A stretch of DNA of 64,000 nt from Paecilomyces variotii (taxonomy: Eukaryota), in NCBI GenBank assembly GCA_004022145.1, contig RCNU01000014.1, one strand, 5' to 3'. The position numbers and the translations under genes were made by a program. Every line of letters begins with the position of its first letter. Position 1 is the stretch's first letter. The notes below the pieces were generated by a model. That model searched no databases and was not told the DNA's origin. It was given only the letters and a program-made list of their open reading frames with translations. Positions 1 to 64,000 of this stretch are shown here, piece by piece.

Positions 1-2354
1 CGCCCTTATCGGGGTGCAGGGTAGCCTTTTCCTCATCCGCCTCCGTCGACACGGTAGGCTGGGACTTCGCGGCAGGCCTTGCCTGCTTCCTGGGACTCCT
101 TGCACGGCGAGTGTTGGCTTGCTGTTGCGTATTCTCAGGCTGTGGAATAGTCCAGGCAGCATTCTTCAACTGCTCGGCCCAAACATCTGCCGAAAACTTG
201 GCTTCTGCGAACGGTGTAGGCGCTTGTTTCGATGCGGATGGAGCACGCGAGGTGCCTTGGCTTGAGGAACCGTTCTTCGATTGCGATGAAGCAGTAGACC
301 TGCCAGGCGTTCGACCACGACCGGGTGATCCTCGTCCACGATTCGCTGCATCCTTAGCTGACGGGGCAAAGAAGTCCGCAGCCCCTTCGAAAGTGTTGCG
401 CCAGTGATCCGCCGAAAAAGTAGTGTGTAGATTCTCGTGGCTCTTGGATTCTCTGTTCATCGTGGCTTTCGAGGTAGTCGATCCTTGGAAGCTATGAGAC
501 GGGTCAGCATCATATCCTTGGGTTCTCGATATCGACTTAATTAATGGGTCAGGAAGTTGGCGAAGCGAGGCGCGAATCGCTGCCGCTGATGGAGCTGCGC
601 TTTTGCCGTCGTCTGTTACCCTGATCCGCTTGGGGGATGTGGCCGGAACCATCACACTGGAAGGGTAGGCCCAATACGGCGGCTGTTTGCGCGGGCCTTT
701 GGGAGCGGCCTTTGGGGAACAGAATCCCCATTTGCGGGACCAAGAAAGGGTAGATGATTCAGGGGCGGCGTCATACTTATTAGAGGGTTCCTTTGATTCT
801 CCGGTAACATCACGGGTCTCGCGTTTCTCTGGACGTTGAGCGTTATGCGATTCGGTGGTCGTAGCTGAGGCATGGAAGCCATTCGGGAATGCGGTGCTAT
901 CTGAGGCATGCCCTTCATAATAATTGTCAGTATTTTCATCCATATATCCGTGATGGCTCCGTGGCCTGGGTCCGTCGAAACGCCTGGGAGGGTGTAGGTG
1001 ATCCGGAGAATCATAATCGGCCGGCCAAACTGAGGGATTCTCACCAGCTCCTGAGTTCCAGTCCTTGTAGAAGTCGGAAAATTTCTGGTTCGGGCGTAGT
1101 CTACTCTTAGGGACGGCCCGTGGCTTGAAAGTAGGCTGGTCTTCATCTTCGTCAAGATCATCCTCGTCCTCGTCTAGGTCACTCGAAGTAGCCGATGAAG
1201 AAAAGGCTCGATCCCGGTTCTTCAGTTGTGGGCTCGCGCTACGATGCCGTCCAGATTTGCTATGCGCAGGGCTGGGAGGATTCGTCCTCGAGTGAGGTCT
1301 CGGGCTGCTAGGGGAGTCCCTTACGGTAGAGGACCGGCCGAGTCCAGAACTTGAGAAGTAAGTCCTTTCGCCTCCGCTGGTTGCGTACCGCGTGCTGAGC
1401 CTTTCAAATCCCGGGATAGTGAACTCTTCTGGTGCAGTGGTCTTCTTTGCGGTGGGAGCTGGTGCCGGTTCGTAAAACGCACGTTCCGGTCTCGGGACAT
1501 TGGTGTAGGCGGAAGTGTTGGCTGCTGGCGGTTCATCGCCGCCTGGTGTCCCTGGAGCAAAGCCCTGCTTCCTCCTGGTGGATGGGGTCCGCGGAGGTCC
1601 AGTAGCAGGCTGCGTCGGCGGAGGCTGCTTCTCATATGCCGTCTTGAAGTATTCGTATGCCGACCTCGGCCTCGCGGATTGTCCGGTTGTTGTCCCCGTT
1701 GGCGTTCCTCTGGGAGCTGGATATGATTTACCGGTCCGAGGATCAAAGTTAGCCCAGCCAGGCGTTGCGTTATTCTTCATCTCCTGGAAACCACGGAAAG
1801 CATCTGCCCGAGTTTGAGGCTCATCCCGCGTCTTCTCCCATGGCTGCTGTTGTGCTGCTCGTGCATATCTGGCAAAGCTCTGCGCACTTGCTGAAGGATG
1901 GGCTTGGTAAGATTGTCGCTGAGAATAGCCTGGTCTAGAAGTCTGGGCCCTTGAGGTAGGAGGTGGTGGCGGAGGAGCATACGGTTGCGACGCGGGTTTT
2001 GGTGTGGTCGGTTTCTTCGTGGCAGTCGCCGCTTTCGCTGCACCATACGTCCTTCCATAGCCAGCTCGAAGCCTATCCGTATCATACCTCAGACGCAGTT
2101 GTGGATCAATAAGAATCTCATGAGCTGCTTGTATCGCTTGAAACTTTGCGTTGAATTCGGCTTCCCTTCCCGGATTTCTGTCGGGATGGTACTTCAAAGC
2201 TGTGTCATTCCACCAGTTAGTCACTGTAGACAGGTCTTGAAGAACTTATACTCTCACCAAGCTTCCTAAATTGCTTCTTGATTTCATCCGTATCGGCGCT
2301 CGGGGTCAGACCCAAGTCCGCATAGTAATCCCGACGTACGTCTGCTTTCACCAT
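1..2354 (-). CDS. DnaJ/J-domain protein with long low-complexity C-terminal region; 3' end lies beyond the window
   Basis: ATG 2354, exon 1 MVKADVRRDYYADLGLTPSADTDEIKKQFRKL; intron 2257-2200 (GTGAG..CTAAC..CAG); then ALKYHPDRNPGREAEFNAKFQAIQAAHEILIDPQLRLRYD with the HPD motif. The frame appears open to position 1, which explains its absence from the ORF track. Confidence 0.9.
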
Positions 2355-4345
2355 CTTGCCGGTGCAGTGGGGACCTTATGTGTCCGTTCAAGCACGAGAG
2401 GGTGTCTCACGAAGCAATATCTCTCACATGCATTGCCTGTACTATATTCTGGAATTGGAGTACAACAGGGGCCAAGCATCTATAGAATCGATAGACAGAG
2501 CAAGAGGTAACAGCAACCACGTTGCCTTTCAGCCAACTTCGAGCTTCCCAAGAACCAATTATCCCCAGGGTGCAATCTATCGCAGTGGTCAAAAGAGGTG
2601 AGGTAAAAGGATAGTCGGTCGTTATTGCAGGCAAAATTCCAGAATGCCGTCGTGGCGGGGACTGTTTCACAAAACGCGCGCTGTCAGCGTCATAGGACGA
2701 CTTGATTGAAAGCTGTCAGAATCCAAACTATGAATATCAAGGACAATAACAGCAAAAGCAGCAGGGAAAAGAATACATCCTCTTCCAGCCACTGCACAGT
2801 TGAGGGGGTCGTGTAAGACACAGTTGGCCCAAGAGTGAGGCGTAGATGCAAGGGCCAGAAATCAGAGCCTAGGCTGGAGGTCCAAGTGAAAATTGAAGTG
2901 TGCGTACCGTTGTTTGAATCTCTGCGGTAGGTCCCAACTAATGTATAGTCTGCGTCTTTGGAACACAGTCCGGTTCGCACCAACAGCTTCGAGACAGTGA
3001 GAGCTTATCCTCACGCAGACAGGATAAGTAGTATGCTTCCGCGACTCTTCCCCAAGCGCGGAACGGCGTTGGACCCTGCGTGTGGGGTGATCCACGGAGG
3101 AACAGAAGAAAGGAATGGCAGATCAGAGATCTCTTCGCTCTGATCGGTGGGCAACGAGAGAGGGTCGTAACAGAGAAGGTCGGACTGGATAACGATTCCG
3201 CGGAGCTCAACGCGGTTGGATGGAGTCGAGCGCAGGGTGAGTTGGCGGACTGACTGTGATTCGCAGCCGCAGAAGGACAGTCGAGGCCACGATCGACCTG
3301 CTGCGATAGAAAGCTAGCAGAGAACGAGCGTCCTGGCGGTGTTGACGTCGGCGGTGGATTGTGATTGTTTTGTTTTTTGTGTCTCTGCTTCTGCTCTTTG
3401 GAGTTTGCGGTCCCGCCTCGTCCCACAAGGCAGAAAAGCCGCCCAAGTTGCTGTAACTGGACCGCCGCAACTATCAATCAACAATACTAATGATTATTAT
3501 ATTCGGCGACTACAAAGCCAACGCGGATGGTGGCTGGTCTTTAGGAAACACCAGCAGTCGCTGCGATACGCAACGCAGGAGTCCGCAGTCAGTCCTACTC
3601 TACAGGGAATCTCCTGGAGTCTCCTCCGCAAACATCCTCAGGATGCTAGACTATCGTCCACTGCACTTCATTCAGCATGCTATCATCTTGGCGCCTTACT
3701 GCCCAACTGCTGGCATGCACGCAAAGCGGCCATCCAGCGACGCAGCTAGAGTCCGGAGACCACGGGCGATTGCAGACAATAACTACCAGCCAGCAGATTA
3801 TGAGATCACTGACCCGATCTGCTGCCCACTTGATTGGAGCTCTATCATGCCGTCAGATTCAGTGACGATGTATGCCTTTAGGCCAGGTCAGATGGATATA
3901 TTCCGAAGTAGGACACTGTCCTACGAAGCTAACTATACTTGAAAATGTCAAGGGTTGAAAAGAAGACAGTGAACGTCATAGGGGGTATGATAATGTGTCT
4001 GACTTGCTTCCAGGTGACCAGACCGTCATCCGCTAGCAGACAACCAAGTCGAAAAGGCTCCACAGAATAATCGATATAGAATTGCACCGTGGACAGGGTG
4101 AAAGCACAAGTCATAACGCTCTATGATATCAGGGCAAGCCGCTTTCGTTTCCGTCCCAGAAGATGCAGCACACAAACCATTGATTTCCCGTCATAAACCT
4201 TCGCTATCCGAGTAACATAACTCCCAACGAGACAGAGCTAGAGAAAGCAACAAAGAAATTTTTACCGGCAAAACATACATACTGAGAAGGAAATTCAACA
4301 CGTAGTGAAGACGTAGCTTTTCACGTAACAGCATAAGGGGAATAT

Positions 4346-7300
4346 TTAGTTCCCTCCATTCGAGGGCCCTGCACCGTTGCCGCCAAAAAAGAAGCCATCG
4401 AAGAGGTCGTAGCCAGTACCCTCGCTCCAGTCGTGCTGGAAATCAACAGCAAGACCAAAGCCAAGGTCAAGACCTGGTCCAGCTCCCGCCCCAAAGGACG
4501 GCATAGACGGATACTCTTGGGTACCGTCTTGTCTTGTCTCAAGATTCATCGCCCCACCGGGAGCGAAGTCAAGGAAATCCAGCCCGGGGTCAACAAAGCC
4601 TTCCTGCTCGGGAGCTTGCGATTGACCGTAGTTCTGTTGTGCACCTCTTGACGAAGGACTCTGAGGTGAGTTGTAGTAATATTGCTGCTGCTGCTGTTGC
4701 TGTTGCTGCTGGGGATTTGGCCCATCATACGTATTGTCGTACGACTGCATATACTGTGAATTCCGATGGTACCGGCCTTGTGGATTTTCTCGTTGGAGGT
4801 TTGCCATTGGTTGGCGACCGCCATATCCAGATCCATCATAGGACTGGAGACGTTGTCGTTTACCGCTGGGAGGGGTCATACCCTCAGCGAAGAGATCACC
4901 GAGATTCATATCGAATCTGGGTTGAGGCCGCGCTTGCCTGGACTGGGTCTGCCGGGGTGGCATCTGATATTCGGAGCCACTCTTTCGAGATCCGGGACTT
5001 TCAAAATAAGTCTGCGGTGTGCGTGAAGCGGGAGCACCGAGAGGCGTCCCGGAGTTGTCGCTGCCAAAGCCCGTAGTTGACAGGCACATCTGAACGGTTG
5101 CCTTGCTCATCCTTTCAAAAGCATCCCGACAGGCTTCTGCTGGTGGACACTTCTCCATCAGATCGCCCAAAACCGAGGTGGCAGAAAGAACGGTAAAATC
5201 AACATCATCAAGCGTCTAGAAGCGTAAGCCAAGTTCCACAAACGAGGCACTATGTGCGACTTACCAGGCGACTTCGGACCACAGGTGAGTGCCATATTGC
5301 ATATAGGAACGATATACCTGGGGCTTGTCAGCTCGCCTACGTTACAACCATCGAAGACGGCGATGTCTTACCTGCCATGAACAGGTGATGTGTAGCCAAG
5401 TAAGTATAATTCACTAGGTGGACACGGTGCAGTTGTCGATATATTCTCAAGACCTTCTGTCCTGCTTCCGCAACCTTGAGGTAAATGTCGTCTTCGTCCT
5501 CGCTGTCTTCAACATTCGAGAACGATGGACTCGAAACATCATCTGCCGGTGTTAGAGCTCCAACCAACGGGGCAGGCACCGTCAAGCTCTGTCTGTACAA
5601 CATGACGATTGCTTGGAAGTAATTCAGCTCGAAAAATTCCACAGAGAATTGCACGCCCGTTTCCTGACGGGTTGGCGCAGAGTCTCTCCATTCAGCAAGT
5701 CGGCGATGCACGTCTTTTCGCCAAGATCGGAAGGAGTCGAAGTTCTGTAGGAAAGGTGATGGGAGTTTGGTGTGCATGAAAGCATTTCGACTGTTCTTCC
5801 CCCCTTGTCTCGCAAGTCGCGCCTGTTGGTACTGCAAGACTTGTTGGATTTCCGACTGGAGAAGGCGTAGTTTGAGATAGTGATGAGCGACCACTTTGTA
5901 ACTGGGTGCATCTTCTGGGGGTGTTAGGAAACCAGCCTTGGTAATATACTTGTCATCCAACAAGGACGGAAATTCCGTCGTGATGACCTGGTCTGTTATA
6001 CCGAACGGCCGGCCCACACAGGTGCTTACGAGACGGTCGAAACTGTAAACACACCACCAAAGGCGCCGACGAAAGTCTCGAACCCATTCTCTCCGTCCTC
6101 GTTCACGAGGATCTATGCTTGGCTTCTGCTTGTCATCAGTACCGATCGCTAGGCGTGGCACACCCTCCTCTCCAATAGAGTCGATGCCTGTGCCATCCTC
6201 GTAATGCAGACCCAAGTCGACGGCCAATCTGACAGCAACTCCAACAATGTACCAGAGACCCGGGGGAACGGGTCGAAGGAGAGCAAAACCGGCCAGAAGG
6301 AGGACCGCCTGCAGTTCTTCAAGACCGGCACCAAAGCCATTGCTCGAGGTAGGAGAACTGAGAAACGCTTCCAGATGGACACTCGCAGCGGCATGGTACT
6401 CCTCCGGTTGATACTGATGGCTCGAATGTTTCCGTCTGGCTGATGGTTCTGTTGATGGCCGATCACCAGCCTTATTTTCATCGTCTGCATTTGACGCCTT
6501 TCCTTCGTAGATTATGCCGGCACCGATGGCGAAAACGATGTTGAGTACATACAGATCCCTGGAAGACGAGTCCTTTGCGTCACTGGAATAGACTCGATCC
6601 ATGAGTTCCACGAAATCAGGGCGATGGAGGATCGGCATCTGAGGGTTGGCGTGTTCAAAGTACAGCTCCACCAGCTTGTTGGCAAGCTCTCGATCGGGAA
6701 ACTCTGCACATTTCACCGTTGGCTTCGTCTGCAAGCCAAAGTAAGAGTCTCGCATCGTGCTCGCACCGCCTCCTGTGACAGTCTGGGGCAAACGATCACC
6801 CGACCGAGTAGATCCGCGATCCGACCCATTTCCTGATACGGAACTCTTGACCGCTGCGAAGACCACCCTGGCGAAAGAGATGCCGGATGTAGAGCCCAGA
6901 TAGCGAGGGTCCGAGGTCCCTTGAACGGACACCATTCCAATATTCGATACCAAGTTATCCAGCCTCTCTTCGGTTTTCTTTTCCCGACTAGCGCTTCCAT
7001 CCTCGCCGTCTGTGCCACCTTTCCTTGCCCCGGATCCTTCTATCAAGCTACTATCTCTGTCCTTCTCTTTCTTTATTGTCGCAGAACTTACACCAGACAT
7101 GGGAGAGTCCTCCGCAACAGAATGGGCTTGTGCAGTATCCGCCACGCCCTCTCCTCCAGTTGTCTCGTCGCCTTCAAAAGCGGCTGCTTCCTTGTACCCA
7201 ATTCCATTGTCGGTCAACACTTTTTCGAGATATGCGACGCGAGCCTCCAAAAAGTATACATAGCTGCGGGGTATCTCCCGTTTCGTGATTGGATCGTAGC

Positions 7301-7655
7301 CCACACAGCGGACTCCAGCTTTCTCGCAGGACTGGCAGCGGGGAAGACGTTGGTCGCATCGGTTTTTGCGCAGCCGGCAGCGATTGCAGGCGGAGACGTT
7401 GCGGAACGACGAGGTTGAGTTACCCGCAGCAAGATGTGCGCTGGACATGGCCGCAGAGGATTGTGTCGTTGTTAGTGGAGAATGAGCGGCCTGTCCATGG
7501 GAGTAATGGTGCTGAGCACCTGGATCATTGCGCGGCGGGCCCAGTAACGACTGTGACGATGAGCGGGGAGGGTTGTCTGAAGAATCAAAGGAAGCGCGAA
7601 GCCTCTTTGTGCCGGATGGACTCGTAGATGCAGGCGGAACAGCGGGATTCAACAT
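4346..7655 (-). CDS. uaY: Zn(II)2Cys6 positive regulator of purine utilisation (UaY/Ppr1 family)
   Basis: SSFRNVSACNRCRLRKNRCDQRLPRCQSCEKAGVRCVGYDPITKREIPRSYVYFLE zinc cluster as in UaY; fungal-specific TF domain (RRRLWWCVYSFDR); introns 5371-5318 and 5264-5216 join the 772-aa and 274-aa ORFs in frame; acidic/aromatic C-terminus. Confidence 0.92.
4682..4711 (-). repeat. CAG/CAA trinucleotide tract encoding poly-Gln in UaY
   Basis: (ctg/ttg)n on the + strand; PQQQQQQQQQQYYY in the translation. Confidence 0.9.
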
Positions 7656-9699
7656 AACGAGACTTATGCGATGAGGCGGAGATCATGTACGACCATTGCT
7701 TTACCGCAGAGCCGTACAAATGTGCCAGGAAGTATACGGATTCAACAAGCTCCGGGCAGATCCTGTCCTCATGTTCGTTTCAACAGCTCGTGAAGGGGCG
7801 CTGCGTCGCTGGTAAGTTACCCTGCCTTGAAGGATCGTCCTGCGCTTCAACTGGCGATGGTGACCGCGCAAAACCCTCGGAAATCGGTGTTCGAGATAGA
7901 GGTCTGTAGTCGTCGTCGATGCCAGTAGCTTACTTAACCGCCCAGCCTCGACCTTTGAGACGACTTTGAAGATTAGCCCGACCAGGCTTCCAGGCGCAAT
8001 ATTGTCATACACGTTGTGGCCTGGAGGATAAAGTATTTATTAATCGGAGGCGCTTTGTTCGAGATCCGCAGAACCAAGAGTCGCCAGTCAGCGGGAGCCC
8101 CGAGAAAGTCCACGATCGAAGATCGAGATAGGGTTCTAGTGGAGTCAAGCTCACCGCGCCGGCTCGAAGCGCTTAACGGGTTGATACGGCCGATCGGGCT
8201 GATGGAGAGTGGACAGCAGCTGAAGATGATGTTGAACGCAATGGATGATCGCGCTGGAATATCTGCTGGCGGCGACACGATTCACGATCCAGAGCTGTTC
8301 TTTTCCAAGTTCTTCCACACTTCTTCCTTCGCCGGGATGGCCGAGAAAAGACGGATTCCGGGGGCGCTACGTGTGACAATACGATACACAAGGTGATACC
8401 GTGTGAAAACCGATCAACGGCCTCGTAAAACCCAACATTCCGATATCATTTGCCAGAGATAAGGATGGGACTGCTCTATCTAGTCTGGCGTGTTTCCACT
8501 CTGATACCGTTACTGAAGCTGCCTTTACAGGCACTATACCATACTTACGGTCCGCAGCTGTTACGATTATTATTATTTTTATTTCAACCGCAGCATTTGT
8601 GCTTCGACAGATCTTCTTGTTCTCTTCTCAGTCTTCTGTCGTGACATTGGAATCATCATAAACATCTGGCCTGGATCATTTCTTACAGCTTGCCATTGCT
8701 CACAAGTTGGACTCCGTTCGAACTCCCCTCACTACAAACTGTCCTCCGCGACTGGCGCGCATTTCTCGAGCCGGGGAGAACTCCGCCAAACTCTGTTGAT
8801 CAGGGGCCCACGGACTAGATCGTTCTTAAGGAAGTCTCTTAATAAACCGTTTAAGCTTGGAAACCCGTAACGGACTCATGATATGAGAATACTCATGTTG
8901 AGAGTGATCGATATCCAGGCACGGGCCTTCTTCTGTCTTCGGACGAGCTTCTCTTGCGTCACTCCTGACGGAATTTTCTGGCGTAGTTATGGCTGATTCC
9001 ACTTTCTTACTACCTAGATGGAGGTCTTGACAGACTGACGGAGTCGATATATGAGAATTCCTGTCAAGACATCGTCGATAAGCACATGTTCTCTTGCTGA
9101 CGGTCTCCGAGTCTTGACCTAGATGGATCAAGGGAACTTGACAAAAAGCATTACGGCGGGGATAAGACAATCACAGCCTAATTCAACTTCGACTGTTGGA
9201 CGTCATAACTGCTCTGGCTATGACAGATGAGTGAACTATACAAGTGCACACTGAACAGTAACTATCTGTCTTGTCGCGTTGTGAACACACTTTTATGGAT
9301 TCATCAAGCAAAAGGCAAGCTGCCAAAAGAATCGAGCAATCTGTCCTTATACTTGAAAGTTGAGCGTGACTAGGTACCCCGCCTGTTCATTCAAGAATTG
9401 GATATGTCAGCAGAGATAATAACTAGACTGCATCCCCACGCTAGCTTAACAATCAGCAGCCAGTCTAGACTTTGTTATGGAGATTGTTCCTGGATTCTTT
9501 CTGTGGACACCTATCAATATTTCTGGTACATCATACAGATCACCAATTCTGTAACATTGATACAATGAATTTGACAGTGAACCCATAATATGCAGCGATT
9601 TATGAAAATGCATTTTCTTATCCGCCTGTTCCCCGCCAGAGTGGGGCATATCTGAGGTCGGATTGAAGGGATTTATCACGATTTTCACACCCCCACGCC

Positions 9700-11600
9700 G
9701 TGGATATCATTAATGGTAGTTATCCTTAGCTGTGCGAATCGAGGCTAGGTTCCGTTTCTTGTTTTTGCCCCTTTTTCAGGAACGAAAAAAACATCAAATA
9801 AAATCAAAATACAGGGATTGTGATCTGCCTTCTCTGTTTGTTGAGCTCACATGTGAGGTGTCTCCTAGCGGTAAGGTTATAGAAAGGAAGTCTATGGTAT
9901 ATAGAAGCAAGGGGAATACATCGTCACTAATGTCAAAATATGTACTAGCTTTTGTCTGTCCATGTCTCCATGACATCCTTGTCGATCGTTATGTAATAGC
10001 GCGCAGTCTTCAAGAGCCATTCGTTTAGTTTATTGAAATCTTTTAGCGAGCTGACTCCTTTAAACTGATATACTATATAGAAAGTGGCCCAGGAGGAGAG
10101 AAACATAGCGAATATTTTGTCATAGGATACTTCCCATCTTTGCATATCGACTTCCTTCTTCATTAATATCTTATTTATAAAATATTCCAATAACTAGGTA
10201 GTTATTGCTATTACACAGGGATTTTAGTCATTTTACGGAAAGAATCACATATTATCAAAGTCTCTGTTCAGACAAGTCCTTTGCTTTACCGCCCCTTATA
10301 GAAGAAGTACTGTACATATCTACTACCCTAAACCTCTATAAATCAGGAGGCCATTCGAGCAGTTCCGGCTTGCTGGCACTTTCTTTCTTTATCGGAACTA
10401 TCTAACGAGAAGAAAAACCATTTTGTATACAAACAACACGGACTGCTTTGACCCATATACAACTTTTACCCCCACCTAGTTATATAGAGAAGATATTAGA
10501 AATTTCAAGTATCGCAGATTAAAACAAAAAGAAAGATGGCGGGAGGGAAGACCGAAAAGTATCCCCGGCCCATCCTAATAAGGCAATTCTTAGATTGAGT
10601 CTATATAGCGGTGCTTTAATAGTCGACGGCAAAATTTAATACAAAACAAGCACTAAGTATATCTATCCCTCATGCAGCACAAAATAACCTCGCGTAAAAA
10701 GCGCATCTGCAAATTGGCACGTGTCACTGTCAGATCGACGAGTGCATATGTCAGTTACCTAGGTAGGTAGGTAGTCCTAGATAACTAGCCCATTACTAGA
10801 CTAGATCAGGCCTGATTGGAATATGCATCGTACTTGTGAAAGATTATATCTAGGCAGATTCTGTCATTTTGAAATTCCACATTGCTGCAATGCATGCAGC
10901 AAGCTTGTGTTTATAATGAATTGTTATGCCCATGTGCATGTGGTATATACCTAGTAGGGAATTCGCTAGATGCGAAAATCTAAAGTATCCTCATGCAAAT
11001 AAAAGATCAAGCCTACTGGTCTTCCGGAAGGGAATCTTACCTCTTATCAGCAGTAAGAGAGAAAAAGTCCTAAAAGTTTTAAACTAAGCAACCAAAGCTC
11101 CAATCGCGGCGGCATCTTATTTATCGTTCCCCGATGGCGGCAGGACACAGCGTCACATCCGCACAACCGAACAGGTTACCAAAGTACTATTAAAATTATA
11201 GCTTCTAACTATAGAGGCAAAATATCGACCCATTGCACTGATTTACAGCGTATGTCTATTTAAGTATACTGGAGAAATAGGAGCCTGGTTCCGGAGAACA
11301 TGGTAGTAGCAAAAGTGAGATAGTTATAATACGGAGTAATTATAGTCAATCGAAGAACCATGCATAACACGAAATGCATTCTTGCATAAATATCTATATA
11401 TCTTTTTTGATACAGAGTGGGGTAAGTTATCATATCATAACTAGTTAGTTAGTTATGAGCTTGAATGTTTGTAAGCACTGCACTGACGCCGTTTAAGTCA
11501 ATGCATGCATGCATTGTAAAAATGGATACGCTCAAATACTTGACTAGTTAACTATCTACCTGTACGTTTCTCTAGATTGTCGATCGTTCTTGCGCTTTGA
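9700..11600. other. AT- and TpA-rich tract, possible RIP-degraded repeat or gene relic
   Basis: Visibly AT-rich, with many TA/CTAG/TATAG words compared with the flanks; only short ORFs. Boundaries are approximate. Confidence 0.45.
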
Positions 11601-12416
11601 CAATTCGGTCCGGGCCATAACCCGACTCCCTGGTTATCTACATCAGTGGCGTTGTGTTTGTGGTATTCGTATGCGACGCTCTGTCTGTTATTATTGTGGG
11701 CGACTTACCACATATTGAAGAGAACTGACTTTGAGAAAGTTACAATGACCATAAATATCAGGAAATGGGATAGCAATAGTGAAAATCGTCCAGTATCCGT
11801 GACACTGATGCCGATGACAGCTCTTATTGAAGCAGGTACCTTACTGCAAATAGAGACCAAGATGCGTTGAATACTGACGAGACAAAGTATGGTATTGACC
11901 ATTCAAAAAGTAACAATAGCCCTGAAAGCCCAAATATCAAAACTAGCAAGAGGGGTTATCTCAAACACACAAGAGTCGCTCAAACGAAATCAGATAGCCT
12001 CCCATATGCCCGTTTGTCGCACAATATGCAATCCTTCAAAAGTAGTCAAAATAAAATCGAGTCGAGTATCATCCACGCGCCGAAAATTTGCAAATCCACA
12101 GATATACCGATGAAAATGGAAAAAGAAAATCTAGGGGCCTGTTCCCTCTTTTTGCTTTTGTAACTCTCCCTCCCTTCTATGCTTTTTTTACGCCTGTGTC
12201 CCATAATCCGGTCGCTAGATGGGCATATTTTTGCCCCCAGTCGTTAAGAGTCTAAAAGTCGTGGTATGCGAGAAAAAAGCGGTATTTCAAATGCATCGTC
12301 GGACGGGAATCACGCGGTTTCGTGTCGGTGTGAGACCCCGTCCGGCGAAAAGGACGGTCAGGGGCCTCGAAGCCGGGCCATAGGACCATCCCATCCAGTG
12401 GACACAGTCCATTAGC

Positions 12417-14461
12417 CTAGGCTTTGCGATCTGTGTTTGCAGTGAGACTCAGGGCCGCTACATCGAGATCAGCATCAATGCTGGACCGAGCCGGCGAAAG
12501 CAGTCTCCGCTCTTCTTCGGAAACTGCAATTCCGCCGCTGACAAGGAATGCCGAATCACGACGTCTAGACTGTTCCTCAGAGATATCCTTTGCGGGGGCC
12601 TTCTCATTGGGTTCGGGTCCCCGGGGATCAGTCTCCTCCATCCAAAAGCTCTGGATGGCACCGATGATCGATACAATGCCGCACGCCCACCACGCGAGCC
12701 CCGAGTAGCCGCTCGTTGATCCTCGAGAATGCAGAAAACCAGTGATTGTTGGTCCAAATGCTCGGCTGAGACTAGCGGTGGACGCAGCGGCACCGTTGAT
12801 AGACCCGAGGACGGTGTGCGATGGGGCAGCATTGGCAAGGAGGATCGCGGTGGAAGGGAAAGCAATCACATGAAGAGTGATCTTGCTGATCAAGGCAGCG
12901 TACACAGCCGGGATCTGGAGGCGAGAAGGAAGCAAGATGAGATACGGTACGACAAAGTAAAGCGGCGGCCAGATTGCAAGCACAAAACGGAATGTTCGAA
13001 GTGTGCCAAAATGGCGGACCACAAACGGGAACAGCCAAAGCTGAGCAATCATCGAGTAGACACCCTGCACTGCCAGCATAAAACCAATCCTTTTTGTCGA
13101 GAGTGCCAGGCCCCCCGAGAATTGGAATGGAAGGGTCACGGTGTCGTTAGACTTAGGCGTGCTGAGGAAGACCGGCATAAGCTGGTCGAAGGAAACGCTA
13201 TGGCTATGCAATTGTCAGCAGTGTATCAATGATAGAACAGTCGGTGGACGAAAATCTTACTATGCAAGTATACCATAGGCAATGATGTTCAATATGACCT
13301 GCTTTGTGAAAGCCTTTTGAACCCCACATCCCTTACTCTCCGACTGTTTCTCGACATCGTCGCCTTGGGAGACTACTTGTGGTCCCTTGACTGAAGACAA
13401 ACGCGGGGAGTTCTCCTTGCTTCGGTAGCCAGGTGGAGGATCGTCATGCTCGAAATCCTCATTGAAGCCGAGCCCCTTGGCAGATTCTTCAACGCGCTCT
13501 GTGAAAAGTCTCTGGAAGGCGCAGATAATCCAACGACCGATCTCAAGACCGTGGTCCCGACGAAGTTTCCTCTCCGGGTGCGTTTCTTCAAGGAATAGAA
13601 TGCCAATCGTGATTCCCAGTCCAAGAACAGCAACGCAGACAAGATTCGGCAGTAGAAAGGGGAATTGGTCAAAGACCGTTCCACGCTGGAATAGCCAGGG
13701 ATAGTTGTCGCAGGGCTGCGCCAGAGCACCGCCCATGGCAGGTCCAACAATCGAGCCTAAACACCAGACAAACGGCATGATCGAGTAGGCGCGCGGTTGA
13801 TGCTCCTTCACCGTCACTATCTCGGCAACTGTTGTCTGCAAAACTCCGATGTTTCCGTTGAGTAATCCGCCCAATGCACGGGCAATCATGGCAGTGGCCA
13901 AATTAGGCGCAAATCCGAATACGATCATGCTGATGGCCGTTCCGATCAGACCCATGATCAGGACTGGCTTTCTTCCGATCTTGTCGCTCATTCGGCCCCA
14001 GAACATTCCAGCTGTGAACTCAGCAAAGGTGAAAGAAGAGGTAATCATCCCTGCGTACAGGGCAATCTTCCCATCATTGGCCGTCACGTGAAAAGATTCG
14101 ACCATGTAGTAGACATAAGGAAATATCGACATAAAAGCAATAGGCTCGCAGATGCGGACCAACGCTATGGGAAGGAGTCAGCAAGATGAATCTTCGAGCT
14201 TTCAACGTAGTAGATCCTTTAAGGCTAGGAACATGCAGTCCACTCCCCATTCCATCCTGTGAGGGCCAAACACAGCGGCGAAGAGACCGAGAATGGGATC
14301 TTGCACAAGGCACACGATACCAAAGGAGATTTGCAGGGTACATGCTAAAGGTGAGAGAGAGACCACTTACCCAAAACGAAGAGCTGGCGAGTGGGAAAAG
14401 CCTTGCGGTCATCGTCTCCAGCAGGCCGCCGCCCCTGCAGGCAGGAGGGCCTCTTGAACAT
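12417..14461 (-). CDS. MFS transporter (DHA1-type, YCR023C/ZIFL-like)
   Basis: ATG 14461 (MFKRPSC..FPTRQLFVL); introns 14370-14165 and 13260-13204; MFS motif A WGRMSDKIGRKPVL; GSIVGPAMGGAL; two hydrophobic halves. Confidence 0.92.
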
Positions 14462-14567
14462 CTTCTTTACTGATTGTTGCATTCACGTCCCCAGAGAGCT
14501 GAGCTTTATAAGGGAGATGCAATGAGGAACTGAAAACGAGTCCCTCCGGAGATCTTGTAGTCGCTAT

Positions 14568-14598
14568 CGATTGTGATTGTGATTCTGATTGTGATTGT
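14568..14598. repeat. (GATTGT)n hexamer microsatellite in the MFS 5' region
   Basis: gattgt gattgt gattct gattgt gattgt. Confidence 0.8.
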
Positions 14599-17500
14599 AA
14601 CCGTGACGTTGAATCATGTGTTGCCCGGAACAAATCAGAGTAGGAATGTCCCCAGCAAACATTCACATACACCACATGGGAACATCAACTCCCAATAGAT
14701 TCAAGAAGCAAATGTCCCCGTCGTTCACAGTAACTAATTGTGCGGACGAGAGCACCGAAGAATGGCGGGGAAGGATTGTTGATGTGTTGGAAGGAAGGAA
14801 GGGATTACTCCAAAACTTGGGGTTCCTGAGTACCAGGAATGGGAATTTGGACTTCAAAAAGGATTTAACGGAAGGGGAGCTTAAAGTTAAATGAAAGCAT
14901 TCAATGTGGATAAAATATGTGATCAGGTAAAGGGACAGACACTAGAAGCCCAAAGCACTTTCTTTGCCTAACTGGAGAACGAAGGTGGATATGCATAAAG
15001 ATCCACACCTTTTGCTAAGCTACGGTGTCTGCGGAGTGAAGAGGAAGACCACACGACAGTGGCTTGTCAGCCAACGAGAGATTGCAACATGGGCAAGGAG
15101 ACAGTAATAGCTGAGAAAGGGGGCGGGAACGGTGCCAGCACCGCCGAGCAAGCGGCAGAGTTGGTATGAGTGACAGAATAGAGTCCATGAGAAGACCGGA
15201 CCGAATCCACAGAGAAAGTCAGGCCTGCGCTCCCTGTATTACTCCGTACTGCTCCATACATCGAACGCGTAGACTAGGCACGCAAACCATGCTCTGTAAA
15301 TCCGTCAGATCCATGGAATAGCCCAGCGCCCCGTTCTAGGGCCGCATCGGCGAATCGGCCGGTAAGACCCATGGACCTGAGCCCCGGGCACCGGGGAACA
15401 GTGAATGTTGTGTCGCCTAGACATCTAGAAGCACGCTAAGCGTGGCGTAGGGCGATAATGATCGACCCCCATCCTCATCTTCCCAGGAGACCGGTTTAGT
15501 GATAGATCTAGCAGGGCCGATATCTCCAGTTAGCGTCACAGGGGGCGTTCTGACGGGGACCGGGGAATTTGTGAAAAGCATCTAGGTTTGCTCGCTACCC
15601 CCGGGAGCTTGACTTGCGAACAAGAGCCAAAGAACAGGGGACCACGGTCCAGCAAAAGGGCGGGATGAGCCTCTGGAGTCTGGAGGAAGAAAGTTCGGCT
15701 CGCGGAGGCGGAAGAAATGCGGTGTACGGTATGTCGGACAGGGGGCACATTGTTATTGAAACTCTGGAGATGTCATCACCATGAAAAGTGGGCCAAGATC
15801 GTTCGGCGGTTCAAAAGAAAGACTGGTCACTCGAATTAATTATTATTGTTGGCCCGCGAATCAAACTGCGCGAACTGAAGGTGACCAACTAGTAGTCCGC
15901 TCGGGAAAATGGGAGAGGCATGGGAAACGAACCGCCAAGTCCGCCGTGAGACCAGACAGCAAAACGTACTCTATTATGCCCCTCCACGGTTATGCTTAAT
16001 CTCTCTCACATTCTTTGTCAATATATTAACCCAATGAATCCTACTTGGGCGGTGGGAAAGGACAAAAAAGAAAGAAAATGAAAACAACTCAAGGGAGGAG
16101 AGGCTCTCGACCTACCTCACTTCCGCCAGCTAGATGACCCAGTCAGTCTCCACGATAATGCTGATGTAGAGAAATGACAATATTCCATATTCGACTAGAG
16201 AAGTGAGGAGGCCGACGGCGACCTGGAACCGATTGGCCCCAGCCAGTCCGGACCTTTGCGGTGTCCAAAACTCAATTTGTTTTGTCTCTTCTCGCCGTTC
16301 CCAGATGGGAAGGCCACAACTGACTCTACGGAGTCGATATTCCGAGAACCGCACACGGAAGATTCATCGCTAGATGTTTGACGCCCCGGGCCAGCCTGAC
16401 GTGCCGGCGGGAATGGAGTTGTCCGTAGGGATAGAACAAGGGGCTGAAGTCTAACTCTGTATTGGCGAGAGCCCTCATGATGTGCCACTATTGGCCCTTC
16501 GAGTTGGCAAAATCCCCGATCAGCTCGCGCTAGGTCGGGGAATCTAACCAAGGGGACGGTATCATTTTTGAGAATCTGTCCTTTCGAATCCTGTTCCCTG
16601 GTAGCCTAAGCAAATAGTGTGAGATGTGGGCCTCAGCGCCTAGTTCGGGCATCGAGCCGCTTGAGATCTCGAGCCACGCGAGTGACGACGGGGATCTGGG
16701 ACAGTTAGCCGCGTCTGGTGACTCTGGTGGTTCTGTTCGCGGAGACTCTCACACCGGATGCGATAGGACAGATGCTAATGTTTCGCCGCACTGGACAACC
16801 CACTAGAAAGCAGGGGATAGTCTGCTCCATCGAGGAGCCACAGGAAGTGGTCTGGGATCAAAGACGTCATATTCCAGGGAAGCGTACTACTAGACGGCCA
16901 GCTCCTCCGCCGAAAGAGGACCTGCTGCGATGCGGATTGCCGGGTGCTCAGTCGATGTCAAACCGTGGCTGGTGCTCTCCTGTACCTCATAGCTCATACC
17001 GCTTCTCCCGATCTGCTCGCACGTCTCTCTCCTCCCTCAGTGGGCCTTTCGACAGATGCGTAGAAGGTAATAGTGCATGATCCTTTTCTCAAATCTCGCG
17101 AAGCACCTCTCACCGCGCTATCTTCATAACGCCCTACACCGCTCCACGAAACAGGGAGCGGTTGTCCGCCCTACTCGCCGACTGATGATCCTGCGGCGTG
17201 GATACAGCGGCAGTCTCATGTGTCTCACCACGGGATCCTCGGTGTTGCTTGCTGCAATTCAGCGCACACACTTGGTAGGTCCAAGGCTTGGAACACGCAT
17301 GCATCCATGTCAGAAAATCCCCGGAAGTGACAGTGAACACAGGTTAGAGCTCGTCCTTTGGGTAGTCTCACTTCAGACTGTCTACCACATGACCAGGATG
17401 CTTGTAGTATACGACGTATAGGATGATAATTGATGCTATGCATCCGGACCCTTCGGAGGTTACCCAGTCTGTTGATTTGCTGTAGTGAACGTGGTCGCTG

Positions 17501-20086
17501 CAGCAAGCTTGGTCAGGTGGGATCGGCCTTGCCAGATAGAAGCTATTTTCTGAGATTCTAGCGCTGCAGTGCCTCACAGTCTCATAAGCCTTGCGGGCTC
17601 AGTGTCGGTATATCGAGACAAACGGCCAATAATCTTGCTAACACAGGCGTGGTAGGGGTTGTTTGATGATCTGACACTCTGTAGCCCCAGTTACTCTGTG
17701 ACAAGTGGGTTTCTGTACCTCGTAGAGACAAGGCGAGGATACAAAAAGCGAGCGGTGAAGCCCCGCGGTGCAGCACTACGCCCAAAATACAGATTGTTAA
17801 GCGAAACAAGCAATATCAGTGACGTCTTTCTGCGCATCAGCACCAATGTGTTATTCGAGAAGGCGACATCGTTCAGTCAGGATTAAAATCTTAGGAGTCA
17901 TCGAGGTACCTCCGCCTTTCGGAGTCATGAGTCTTGTGGGGGCCAGGGTGCCCAATCTGACCAAAGTGACGGTGATCGTTCCATGTTGTGGTCCTACAGT
18001 TGAGCACGCGGAAGAGACAACGAGGTTGACATGGACACTAGAACGACTTTTTCCGCCTCTTGCTTTGCGGCTGGGTTCAGTAGCTGATACATTGTGGCCC
18101 AAGTTTGCAACTCTAGCTCCGGACGTGGGCGAACAAGTCACAACCCGTCGTTAAGCAACGTTGCAAAAGGCTCTATCGATAGTTTCAGACCACAAGGAGT
18201 GACTGGAACTAATATTGCGGAGAATGTAAGGTGTTTCTGCGGTGCCTCCTCACTGGTGATTACCAGTCCTAAGAGGAGGAACGCACACAATTGCAAGCTC
18301 ATGATCGCCGCCGGGGCGCAGAGCGTGCCAGACTGTCGGGCCCCCTCTAAGCCTTCTAAGTCGAAGGGAGGGTAGTTTATCTCAGCGAGGTGACGTAGCG
18401 ATTCCAATCAGATCACGGCCATTTTTCGGGATAAAGTGTTCGTGTTCATGCTGCTGTGTTGTCCGATATCCCTCCACGAATCGGCAGCATAGTTGCTGTG
18501 AAGAAGACTATCTAGTAGGGCCCAATCTTTGGGGTGCGTATTCTCTATTCGCCTAGCATTCAGTGCGGACCGACGTTTGCAAGGCAGGGATGCTAGTATG
18601 AGCCTATGAGGCATTGTTCAATGATTGTTGGCAAGCGTACTCCTTCAGCCGATGCAATCGTCTGAAACAAATTGGAAGCGTATGCGAGTCATACAAATGA
18701 TTCCCAACGATTTATGATCTTCTGATGAGTGGAGAAACCCCAGTTTTGTCGCGCGCAAGTCTGACATTTGAAGAGGGTCAGACTTCTTGGTGTCTTCGAG
18801 AAGCGCAAATCGGTTGTTTCGAACAGAGCGATTGCGACCAAGTTCCACCACGTCGGCCTTTCATTTCAGCCGGAAGATCGTGTCAAGATGGCCTTTGCCA
18901 CCCGGGTTTCACATAAACGCACCACAAAAAGGTTTCAATAATCCACGTTACCGAGCCATCTCCGTGGCATGTTCGGAGTAATTAGATTGTAGAACATCAA
19001 TATACTCTAATTAACTTGCACTGTACTCCATAGAGTGGCACTGTTCCGCAGGATGCAGACTTTTAACTGGAGTATATGGTAGGCTGGAACATGCGACGGG
19101 CCAGTCAAGGACTATTAGGCTGTGGCTGGTGTGACCGGTACACTGGGATATACTCCCCCGGACGAATGGCGATGACATGTTCGAGAGTGCTGGACATAGT
19201 GTCGCCTTAGCAGTGCTGCTAGTGGTCCAAAATCTATCTTCACTTGAAAATGTTCCTGGAGTGGAGTGCACGGAGAAGTCAGGGGTTAGTTAGACTCAGG
19301 GGCTGACCGCCATATTCCGCGCGGTCCGTCTTACCTGCTGCCAAAAGACAAGACTCTAACTTACGGAGTAGTTGAAGCCCCAAAAATGATCCACAGCTAG
19401 TTCCTTTTTGCCCTGGAAAACCTTGACAGCGGGGAGTTCGAAGATCCCTGCCAAGTTCCCCATCGGACGAGATCCGGTGCCGCGGCGACGGATAACTGTT
19501 GTTCAAGGTTTGCATCGTTACGCCAATGGATCATGTGAGCCATGGATCAGGAGAGACCGGCGTGGACACTATCGAAGGGAACAGTTCCCATTCCTTGCGG
19601 ATCCTTGCCCTGATCCACAAGCCTTTGAACTGTCAGCTCGGTCTGAAGTACCATACTCTGGGAGCGGATTCAATAGAAAGTAAGAGTAGCACAAGACTAG
19701 TTCTTTTGCCCGGCGGCTGGCGTATTGATGTCAACAAGGCTTTGCATAGATAATTGTCAGAAACCGGCTGGTAGCTGAAAACTGAGAGCACAAACATATA
19801 CAGCCTTGCTACTAGTTCCTATGAACAGATTGTTAGCTCGGATTCCTTAGAACGGCACCCAGCTGACTTGGATTTTGTGTAATTAGTGGCTAGCGCGAAG
19901 TATGACAACTCCAGATCTCGGGCGTCGGTAACAACAACAATGATTTGGATGACGAGCTCTGCTCTCTGTTGATGTAGATCTGTGCAATGTTGATCAGAGC
20001 CATCTAGATAGTAAGAGCATATACGAGCTGACTACTATTGGGCCCCTAATACCTCTATCAGCTGAGTGAGAATGAGAATATTAGCG

Positions 20087-20132
20087 AAAAAAAAAAAAAA
20101 GAAAGAAAGAAAGAAAAGAAAAGAAAAGAAAT
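20087..20132. repeat. Poly(A) plus (GAAA)n/(GAAAA)n purine tract
   Basis: An A run followed by gaaa and gaaaa repeats. Confidence 0.85.
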
Positions 20133-21304
20133 GTTTGAAAGTCCAAAAGACACAATAGACAAGGGATGAACCTTCTGCATCCCCAGATTAGAATTATTCT
20201 TTTCTTCGCCTGCATCTGCGCAGTGTGCTCGGCGCCAACAGTGCCGACCTGCAGCGTCTGGTTGGCCGTGGAGTATGATGGAGGGTCTAGAACGCGGTGG
20301 ATAAGAATGCTTTTTCGATATGCATGTCATATCAAAGGAGTCCGGGGTCGAAACTAGAGAGGCTAGACCAACTCCGTACGTAAAATCGCATGGAATCACG
20401 AATGATACTAGATATATTTTCTTTTGGTTCCGCAAGACCATTAGTGCGCTTCTTGACCAACACCTAGAGTTCCTGTGTCTCGTTTCGACACGAGAGCAAT
20501 GGCGCAATGTTTGATTAGGCGCACAGCTAACTATATGGCGGTGCAAATGTATCTAGTACCCAGACAGCTGGAAACTTTGGATGTATGTCAGCTCACATGA
20601 TATAATTTGATAGCAACGCCCTTCCAATCAGAAGGTCAGCAAAGCGACACTGCAGTATCAGGAACCTGGATCCTCACTTAAGCATTCCGGGATCATGATG
20701 CGACCATGTCACTTATGGAAAACGCTGTTGTTCTGTAACCAGTATTGCATCGGTTAATCCACATGTCTATTGGTGTTCCAGGTGCAAAGCAGACTGTTCG
20801 ATCGTAATCGCCAAAATCTGGAAAAGCCAGGACCCTGGATCCTTGAGCAGATACTAAGACATGTGTTTATAATCTGTGTCACGGCAGTGTGTGTGATTGT
20901 AATGTTCGCTATCGATGTCACTGCGTGTCAATCGCAGACAAATAATGACTCTGTGTGCGAAAGAGGTATGTTAGCAAAGTCATGAGAAACTCTACCCATA
21001 GGTTCATTTGATACTCCATGAAAAAAATCGAGATCGCTCTAATGTCTCTGCTCAAAGATGCTGCAGGGTATTCGTGGTGTTCCTAAAGTGTCGAGATAAG
21101 TACTAAATATTTTGGAAGCACGGTTGCAGACCAAACATACTAGTATGGTCGGCGTACGTATCCAAGCCCTGTTAATGTTCCAACTGCACGGTTGCGCTTT
21201 TAGAGCCCAGTCATATGAAACTGAAGAGTATGAATTCTCAACTTCCACTAGCAAGACAATTCTGAAGACAGCATAATATTATCATCGCTGATGAGATCCA
21301 CCTC

Positions 21305-21337
21305 GTCACGTGACATAAACACATATTGTCATGTGAC
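21305..21337. promoter_or_regulatory. Palindromic E-box GTCACGTGAC plus variant GTCATGTGAC upstream of the Obg gene (bHLH/Cbf1-type)
   Basis: GTCACGTGAC at 21305-21314 and GTCATGTGAC at 21328-21337, about 250 bp before the ATG. Similar sites occur at 36147 (ATCACGTG) and 60650. Confidence 0.5.
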
Positions 21338-21579
21338 CGTTTGCTCGACCTTAAGTCCGATAACGAAGAAAATACATGATCCTTTCCAGCTTATTCTATG
21401 ATCCAGACAGTCCGCGGTCCAGTGTTGAGCCTATGATCGCCACGGTCGAACTATACAGGCTAGCAAGGAAGAGGAAATACTCAGGTTGACTGTGGACTAG
21501 CAGGGGTTTTGATCGAGACTCCGGTTGCGAAGAAATATTTCCCGACTTTTGATATGAGAGAGCAGTGAATTACGAAAGC

Positions 21580-23283
21580 ATGGCGAAGCGACAAACGACT
21601 CTACTTCCTTTCCTCTATCCATTTCTGTTCCAGCAGGGTCCTCGTGCAAGAAACACCGCACTTCGTGCAGCTCGAGAAGGATATCTGAGAATTTCTTCAC
21701 GATGGCAAAGTACAGCTAGCACTCTGAGAAGGAGCAGCGAGATACCAACTCTCTCAGAATCTTCGATAAAGAATTCTCACCTCAATCCATTGCCCGACGA
21801 TTATTCTCGATTCATATTTCAAGACAAATGCGAGGTCACAGTATATGCTGGTTCCGGCGGCAACGGCTGCGTCTCATTTTTACGAGAAAAATATATTGAG
21901 GATGGTCCCGCAAATGGTGGCGACGGGGGAACTGGCGGAAATATCTACATACAGGCTGTTGAGGGCATGACGAGTTTACACAAGTTGGCCAGACGAGGTG
22001 TTATAAAAGCAGGCCGAGGCAAGAACGGCCAGGGCAAGAGCAAAGGTGGCCAGCGAGGGCGCGATGTCCTCATACAAGTCCCTGTTGGGACAGTGGTCCG
22101 CGAAGTTGGAAGATATGATCCTGTAGAGGAAGAGGAAAACCGACTAAAGGAACTGATGGCCGAGATGGAAGAGGAAGAAGCTCTAGAGATAGCTTCCACC
22201 CGCCGGGACCGCTGGGTGCTCTATCCGGGGTCACAGCCATCTGATTTCTTGACCATGACTTTTCCGAACCTAGGACCTCCACGAAGATCGAGTCTGGCGG
22301 CCATGGAGCCTCAGGCGCCTATACATCTGGACTTGTCTCAGCATATGGATCAACCCATGCTATTAGCTGCAGGCGCTGTTGGCGGTTTTGGCAACCCACA
22401 CTTTGTCTCGCGATCTGTCACCCGACCGAAATATGCGACCAAAGGTGAAGGGGGTATGAGGTTGGATCTGGCATTCGAGCTGAAGCTGCTTGCTGACGTC
22501 GGCTTGGTTGGAAAGCCTAATGCTGGAAAGAGTACACTACTCCGCTCTCTGACAAATAGTCGCACGCGTATCGGAAATTGGGAGTTCACTACTCTATCCC
22601 CCAATATTGGCACGGTCGTGATTGATGATTTCAAGGGTCGCCCTCTCGTTGCAACCAAAGGGAAGACACCGCGCACAAACTTCACCATTGCGGATATCCC
22701 TGGTCTTGTGGAGGATGCTCATCTTGATCGTGGTCTCGGCTTAGGCTTCCTCCGACATATCGAGCGGGCTCGTATATTGGCGTTTGTGGTGGACTTGAGT
22801 ACGGAAGATGCTGTCGAAGCCCTCAAGCGCTTATGGCGTGAGCTGGGCGAATACGAACATATCCGTGATAAAGAGCGCTCCGCGGAAAGAGGTGGAAATA
22901 GACTCGTGGACTGGAGTCCGATCGGGGATGATATGCCTCAGGTACATTTCGATGCTACTGGTGATGAAGAATTTCCCATCACGGATGCTTCGTCTTCGTC
23001 GGTCGTTCCACTGGTCAGGAGGTCACTTCCTCCTCTCGCCCTTCCTCCTATCCACACAAAACCCTGGTTTGTCGTTGCTACTAAGGCAGATCTTCCCGAG
23101 ACACAGGAGAATTTCCTTGCCCTTCGTGACTACCTTTCCCGTGTCCAAGATGGTTCAGAGGGACATCCCAGCGGTCATGAGCACGGATGGAAGGAGAACC
23201 TGCATGTCGTCCCAGTGAGTGCAATGAGAGGCGAAGGCGTTAATGGTATCCCGAAGTTGGTTATCGATTTGATGGAGGGCTAG
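21580..23283 (+). CDS. MTG2: Obg-family GTPase, probably the mitochondrial ribosome assembly factor
   Basis: Gly-rich Obg domain (GSGGNGCVSFLREKYIEDGPANGGDGGTGG); G1 GKPNAGKS, G2 FTT, G3 DIPG, G4 TKAD, G5 SA; Arg-rich presequence-like N-terminus; intronless. Confidence 0.93.
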   Translation: MAKRQTTLLPFLYPFLFQQGPRARNTALRAAREGYLRISSRWQSTASTLRRSSEIPTLSESSIKNSHLNPLPDDYSRFIFQDKCEVTVYAGSGGNGCVSFLREKYIEDGPANGGDGGTGGNIYIQAVEGMTSLHKLARRGVIKAGRGKNGQGKSKGGQRGRDVLIQVPVGTVVREVGRYDPVEEEENRLKELMAEMEEEEALEIASTRRDRWVLYPGSQPSDFLTMTFPNLGPPRRSSLAAMEPQAPIHLDLSQHMDQPMLLAAGAVGGFGNPHFVSRSVTRPKYATKGEGGMRLDLAFELKLLADVGLVGKPNAGKSTLLRSLTNSRTRIGNWEFTTLSPNIGTVVIDDFKGRPLVATKGKTPRTNFTIADIPGLVEDAHLDRGLGLGFLRHIERARILAFVVDLSTEDAVEALKRLWRELGEYEHIRDKERSAERGGNRLVDWSPIGDDMPQVHFDATGDEEFPITDASSSSVVPLVRRSLPPLALPPIHTKPWFVVATKADLPETQENFLALRDYLSRVQDGSEGHPSGHEHGWKENLHVVPVSAMRGEGVNGIPKLVIDLMEG

Positions 23284-23867
23284 TCTTCGGGTTAATTGGG
23301 AATAATATCTGTATAATACTCTAAGCTGGTTACTGGATCTCAACTGCATGGCGAATTGGTATATAAGCACACGATCTCGATGTCTTTCGTGTATGATAGA
23401 ACTTGAAGAGGACAGAATGATCGACATCAGCAGAACGGAGAATATAAGCCGTGATGATGTTTTGTTGTCTCAAATGCCAACGCGCCTTCACATGATAGGT
23501 AGACAACAAGGGCCACGCCAAGCGGAAGACGGGTAGTAGAGAGAACAATAGGCAGAAACAGCTATAATAATAGCCTCTGAGCCAAATATCCCCAAAAGAA
23601 ATATATGTAGACAAAGGCACCGGGCCATCTGAATCCGCACTGAAGACGTTCCGTTGGACAATACAGACAGGCTCCTTCCGATGACGCGCACCGCGAGCGA
23701 ACTTTTCTCGAGGACCTGCGAGCAACAACACAGAAGGCCAAAAGGACGGAACTAGACATGTTCGGGCCAATCTACACGTCGATCACTCATCATCAGTTTT
23801 AGAAGGCATACCCAATGCTCTTGTGCCATTTTTACATCAGCTTCATCCTTCCTCTGAGCGCGTCCGC

Positions 23868-25547
23868 ATGAATCTACCGGCGCTCGTCGACTCCGCGCTC
23901 TCCGCGATTGGAGATCCGCAACCCGACGATCCAATCCAGGAATGTTTTGACGGCGATATCGACAAGCTACGTTCCCTCCTCCGCAGCCATCCTGACGATG
24001 CTCTACAACTGGCTGATGCCAAACTGCGCGTGTTCCCGTTCAAAGATGTGAAGGACTGCTGGAGGAGACTGTATACAGATGCCAGTATCGTCAAGGCGTG
24101 TTTGACCATTCGAGAGGTTTGCGAGGCCCAGACTGGGAAAGACCAGCCCGCGCAATCTGCGACCCTTGGAAATTCAGGGCAAACAAGAGAATGGAAAATC
24201 GATTCCCAGGCACCATGGCTGTCCTCTGTTGTTCGTCTGCTCGATATGGCGTTGATTATGGCTGGGGCCCCTTTACGAGAGGAATTCATCGAATCACTCC
24301 TGGCAGCTCTTCAAGATGCAACGAGACCTATCAAAGCCTCAGGGCCCGCGGAATCAGACGTGGACGATGACTACTCGAGAGCACCACCTTCGAAGCGTCG
24401 AAAGCTATGTCCGCCTTTGTTTCCCCCGGAAACGGCTCCAGCACCGTCCCTCAAGCACCCTATTCCTCGAATTTCCTCTCCTTCGTTTGACGCCCTCGAA
24501 AACCACATTCACAATGTCCGCACGCCACTGGTAATTACGGATGCGGTGGAACACTGGCCCGCGATGTCAACACGTCCGTGGACGTCCAGGGACTATTGGT
24601 ACGAGCGCACCTTTGATGGACGTAGGCTCGTGCCGGTCGAGGTTGGTAGATCATACACGGACGAGGGCTGGGGCCAACGTATCATGCCGTTCAAAGAATT
24701 CGTCGATAGATATATTTGGCGGATGGAAGAGTCCAAAAGCAGCGCGGGACAGCGAGGAAATGCTTCAGAGAACCACGATGACGAGGGTCAGACGGGCTAT
24801 ATGGCGCAGCATGATCTCCTCGCGCAGATCCCATCTTTGAGGAAGGACATCTCGGTTCCAGACTATTGTTACATCGATCCTCCTGGTCCTGAACCAGGTA
24901 CTCCAGTCTACGAAAAGAAACGTCGTGAACGGGAAGAGGCCGAAGCTAAGAAGGCATCGAAGAGAACGGGACAAGCGTCGGTCAATGAGGGGGACGCAAT
25001 CTCCGTGGACCAAGCTAGTATGAAAGCTCTGTCGCTTTCCTCGAAGGGAGGCCATGCTGGAAATCTATCAGACCCAGATTCTGATGTTAGTCTCCCAGCG
25101 GACCCTATCATTAACACTTGGATCGGTCCTTCCTGGACAATGTCTCCGCTTCATCATGATCCGTACCATAATATTCTTGTGCAGGTTGTGGGAGCCAAGT
25201 ACATCCGTCTCTACTCGCCGCATACCCCAGCCTCACAAATACACCCGCGAGGAATGGAGGCTGTCAACTCATCTTCTGAAAACAAAGCCCAAGGTGACCT
25301 GTCTCAGAAAATGCAGGTAGAAGGTCAATTGATCGACATGTCCAACACATCGCAGGTGGATCTCGCAGCGATCGAGCTTTCTCCTGCGGAGTCTGAATTG
25401 TGGGATTCGATGTGGCCAGGTTTCTCGGATGCGGAGTATGTCGAAACAGTCCTAAAGGAAGGCGAAAGCCTATATATCCCTGTGGGCTGGTGGCATTACG
25501 TGCGCGGATTGAAGGCTGGAATCAGCGTTAGTTTCTGGTGGGGATGA
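23868..25547 (+). CDS. JmjC/cupin-8 2OG-Fe(II) oxygenase (JMJD5/KDM8-like)
   Basis: [44 protein letters not shown] (HxD), [18 protein letters not shown]. Confidence 0.92.
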
Positions 25548-25971
25548 AGAATCAATACGTACGGCAGCATAAAGCACCGTCTCTGGGTTCGTTAGCTGTC
25601 TCAAAACTTGTATTTTAGGTATGGGTCGCTGGGGTTTACTCTGCTCAACATAGATGATACCACGAAAGTAGTCTTCAAATACAGTTTATTAGTCTTTCTG
25701 ACCGTCCAAGAGTCGGCAATGCATCGCCATCCACCTGTCCGACTCTATCACGCGTGGCCGTGAGCATCTCTACCAGTTGCAGTAGTTCAACTAACCAATT
25801 ATATATTCGACAATGTAAAGCCCAGCTCAGCTGAACCTCAGCTGTAAGAGTTCACATACCCATTTAGAGACAGAACCAAGACAAAGTCACATATCCGCAC
25901 ATGATAACCCTCTCAAAGACTCATGATCCCCTCTTGCATAGATACAAACATCTCCTGACCATATCTTTGTA

Positions 25972-28900
25972 TTACTTCTCCGCTTTCCTCACCAGAATCA
26001 AGGGCTTGCCCGCCTCAACGACATCATTTGGCTTGATAAGGATCTTCTCAACCTTCCCACCCACAACGGCCGATTCAGCACGTACCGCGATTTCAAGCTT
26101 CATTGCCTCGAGAATCGTGACTACCTGGTCAGAGCGGATAGTATCGCCTTCTTTAATTTCGATCTTCCATACGTTGGCATTCAGGGGAGCTTCGATGGGG
26201 ATGACGTTGGGGTCTGTGATGGTTTGTGTTTCATCGTTAGAAACTCGTTCTCGGTTTATAAGTGGTTTTGGGATGGGATTTAGGGAGAGAAACAAACCAT
26301 TCATCAAAGCCTCGACAGCATCCATGGGGATTGTATTCGCAGCTTTTTCCGCTTCCCATTTCTCGAGGAGCTCCTTTTCGAGCTTATCCATCTCCGCTTG
26401 GGCCTTTCTCTGTCTAGATCTGATGGCGATAACTTCGTCCTTCGTGTCCCGGAGTAGACGGTTATGCTCGGCCATGTCGAACATGACTTCTTCGCATTGG
26501 TACTCGTATCGACCGCTGTTGAAGAGCGCGAGTTGCTTTTCGTATTCTTCTTCGGTGACTTGGTAGAAGGTGATTTGGTCGAAGTCCTCGAAAAGCCACG
26601 GTCTGCTGGGACTGTAGCCCTTTTTGGATCCGAGGATGTCAACGCCTGGTATGGTCATGCCGGTGAGTTGGTAGCCACCGGGGGATTCGACGTTGTATAG
26701 GCTATGGTATGTTTAGTTCGGCGTCATGGGATGGATGCAGTTACCAATCTGGTTGGAGGAGATAGGAGGGCAACTTACGCCATGCAGCTGCCGCCCCAGG
26801 ATACCGCTCCTGCAGGGGTGTAGACTCGACTGGGGTTCATCTTCGGGCAGTTCATCCTGTGTCGAGGGTCGACTGGAAGTGATAGAGGAAGCGCGGTGAA
26901 GAACCCCACGGAAACTACCATGAAACTGGAAGTGAGGTAGATTCTTTCAAGCTCCTCGCGTGTGAAAGCGTTATTCTTGGCGACGAACTCGATGTTGTCC
27001 GGGAGGTACGAGGCGTAGGGACGTTGTGTCTCCATGTAGCGCTGCAATGCTGCTGTCTGCCGTGCGCTTTCGAAGGTGATGGGCAGACGGAAGAGACGAC
27101 TAGGCACTTTGGCCTCACTGAGGTCTCCAAGTTCGGACTCGAGGTTGCACAGGTAATTGATAAGCTTCTTTTGCGGGATTTTGAGGCCGTTGTAATAGAG
27201 CATCAGAGCTGGATGGTGTTAGTAACTTGTATGCATTATGAACTAGTAATGAATGAGTTGCTTACAATTTCCACAACCGACAGTGCCAATAAGACCGCTG
27301 TCAAATGTGATTTCTCCCTTTGCTTCTCGCAGAGCTTTGATGAGAGCGGTGACTCGACAGCGATGGTTCAGATCAAATGCGCCATGGCCGTAATCGATCA
27401 GCAAGTAGTCGTCACCGCCCTAGATTTCGGTTAATCGGTATTCTCCAGGATAGATTGAACCTATTTTTGTCTTACCTGTCTATATGAAACAAGAGGCTGG
27501 TTGCCCTTCTCTTCGATCTGATGAACAAGAGCCTTGCCAGCTTCTTCTCGTTTGAGTGCTGGTGGCAGCTCATCCTTCAGCGGCTTCACGCTGCTGAAAT
27601 CGCCAGATGAGGAAGCCTGTACGACTTCGTCCACAAATCTCTCCACATCCTTTCGGGCAGATATGGCGTCTTCAATAGATACCAACCTGTACTTCAAGCT
27701 ATTCCCCGCTTTCAGCTGACCTAGCTTCCAATAGTCTGCTTTGACAATGGTATGACTTGACACGAAACCACCGAAATCAGGGCAATCAACGGGGAAGATG
27801 ACAGGATCATCACCAGTCCAATTGAGACTACCCATGGGGTATCCGTACTCAATCAGATTACTGGGATGAGCGCCTCCTTCGCCACCATCGGAACGAGCCC
27901 ATTTCGGTTTTGGTCCGATGAGACGAATTCCACCTCTGGCTGCGTTATGGGAGATCTTCCACGTGGTCTCATAGAGCATATCGATGCTCTCTGGAAGGAG
28001 ATAACCCTCATCATATGGACCGGCCATGGAGAGCAGCTCCCAGTCACTGGGGTACTTAGGAATAAGGTGCTCTGGCAGACGCAGCTCTCCCTGCACATCA
28101 GGAATTTTGTCCGTAATTGCAAGCAGGTCTCCTGATGCGAGTTGTCGACCTTGGTAACCTCCAACGCCAACCATTGGAGCTGTAGCCTTTGAACCGAACC
28201 ATTTAGCTATACTGGGGAAGCCTCCATGGACGGCCAAATATGACCTACAACCGCCTCCAGTCGTTTTTCCGATCGTCAATCGCTGACCTGCCTGGACTTT
28301 GACTCTGGTCCACATTGGAAATTCGGAATCGTCCAGCTTTGCTTCCATTGGAGCACCACAGAGAGCGATAACAGCTGGTCCCAAGAAGCGAAGATCAGGT
28401 CCGCTCAGAGTGATCTCCAGACCTTCCAACCCGACAGGGTTACCAACAAGGGCGTTTGCAATACGGAAGGCTAACGGATCCATGGGCCCGGAATGACAGA
28501 ATCCCCTACCGATGGTCGGGCGTCCAGGCCAATCTTCCACAAGGGTATAGGCGCCTCCAGCCAAAACGTCGATAGCATGAGGACTATATTTGAAAGTATT
28601 CAGGAACTTGGTCAACGTGTAACCTTCGTTGAAGTCTCCATCCCGAAGGATAGTTGCAAGGAAATCGAGGTTCGTCGGGGGTCCACAGATGCGGGATTCT
28701 GTTAGGATCGTATGTAGGCCCTCGATGGTCTCTTTCCGTGTTGGAGAATGATACATGACCTTGGCAAGCAGCGGGTCTGATACTATTAGCATCTCGATCG
28801 GATATTGGGTGTCTGGATATGTCCTTACCATAATTGGCAGACACCTTGATTCCGGTATAAAGCCATGTATCGAATCTTGATCCTGGGATCTCCTTCCATT

Positions 28901-30202
28901 CGACGCTCTGTAAAGTACCTGGCGAAGGAGCAAAATCCTTTGCTGGGTTCTCTGCATAAACACGCGCCTCGATGGCTGCCCCTGACGGAGCGCTAGGTTG
29001 CAGCTTCTCGAGATACGATGCATCCAGGCCCTTTTTGCCTGAGTGTTGGGCATCAGCTTGTTTCAGCATCAGCTCCACAAGGTCAACATTGTAGCAGAGC
29101 TCCGTGATGCCATGCTCGACTTGCAAACGGGTGTTCATCTCGAGGAAGAAAAATGCCCCCGTTTCATCGTCAACAAGATATTCAATTGTTCCAGCGGAGC
29201 CATAGTTGATCGACTCGGCCAACCTGATCGCGGCCTCACCCAGCTTCTGCCGTAACTCCGGATTCTTCTCTACAAAAGGACTGGGACACTCCTCAATGAC
29301 CTTTTGATGTCTTCTCTGGATAGAGCATTCGCGCTCTCCAAAGTGGATGGCCTTCCCGTGTCCGTTGCCGAATACCTGAACTTCGATATGACGACTGGAA
29401 GGATAGTAACGTTCAATGAATACCCCTGCATTCTTAAACAGGGCTTCACCTCGGGATCTCACTGTCGCAAAGGACTTTCGCACATCCTCTTCAGAATGAC
29501 ATGTGAGAAGACCCATTCCACCACCACCGGCAGTAGCCTTGAGCATGACCTATCTTCCGTCAGCACCGGCCATGACAAAGAGACAGGATATGGGTGATAA
29601 TTACCGGAAATCCCAACTCCTTCGAAGCTTGTACTGCATCATCTTCACTCTGAACGAGTTCTTTTGTTCCAGGGACAATCGGAACACCAGCTTTGGTTGC
29701 AAGTTCTCGGGCGGTATGCTTCAGTCCGAAAGCTTCAATGCTTTCGGGCGACGGTCCTGCAAAGACCATGCCTGCGGCAGTGACCGCTCGGGCAAAGTCA
29801 GAGTTCTCTGAAAGGAACCCATAACCGGGGATAATCGCATCGACGTTGTGTTTCTTAGCAATGTCCACGATCTGGTCGCTGCAAGCCGTTAACAGACGGC
29901 CGACGGCCGATAACCGATAAGAGCTGCATACCCATCTATATAAGCCTTGGTAGGCGTGCCAGACAATAGCACCGCTTCATCTGCTAGATGAACATGAATT
30001 GAAGCGGCATCTGGCTCTGTATAGATTGCAATGGTGCGCAGGTTCAACTTCCTACAAACATAACCGATCAGTTCTCCAGCAATCCTGCAACTGATAAGGA
30101 TGCCGACGATAAGGAAATCCGGAGCTCATACTTTGCTGTCTTCAATATCCTCACGGCGATCTCGCCGCGATTGGCCACCAACAATGTCTTCAGAGACTCC
30201 AT
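25972..30202 (-). CDS. lamA: Urea carboxylase-like biotin-dependent enzyme (biotin carboxylase + carboxyltransferase A/B + biotin carrier), lactam utilisation protein
   Basis: MESLKTLLVANRGEIAVR, PGYGFLSEN, KATAGGGGMG, ERECSIQRRHQK, EMNTRLQVEH, biotin site EAMKLE. Introns 30131-30052, 29931-29879, 29604-29550, 28828-28777, 27475-27420, 27265-27209, 26778-26702, 26297-26214. Divergent from lamB. Confidence 0.9.
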
Positions 30203-30661
30203 GGCGACAGGGACAATGTTCCTTTCCCGGTCAGAGAGGCAGATGATGACTCCGGGGGAAACGCAAGATAATAATCGCCATGGGGGGTTTATAAAGAGGG
30301 GTTATCGTCTACGAGGTAACTAATCGTACCCGTGTTGCTGACCCGACGACCTAGTTAAGTTCCCATTTATCTGATTAGGGAAGGCAACGATCCGCAACCC
30401 CCCAGGGTCCACGTTTCGACTCGCTGATAAGGGATAACGGCTTTCATTGCGATGCTTCGGCGTTGTCCTTCGGCGATTCTATCCTATCATCTCCCATCGT
30501 GTCCAACCCCTCCTTGGGGAAGTATAAGTAGTTCAGTGATATCCATCGTGAAGCTCGTAGCTTTGGATTGCAGCCATCAAAGTATTCTTATCCTTGGCTT
30601 CCATTTACTCTCTAGCCCCTCCGGAGCCAGCGAACCTGCTTGTTTCTATTATTCGCCCACC
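30203..30661. promoter_or_regulatory. Bidirectional lamA/lamB promoter with GATA sites, a direct CTTCGGCG repeat and SYGGRG motifs
   Basis: GATAA/GATAG in either orientation near 30301, 30367, 30425, 30432, 30479-30489 and 30588; CTTCGGCG at 30455-30462 and 30468-30475; CCGGGG at 30252. Confidence 0.65.
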
Positions 30662-31517
30662 ATGGCTCCGATCAAGCACAAGGCGCTGATAAACGTTGAT
30701 TTGGGTGAAGCTGTAAGCATTCCCCGCGGACATGATTGATATCTTATCCTACTGGCATACTTACGGGGTGGATGTCATCGATGGCAACGGCTAACGTCTA
30801 TACCAGTACGGGAACTGGAGCTGCGGCCCGGACCTGGAACTTCTCCCCATGATTGACATTGCGAATGTTGCCTGTGGTTTTCACGGCGGTGACCCGCTGA
30901 TCATGATGGAGACGGTCCAACAGTGCAAGAAACATAACATCAAGGTCGGAGCTCATCCCGGACTGCCGGATTTGCAGGGGTTTGGCCGACGCGAGATGAA
31001 GCTTTCCCCGGAGGAGTTGACGGCAATCACCATCTATCAGGTTGGCGCGCTGCGGGGCTTCCTGGAGCGCGAGGGGGTGCCTCTCCACCATGTTAAGCCG
31101 CACGGCGTTCTGTACGGCATGATGTGCCGCGACTACGAGGTGGCCAAGGCGGTCATGCTTGGCATCCCCAAAGGCATTCCGGTCTTTGGTCTTGCGGGCA
31201 CCAATATGGAGAAAGCGGCCAATGATCTGGGGATCGAATTCTGGGCCGAGCTCTACGGCGACGTCAAGTACAACTCGAATGGGATGCTGGTCATCGATCG
31301 CAAGAAGAAGCCGTGGGATCTCAACGACGTGGAGAAGCACGTCCGCCAGCAGGTTGAAGAGCAGTCCGTCACCGCGGTCGATGGCACTGTTGTGCCGTTG
31401 CCGTTGAAGGATTATCCATTGTCGATTTGTTGCCACTCTGATTCGCCTGGGTGCATTGATATCGTAAAGACGACGAGAAAAGTGGCCGATGAATTCAACG
31501 CCAAGCATGGGAAATAG
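30662..31517 (+). CDS. lamB: LamB/YcsF (PxpA-like) lactam utilisation protein
   Basis: MAPIKHKALINVDLGEA, intron 30713-30806, then YGNWSCGPDLELLPMIDIANVACGFHGGDP; GAHPGLPDLQGFGRR; HVKPHGVLY; ICCHSD. Confidence 0.93.
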
Positions 31518-31989
31518 GGAACGAATAATGTATTCTATTGTCCAGCGGGAAAATTAAGGAAAATTCCGAACTAAGATTACGTTTACACAATGATAATAAT
31601 ATCGCATCCGATCAAGTAATACAGAGCACTAGCTTGTCTGATATCACCTCGCGCTGACGCTAACAAAGTACCATAAATGAAGATACGGAGAGGGGTAATA
31701 ATTTGACTTTATATGCAGCCATCCCTGCGAGGGCAGCATAGTAGGACCCAGAATCTTGAATCCAAGAGCACTTTTAGCCTTCTGCTCTATCCATACCCTC
31801 GGGATCTTGTGGCATGCTAGTAATAGTTAAATACATCGAGTACATCGATAAATCTATACTTTCCCCTTTCCGGCAGATCCACACATGTTCCATCGTCTTC
31901 ACCCCACCACATCCGAACTATTACTGTATCAAAAAAAAATTTGCCTCCGCCGCCGGAAAAAAAAAAGGAAGCAAAAAGGAAATGTGAAT

Positions 31990-32061
31990 TGACCGACGCA
32001 GGGATCGAACCTGCAATCTCTTGATTCGTAGTCAAGCGCCTTGCCATTGGGCCAGCCGGCC
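31990..32061 (-). tRNA. tRNA-Arg(ACG), intronless
   Basis: Reverse complement GGCCGGCTGGCCCAATGGCAAGGCGCTTGACTACGAATCAAGAGATTGCAGGTTCGATCCCTGCGTCGGTCA: 7-bp acceptor stem, anticodon arm CTTGA-CT-ACG-AA-TCAAG, T-loop TTCGATC, downstream T runs (Pol III terminator). Confidence 0.96.
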
Positions 32062-32477
32062 AGTTGTTGTATATCTGATCGCAGGTGGGATTTATCTTAG
32101 CAATGAACAGCAAGGAACCCGTTTTTCTTAGATTTAAACAGGATGAAATCCGTGGGCGTAAATAGTCGATACCTAGATTTCGGTACCCTCTAGTTCTTCA
32201 TGCAATTAAGCTTTTGTTTCTGTATCAAAATGTTATTCCAATATCTCTGCTTCTCTGCTCTTGGATCTTGACGGAATCTATTGAGTCGTAGATAATGCGC
32301 ATGGTAAAGTGCTCTACTACGCAAGTATATATATTTTTACGTAGTGACCATCGATCCGGTACCCTTTGCGGGAATAGGTATCACACTGACAAGCCATGCG
32401 ACGACCCAGTAGAATAATCAAATTACCAAGTAACAGATACCAGTAGTAAACAGTGTTCACAGGCGTATACACTTAAA

Positions 32478-33182
32478 TCAAGTCGTTTCAACCTGGTCGT
32501 CAAGACCTAACCGGTCTTTAATTACAGCAACAATCTCCTGCCACTCGCGCATAGCCCCGTCTCCCAGATCGCCGCAGGCCAGCAGTTTACTCTGCGGTCG
32601 TAATACTTCAAACCACCCCTGATCTGGATTCTGCCCGTTGACGCCCCATTCCTCTTCCAGTACCCGGACCTGCTTCGCGGTGATCGGATGCAGCCACATC
32701 GCGGTATTCATGCTAGGAGCGACGATAATCCTAGGTCTTCGTGGGTTATTCGGACTAACATCCCATGCGCGAACGACGCTCGTCAAGAGGTTATCACAGA
32801 AACCACCCGCGATCTTCGCCAGGGTGTTGGCGTCCAGCGGAACAATGGCCAGCAAATCGGCCCATCGACGGAGCTCTATGTGTAGTATACTCGAGCCTCT
32901 TTTCCAGGGCTCGGCCCATTCATGCTCATCTTGGTAGACCGCATCAACGTTAGGGAGGGCAGCCAGTTCTTCCAACGTTGGTGTTTCGGCGGCTTGGCCC
33001 ATCAGAAAGCGGGACGCATTGTGAGTGAGAATGACCCGAATAGAGATATTAGGGTATTTTGAAAAAGCGGATATGATGAGTGGGAGCTTTACGATTGCCA
33101 CAGATCCCGTGGCAGCTAGAAGAAGGTGGATTTTGCCATCGTTGAGTGCTGCCGTGAGGGCAGCAGCAGAGTTGCGGTCCAT
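32478..33182 (-). CDS. PPCDC: Phosphopantothenoylcysteine decarboxylase (HFCD flavoprotein)
   Basis: LLAATGSVA, LHIELRRWAD (His), ANTLAKIAGGFCDNLLT, PSMN (Asn), LACGDLGDGAM (Cys); all catalytic positions present. Confidence 0.92.
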   Translation of the reverse strand: MDRNSAAALTAALNDGKIHLLLAATGSVAIVKLPLIISAFSKYPNISIRVILTHNASRFLMGQAAETPTLEELAALPNVDAVYQDEHEWAEPWKRGSSILHIELRRWADLLAIVPLDANTLAKIAGGFCDNLLTSVVRAWDVSPNNPRRPRIIVAPSMNTAMWLHPITAKQVRVLEEEWGVNGQNPDQGWFEVLRPQSKLLACGDLGDGAMREWQEIVAVIKDRLGLDDQVETT

Positions 33183-33444
33183 GTCGTCGTAGGTGGGAAT
33201 ATCGCAGCGCTGCTAGGGAGTCTTCTCTATGCAGCTGGTTATATATCAGCCCACGAGCAGCAGTGGCAGGATTCAGTCACGATCTCGCGCTCGATCCATG
33301 ATCTATATCTGATATCAGAATAGTAAGTAGGTAAGTTATGAGGAATCGGGATGAGCAAATAGTAAAGCGGCGTGTGATGTGATCTTCAACGGACCATTAG
33401 TCAGCCAACAAGTACTGTAGTTTGTCATTCTGGAACGGGCATAC

Positions 33445-33702
33445 AGCTCGGCGTGGTTCCAAAAAAGCTCCGCGTGGTTCCAAATTCTGCCCATTTATTC
33501 CGCCTTCCTAAAGCAATTACTGGAACCACGCTGAGCTTTTTCTTGGCATAGGCTCGGCATGGTTTGAAACTCCCTGGAACCACGATGAGATTTTAGCGCC
33601 TATCCGAACCACGCTGACCTTTCTAGCCCTAAGCCCTAATTCCCTAATTCCCTAATTAAATATAATCAAAAATTCCCTAAGTCCCTAAGTCCTGGAACCA
33701 CC
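33445..33702. repeat. Array of a 16-bp unit (AGCTCGGCGTGGTTCC-like) in both orientations plus CCCTAA telomere-like repeats; possible transposon-end relic
   Basis: Units at 33445, 33466, 33551 (forward) and 33522, 33576, 33605, 33694 (inverted, last one partial); 20/21-bp inverted repeat 33462-33482 / 33521-33541; six CCCTAA copies in 33627-33690. Confidence 0.75.
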
Positions 33703-33758
33703 AAATGGGAATAACTAGATGATCTAATTTATCCATGTATACCAGCTGCGTTGCACTC

Positions 33759-34295
33759 TTATTCTGTGTGGTCTGTCTTTGTTCTAGATGACTCAGACGA
33801 CTGAGATCCATCAACCGCCCCTCCTCCAAATTTCCATTCCAGAAGTTCGCCCAAGGAACCTAGGTCCGTCATCACCAGCAACAAGCCCGTAGATAACAGT
33901 ATCGGCAATAGCAGTCCGAGAAACACTATCATGACGAACTGATAAAATTGCTTGGACCATTCACAGTATTTCAGTTCCCAGGTCCAGAACCCTTGAATGT
34001 ATTGCCACCATAGCTGCAGAATCCAATAGCCCTCCACGAAGAGCATGGCGACAAGTATTATATGAAGAAAAAAGACGATAAGCAACTGTGCCCGTGTTTT
34101 GATATACGGTTGGAGCCATTTCGTGAGCGGTTCCTTTGGGTGATCTTGTTTGGGATCCGCGTTTCCATCCAACTTGAGAGATTGCCGTACCCAGACAGCG
34201 ATGATGATCAGAAACGCCCAGAATGGGCCTGAGTTCAGAGACCAAGCGGCGATAAATTGGAAAAGCGTACAACTTGGACAATCTGAAGGTCTCAT
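33759..34295 (-). CDS. Hypothetical 178-aa membrane protein
   Basis: ATG in good context (aacacaATG); about three long hydrophobic, Trp-rich segments; no recognised family. Confidence 0.6.
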   Translation of the reverse strand: MRPSDCPSCTLFQFIAAWSLNSGPFWAFLIIIAVWVRQSLKLDGNADPKQDHPKEPLTKWLQPYIKTRAQLLIVFFLHIILVAMLFVEGYWILQLWWQYIQGFWTWELKYCEWSKQFYQFVMIVFLGLLLPILLSTGLLLVMTDLGSLGELLEWKFGGGAVDGSQSSESSRTKTDHTE

Positions 34296-34676
34296 TGTGT
34301 TGTTGTTAAAGGGTAGATTTAGAGCTGAGATTTCAAATTTTCTGATCGCAGACTCGATTTTTTCATGAGTTGTGGTTGTAACTCATAATCCCTTTTAGTA
34401 AGTAACTAGAAAGAAAAGACAGAAACCATCAATTCTAACAATTTATAAGGACATCGGTGTCGTGAGTGAGAGGTTAGCCTCTGCAGCGAGAACAAGTGTC
34501 CGGCTTCGGGGCACAGCCACGATGTGAATCTGTACGCCCTCGTATCACGCTTTGGACCCCAACTTCTCGTGTACTAAACATACTCAATTAGGAGATCGCA
34601 AGGCTGACTCAAGGGTAACAAGGTTGCAATCTTCATGTCTTTACCAGTAAGACTCATCACTGGGGTGATCAATGTC

Positions 34677-34769
34677 GGAGCCTGCCTACGGCACGCCTTC
34701 TAGCTCCACCCACAGAGATACCTTAATAGGTTGAGCTAGTTGTTAGAGAATTCAAGCTCAGCCAGAATT
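34677..34769. repeat. Dispersed repeat, copy 1 (copy 2 at 63097-63223)
   Basis: Collinear blocks GGAGCCTGCCTAC, CACGCCTTCTAGCT, ACAGAGATA, AATAGG, a 31-nt identity TGAGCTAGTTGTTAGAGAATTCAAGCTCAGC, and CCAGAATT. Confidence 0.9.
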
Positions 34770-34892
34770 AACATCGAATATTAAAACTTCATTAATCCCA
34801 TGCCTTTTCATATAAGTTTATTGGAACAAATCCCTGAAAGCGCCATCAAGAGAATAGTCGGGCTGATCCAGCATCATAAATCATCACACGCA

Positions 34893-35558
34893 TCAGGTCA
34901 ACAACTCAGAATCAGAAGAGCCATCTTCCTCATGCACAGAAACCGGCAATCTATACTTAAGTCCCTCTCGAGGATGCGTCGACTTGAGAGCTTCCTGTTC
35001 CTCGCGAAATCGAATACAACACCCACACGCCTCCGTACAATGCACATAGACATACAATTCCGGTAACCGATGCGTCACCATCGGCCTCACACAACATCCA
35101 CAGTTCCTCTCACAACACCCTCCTCTATCCAAGCATTGATAACTCTCCCTAGTCCACTGCTTATTCGGATCCTGCCGTGCCTTCTCCCAATGTGCCATGA
35201 ATAGACCGTGCGGCTTCTCCAGCATGAGCTGCGAGAGCGCGCACTGATGTCGTAACCAGACCAGGTCGAGCTGGTCTAGCTCCGCTTCCCATTCTCGGAG
35301 CTGTTGATCTTCTTCGTTCGTGAGGGGATGTCGCTTGGCTGCTTCGAGATATGAGCTCACTTCTTCATTGAGGTATAGCTCGCGCTGAAGGATATATGTC
35401 CCGTTGTATTCTTCTTTCTGATAGCGCTTCTGCCAGTCGAGGACTCGCCATTTGCTGCTTCTGAGGTGGAGTTCGAGATGGCGAACGCGAGTAGCCAGGC
35501 CGTTTAGGTGTACTCGATGAAGAGACTCTTCGATGACGTGGAGCAGGAACATGGACAT
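34893..35558 (-). CDS. Hypothetical helical protein with C-terminal Cys cluster
   Basis: 221-aa ORF, gccATG context, coiled-coil-like middle, CLDRGGCCERNCGCC...HCTEACGCC. Confidence 0.75.
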   Translation of the reverse strand: MSMFLLHVIEESLHRVHLNGLATRVRHLELHLRSSKWRVLDWQKRYQKEEYNGTYILQRELYLNEEVSSYLEAAKRHPLTNEEDQQLREWEAELDQLDLVWLRHQCALSQLMLEKPHGLFMAHWEKARQDPNKQWTRESYQCLDRGGCCERNCGCCVRPMVTHRLPELYVYVHCTEACGCCIRFREEQEALKSTHPREGLKYRLPVSVHEEDGSSDSELLT

Positions 35559-36271
35559 GGCGAGAGGTTATCTGGGATAGATTGAAAGACAACCTTGTGT
35601 AACTGTATGGGGCATTTCCGTGATTTTCATGATAACCTGGAAAGATCAGAAGTAGAAGATAGAATTAGAAAAAGAGTCTGGATAGTGGCATATTGTGAGG
35701 ATGTAGTCTGGTTAAAGTTTTGGGATACTCTTACCTCATTCTTCCTACACGACTCGAAATGTACATACTAGTAGTGTTCGAACGCACGTCAGTATTTCGA
35801 AAGAAAACACGGAAAAGGTAAAGATACCGTCTTCCAGTATAGACATAACCGCATTATCCCAAAAAGTCAAGTTCTGACCTGCAAAATAGAAACAGAACAA
35901 GCGAACGATGTAGTATAAAAAGCTGATTACTATCAACTTGTGTCCAGAGACATCAAAAGCGCGAATCTCATCCTGTAAGTATACAATAAGCTCCTTGACC
36001 CAGCAATCCATCATATGAACAATCCACACTGAAATAACAGTCATAAAAGCCTCTTTATACCTCCTCCCCATAACAATTCTCCCAACGCGACACCCAAAAA
36101 CTCCCACTCTCCTCTGATTGGCCACTTTGAGAATAAGACGGGCGACATCACGTGCTGATTAGCAATGATGGGTGCAACTACAAATAATAACTCTCGAACA
36201 AAAAAGAAATCTTTCTTCCTCCAATCTATGCCCTGTCGATGGCTCCAAGCCGAGGCCCGCGTACAAAAGTA

Positions 36272-37338
36272 ATGGATGCATTTGTATCTCGAAAACGTCG
36301 ACGCGTCTCTCCTCCACGGGAAGAACGAGATGTGGCGTCGAAACAGCACCATCAACTTCAACATCAACCGCATCCGCATCCGCAGCCAGCGCCTTTCGCT
36401 GCTGATGAGGAGGAGTCCACAGAGATGAAATTGGCCTTGATGATGTCTCTTTTCCCAGATACAGAGCAGAGTAAATTATTAGAAGTCTTAATTTCGCATG
36501 ACGGATCCGTCGACGCTGCTTCGTCTGCTCTTTCTGCGGAGAAAAGGGAACGGACATCTCAACTGGAAGATACTACAGATAATAATATATCGCCACATCT
36601 TCTACCACCAGCGAAGAAAGAAAGAATATCAAAATCAACAGGACATATTCCCTCAACGCCTACAATACAAAGCTCGTTGTCTTCCTACGCCATTACAAAA
36701 ACTCCCAACCCATTATCATCAAGACCATCCACTACTACCCCGATAACGAAAAAGGGCAAAACACTCCATCTCTTCTCGCCCCCGGATATCGCCGCACATA
36801 CACCCTGCAGCATCATCCACAACTTCCTTCCCGCAGAAGAGGCGAACGCACTTCTAAGAGAACTCCTCGACGAAGCGCGCTCTTTCCCACGGTACAAGTT
36901 CCAACTGTTCGAAAACATCGTCGAAAGCCCGCACACGGCCAGCTTGTACGTTGCGAGTCCGGAGGAACGACGCCAGCAAATTTCGGAGTATGCCTATAAC
37001 GGGCAGTATCGGACGGATGTGAGGCAGATTACGCCGCATATGCGTGCTGTTTCTGCAAAGGTTCAGCGGGCCGTGAATGAGGAGGTCAGGAAGAGGATTC
37101 GAGATTTCTATCCTGATGGGAAGAAGTTGAAGTATCAGTCTCCCAGAGAGTGGATGCCTAATGCTGCGTTTGTGAATTGTTACGATGGTCCTGCGGAGAG
37201 TGTGGGGTTTCATTCTGATGAGTTGACGTATCTCGGTCCTCGCGCTATCATCGGCAGTTTGAGTCTAGGCGTCGAGAGGGAATTTCGAGTGCGGAAAATC
37301 GTGGCTCGTGACGATGATGAGAATAATCAATCAAAAGA

Positions 37339-37376
<38 letters not shown>

Positions 37377-37858
37377 ACAGCAGCAACAGCAGCAACAGCA
37401 GCAACAAGAACAATCGTACTGATGCACAGGGCCAAATATCCATCCACCTCCCGCATAACTCGCTCTTGGTGATGCATGCTGAAATGCAAGAGGAATGGAA
37501 ACATTGCATCGCGCCCGCGCAAACCATCTCTCCGCACCCGATCTCGGGGAATCGTCGCATTAACATCACCTATCGCTGGTATCGCGAATCGCTGCATCCG
37601 CGCCACACACCCCGGTGCCGATGTGGCGTGCCGACGGTCCTCAGGTGCTCGTCGCGGAAGCGCGAGACGAGGGGTCGGTACATGTGGATGTGCTACGCGG
37701 GTTTCTCTCCTGGGAGGGCAGGATGTGGATTCTTCCAGTGGGCGGAGTTTGATGACGACGGGGAACCGATCTGGAGGGGAAGACAGAAGGACAAGGTCGA
37801 GGAGGCTGATCGATTAAGTAACTTTGTGGATGGCATTCGCGGCGATAATGGGCAATGA
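36272..37858 (+). CDS. AlkB-family 2OG-Fe(II) dioxygenase (ALKBH2/3-like) with CUE-like N-terminus and GRF zinc finger
   Basis: NCYDGPAESVGFHSDE (HxD), WKHCI, RINITYR; C-terminal CRCG..GRYMWMC..CGFFQW. Start could be 36239 or 36272. Confidence 0.9.
37339..37406 (+). repeat. AGC/AAC trinucleotide expansion encoding a Ser/Asn loop
   Basis: (cag)n with periodic caa; DSSSSSSSSSNSSNSSNSSNSSNK. Confidence 0.9.
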
Positions 37859-38362
37859 ATGCCTTTTGGGGCTTATATATCTCAGAAGAAAGAATACTTT
37901 ACGAGCTAATGATATGATGACTAACTGATAATCAAAGAGAAAAAATATTATTCATTTCAATCCATGATAGGTCATAACGACATGAGTTGCTGAGAATTAT
38001 CGCCCTTAGAGCGTCACCAGACTATTAAGTGTCGACCATTATGCCCCGAAGGGTCGCCATACCGTGAAAACAAAGTGTAAAAAAAGGGCAGCAAGCAAAC
38101 TCGTTCCAAGCCGTAACGGGCCACAAAAGGCTCATGTGCTGAGCACTATGGCTCCGAAGGGTCTCGAGATCTCAAGAAAAGTGAGAAATGAAGTGCATAG
38201 GCACAACCCAAAAGGGTGTCATCGAGCTTGTAAAGCGAGGAACAAGTGAAAAAAAAGTGGCATGAAAACATATCGAGAGAAAATATCCAGGTCAGCCACT
38301 TAGCCAACTGCTCAACCAATCCAATTCACCAGCGTGATAATGATCAAGAGAAGACCATCCGT

Positions 38363-40570
38363 TCAGAAAATGTTCTCGTAGTGTGGCTCCTCGTAGTCTG
38401 ACTCGTAGTTTGGCTCCTCGGGCACAGGATCCTCCTGGAGTCCACCTTGAAGCTTCTGCTTGTCAGAAAATAGCTTGAACTTCGATCTCATATTCTCATG
38501 GGATCTAGTAAAACGGTCCTTGAAGGACTGTGGGTGAGGCTGAGAATGAGCGCTGGAGGCCATCGGAGATGGCTGACCCTGGTTGAATGGGAACTGTTTG
38601 AGTACGCTGGTGTTTCCATACGAGCCCTGACGTGGAGTCTCACGCGGGTCACCAGCTGCATGACGGAGATTCTGCATGCTCCCATATGCCAAGTGAGCAC
38701 CAGCGACATTGAGGGCACCAGTAGCGTTGAGGGGGGTTCCAGGCCCAGTAGTGTTGAAGGGAGCACCAGGACCACCATATGGTAGGCCCTGCGGATTGTG
38801 ACGTCTTCTAGGCGTGCGCGGATCCGGAGGAATGCGAATAACGTTACAAGTAGCGACCTGTGACACACGCGTTCCAGGAACAGGGGAATAATCGTATTCC
38901 AGCACAGCCGTATAGATGCGTTGTGGATCGCTCTGCTTAGGCATACTCACCATTCTCTGTAGCTGAGAAAAGAGCTCATCGATGCTCAAGTTTTCATCGT
39001 CCCTGATGGGCATTTGCTCCTCTGGGATGTCATGGCCAACCATTTGCTTGATAGATGCCGCAGGAACCCTCACATAGATTGGGACTGTCCATAGCTCACC
39101 TAGACGGAGCCTTTCAAATTTGATGTCATTCGCCGATGATTCTATCAGACATCCATCTCCTGCATTGAGCTTGATTGTGAGATTGCTGACGGCTCCAGCA
39201 TTGATGCCAGTGTGTAAATGGCTCATTATGTGTTGGATTCTCTGGATGTACGAGGTATGAGTCGGGTAGGCCGTCATCTGCACGTGCCATCCAAATGGCG
39301 GAACATTATCTGCGAAGTTGAATCGAGCTCCAGGGGAGACAGTGTGGAATCCCACGCGCCGGTCCATCTTTGGCATAGGAAACGGGTCAGGCGGCTCAAA
39401 CGTGACAAGGACGATATGGCACAAAGCCTTTCCATCACCAGCTAGAAGATCGTGAGATGCTTGGCTGACTGCCTTGCGCAGCAGGAGGCCCTCCTGTTTT
39501 CTAGGAGTTAAGTGGTGCTCGTGAAACTTGTCTATCTCGACCTTTGCACCCTGTCGCGAATGCTTGCCCAGCCGCAGAAGGTACTTTAGACCACCCTCGG
39601 GGCTGTCATTAACGCAGGCCACTGCGAATCGAACTCTGTCCCGATTAAGCATGGTGACCCACTTGAAGACGAGCTCGCTGAATTCCCTCTGCTTCACTGG
39701 CGGCGTGGAAGATCTAGACATAACGTTAGAACGGGAGAGAAGAACCAATGCGCCGTTTTTTTATGAACTTACGTGTTATCCATTATGTAGATGATGTCGA
39801 GAGGGAAATCGTGAGGTAGTTCGTCGGGATTCGAAAGCTCCGGCAGGTTGAGCTCGACTCTGACATAGGTGTACAGGAGCGTCTCTTCCACACCAATTCT
39901 GTGACTCAGAGGAACGATTTCAACACCTGGAACTATGGCAGGAATAGTCAGCTGCCCAAATGTCCTGCGCCGTTCGAGTGAAAAGTTGCGGTCCTGCTGG
40001 GCGGAATTGTCGAAACCGTAGGTTATGTCACCGGAGGGCGCTCTGGATGTATTCGCCGTTGAGCCTTCCAATCCCATTGGGAGAGAAATCGGAATGATGG
40101 GATTCTCAATGCTAGATTTTCTTCCTCTGGAGTCAAACGAACGGAAGAACTTCTTGACAAGTCCCGGTTTGGAGCCATGCTGATCCCCTTCCATGGATAC
40201 AACACGATTGCTTGGTGACTAGACAAACATGGTTAAGAACAGTCAGGTATGAAAGGGACGAGGCACAAATTACCTCGCTCGGTCCTCTACGGTTCCCAAC
40301 TGGGGATTCATGCAGACCCGGAGTAGAGGACATGGTAGCGTCAGACGATCTGTCTTCAGGATTGCGTGTCTTGCGAACATTGAGACTATTCATAGCACCA
40401 GCCCTAGGAGGTGGCGTGGGCGTGCTGGGCAGATGTCCAGAGAACATGTTTGAGGTCTCTCCGATAGAAGAACCTCTCGCTGGTATGCCCGGGTATGACT
40501 CGGAGCGAGTCTGGCTGACGATATGGGTTGGACTTTTGACAATCCGAAGTGGCCTTGGATAATCGGCCAT
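38363..40570 (-). CDS. Hypothetical protein, possible degenerate vWA-like domain
   Basis: ATG 40570 (MADYPRPLRIVKSP); introns 40273-40219 and 39772-39714 join three ORFs in frame; PLDIIYIMDN resembles the first vWA strand. Confidence 0.75.
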
Positions 40571-40654
40571 AACCCCTGTTAGGATTTGGTGGAGATGGAC
40601 CACAGTTGGCAGAGAGGGGTACGAGTCAGGGCAGGACAAGAAGAGACTGGATAC

Positions 40655-40942
40655 TTAGACGTGCTCTTTCCCTACGACGGGATCCTGATATCTGATATCC
40701 TCTTCCGTCGAGTCCGTTCGCTTGGTGGAGGTCGAGCTCCGAGGAGTGTCAGAACGGCTGCTCCTGTGCTGACCACGAGCTCTCTTCCAGGAGACAAGCC
40801 AGGTCAAGCCAGGTCTTGTACTCCAGAACTGGGAGCAAGCGAGGGCTATTGCAACGATACAGAAGAGAACCACGATAGGGACGAGGACTAGAGCGAGCAC
40901 GAGGACGGTGCTTTTCAGATCGAAGGAGTACCCAAGAGGCAT
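40655..40942 (-). CDS. Small single-pass membrane protein or uORF (95 aa)
   Basis: ATG start; hydrophobic run VLVLALVLVPIVVLFCIVAIALACS followed by a basic, Ser-rich tail; ends 84 nt before the next ATG. Confidence 0.5.
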   Translation of the reverse strand: MPLGYSFDLKSTVLVLALVLVPIVVLFCIVAIALACSQFWSTRPGLTWLVSWKRARGQHRSSRSDTPRSSTSTKRTDSTEEDIRYQDPVVGKEHV

Positions 40943-41358
40943 CTCGCTTGGAGAAGAGGGGGAGAAGGAGAAGAAGAGGAGGTCCAGCTCAAGTGAGGAT
41001 ACGAAGAAACAGCACGCGCTCTGGAGCCCAGCCTCTCACTATCGACGCGTTCGCGCTAAGAAGTGACTGCAACAGGAGAAACAAAGAGATAGGAAGAACA
41101 CTTTCATGAACTGACGTCATCTGTCATGAATTGAACAGAAGAATCAGTTCTGATATCGACATGCTGTTTGCTTCAGGAAGGTACCGCGAGCACAGGAAGT
41201 GGCTGGAAAAAAGGGGAATTCATGGCATGCAATTGCGGAAGGAACATTGGTCTCGTAAAGTAGGTAGATAGAACCACGGGCGGATTCTCAAGGATATGTT
41301 GATTACTCGATGATGTACAGAACAGAATGGGTATATCTGATGAAAAGCGCAAATCGTA

Positions 41359-42676
41359 TCACTCATGAACCTCCTCCGTCTGCGGGATGATGATTCGCTT
41401 AACATTCGCCAAGCTGGCCTCGTCCATGTTCAAGAAGCGTATCTACACATTCAGTTTTAGTTACTGTGCTGCCGCATCGTGATGTATCATACCGCGTTAT
41501 GCGTATGGGTTTAGGGACTCGAGATCTCGGAGTACTTACTGTTTCGTCGCTACCACTGCGCGGAGTGCCGCCAAATAACATGGCATCTGATTGGCTCGCA
41601 GCAATGCCAGAAAGGACTCGTTTCTCCCAAACTCCCTCCCAGTTCCATTCACCAGGACGTCTGGCCTGGGGATTCCCTTTCTTTGAGCTGGCATCTCCCG
41701 TGGAACTCGCACCCGGTAGACGACGGTGAGCCCGCCACGCGTGCCACGCTCCTGGGTCTCCAGCCGCCTCGAGAGGCAGGCTATCCAAGACTTTCTCGTC
41801 ATCAAATGTGGACCGAATGTAGTTCAGCAATGCTACTACCGGCACATCTTTCTTATACTCGCCAGGTCGGTCCGCACAAGGAACTGGTGATACGCGCTGG
41901 CTCGCACTAACACCGCCTGCTGGAGCATTCAATCCTGAGGCATCATTACCAGTATCCTGCTCGTCCTGTCGAGGACTCGACGGTCCCGCTGCATCGTTCT
42001 GCGTTTTCTGCTCGTTACTTCCCGGCTCGGACGGTCTGCCAGCGGAACCGATAGAGTCCCGACCAGCACTCGCGGGAGCGCTGCCGCTCACGTTCCTCGA
42101 TGAAGCCACTGAGGCGCCCGTGCTCCTTCGGGCCCTGCCAAACCAATGAGGGAATCCATGTCGCAGACTGAACCCGCCTGGCGGAAGCCTCTCTTCATCG
42201 GTTGCACTCACGGGATCCGCATTGGAGGAACCGGTGGTGAATGTATATGTGGTGAAGGGCACTATCAGCGGATGGAATATATCCGTCGAGAAGGTCACCA
42301 ACGGTGGCAGATCAGGATATGCTGCTGGAAAGCGGATGTTGAAACGGAGGATGGCCGAAGCATAGGGACCTGGGGCACATGTCTCCGTCAGCCCAGCTTC
42401 AACAGTCACAGAAAGGCAGCGGAGAAGCTGTCTCCAGCTCCAAAAGACCTACCACTGCGGACGAAGAGCACACCAGACCAGAGAGAAGGGTCTCCTGGGG
42501 TGAGACTCACGTATACCCCTGGAGGCGGAGCATGCTTTAAGCTTGCACTGCGGAGGTGTGGTCAGCGATTGGCGCTCCGGAGACCACCAAGTGAGAAACA
42601 GCAGGACTACTCACAACTCTAGAAGAAGCTGATGCCGGCGCAGTGATGGGATGTTTGGAAGCTTGACTGTCGACAT
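41359..42676 (-). CDS. UBC-fold protein lacking the catalytic Cys, AKTIP/FTS-like (Hook complex)
   Basis: LLLEFASLKHAPPPGVYVSLTPGDPSLWSGVLFVRSGPYASAILRFNIRFPAAYPDLPPLVTFSTDIFHPLI; introns 42614-42548, 42452-42370, 41539-41443. Confidence 0.85.
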
Positions 42677-43137
42677 GTCGGAATGGGCTGGGGACGTGGA
42701 ATGGAAGAGTTCCTGATCGTGGATGATTAAACGCTCTAGCCTGGGTTGGCTCTCGGCATCCCGCATCGGCGGGTCCGTATCAGTATTACCATCTTTCACG
42801 ACAGATGGACTGGATGAGGCTGATGAGCCAGCATAAAACAGGCTATAGGAATGCTGAAATGAATGCAGCTGATGTTCAGATCTGTACCAGGTGAATTTTC
42901 CATGTTCTAAGGCTGCAGCCTGACATATTGCATGTACATACACAGGTACCAGTTTCACATACCAAGAACAAAGCGGTCTATTCTAAATCACTATACAACA
43001 ATTGTGAGAAGCAAAAAAACAAAGCAATATGCCACCAGTGCGCCAGAAACAAAGAGATAAACCAAAACAATAAGACGCCTTTTTTCCTTTCTAAATCATC
43101 ATCCTTATGCATTATGCACCGGAAACAGCCTTCTTAA

Positions 43138-44199
43138 TTAGCTCGACTCTTTCCCCGCCCCCAGACCTATCCCCAAAGGATCAGTCTGGGATCGCGCAGC
43201 TCCTAAAATGATCAATCCTTCCCCAACACCTTCGCAGATCCCGCCTGTGACGCCTTCGATCCACCAGGAAGCAAGCTCGGAGACCGCCGCGCCGAGTCTC
43301 CCTTCTCTGAAACCGAGCACGGCGGTGACGCCGCTTTTACCGAGACTATCGGCTGCGCCTAATGTCGCTGTGACCACGCGCTCTGTGATGCGGTGCGATC
43401 GCTCGTATTGATATGCTTGCTGGAGCAACACTCTGATGTAGGGGCTAAGGAGCTGGATGATTAAGAAGCATTGAATGATAGAATAAGCGAGGATGCGGTG
43501 GAGGTAGGATGGTTCTGCGGATGCGTTCCAGGTGGTGTTATATCGGCCGTATTTATTTCTCGAGGATATGTTTTGTGAGCTAGATGACAGGGCGGTGGAT
43601 GGGGATGCGATAGTTTCGGGGAGTCTGTCGCGGATAGAAGCGGTTTCTTCGCGGGTTAGATCGGCAGGGAGAGCTTCGAGGAGGTAGAGAAGCCCGTTGA
43701 TATATAGAGACCGTACCAGACGGCTGTCAGCGCGAGGTTGTTGGGCTTCGTATCCGGCGTTTCGGAGGAGATTGAATGCTAGCAAGCATGTTGGTTAATA
43801 CTTATCGCATATAGATCAATGTCGCGACGACGGCAACTTACCCGGAACTATTCGATTCCACCTCAGCCCTGACTCGACCTCATACTTCACCATCTGATCC
43901 ATCTCGATCGACATATCTGATCGGCCAGAACACGAACTGGAGGACTCGTTATCATCCCCCGCTGCCGTCGTTGCCGTGGCCGGTCGCCGCGAGTATCCCA
44001 CTGACTCTGGCGGGAAATCATAGCACTGCAATTGCGGCTCCGAGCTGCAGACGATTCCTCTGCATAGATCGGGCGTTGAAGATGTCGTGCTCGTCAGGGT
44101 ACTTGTCGTTAACGAACGGTCAAGACGCGGGATACATCGTCTCAACGAGGCGGGGAGAACCGTTAAGAGCACTCGAGGCTGGGCGGAAAGGGGATGCAT
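43138..44199 (-). CDS. Conserved-looking fungal hypothetical protein
   Basis: Intron 43841-43779 joins YEVESGLRWNRIVP to AFNLLRNAGYEAQ..RSLYINGLLYLLEALPADLT. Start 44199 or 44232. Confidence 0.75.
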
Positions 44200-46006
44200 C
44201 GATGTGCCCTCCGCGCCGGCTGACCAGAACATCTGGCAATGCTCGTCTGGTTTCTAGTTAAGTACTTAAACCGGGAGGTAGCCGTGATCAGGTCGGCAAA
44301 TCTGACCTGATGTGATCTGATCGCTTGACTATCGGACGGCACAGTTATCGTAAAGTATCGTATCGTATCTCGCTCGGACCGTTGAGACGTCAAAAAGATC
44401 CCGAGACGAGACTTTCACATGTCAAATACTTAGTTACATCCTTCTAGATACTTGACTAAGTAACAGGCGGCTCTTTTTATCGTCCTTCTGCCTTTCCTAT
44501 CCCCCACCGCTACTTAGACGACTCTAGCTTGCTTAGATCGCGGTTAATACTCGGACTGGCGACAGATCCCGTAGTAACTTAAAATCCAAGGGAGAGAAGT
44601 TGACCCAGAAAAGCTAATTCGATCACGTTCCATGGCTTCGTTACTGTCTCATCTAACTGAGATTGAGATGCTGGTTGGTACTTATGTCGGGACTTGATTT
44701 TACCATAGACGCAGACGGTTCAGATGCTGTGTTTCGCACACATGGCTCGACTCCGACTTACATACTCCGCTCAGGGTTGAACCATTATTGGATGTGCAGA
44801 TACACACAGAAGGCTAATTGAAAAGATCTGAGCACAGCACAGTGAAACATTATCAATTCTCCAGGGACGTACTGTACATGTAAGGTCAGGTTGCTCTGTG
44901 TGACACGGACGGGTGGAATCTGGCCGAAATGATCTCCTATCACTTTCTTTCTCCTCTCCGGGCGAAACATTATAGCTTGTAGCATAGAGTAGAGAACGGA
45001 TGAGATGCTGTAGGATCTTCGAGAGCCGTCTACCTGGATTCCATGCGCCTCGGGAAGATGTAAACGATGTGGCGTCGTCCCAAAGATCGTTGTTCACTAG
45101 GTAACTAATCCATTGAGTGAGTGGGTAATGTAATTATCATCTGATCAACGAGTGCAACGTCTTGCTGCTGTGTGTGGTTAGATTTGAATCCTGACTTAAG
45201 TAGCGTTGCTTTGACTGACTGACTGGTGTGATCGTCGTGGTATCCACTGCGTCAAGACCGAGATATTATCTGACAGGTAAATTCAGAATTGTCATTCTGG
45301 GGCTGGGATGATCTAGATGAATATGTTTGTAGCATGTCATGCAAGGAAGGGGACTTAGAGTGAAAAGCGTAGATTTAAGTATACGTGCTGATCACCGGAA
45401 CGTGTACCAGTCCCTTTCGGCTGTTGACCGTGCTTCGAACCAGTGGAGGATGACCGGACAATTAGACACCTATCACAGAGAAAGGTGAGCCCAACTCTAC
45501 TTTTACGATAGTTATTACAGAGCGCGGGTAGTTTAGAATGTCTCGTTTTCGTTTTCGTTTTCTTTTTTCTCCACGCTAAAAAGACTCCATGCGCCCACAA
45601 TATCTACCAGACAGACCTCGATTCGGTTTCAATTATAGCAGCATTATAAACAACTTTTAGCTGCCTCATTAATGCATGCGTCCAGAAGGAATACTCGCAT
45701 CATCTCATCTTCAGCGGTCATGACTCTTCCCAGCAAGCGAATAGAATACGAGAAAAGTCAAAGAGAGAAAGAAAAAAGCAAGACTTCGCATGAAAGATGA
45801 ATATGCCAGAACATGTGAAATAATGCCTTTTGTGCAATGCAGACATGAAAACGGTTCCGTATGCGGTTTCATGTTCGACCTCCATCATAGCCTCAAACGG
45901 CATAACTATCCACTGCAACTATATCGTTCCCATTCGGAATTCATTGCTATCTAGAATATCTCGTCAAAGTCAGCAGGTACCAGACTGCCATAAAATTCGG
46001 AAAAGA

Positions 46007-48217
46007 CTAGAATAGGTGGGAGTTTTCAAAAAGCGGCTCTGAAAATGGGATCGAGGTGGATCGTGAATGGTTTTGGGCGGAACTGAAGCCAGAGTCGGAC
46101 GCAGGGCTTCGTTTACTAGCGGACATAGTGTGCTTCGATGCGAGGTCGTCAGGGTCTGTCATTCTCATTCCTTGATCTCGCACCTCGACACCGCCAAAGT
46201 CGAGACCTTCCATATCATCATGATGGAGGTCCCCGTAACTATCATTCGGCTGCTGAAGGAACTCCGGATCGAATCCCATCTGCACCGACGAGTCAGCAAG
46301 TGCACTGACTGGTGCAGATGTAGATGCTGATAGCGCGCAAGTAGGGAAGTTACTTCCCCAGTCACTTGCTAATGCCGGCGCGGCTATTGCGGACGGCACT
46401 CCAAAACTGCCAGCGTAGCTTCCGCTCAAGCTACCCGGCATGCTAGGAGGCACAGAGGAGAATATACTTTGCCTAGGAGCAGGACTCTGGAAACTGGAAC
46501 TGAGGGATTGAGAAGACGCCTGGTAAGGATCCATAGATCTTTGTTCCTGGCCTATCAGGTAGGGTGGCACGGCGTTCTCTACCAGGCGTTGAACGAACGG
46601 CTCAAACCCCCAATCGCCTTGCCACTGTCTCATATCAGCGCCATTCTTGAAGTGAGCCGCGAGATGGTCGATCCGCTCTTTCCACGTGGTGAACTGGACC
46701 GAGCAGAACCCGCAGCGAGACTTTAGCTCTGTCGTCGCACTCTTCCAGCTCTCCATAGATGAGTCAAACTTGACATCGTGCATGAGACGTAGATGTTGGT
46801 TGAGATGATCTTTCCGATAAAATGTCCGTTCTTGCAAAGCCTTCTCCTGACAATCGGAGTAATTATGAGATTCAAGGTGGTCCTCGTTAGGATTAGGGGC
46901 CTTGCAGAAGGCACAAAAGGCTTGTCCGTTTCGGAATACTATCCCGCCTCCGGGAGCACAGGTCCACTTGTCCAACGCAAGATGCAAGGACTTCTCGTGA
47001 CGTTGCCAGTCGTACTTTGTAGGGAAGGCATCAGTACAAAACGTACACTGAAAGATGCGAGCGCCCCTTGTCTTTTGCTGACTTAGAGCACTAGACGAAG
47101 CCGATGGTTTGCGACGGCGCCGTCTCTCTTTCCTATCCACAGAATTGGAATTGAACGAACCGATGGATGAGCGATGCGAGAAAGCAGAGGCAAACGACAT
47201 CTCTGAGAGAGAGGACCGAGTTGTTTCAAAACTGCTGACGGAGGGAGCCTGGAACAGGTTAGAATTGGAAAAGCTGGAGTCGTTGCTAGAACCAGTTCTC
47301 CGCGAGAGAGAGCGCGAGCGTGAGTGCCCAGATTGGATCTGTTCGTCGTCAAACTGAGTATTGGCCATGGCTCGAATAATAGCAGTCTTCGAGGCGGCTT
47401 CGTTCTCGGGAGGCGAGTATTTCCAACGTTCAAGAGGAGTCAGCAGTGACATGTCCATTCCTGGGGGCAGAGTCTGAGCTGGTATGTCGATAGCCCCAGG
47501 GACCGGAGAACTGCTGCGTGGTGAAGGACGGACCTTCCCCCTCCGGCGGGCGTTGGCCAGCCAGTTGCAGATCTGACTTCGCTTTAGCCCAGTCTGCTCT
47601 TTCAATTCGTCCTTTTGCTGCTCAGTCGGATATGGATGTTCGCTATGTTGGGAGAGCCAGTTCTTCAAGATACGAACAGCCTCGCGAGGGAACCGAGCAC
47701 CACTTTTCCTGGATCTCGAATCGAAGTCGTCGTAGGTCTGGCGACCGCCCAAAGATTTCAAGATTCTCTTTCCGGTTGGACCACCAGTTGGAATGTCAAC
47801 GTCCTCTGTCAATGATTGTAACGTATCCAGATATTTATAAGGGGCTTTCGCGTGTGTGAAGCTGCATTCGCGGTACAGAGATATACAGCATGTACAACCG
47901 TTCTGCAGCACCCCTCTTTGGGCGACAAAACAGTCGAAACCCATACGACGGCAGAAGTCACAAGGCTGTTTGGCACGGAACATAGGCTGTCCGCGAGGAT
48001 CCAGGGATACGTCCGCGTCTTCCTCTGCCTCGCCTGCCTCTGGGTGGACAGTGTCAGCAGCAGGAGGGTTCGTCGGCAATTGGACGTTCTTGTCGAAGAA
48101 GAGCGCGTCGTAGTTGGCGACGGCATCCGCCTCGTCAATCTCTTGACAGTCAGAAGCTACGTCGTCCTCCAGGACCTGGGAGCCAAGGGAAGCTCCGTCG
48201 AAGTCGAAGTATTCCAT
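46007..48217 (-). CDS. TALE/KN homeobox plus C2H2 zinc-finger transcription factor
   Basis: LKNWLSQHSEHPYPTEQQKDELKEQTGLKRSQICNWLANARRR; FQCTFCTDAFPTKYDWQRHEKSLH and further C2H2 fingers; N-terminal Cys6 motif CDFC..C..CTCC..C. Confidence 0.92.
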   Translation of the reverse strand: MEYFDFDGASLGSQVLEDDVASDCQEIDEADAVANYDALFFDKNVQLPTNPPAADTVHPEAGEAEEDADVSLDPRGQPMFRAKQPCDFCRRMGFDCFVAQRGVLQNGCTCCISLYRECSFTHAKAPYKYLDTLQSLTEDVDIPTGGPTGKRILKSLGGRQTYDDFDSRSRKSGARFPREAVRILKNWLSQHSEHPYPTEQQKDELKEQTGLKRSQICNWLANARRRGKVRPSPRSSSPVPGAIDIPAQTLPPGMDMSLLTPLERWKYSPPENEAASKTAIIRAMANTQFDDEQIQSGHSRSRSLSRRTGSSNDSSFSNSNLFQAPSVSSFETTRSSLSEMSFASAFSHRSSIGSFNSNSVDRKERRRRRKPSASSSALSQQKTRGARIFQCTFCTDAFPTKYDWQRHEKSLHLALDKWTCAPGGGIVFRNGQAFCAFCKAPNPNEDHLESHNYSDCQEKALQERTFYRKDHLNQHLRLMHDVKFDSSMESWKSATTELKSRCGFCSVQFTTWKERIDHLAAHFKNGADMRQWQGDWGFEPFVQRLVENAVPPYLIGQEQRSMDPYQASSQSLSSSFQSPAPRQSIFSSVPPSMPGSLSGSYAGSFGVPSAIAAPALASDWGSNFPTCALSASTSAPVSALADSSVQMGFDPEFLQQPNDSYGDLHHDDMEGLDFGGVEVRDQGMRMTDPDDLASKHTMSASKRSPASDSGFSSAQNHSRSTSIPFSEPLFENSHLF

Positions 48218-50030
48218 CTTGCGCTTTGTAACTCTCCTAGGTCTGTGACTCAGCGCAGTGGACGAGAGTGGATTCGTCAATAACGGCCAGCTGTAAGCGG
48301 ACCTGAACCGCCCAGCAATTGTTCGGAGAGGCAGATGATTGTTCGATACGATGTTCCCAAGAAGAATCTGATAAGCTGAGAACAGGAAAGGGAGAGAAAT
48401 GTTGAAAGAAATGGCCACTGGGTAGCGTTTCTGAGTGCTTCAGATGGGCACTAGTTAAAGGATTGCTGATCAAGGCCCCCTCCGCACCACGTTGAGCGTC
48501 AGCGTAGCGGATTCCTATCCTGGCGTATAGGAGAGCAGAACAGCAGAAGAATTACGGTTCCCTGGGAAGCGGGAGACATCATGATCCCATAATGGACGTT
48601 GGACGTAGTTAGTTACGGGGCATAGTTAGAATAATTGAGCGGTTAGTCACTGGTGGAGAATGCGGAGCGCGCCCTTCTCTTGACAACGCCTTTCCCGAGA
48701 TGGTAAGGGGCAATAGAACTGGAGGTGGCTAACCAACAATTTCCGATGACTATTACTTTCATCAATATGTTTAAACAATGTGAGTGGTATTTAGTACCCC
48801 GAAAAGGAGATCTTGATGTGATGGAGAGGCTTCTAATCGAGACAGAAAACGCGCCTCGCCTCAGAATCCGCTGCTGCCTCATTAATGTCATCTCCCATCT
48901 GTCTCTATACAACTGGGAGCTGCTAGAAAATCCCATTTTTCTTTTTAGCAACATACAACATGAGGTTCCCGGGGGAGGTTGCGAAGTACAGTTTATTTCT
49001 TATTGCCCGACCGGATAACCGCACAGCTCCTACGGTGGCCGGAATGATTATAGCCCGTTCAAGTATCCAGCCGGTTATCTCTCTTCCGTTTTTAGATGAA
49101 CTTTTGCGAATAGAATGATCCCCCTTTGACCAAGTTCCCTACTTAACTGTCAGCAACGGAAGTACGAATCACCGTGCAGGTATTTTGAAGTGAAGGATCA
49201 TATACTTTATCGTCAGCCCTGAAGGCGCACTTCTCTTTCTTGTGGCCCTGCTGATGACATAGCCTACACTATATTTCGTCAATGTTAATCCATTCAAACC
49301 CAAACTCTGGCTGCTTACGGTTCCGATAGCTATATTAAAATAAGTACATTAGCAGAATTCATTTCATTGCCACGATCACTTACTATCCAAAGACCTTACG
49401 GCTGAAACTCACATGAGAAGGATATTTCCTGCATCCGAATGTAGCAACTAGTTTGCGAGATGCAGGGTCGTGGCACGCAGTCATCATAGGAACTAATTCT
49501 GGTTGTCTGAAGCTAGCATTCGCATATAGCGTCGCGCAAGCAGAATTGTTAACCGCGGCTGGTTTGCAGTATCAGAAAAAATATAACTGCAAAAGAAATA
49601 AGAACTGATGTATACTAATAATTCTCAGAGAATATACCTAGGTAGGTAGTTCTCTATCATGTTAGCATCCGCTAGTTCCCTCGGAAGTCCTTATCTTTCC
49701 AAAGACCAGGGTCTAGGCTTCCTTCTTTATGATCTTGACGCAATTCTCCGGTCGAGGATCATTATCTTGGAGCGGTATATTTCCAAAGGTGACCACACCG
49801 CATAACCATTTCATTCTCTGATCTCGTTGCACAGATTTCATCATAGATACAGCCTTAAGATACTCCTCGTCTTCTAGCAGGCGCCGAAGTTGTCCCAACC
49901 GCGTCTCTGCATCGATGACAAGTGGGAATGGCATGGCAGGCGCGGAAACTTTGACGCGGCCTCATGCTCGGGGGAAGGCGTGATAAGGTTTGCGTAATCA
50001 CATTGTACGATCAACGAGCAAATTTAGTCA

Positions 50031-50530
50031 CTAGACAAGAGTCATCCATGGTATAGAGAAGAATCGATCATGTCCTGATTTTGACTGGTCCATATGATAC
50101 CAGAATGGAGAAATCTTCGCTTCTTTCCTAGCATATCCGTCTGGGAGTTCTAGATCCCCGTTCACATCAAGTCTGCGAATGGCGACAACTTCACGATCAG
50201 TGAGGATAAAGCGGTAGCGAGCATAGCGCTGCTTTATACACCAGGTAACCTGAGATAGGGCTTTCTTGAACTCTCTCCTTTGCTTCTCAATATCATAATC
50301 CGGACCCTAGACCACTTCCATAACGACTTGATATCTCCTGGGGTGTGATTTCCCTTGGTAGATGGTCTGGGTCTCAGGTACTTCTGGAAATAGGCAGTAT
50401 CAGACGTGAAGGCCTTCATATATTACGGCTTGATTCCCTTCCTCAAATGATAGAGCACTATAACCGTCAAGACAGTTCTACATATAGAGGAACTGGAGAC
50501 GGATGGGAAATGATGCGCCTAAGTCGAATC
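50031..50530 (-). pseudogene. Frameshifted relic of a PD-(D/E)xK nuclease-like fungal protein
   Basis: Three successive frames: ALSFEEGNQAVIYE / FTSDTAYF..GNHTPGDIKSLWKWS / REFKKALSQVTWCIKQRYARYRFILTDREVVAIRRLDVNGDLEL. Family assignment is by recalled motif pattern. Confidence 0.6.
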
Positions 50531-51761
50531 CACATGTATGAATCACTGTCGGACGCTCATTTCCGAAGCGAGCAACTGCGGAGATGTTAGCATGCGTTCA
50601 TATAGTATGGGGCCCCGGAAGAACGTGTCTGTACTGCGCCTTTGTGGTGGCCAGATTGAAAGTGCTCCAGTGACCTAAATTTCTGATATCCATAGCTCAG
50701 GTTCCTCGTCTTATCCATCAAGGTAATTTAATTCAGTAATATTTTCAGTACCCGGAGACCGACTTTCAGGTATCTCACTAAGCTAACGAGGTTATTCATG
50801 GTAGATATTTATATAAAGTGTCTATAAGTACTATAGTACGAAGACTTGTGTATAAGAAAGTATACATTCTTCGTTGAAACTGGCTAATGCTCAGATTTTC
50901 TAGCAAGCTCAGATTATTTATTCCCATGGGCGGATCTCAGAAGGCAAATAAGTGGGAGAACTCCGCTAGGAAATTCATAGAGTCATACGCGTGAATCAGT
51001 TGGTGAAAGGTCATAGTATAGCTGCATACAGATAGGGGATAAGTGAATATGCTAAATTATATGGAAGTGGAGTACCTATGCCGGAGGCGTTCCGTAACGA
51101 AGTCACAGATACTAAAGCCGTTGTCCTCAGCAACGAGAATGTTGACAGTGATAATATTATCCCGAAGGAGAATCGAAAGTAGAGTCTTGTATCGACTCGC
51201 TCTTTACGTTCGCTTCCCCTTTGGTTTCTGCATGCATCCTTCCGATGTATACCTAAGTAGCGCCGGTGCCAAATTATTCATTTTGCCGCAATGCCAGCTG
51301 CAGTACTTACTTACGCCACTACTGCGGGACAGGATAGCCAACATCAGTCATCCCATCACACAACATATGGATCAAAGGAGACAGCCCGTATTAGGAGATG
51401 CGTTGGGATAGCGAGAAAACACATGCGACTAAAAAATCATAAGCCGATAAAAACAGCGGACCGGAAAAACAGCTAGACACCAATACATAGTCTCAACTTG
51501 AGAGGACTCAAAGAAATCTATGCATTTGCAATTCGCTGTAAGCTAGACTCCAACATCGTAGGCTACATTGGCCGTAGGTTTCAATCTGATGTGAAGTGAG
51601 CTTCCTATAGTGAAAGCTTCAATTATTGGTTGGTGGGAATATCCGCCGAGGTTTCATGGTTTGTGCGTCGTAACTTTTTCTTTCACTCATACAGTAAGTA
51701 CCCCAGCTCATCTGCAACCACGCAGTACCTCGTCGGATCTATTTCTTTCATGAGGCTAGCC

Positions 51762-52542
51762 ATGGAACTTACAATCGCTGATATTAACTTTGTCCATGTT
51801 CTTCAAGAATCCGACTATTCTTCGATTTTCCAAGTGACCGTGCAAGATAAGCTGTATGTCCTCAAGGTGGTACGTTGTTCCTGATGCATTCCCAGTTTCC
51901 TAAGCACCTTCTTAACCATCATCCTAGTACCACACACTGGAGAGATCGCCTGCTGATCCCACACACCGGGAAATCCAACCATTCATCTGTGAAAGCACTG
52001 CATATGCTCGCCTCAAACAGCACGGGTTATGTCAACTAGGAGTGGTACCAGACTTTCATGGCGTGATAAAACAGATCGAGCCAAGATCATGCCAACCTTT
52101 TCTGGACCGGTTCCTGAAGGATAAATCACTGCCCAACGCCATTCTTATTGAATATATTCCAGATATGGAAAAAATCACCTTTTCAAATTTTTCAATCTCC
52201 CGCGCTATTAAGTTTCGTACGATCCTGGAAAGTATTCATAAAGCAGGCGTTTACCACGGCGATCTCTGGCCTCGAAATCTGATGGTTCAAAGCCGCACAG
52301 AAAGGGTTATATGGATCGATTTTGATCGCGCACAAACGTTCCCGGAGAATCAGACTATTTCTGAACGGCAAGCAGAGTGGTTGAGGGACGAAAAAGAATT
52401 GCTCGATGAGTTACTTGACGAATTGGTAAAAACTCATAACCCTAATAAGTATCGCTGTTCTGGCTGACCCTGTGCCTAGGAACAAGATTGGAAGGACGGC
52501 AAATTATCTCGCGCTTGGCCTTGGTATTATGTCTATGGATGA
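51762..52542 (+). CDS. Small atypical protein kinase-like protein
   Basis: Introns 51870-51927 and 52426-52479; YVLKV (Lys), ESTAYARL (helix C Glu), AILIEYI, VYHGDLWPRNLMV (catalytic loop), WIDFD; no Gly-rich loop. Confidence 0.85.
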
Positions 52543-52814
52543 ACCGTTTTAGAATTATGATGGGATTGGGCGCGGTAAGGTGTCAGGGATTGGTTTTTTG
52601 TTGCATTTATGTGTACAGGTACTTGGGACGAACTGTAAGATAGAAAAATTGAGGATATGAATCATAGCTGTAGATAACTCCACGATGCATTGGTCTCGTC
52701 GCTTTTCATATCTCTGTATAGAAAGGCGGAGAGAAAAACAACTGAACTCTACCTTGAGTCTTCGTTTTTATCCAGTGATTCTATAGATGAGTATACATAA
52801 GTAGATTATTCACA

Positions 52815-53772
52815 TTATTTAGCCATAATTCCAGCGTCACCAGACTCTGGCTGCCAGACAGTTACCATCTCGTCATCGCGGGCATAACGTTGTGGTTCTT
52901 TGAGCCTCTCATCTTGCTTCTCGTCAATATGGCGTGTCCAGATGCCCACTAGGACAAATATAACCGCAAGAAGCAACTGCGGAACAACGCTCAAACAGAC
53001 ATTTGCAGCTAACGAATCTGAAAACCTCGATGAAGGCTTCGTGACTGAGATGAGTCCATATATACCGCGAAGCATGATCAGGGGCCACGATATGACGACG
53101 GCATATGTTAACTACGGAGTCCACATGGTCAGTGATGACGAGCCAGAGGATGTACGATGGTGAGATGTTCACCTTAATCCCATCCACGTATCTCCTGGAG
53201 ATAAGGTCACAGTCTCTCGGCGTTCGTGAGCTTATCGACGTCCACGCCACGAGTGCCAACCAGCACACTAGCATTATGACGAAGCCGACTTTCACTAGAT
53301 CCAAAGATGTTGTAGCTGACATTTTTGAGTCCTTGTTCGTAAGGGCACTGATGGCGCAGGCGATGATAGCCAGACTGGCGCTGACGGCGACATGGTAGAT
53401 CAAGACGAATGCCCATTCCAGTTTAGCGTTCGAGATCAGATTTCGAGCTGCTCGTCTGTTGGTATCCTTAGCGAGAGTACAGTAATGTTTGAGACCTTGT
53501 ATAACGTACGCTTCATGCAATATGCCCATCGCTGCCAGAAGGAGGGGAGAAAGACCGATGTTATTGACTAGTAGCGCGCTGGAGCTGCTGGAATCGAGAT
53601 CCCCTTGTCTAAGCTCCAAGCCGGAGCCAATAATGCGTAGGGTGCAGAAAACGAAGAGATAAAGCCATCCTAGTAAACCGGGTTTCCCATGAGAGTAGAG
53701 ACAGTAAAGAACAGGAAGGGCAAGGATGCAGTATATGATCAACTGTGCAGTGGGGAGTGCTGCCATTGTCAT
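52815..53772 (-). CDS. Multi-pass membrane protein (RTA1-like/DUF7702-type)
   Basis: HGKPGLLGWLYLFVFCTLRIIGSG, IGLSPLLLA, PLIMLRGIYG; introns 53509-53456 and 53172-53112; about seven hydrophobic segments. Confidence 0.8.
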
Positions 53773-54380
53773 ATTGTATGTACTGGATCTTGGGAATTGT
53801 ATGGTACAAGATCTATGTATGTACTATCCAACGTAGATAGTCCTCCGTAAAAACGACGATTGGCAGCAGGACGTGCACAGAGAATGACAGATCTTGTCAT
53901 ACATGAAAACGACATGGGGAAGATTCATAGCTCTTATCATCCTAAATAAGAAGCTAGTTACTGACATGGATTCACAGCTTAGTTAGGCCCCAGCATTGCA
54001 ACTCCAATTGTTCTGGAGCAGGAATAACGCCCCCCAATAGATGCTCCGAAATAGATGGCTAAGCCACATTTTACCGCAGCTCAGGGGCTCAGCGACAGTC
54101 CATCGTCTCTAATTCGAAGTAACAACTCTGGAGGATGTTATGGGGATGGGGGCCAAACGGCCGATCTTTTGGGCGCTAAGTACAGTACTTGGTTGCCCGC
54201 TCAGGAAAGGAACGCGAAAGCGAGACAGAACAGGCAACGAAGAATCTCTTTGAGCCACTCTCCAACGTCCAACTGATCTCTGTGACATCGAACCTCTCCA
54301 TTCCAGCTAGCATGCGTGCAAGTGCCACGTCTCTGCAAGGACAATACGCTTCCTGACTGGTATAATCCGATGCGGGTCGG

Positions 54381-55826
54381 ATGGATAAGACGCGCTTCAT
54401 CCAGTATGTGCCTGGTAGTTCCAGGGCCCCTCGCCCTAAGGCACCGCGCCTCCATCACAAGAAATCCAAGGCGGGATGCCAGCAGTGTCGTGCCCGTCGA
54501 GTCAAAGTTGGTTGTCTCTTTTCACATTTCGTGATTGATCACATCTTCTCAGTTGCTCTTGTTTGAACCCCCCGGGGTTGTTGACGCTTGGAATCCCACC
54601 AACGCGGAGAGCACCGGGCACTTCCCTCTTTCCCACTTCCACCAGTCCTTTTTCTTAACCTCTCTCACTCTCTGAAACAATCTCCAAGTACTCATGAAGG
54701 TCGGGCATATCCAATTTCTGACAAAAAGCAGTGCGATGAGATCCATCCAGTCTGCGGCAGTTGTGACCGCCATAATGTGGCCTGTGTCTACGAAGATGTT
54801 TTCAAGCTGATTACGATCCCTCCGCCATCACATGCTGGTCACAATGGAAATGATTCTTCGAAGGCTGGCAAAACTAAGAACCACGACCGCGGTGGTTCCA
54901 ACAGTGGTTCCAATACACCGGGCCCAGACCCAGGCGGCAAACACCTTCTTGAGCTCCGACTCCTCCACCACTACTCCATCGTAACCAGCCAAACGCTGCC
55001 AACGTCTCCCGAACCAAAGCTTGCGGATATATGGAAAACCTATGTTCCTCGTCTGGCATTTCAACACAGGGCACTCCTGGACTCCATCTACTCTATAGCA
55101 GCGCTGCAACTCAGCCTTACTCAACCGGGTAACCGAGAGTTGATGGCTGCACATGGTCAATATATGGATCAAGCTATCCAAAAGCATCGCGAAGATATTG
55201 CTCAGATCAATAACCAGATGGCAGATGCAGTATGGTTTACCTCCAGCCTTCTCCGGGTAGCAGCGTTTGCTTCGCTGCAAGAGCGCCCCATCGAGCCATA
55301 TACCCCACCGATGCAGTGGTTCAGAATAGCAGTCCGTGCGACGCACATATTTGAAGTGGTATACGAGCTGGTGAGACATGATCCATCCTCAGAAGCTCTG
55401 AAGGTCATGAAAGAGGGGTACTTCACTCTGAACCAGCATCTTTTGTTTCAAGACGAGAGCAAAAATGAATACTCTCATCTGCTTGATCGATCAGATAATG
55501 CAAGATACAGAGATGAGCCTTGGGATGAAGATATCCAGAGGACATACGAGAGCGTCGTTAAATACCTGGGAGGCTTGAGTTGTGCGATCAAGTCGAAAAG
55601 ACCAGCTGCAGAGATCGGTCTCCAATGTATTGCGTTCGGCTCAAGGATCCCTGAGCGGTTTATCGAACTGGTCGAGGACCGGCAACCAAGAGCATTAGTG
55701 ATACTAGCTCATCTCTTCTCTTTAATGACTGGCTTTGAACATATTTGGTATATCGGCAAGCTGGGTCAGAGAGAGCTTCGCGGCCTACGTACCGTCATAC
55801 CAGACGATTGGAATGACATGTTATAG
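54381..55826 (+). CDS. Zn(II)2Cys6 transcription factor, Upc2/Ecm22-like subgroup
   Basis: RLHHKKSKAGCQQCRARRVK, intron 54507-54731, then CDEIHPVCGSCDRHNVACVY; LELRLLHHY; PRALVILAH. Confidence 0.88.
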
Positions 55827-56157
55827 TGATGATCGCTTTACGATTTTGATGCAGTTGACAGATTGTGAGATCTCATTGTGAGATCTCATCTAATTTTGTG
55901 AGAGATATATATTTGCATTTACGACGGTGGACAAATCGCATATACGCATAACTTTTGTCGCTCTTTATTTCTATCAGGTTTGACGCAGCTGTCACTAATC
56001 ATCCAGTCAACCTCTTGATGGATAGCAGATGGGATCTCTCCCCAAACCCCATTTTGCGGTAACCGGTGACACTCATGTGCGGAAAAGCTGTTGCATCTCA
56101 TTTCGTCATCATAACATCGTGCAAAACCTCACCCGTCTGCAGGTACGGTTCTCGATC

Positions 56158-56883
56158 TTATAGTGATGGTTTCCGGACCGGCACCCATTCTCCGTTGCCC
56201 TTATACAGCTGGTTCTTCCTATAAAAGTCTGAGAGGCTCTTATCCCTGTCCAGATCACTATAGACCTCGACCAGTGCCGCAAGGGAGACAGCCACCCATC
56301 CAGGATATTCCGGGGGTGGCGATGCCCCCTGCTTTTCTTTCTGCGGGTATTCTTCTTCGACGATAATAATCCTGACAGCCCCAAATTCCGCTTGGGTCTC
56401 AACCGAGGAGGCCTGATCCGTCACAGCTGCCAATGTTGCGAGACAGCCATCATCAACCATCAGACAAAACTTGAGGCGGATCGGCAAATCCATCGCGGGC
56501 AGCCCTAAGGAGACTTTCCAGTCGTGGAAGGCTTGTCGAACGGTCTCAACATCTGCATTGTCGTACATATTCTTATCGCTGAACACTTTGGACGAATACG
56601 TGCGTTGAAGCAAGAGCATCTGTTCGGGGCTGCCTTGCAGATGCTTTGGGACGGCCCTTTGGATCTCCTCATTCAGAGCTCGCAAGTAGATCGGGAAGAG
56701 ACGTTCTGAATCAGGAGCATATGTGGCACGGAAGACAACCGGACCCCATGTTAAGGTCAGGAAATCCCGTTCAGGTCCTGGAGGAAGAGATGTCAGGCCC
56801 GGCTCTTCACCGAGTCGGGTGATTTCCCGTTCCAGGAAATGGCTTGCTGGTTTGAAGAAACCAGGCTCTGTCATGGTAGTCAT
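56158..56883 (-). CDS. Fungal hypothetical protein (WGxVxxRxxY type)
   Basis: gccATG start, 241 aa, TWGPVVFRATY, VRQAFHDW, FCLMVDD. Confidence 0.7.
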   Translation of the reverse strand: MTTMTEPGFFKPASHFLEREITRLGEEPGLTSLPPGPERDFLTLTWGPVVFRATYAPDSERLFPIYLRALNEEIQRAVPKHLQGSPEQMLLLQRTYSSKVFSDKNMYDNADVETVRQAFHDWKVSLGLPAMDLPIRLKFCLMVDDGCLATLAAVTDQASSVETQAEFGAVRIIIVEEEYPQKEKQGASPPPEYPGWVAVSLAALVEVYSDLDRDKSLSDFYRKNQLYKGNGEWVPVRKPSL

Positions 56884-57432
56884 GGCGGACAACTCGAGAT
56901 AAGATGAATGGCACACTGATCAGAATTTAGACGGACTGCCTTTGGTTAGATAGATGTAAAGGAAAGGAAGCCCTCTATTTAATGGCAAAGGCGATGGAGC
57001 AAAGTATGGTTGACATGATGTCAGCATGACATTGCCATCTAGTTACAAGACCTTACGGCAATCCATATATGCGGCTTCCAAACGGAGATCCCCAAGGAAG
57101 ACTCCTGCAGCAGTTGGAAAGACATCGAACGAAGTAAAAGTGCCTCCGTAGATCAATCGTAGATCATTCCGTGTCAACCAACTCCATCCGAAGGCCGACT
57201 GACTTACTTAAGTAGGGAGATAACACCGGCAGAATCCCACCGCCCGCTGTAGCCTCGGCGATATCGACCGCCTCCGTCACATTCAATGGAAGCAAGTCCG
57301 GAGGAACGATGGACAGCGGACGGAAACTCATTGATGTCTTCGTGTCTGGGAGCAGTATGAGATGATCATCTTGCGTGCATTTCCGTGACGTGAACTTCTT
57401 TCTTTCCCCGTCTTTCGTGTCAGTTGGCAATC

Positions 57433-58661
57433 ATGCTCCGGTTCCGCACCGAGGGCTTCAACGGGTGCGCCGTCAAGTATTCGCCCTTCTTCGATTCCCG
57501 CATCGCCGTTGCAGCGTCCGCCAACTTCGGGCTTGTGGGTAATGGACGGCTCTATATACTGGATCTGACGCCAAATGGGATTGTTCCCTTGAAATGGTAT
57601 GCGTCCATATCTCGCCTCTTCCATCTCCCCGCGTTACCCCGCGGTTCCCCAGTCGTCATGCGGGACAAGCTCGACATAGCCATTCCACAAACACCACATT
57701 TGAAACGATAGCAGAACACTGATGTCGATTGATATGCAGGTTTACAACTCAAGACTCGCTCTATGATCTCGCATGGTCCGAGATCCACGAGAACCAAGCT
57801 CTGGTCGCTTCCGGGGATGGAAGTATCAAGCTCTTCGACTCCACAGTAAACGATTTCCCCGTTCAAGCATGGAAGGAACATAATCGTGAAGTGTTCTCGG
57901 TACATTGGAATTTGGCTGCAAAGGATCGATTCTGTTCCAGCAGCTGGGATGGAACGGTCAAGATCTGGTCACCGCAGCGGCCGCAATCGCTGTTGACGCT
58001 GCCAACACACAGCTGCACTTACTCCGCCGAGTGGTCTCCTCATTCCCCTGATATTCTGTCCTGCGTTTCGTCGGACTCATACGTGCGTCTCTTCGACTTG
58101 CGCACGCCAGCTTCAGCATCGAATCATCTCACTCTTCAGATTCCTATTCATGGAGCGTCGTCAACACTTGTCCCGATGGGTAATAAACCAGGCATGGCTA
58201 CTGCCCCTGCGGCAGCACCACCGTCTGAAGCTCTCACACACGACTGGAACAAGTATCGACCCTCAATTCTTGCCACTGCTGGTGTTGATAAGACTATCCG
58301 GACATTCGACATTCGCGCTCCGCAGCAAGGTCCACTGGCTGTAATGGTCGGACATGACTACGCCGTCCGCAAGATAGCCTGGTCACCGCATCTACCCGAC
58401 CTTCTTCTGAGCGCAAGCTACGACATGACATGCCGTGCATGGACAGATCGCTCCTCGGAACCAGGCGCTGGCGGAGACGGGGATATCATGCGCGCAGGTC
58501 CTGGGGGCCCAATCATGGGTAGAGAACTAGGCAGAATGGGAAACCACACCGAGTTCGTCACCGGGATAGACTGGTGCCTCTTTGGCAGCGAAGGATGGTG
58601 CGCCAGCGTAGGATGGGACGAACAATTATTAGTATGGGACGTCCGAGCGGTGATGGGATAG
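57433..58661 (+). CDS. PEX7: Peroxisomal PTS2 receptor (WD40)
   Basis: MLRFRTEGFNGCAVKYSPFFDSRIAVAASANFGLVGNGRL; intron 57597-57739; WD repeats (SSSWDGTVKIW, HDWNKY, SASYDMT, HTEFV). Confidence 0.95.
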
Positions 58662-59517
58662 TCTGTTGCGCAACGACAAACTACATCTCTTTTCTTTTTT
58701 TCCCCGTTCTCTTTTTTGCCCCTTTTTCTCCCTTCTTGTTCTACTTAACGATTCCCGGATGAGTCAAATTGGCGTCTTCTTGTTCTTTTGATGATTATGA
58801 TGTGTGTAAAAATGGAGAGAAAAGGAAGAAATGACGTTCTTACGTCTCATACCATCGATCGTGTGGAAGGCACTGGATAGCGATGTCTTTATGGTACCCC
58901 TGCATGTGATATGTTCTATATCTATATCTTCTCAAAGCAAGCATCTCTTACGTTGTGGATAGACATGAGTATGATTATTTTATACCATCCCCCCCTTTTT
59001 TCCATCCTGATACGGAGTACATCGCAAAGAGTATGTCGTATACATACACACTTGGAGGAATAGTATTAGGCTGCTTCATGGATTGAGAAGATCACAGATA
59101 ATTTATATTAGATAGATCGAACCTGAATAAATAAATATTTCCCTCCATACCAAGAAATCTATACATCCATTCGCTAGATGGTTGAATTGGCACCCCACGC
59201 ATGCACGCGAGACAACATCATCCATTCATTAAATCTAGACCACCAATAAACATGAAAAAAATGGATGTCCTCATTCATCATCACGGGCATCAATCAGAGA
59301 GGAATATCCTGCGGAAAATGGAATAGGAGCAAAGACGCTCCATCCTTCTTTCTTATATACAACCCTTGCGAATTTAAAATGTGAAATGTCTTTCCCCCTT
59401 TTCTTTTCCCCTAATGTGAAAAAAAAGGGGGCGAAGGGTATCATCATAACTTGACTCGCTCTATAGATTTGCGAGATATTTTTCTTTTCCTTTTTTTCAG
59501 AGGTATTTTGTCCCCCC

Positions 59518-60451
59518 TCATCTGGCGGCCAATCTAGCCTCAATCTTCTTCTTCTCTGCCTCCTTCAGAGCAGCGATCTCCTCCTTCGAGGCATCGAACG
59601 ACACGTGAACCTGGTTAAAGGGGTTTTCAGGACTCTTCTCAAACTCCTTGCGACAGATCTCAATACGCTGGTTCTTCCGCAGACCAGGGTGTTCCTGCTC
59701 GATCTCAGGCAGTCTCCGCGCCTCGAAAGCGGCATAAGCGGCCTTGAATCTTCTCTCCGGGTGACGATCGATCTTGGCTGTGTCGGAGCTGGCAGTGAGG
59801 GAGAGGGCGTCGAGAGCGTTGTCGATACCGGATGCGTTGAGAGCAGCGCCCTTGGCGGCAGGTTCGTCCAGTTGAGATAGGTCCAGTCCACGGGTCTTCT
59901 TCTGAGCGGTCTTGGCCTTTGCGCCCTTGGGAGTTGCGCGTTGAGTGGCTTCTTCTGCTGCGAGAAGGGCTTCGCGTTCGGCTTTCTTGCGTGCTGCTTC
60001 GGCTTTTTTGGCTTCTTCTTGTTCCCTATGAGGAAAGAGGAAATCGGGTTAGTTTTTTTCTTTTTCCATTAATTCTGGTTAAAGAGTATAGGATAGAGCT
60101 GCTAATTCATTCACGAAGGATCAAGACATCACCTACTTCTTTGCATTAGTCTTAGCTCCCTTTGACCACTTCGCATCTTCTTCCGCCGCCTTCTTCGCGT
60201 CTTCAGCGGCCTTCTTCTGGGCGGCGGCTTCCGCTTTCTGTTTACGTCATTATTTCAAATCAGCTCTGTCTTCTCGAACGATTCAGATCCAATATCATGC
60301 AGACGGAGAACTATATCCGGAAGAAAAGAAAAAAAAAAAAAAAAAAAAAGGAAAAGAAAGAGAAAAGGCGGGGGCGGGGTAGATAGAAACATACACGAGC
60401 GTTACCGGCCGCCTTCTTGGAGTTCTCTCCAGCTGCTTTCTTGCCGGCCAT
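59518..60451 (-). CDS. CCDC124: CCDC124/Lso2/Oxs1 family (DUF1014) coiled-coil protein
   Basis: MAGKKAAGENSKKAAGNAR; introns 60394-60238 and 60136-60026; LNASGIDNALDAL, IDRHPERRFKAAYAAFEARRLPEI, FEKSPENPFNQ. Confidence 0.9.
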
Positions 60452-61132
60452 TTTGTATTCCCTTGATTATCGAGTTATGTGGAGTTTCTTTCTAATGATA
60501 ATAATAATAATCTCGCTCTGTCCTTGCGGACGCGCTGCGTGTTGGCTTCTCTGATGGTGTTTGCCGCACAGGTTGTAGTGACGATGTCGGCGGGCGGCAC
60601 GAACTACTGCCTAGAAGGGACTGGCGGATGACTAAGATCAGGGAGGGAGGTCATGTGATTCAGTATATGCTCGAGGGATTTCGAGGGGTTTCTTTATGGG
60701 ATTCAGTACATAGTTAGAAGGAAGAAGTGATAGGTAGTTATTGTCGCTTACCACGCCGCCTGAATAATCTTATTTTTACACACTATTACACACCAATTGG
60801 CCCTTTTCAGATTGAGTCTCGGCTCCGGGAGTAGAAGAGTACATGTTGATGCCATGATTCCTCTCTTCTTGTCTCCTGAGGAGATCAACCTATCTAGATA
60901 TCTAGCTGATAATCCAGACGCTTGATCATTTACAAAATGTTCCGGCATAACTTCAATTGTATACCATGGGAATAGAGTCGAGGATACAAATACCATATTG
61001 TACTGCAGACCGCAGACGCGATGCGCTCCACGTGATCTCTGGTGGATCCGGGGGAGAATGTAAAGTTCCGAGCCGCGCGCTAGCCTCGGGAGATAAGTTA
61101 AAGATCGAGACGGGAGTGGAAGACGGTTGGAT

Positions 61133-62754
61133 CTACTCATGAGAATTTCCGGTGTCAAATGCCTCACGCAACGCGACATCGTATTGCTCCTTGTCCTTCA
61201 CTCTTTTTTCAATAAACTTGAAGGCATTGAATGTCCAGTAGGGCATGGTGATTGTCCAGAAAGCTGGATCGTCATGGGCCTTCGAAAACCTCGGCTGAAT
61301 GAAGTCGTAAAAGATTTTGAACAACGCCGTAGGACTACTGAGAGCGAGAGAATACCAAAATGTTCCTCTCTCCCAACCGTCCTGTAAAATAGGATACAGA
61401 CGGGCTGGCAGCTCGGTTTTCATTTCTTCCTCCGCGAAGCCCTTCATGAACTCTTCGCGCAGAATCGCGTAGTTATCTACGCTGATCAGATCAATGGCCT
61501 CATTCGTCAGCCAGTAGGGAGGATGAATCATCTCCACTGGATGGGAGCATGTCCACTCCAGATCGATAAGGCATTTGATATTCCAATCATCGTCGACAAA
61601 GATATTGCTCTGGTTGAGATCAGTGAGATTAAGAAAGAACGGACCTCGAAAGAGATCACGGCGGAAAAAGCAAGACCATATACTTCTCATAACCATCAAT
61701 GCAGATGTTTGGTAGAAACCATCTTCGAGATTATTGACTGCATTCGGCTGGTGGCGAAGGCGACTTTCATGGAAAGCAAGTATATCATTGACATAAGAGT
61801 CAACAGTGGCATAAGTGGTATGTCGCGGAATGTCAACTGGTATATGCTCATTTTCTAGTTGGTGGATTTCAAGGGTAAGAGGGCGGTTACTCAAAGTTAA
61901 GTACCCCTTTTCATCTATAGTAAACGCTCCGATCTTTGGTAATGGAATACGTGCCAAAGCCAACATAATGCGAGAAAGGCCGCGGAAAAGGTTCCTGCGC
62001 AATGCGACATCGTGGCGACCTTCTTCCCATGTTTCGGAAAGCATTTTGCCTCTCGACGGATCGATATATTCAATCAAAAGGTAGGGTGTTCCCAGTCCGG
62101 TTTGATCTTTGATCTGATGTTGAACATAGGGGGACGGAGTCGGGTAGTTTAACCAACTCAACAACCGACGGCGCAGATGCTGCATGATGCGGGTTATAAA
62201 AGGCAGGTTATCGAGAACAGTGAACTAGAATTGTAAGCGGCAAGTCCTCTTGGAAGACATGTAAACGGAGGTCATACAGTTTGGCCAGTGGACAGCCCAT
62301 ACCCATAAAGCTGTGGAATTGGGACAGTTGGACAATTCTCTTGGAGCCATGCGTAGGTGCCAACTTCACAGCGGACCTTCTCATCCGCATTGCCTGGGCA
62401 GCATTCCTCTCCAATCCGGTAAGGCAAGGGAAACCGCATCATCAATTGTCTCCGGGGATCTCGTCCTTGGCCATCAACATCAACTCGGATGCAGACGTTG
62501 AAGCTGCCATGGATCCAGTCCTCCACATCAACAGTACGACATGCATCCGCGGAACGGAGGCCGAGATGATGGGCGACGGTTCTTTCTATCAGCTTGCGAT
62601 TTCGGTACAGATGGGTAAAATATCGAATCTTCTGATCCCTATATCCCAACTGATGCAGGATATTAGCGTCTTGTTCCTTTGCGGCGGCGTATGTGATCTC
62701 TCCGCGAAGCAAGCGACGTTTCCGCAGAGCAAGCGAATCATGGTCCTGAGACAT
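61133..62754 (-). CDS. APH/choline-kinase-like phosphotransferase family protein
   Basis: WIHGSFNVC, MRFPLPYRIGE, EKVRCEVGTY, PIPQLYGYG; intron 62277-62225; LTDLNQSNIFVD and IDLEW kinase-fold motifs. Confidence 0.88.
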
Positions 62755-63096
62755 TCTTCGCGACCGATGCCTTTGAAGGATGGAGTGGGAGAAGCCAACT
62801 AACAGCTGATACAATTGAGATGAACAGGGCGGTGACTGTCACCTCGGGTAAACAATCTTCCTGTTCGAGCGACCTTGTCGATAGTCCCTGTCGATACGGG
62901 CTTTTGGCTGATCATCCCTGATGAGGGACGACAGTCCGTAGTCTAGACCAGTACGTAGAACTAAGTTGTGCTGGCTGTTCCCGTAGCCACATAATTATAA
63001 TTATAATGGCATCGATTAACTAACTAGCCATAGACAATAGAGTGACGAACTCACCCATTGAAGGTCAAGTAACCTAGTACTGTACTCATTCCCGTT

Positions 63097-63223
63097 GGAG
63101 CCTGCCTACAAGCCGGCCTCCCTGCTGTCAGTTTCTCTCACGCCTTCTAGCTACAGCAACAGAGATAAATAGGCTGAGCTAGTTGTTAGAGAATTCAAGC
63201 TCAGCGAGCTTGGCTCCAGAATT
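63097..63223. repeat. Dispersed repeat, copy 2 (longer; overlaps a minus-strand intron 3' end)
   Basis: Same collinear blocks as 34677-34769; 31-nt identity at 63175-63205. Confidence 0.9.
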
Positions 63224-64000
63224 CCAGTTAGGTGAAATACTTACCCAGTTAGGCCAATACTCCAAAGGCACAGTCAGGAACCGTTCATTATTATTCACCA
63301 ACTACCGTCCACTCCACGATATTCGATGCCAGTACAACCGCCTTTGGGCGGCCTCCATTGTCCTTGCGGTCCAAAATTGGTTCCACCCCTAAGCCAGGGA
63401 GTGTGACGATGGTCTGGGCATGGGTTTCTGCTGTTCCCTAATCCCACTAGTTCAAAATGCTTCCTTTGAACTGGTATTGGAGCCTTTTGCTAGGTTTTAT
63501 ATCATTGGGCAGATTATTTTTATTTGCTCTTATAGTCCAAAACTTTGATTAGAATTTGCCTAAGAAAAAGGTTGTAAACCAGCCGCCTGGGTTCTCAGAG
63601 ACATTCATCACCTTATTAGGATTATTTCATAATCTATATCGACAGCCGTCGCCCTCAAATATCTCCTATTCCTTCTCTGTCTCCGGGGTGGATCAAGCTG
63701 GCCCCCGCCGTGTAAATAGAAGGCGCCTCGTCTGGAAACGATTCAACTCTTGGGCTCAGTGCGTATCTGCATTGCTCTCTAGATCATGGCGCATAAGTAT
63801 AAATGATGATAGGGCCCAGCGCAGCCAGTACAGTTGGTTGATATCTTTGATGTTATAGCTCTCTTCCTGATCGTCTGGGCCATCATATGGCTGATCACTT
63901 AGGAGCCTCCGAAGAGAAACTACGATATATATGTCGTTCAGCGACTCTGTCCATCCCGGGTATGACTCAATTGATCTTTGTAGTACCGTGTGCTCGAAGG

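Follow-up and report, generated by a model that had tools for sequence, protein, structure and literature searches.

The definition of exitrons, or exonic introns, reportedly goes back to Marquez et al. (2015), who worked on Arabidopsis and human. As set out in the available part of a review, exitrons lie inside an annotated coding exon, carry splice signals that are partly used, and are a multiple of three nucleotides long (3n), stop-free and exon-like in GC content (PMC10985678). Our literature search of titles and abstracts found no published description of an exitron in a fungus, and the portion of that review available to us nowhere contains the string 'fung'. Fungal in-frame, translated intron retention is represented in the literature searched by a few budding-yeast genes (PTC7; SKI7/HBS1, with alternative 3' sites). 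The accessible text of one study describes PTC7 of Saccharomyces as having an in-frame, translatable intron, such that the unspliced and spliced mRNAs give two proteins, and FES1 of budding yeasts as an Hsp70 nucleotide-exchange factor whose isoforms arise by conserved intron retention and whose variable part decides localization through a nuclear localization signal (PMC7491326).

Here we describe two segments, A' and B, in a gene at the edge of a window of Paecilomyces variotii DNA (the whole 64,000-nucleotide stretch that was analyzed, from contig RCNU01000014.1 of assembly GCA_004022145.1). We consider it likely that both are genuine, conserved, in-frame alternative introns (exitrons) that are alternately spliced or retained within a disordered linker, and the combinations of A' and B could possibly give four isoforms. 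The host gene is single-copy in the P. variotii group and encodes a fungal J-domain (Hsp40-type) protein of ~1059 aa, the length of the full-length relatives (models P0002 and P0003), in which an N-terminal J domain is followed by an ~800-residue disordered linker and a C-terminal helical hairpin. The Pfam DnaJ profile (PF00226) matches P0002 at residues 9-72 (E 8.8e-22, 77.4 bits against a cut-off of 27.8), and the HPD tripeptide that marks J-domain proteins (Hsp40/DnaJ) is present, in KYHPDRNPG. In the full-length AF2 model, the J domain is helical with pLDDT 80-87, pLDDT falls below 50 from residue 84 onward, and A' and B both lie inside this region and have no confident structure. The J domain was the sole match of a Pfam scan of the full-length protein, leaving B with no known domain. 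A Protein Atlas search with the C-terminal 160 residues gave no usable match, and a PDB sequence search with the B peptide returned one meaningless 19-residue match (E 0.44) and no solved relative.

On the minus strand, an open frame extends from 2245 as far as the edge of the window (translated as P0001). Among the 15 listed members of a 27-member cluster, 13 are named, genome-derived P. variotii models of 1058-1061 aa and two are ORF fragments; P0022, P0031 and 11 further listed members read through both segments, which places these inside an annotated coding exon. The features of the locus are as follows.

2258..2354, minus strand: exon 1, with its ATG at 2354-2352, encoding MVKADVRRDYYADLGLTPSADTDEIKKQFRKL plus the first base of the next codon; it matches the N-terminus of P0002/P0003, and its end is set by RNA contigs that join 2258 to 2199.
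2200..2257, minus strand: intron 1, constitutive, 58 nt, GTGAGA...CTAAC...CAG, GC 43.1%; joint 2199/2258 (skip of 58) in three of four runs.
1045..2199, minus strand: constitutive coding exon that encodes the remainder of the J domain, with its HPD motif, and the disordered linker that precedes A', from the open frame, Pfam and AF2.
913..1044, minus strand: exitron A', 132 nt, 44 codons; spliced in run X9, retained in contigs of X1, X4 and X8.
901..912, minus strand: 12 nt (GG CAT GCC TCA G) that are exonic in the observed junction (joint 911/1044, cut +1).
777..912, minus strand: constitutive coding exon between the exitrons, covered in all four runs.
492..776, minus strand: exitron B, 285 nt, 95 codons; joint 491/777 in X4 and X9, with retained contigs.
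650..742, minus strand: peptide core within B (WSRKWGF at 742-722, PPYWAYPSSVM at 682-650, then SPKR), conserved in orthologues.
1..491, minus strand: constitutive coding exon downstream of B, in open frame and running off the window; P0002 has ~295 further codons.

The earlier note, made from the letters of this DNA, had proposed a segment A (1044-901) and B as alternatively retained coding modules. Read directly, all six splice words that it named are in place on the minus strand: GTGAGA (1044-1039), TACTGAC (932-926) and CAG (903-901) for A, and GTATGA (776-771), TGCTGAC (509-503) and TAG (494-492) for B. The lengths that it gave, 144 and 285 nt, are both 3n, and positions 742-722 and 682-650 encode the aromatic motif that it ascribed to B, WSRKWGF..QPPYWAYPSSVM. 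B is excised exactly as it predicted (junction 777/491) in two of four runs, beside retained forms. For A, the donor at 1044 held up and the acceptor at 901 did not: the AG used is at 914-913, the first AG past the branch site, which shifts the boundary by 12 nt, and the observed junction (joint 911/1044, cut +1) rejoins as G|GG where G|AT had been expected. No joint to 900 (acceptor 901) is listed in any of the four runs, and the contigs are compatible with it as a minor form. The segment as spliced is called A' here.

A' has the donor G|GTGAGA, a branch A 14 nt from its 3' end and a weak acceptor, GAAG|GG; B has the donor AA|GTATGA, a branch A 12 nt from its 3' end and the acceptor CATAG|C. 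Compared with the one constitutive intron at hand, intron 1, the A' donor GTGAGA is the same, the B donor is GTATGA and the A' acceptor AAG is weak. As in described exitrons, A' and B of the window contain no in-frame stop, are 3n (132 and 285 nt) and are exon-like in GC, with A' intermediate: 50.8% in A', 57.2% in B and 56-57% in the flanking exon, against 43.1% in intron 1, the single constitutive intron compared. B is exon-like and unlike the intron in GC3 as well. The earlier note argued that ordinary introns of this length would rarely both be stop-free and 3n. Since the segments sit inside an open frame, these properties are not independent evidence; if both are granted to be real introns, the chance of finding both so is ~7e-4. 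A rule requiring donor, branch site and first AG yields 14 candidates in the real 2196-nt ORF, five of which are 3n, and 7.1 +/- 4.1 (3n: 2.2 +/- 1.8) in 500 codon shuffles, 9.8% of which reach the real 3n count. As these motif-only statistics are not significant, splice-like words alone were not used as evidence. The reality of the segments rests on RNA and comparative evidence, with motif statistics excluded.

The RNA evidence consists of Logan contigs from four public runs (X1, X4, X8 and X9) of four studies; they are assembled contigs and not raw reads, and carry no strand, polyA or single-molecule phasing. The intron 1 joint 2199/2258 is found in X4, X8 and X9, where the depth of intron 1 itself is zero. 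X1 alone carries intron 1, together with everything else in one 7840-nt contig, and is thus DNA-like or unspliced and uninformative on splicing. The B junction 491/777 (a skip of 285 with GT..AG on the gene strand) occurs in X4 and X9, and retained-B contigs occur in the same runs. Its contigs are 60-nt bubbles with 30 nt on each side, which is the search method's own caution limit; they were matched at 90% likeness and pair with a retained branch that spans exactly 462-806. In X9, contig 15 stops exactly at 777, where the B branch starts. Spliced B has a depth of 242 in X4, against 109.6 for the retained contig 462-806, and of 5.6 in X9, against 3.39 for the retained form, although each depth is a k-mer mean over a short contig, which makes the isoform ratios approximate and loses rare forms. 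B is retained throughout in X8 and X1.

The A' junction is found in one of the four runs, X9, in a 475-nt contig with 135 and 340 nt on either side. By these rough contig depths, next to nothing of A' is retained in X9, and A' is only retained in X4 and X8, where the contigs that retain A have intron 1 spliced. Among the contigs listed, which leave out seven pieces, X8 has none with the B junction, and neither X4 nor X8 has one with the A' junction; this does not amount to evidence of absence. Retained A' and B reach depths of 30-148x, the level of the exon, in runs with no intron-1 retention. Because splicing of intron 1 is complete in these runs, retention of A' and B is not carry-over of DNA or pre-mRNA. 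In these contigs, both segments are thus spliced in some transcripts and kept in others, and neither behaves as an ordinary constitutive intron, as the homologous introns of two relatives (loci L004 and L005) do.

The same sites are spliced in related fungi. The Thermoascus aurantiacus protein P0006 lacks exactly the A' and B homologues and also intron 1, and is therefore transcript-derived. In the genomic locus of this species (L002), both segments are open, at 135 and 294 nt, with the signals G|GTGAGC / TACTGAC / AAAG|G at the A' site and TT|GTATGG / CTGAC / CACAG|C at the B site. In T. thermophilus, gene model P0034 is also without both homologues, and among five Histoplasma models, two lack A and B, in the same phase, and two lack A alone. 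A different state is seen in the Penicillium canescens-like L004, which has 134 nt with two stops at the A site and 56 nt at the B site and is 97% identical to the annotated Penicillium canescens model P0099, in which both sites are spliced out; in L005 the two sites hold 132 nt with a TGA and 53 nt. The A' and B sites are thus old intron positions, occupied by plain introns in L004 and L005. Homologues of B measure 246 nt in L008 and L010 and 252 nt in L013 and L014, and no stops interrupt the segment homologues of these four loci or of L002. No A' homologue is recognizable in the distant loci L008-L023, so deep conservation is claimed for B only. A third candidate exitron, of 63 nt in T. aurantiacus, was excluded, as the window has no donor and no joint was seen there.

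The Trp-rich B peptide, WSxKWGF…PPYWAYPSS, is conserved from Eurotiomycetes to Lecanoromycetes, its core being kept in orthologues of Thermoascaceae, Onygenales and Lecanoromycetes. Identity to T. aurantiacus is 60% in the first half of B, equal to the 61% of the constitutive linker; between genera the second half of B is 25% and A' 39% identical. Searching with a profile of B gave 22 proteins at E <= 1e-3, and among the ten matches looked up, all three named clusters are from Lecanoromycetes. In all six coding lineages with DNA, the donor Tyr codon is TAT and the acceptor Ser codon is AGC; given each ORF's own codon usage, the joint probability of this is 6.9e-4 for four lineages and 2e-5 for six. 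The segment start reads xY[DEGA] in 34/34 B-bearing orthologues, and its end reads [AT][ND]x4-7[SR]F in 30 of the 34, or in 32 when two Paecilomyces proteins with 3-residue spacing are added by eye, against a background for such patterns of 2 in 25,849 residues. Judged from these codons, the B donor and acceptor (plus a branch site, which was picked post hoc) are held at synonymous positions in distant lineages. The orthologue alignment proposed in the earlier note as a check found 3n length, open frame and splice signals kept, and its suggestion of alternatively retained, in-frame modules is borne out by these features together with the junction and retained contigs and the conservation of the B peptide.

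Within the species, the X1 haplotype carries TGA in place of TGG (742-740), changed at 740 inside B, and this haplotype is seen again in 6-7 contigs, as Logan ORFs P0033/P0032. Such a natural stop in B means that the retained protein is dispensable in that lineage. The segments hold 10 SNPs in 417 nt (4 synonymous, 6 non-synonymous) and the constitutive exon 21 in 1878 nt (15 synonymous, 6 non-synonymous). SNPs are thus denser and more often non-synonymous in the segments than in the exon, with neither contrast significant in an underpowered comparison (Fisher p 0.057 and 0.13). The exon-1 SNPs at 2268, 2334 and 2343 are synonymous.

If A' and B were ordinary introns that happen to be spliced inefficiently, the retained mRNAs would be by-products, their open frame would be put up with but serve no use, and only the spliced protein would matter. 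Inefficiency is what one would expect of introns of 132 and 285 nt, long for a fungus with ~58-nt introns, and of a weak acceptor. The excess of spliced over retained B in X4 and X9, the full splicing of A' in X9, the TGA haplotype, the stop-bearing plain introns of L004 and L005, the higher SNP density and non-synonymous share, and the poor conservation of A' and of the second half of B would all suit it. It is hard to reconcile with a 95-codon frame that is open in every B-bearing lineage examined (six coding loci with DNA), with a peptide kept between two fungal classes, with a first half of B conserved like the constitutive linker, with the exon-like GC and GC3 of B, or with exon-level retained depth where intron-1 retention is nil, and we judge it unlikely.

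We give much less credence still to the idea that the junctions are assembly or reverse-transcription artefacts, or come from co-occurring strains with genomic deletions. X4 is a metatranscriptome in which strains are mixed and which also holds a chimeric, opposite-strand joint (302/987), and the B junction contigs are just 60 nt; yet the ends are exact GT..AG at predicted donors, each with a branch site that precedes the acceptor by 12-14 nt, the B junction recurs in two studies, and X9, labeled as a single organism, holds both forms. Homologous junctions are moreover found in another genus (P0006 and the annotated P0034) and in annotated Histoplasma models, and the genome-derived P. variotii models of 1058-1061 aa (13/15 listed cluster members) carry no deletion. 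That the region is a plain constitutive exon whose splice-like motifs are chance and never used would agree with its status as exon in all named P. variotii gene models and with the shuffles, 9.8% of which match the 3n count, but the junction contigs contradict it, as do the transcript-like P0006 and the signals conserved at synonymous sites, and we see practically no room for it.

Under the exitron reading that we prefer, the spliceosome would either remove A' or B, with the loss of 44 or 95 residues and the frame kept, or leave them in the mature mRNA, and both mRNA forms would be translated. B would then be a removable short-linear-motif module, WSxKWGF...PPYWAYPSS plus the basic SPKR patch, that alters the partner or compartment of the co-chaperone and leaves its J domain and C-terminal domain unchanged. 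A role in localization is hypothesized from the SPKR / K-R-rich patch that follows the motif. A' may be a spacer under weaker constraint, and the splicing ratio probably varies with strain or condition.

As with described exitrons, so far as the available review text goes, A' and B lie in a disordered region that bears a short linear motif and possibly a phosphorylation site, and splicing yields an internally deleted protein (PMC10985678). Unlike those of Arabidopsis and human, they are hosted by a filamentous ascomycete, their retained form is not consistently the major one, and they occupy conserved intron positions, plain in relatives, instead of being young cryptic introns. PTC7, as presented in the accessible part of its description, resembles this locus in that one internal module distinguishes the two proteins and in that the event is conserved across species but has been lost in some lineages, whose intron then has stops (PMC7491326). 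The PTC7 module, however, is a transmembrane helix with a shown effect on localization, whereas B is a disordered, Trp-rich peptide known from sequence and RNA; here there are two segments in one exon, both much longer (132 and 285 nt), and the host belongs to Pezizomycotina rather than Saccharomycotina. FES1, in the same text, shares with our gene the role of Hsp70 cofactor with retention-derived isoforms, but its retained intron terminates the ORF after four codons, with use of an internal poly(A) site (PMC7491326), whereas A' and B are read through in frame.

The plain introns of the Aspergillaceae-type relatives L004 and L005 match A' and B in position, phase (1 and 2) and donor words (G|GTGAG and xx|GTATG), and at the A site both loci have a CTGAC-type branch and an AAAG|G acceptor. 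They differ in length (134/56 and 132/53 nt), contain stops in frame and/or disrupt the reading frame, are removed in annotated models and code for no conserved peptide; three of the four are AT-richer (GC 43-45%), the A-site intron of L005 being at 58%.

The intronization model of intron origin is said to be that of Catania and Lynch. In the available text of a study that treats it, a coding stretch with splice sites passes through alternative splicing to become a plain intron (Ryll et al., PMC9612004). The contrast between exitrons in Thermoascaceae and plain introns in Penicillium-like relatives fits this path by analogy, with a polarity from exitron to plain intron suggested by outgroups that keep the peptide. 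What would differ from intronization as described is that the alternative-splicing phase appears long-lived and constrained, not transient. Tentatively, and short of a reading that we would defend as the probable one, B could be an ancient two-state exitron that predates the split of Eurotiomycetes and Lecanoromycetes, in which the peptide and the synonymous donor, branch and acceptor are all selected as a regulated, Trp-rich docking or localization switch, the short introns of the Penicillium type being its eroded remains. If true, those short introns would be a documented exitron-to-intron transition.

These observations explain clashing gene models among sibling species, where the region counts as exon for P. 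variotii, T. aurantiacus and T. crustaceus, as intron for T. thermophilus and as both for Histoplasma; as the exon and intron models are both right, annotations should carry several isoforms. To the few budding-yeast genes found in the literature, they add an exitron pair in a filamentous ascomycete, with RNA support and cross-class conservation that runs deep for B only. Two natural experiments come with it, a strain with a stop in B and a family in which the sites are reduced to plain introns, and the locus offers a concrete, datable case of coding sequence, alternative intron and plain intron as stages on one path. The gene encodes an Hsp70 cofactor of heat-tolerant moulds known from food spoilage and fermentation, in which a splice-controlled module of the disordered linker may provide a testable route to condition-dependent chaperone targeting.

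The J-domain gene starts at an ATG that we read from the sequence, and after intron 1 it continues in a single open frame that runs past the window edge. The gene and the segments within it are:

1-2354, minus strand: J-domain gene, ATG at 2354-2352
2257-2200, minus strand: intron 1, 58 nt (GTGAGA…CTAAC…CAG)
1044-913, minus strand: segment A′, 132 nt
776-492, minus strand: segment B, 285 nt

Full-length relatives have 1056-1059 aa. Over residues 340-660, identity is 98% to the closest cluster, which includes models bearing the name Paecilomyces variotii, and 76% to P. lecythidis; taxonomy lookup puts P. variotii in Thermoascaceae, Eurotiales. The J domain is the sole Pfam match (E 8.8e-22). 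With 37 orthologues as input, AlphaFold2 gave a model in which just two parts are confident, the J domain (residues 1-80) and a helical hairpin at the C-terminus (about 905-971 and 1010-1059); over residues 84-900, A′ and B included, pLDDT is <50. Just upstream of A′, residues 390-410 of the protein model P0002 (window about 1190-1130) form an island of raised pLDDT (62-71) over KPRAVPKSRLRPNQ(K/R)FSDF, which hardly varies among orthologues and is possibly a further linear motif. Elsewhere in the window, long open frames on the minus strand (4346-5215 and 5337-7682) carry a Zn2Cys6-type cysteine pattern (CNRCRLRKNRCDQRLPRCQSCEKAGVRC) and probably belong to an adjoining fungal transcription-factor gene.

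The earlier note had proposed two in-frame, intron-like segments here, 1044-901 and 776-492, and all the splice signals it listed were found on reading the sequence. Splice-like motifs by themselves prove nothing. Applying a donor/branch/first-AG rule to the real ORF and to codon-shuffled versions gave 14 candidates versus 7.1 ± 4.1, and 5 versus 2.2 ± 1.8 with lengths divisible by three, a count equalled or exceeded by 9.8% of shuffles.

Sixteen public runs contain at least half of the region's sampled words, and nine runs recorded as RNA hold at least part of the region. With intron 1 as an internal control, we aligned to window 1-2600 the contigs of four runs, each from a different study (X1, X4, X8 and X9); assembled contigs show presence, not absence, and their isoform ratios are rough. 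Intron 1 is spliced out in X4, X8 and X9 (joint 2199/2258, skip of 58), and the bin containing it is exactly as deep as its exonic third would predict; these runs thus hold spliced mRNA with no detectable DNA or pre-mRNA of the gene. X1 yields a single 7840-nt contig with intron 1 kept and is uninformative on splicing.

The predicted B junction, 491/777 (skip of 285, GT..AG on the gene strand), was found in contigs of X4 and X9. In X4 the spliced form has depth 242 in a 60-nt contig (twice 30 nt), and the alternative branch, a 345-nt contig covering exactly 462-806, retains B at depth 109.6; in X9 the values are 5.6 spliced and 3.39 retained. By these rough contig depths, spliced B exceeds retained B in both runs with the junction. 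A 988-nt contig of X8 (462-1449) reads through both A′ and B. For A′ there is one joint, in X9 only, at 911/1044, flanked by 135 and 340 nt in a contig of 475 nt; cut one base further, it gives a 132-nt intron, 1044-913, with its AG at 914-913. No joint to the acceptor first predicted, at 901, occurs among the contigs listed for the four runs. An X4 contig that covers 933 to 2199 without a break, 1044 included, goes on with intron 1 spliced out, showing that A′ is retained in mature X4 mRNA.

The same contigs hold other features. A chimeric X4 contig linking 302 to 987 on opposite strands, and loose ends with identical final 8 letters at 430 (X4) and 1897 (X8), look like library or assembly artefacts. 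The spliced X4 contig extends 477 nt beyond window 2600, upstream of the ATG (region 2355-2600 and on), which suggests either a long 5′ leader or a neighbouring transcript reading through. X9 has an in-frame 3-nt deletion at 1146, inside an acidic tract, DEDEDD, whose length may be polymorphic, given cluster members of 1058 and 1061 aa.

The splice signals of B are conserved in all six lineages in which B is coding and DNA is available (the window and relatives' loci L002, L008, L010, L013 and L014). Each has a donor xx|GTATG(A/G) with Tyr as TAT, a branch word CTGAC, CTAAC or CTGAT 12-18 nt before the end, and an acceptor YAG|C TTY with Ser as AGC. Given each ORF's codon usage, all Tyr would be TAT and all Ser AGY by chance with a probability of 6.9e-4 in four well-separated lineages and 2e-5 in all six, which are not fully independent (L013/L014 76% identical, L008/L010 64%); adding the branch codon, a position chosen post hoc, gives 5e-6 and 1e-8. 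The residue preceding the donor Tyr varies (K, L, M, V), and its third base is a constant G wherever DNA exists. Among 34 B-bearing orthologues examined, all begin B with xY[DEGA] (MY in 28) and 30 end it with [AT][ND]x4-7[SR]F, a pattern with two further occurrences in the other 25,849 residues of the same proteins. Two of the four misses are Paecilomyces proteins with a 3-residue spacing by eye, bringing the count to 32/34; the others, P0148 (541 aa) and P0155 (721 aa), may be incomplete.

Relatives show the same segments removed or kept. The Thermoascus aurantiacus protein P0006 (930 aa, from a 3939-nt contig assembled in Logan) lacks intron 1 and is thus transcript-derived; it also lacks exactly the A′ and B homologues and a third, 21-residue piece. 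All three are open and in frame at the genomic locus, L002:

5381-5515: A′ homologue, 135 nt (G|GTGAGC, TACTGAC, AAAG|GT)
5661-5954: B homologue, 294 nt (TT|GTATGG, CTGAC, CACAG|C)
4598-4660: third in-frame exitron, 63 nt (G|GTAATT…CTAAT…CAAG|CC), removing GNSSMPGWSNFDPWTNRTAYQ

This third segment, skipped in P0006, is present in every other Thermoascus model; the homologous stretch of the window (about 1795-1730) reads AAG AAT, lacks a GT donor and showed no joint. A′ and B are removed in the annotated T. thermophilus model P0034 and kept in T. aurantiacus and T. crustaceus models. Of five Histoplasma models, one keeps B and part of A, two lack A only and two lack both, with a junction residue that fits the same phase (NNM|YG… to NNI|FGP); all 13 other models in that alignment, the named ones from what we take to be Onygenales-type genera, keep both. 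In Rasamsonia-type orthologues (P0035/P0036), the genomic ORF has B open with a decayed Trp motif (…VSRHKWRH…TGSDPSS…) and the annotated model removes most of B, which may make it an intermediate between exitron and plain intron.

As a measure of coding constraint, P. variotii compared with T. aurantiacus shows 60% identity in the first half of B, matching the 61% of the constitutive linker, with the second half of B at 25% and A′ at 39%. The B consensus, MY[DEG]…(K)WS(D/E)xW(G/P/S)F…P(P)xWA(Y/I)PSS, recurs in aligned Onygenales-type models and in metagenome fungi of just 30-36% overall identity. A profile of B alone matched 22 representatives among 1.84 billion at E <= 1e-3. Three of ten matches looked up were named clusters (Toensbergia, Hypocenomyce, Mycoblastus); two were checked by taxonomy and are Lecanoromycetes, a class to which Toensbergia also belongs.

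The B peptide is absent from the Aspergillus and Penicillium models examined. Locus L004 shares 97% identity with the P. canescens model P0099, in which both sites are spliced out; in L004 the A site is an intron of 134 nt that shifts the frame and contains two in-frame stops, and the B site is an intron of 56 nt. L005 has a 132-nt A-site intron with an in-frame TGA and a 53-nt B-site intron; the two introns of L007, 126 and 66 nt, are short and open. Donor words, phases and A-site branch and acceptor words are unchanged throughout.

Some observations speak against use of the retained form, among them the greater depth of spliced B given above. In the X1 haplotype, a TGG>TGA change at position 740 of the window puts a stop within B and divides the read-through ORF into pieces of 505 and 447 aa, so that in this lineage a full protein is possible from B-spliced mRNA only; the same TGA accounts for the Logan ORF pair P0033 (ending …STLS) and P0032 (starting MNRE), found in 6-7 contigs. 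Listed strain differences number 10 in the 417 nt of A′ and B versus 21 in 1878 nt of constitutive exon (p 0.057), with non-synonymous shares of 6/10 versus 6/21 (p 0.13).

The RNA steps and the conservation are direct observations; that the forms are translated and regulated, and what the module does, we infer. The spliceosome would recognise both long in-frame introns by signals that are imperfect (the AAG acceptor of A′ is weak, and B measures 285 nt versus 58 nt for the constitutive intron 1) and would splice just a fraction of transcripts. As spliced and unspliced products are both in frame, neither has a premature stop to mark it for nonsense-mediated decay. The J-proteins would then differ in whether their disordered linker contains a spacer of 44 residues and a module of 95. 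In this module a conserved Trp-rich motif precedes SPKR and basic residues, and we take the module for a putative docking or localisation element.

Features of A′ and B fit the published exitron definition (PMC10985678); unlike in that definition, the retained form, known here from RNA contigs, is not clearly predominant. In titles and abstracts of the literature searched for exitrons in fungi and yeasts, we found no exitron in a fungus. Functionally, PTC7 and FES1, both from budding yeasts, are the nearest cases in fungi (PMC7491326). What A′ and B add is deep conservation, seen for B, and a series of relatives in which an exitron can be followed as it decays to a plain intron; that series fits the intronization model (PMC9612004, PMC2586383).
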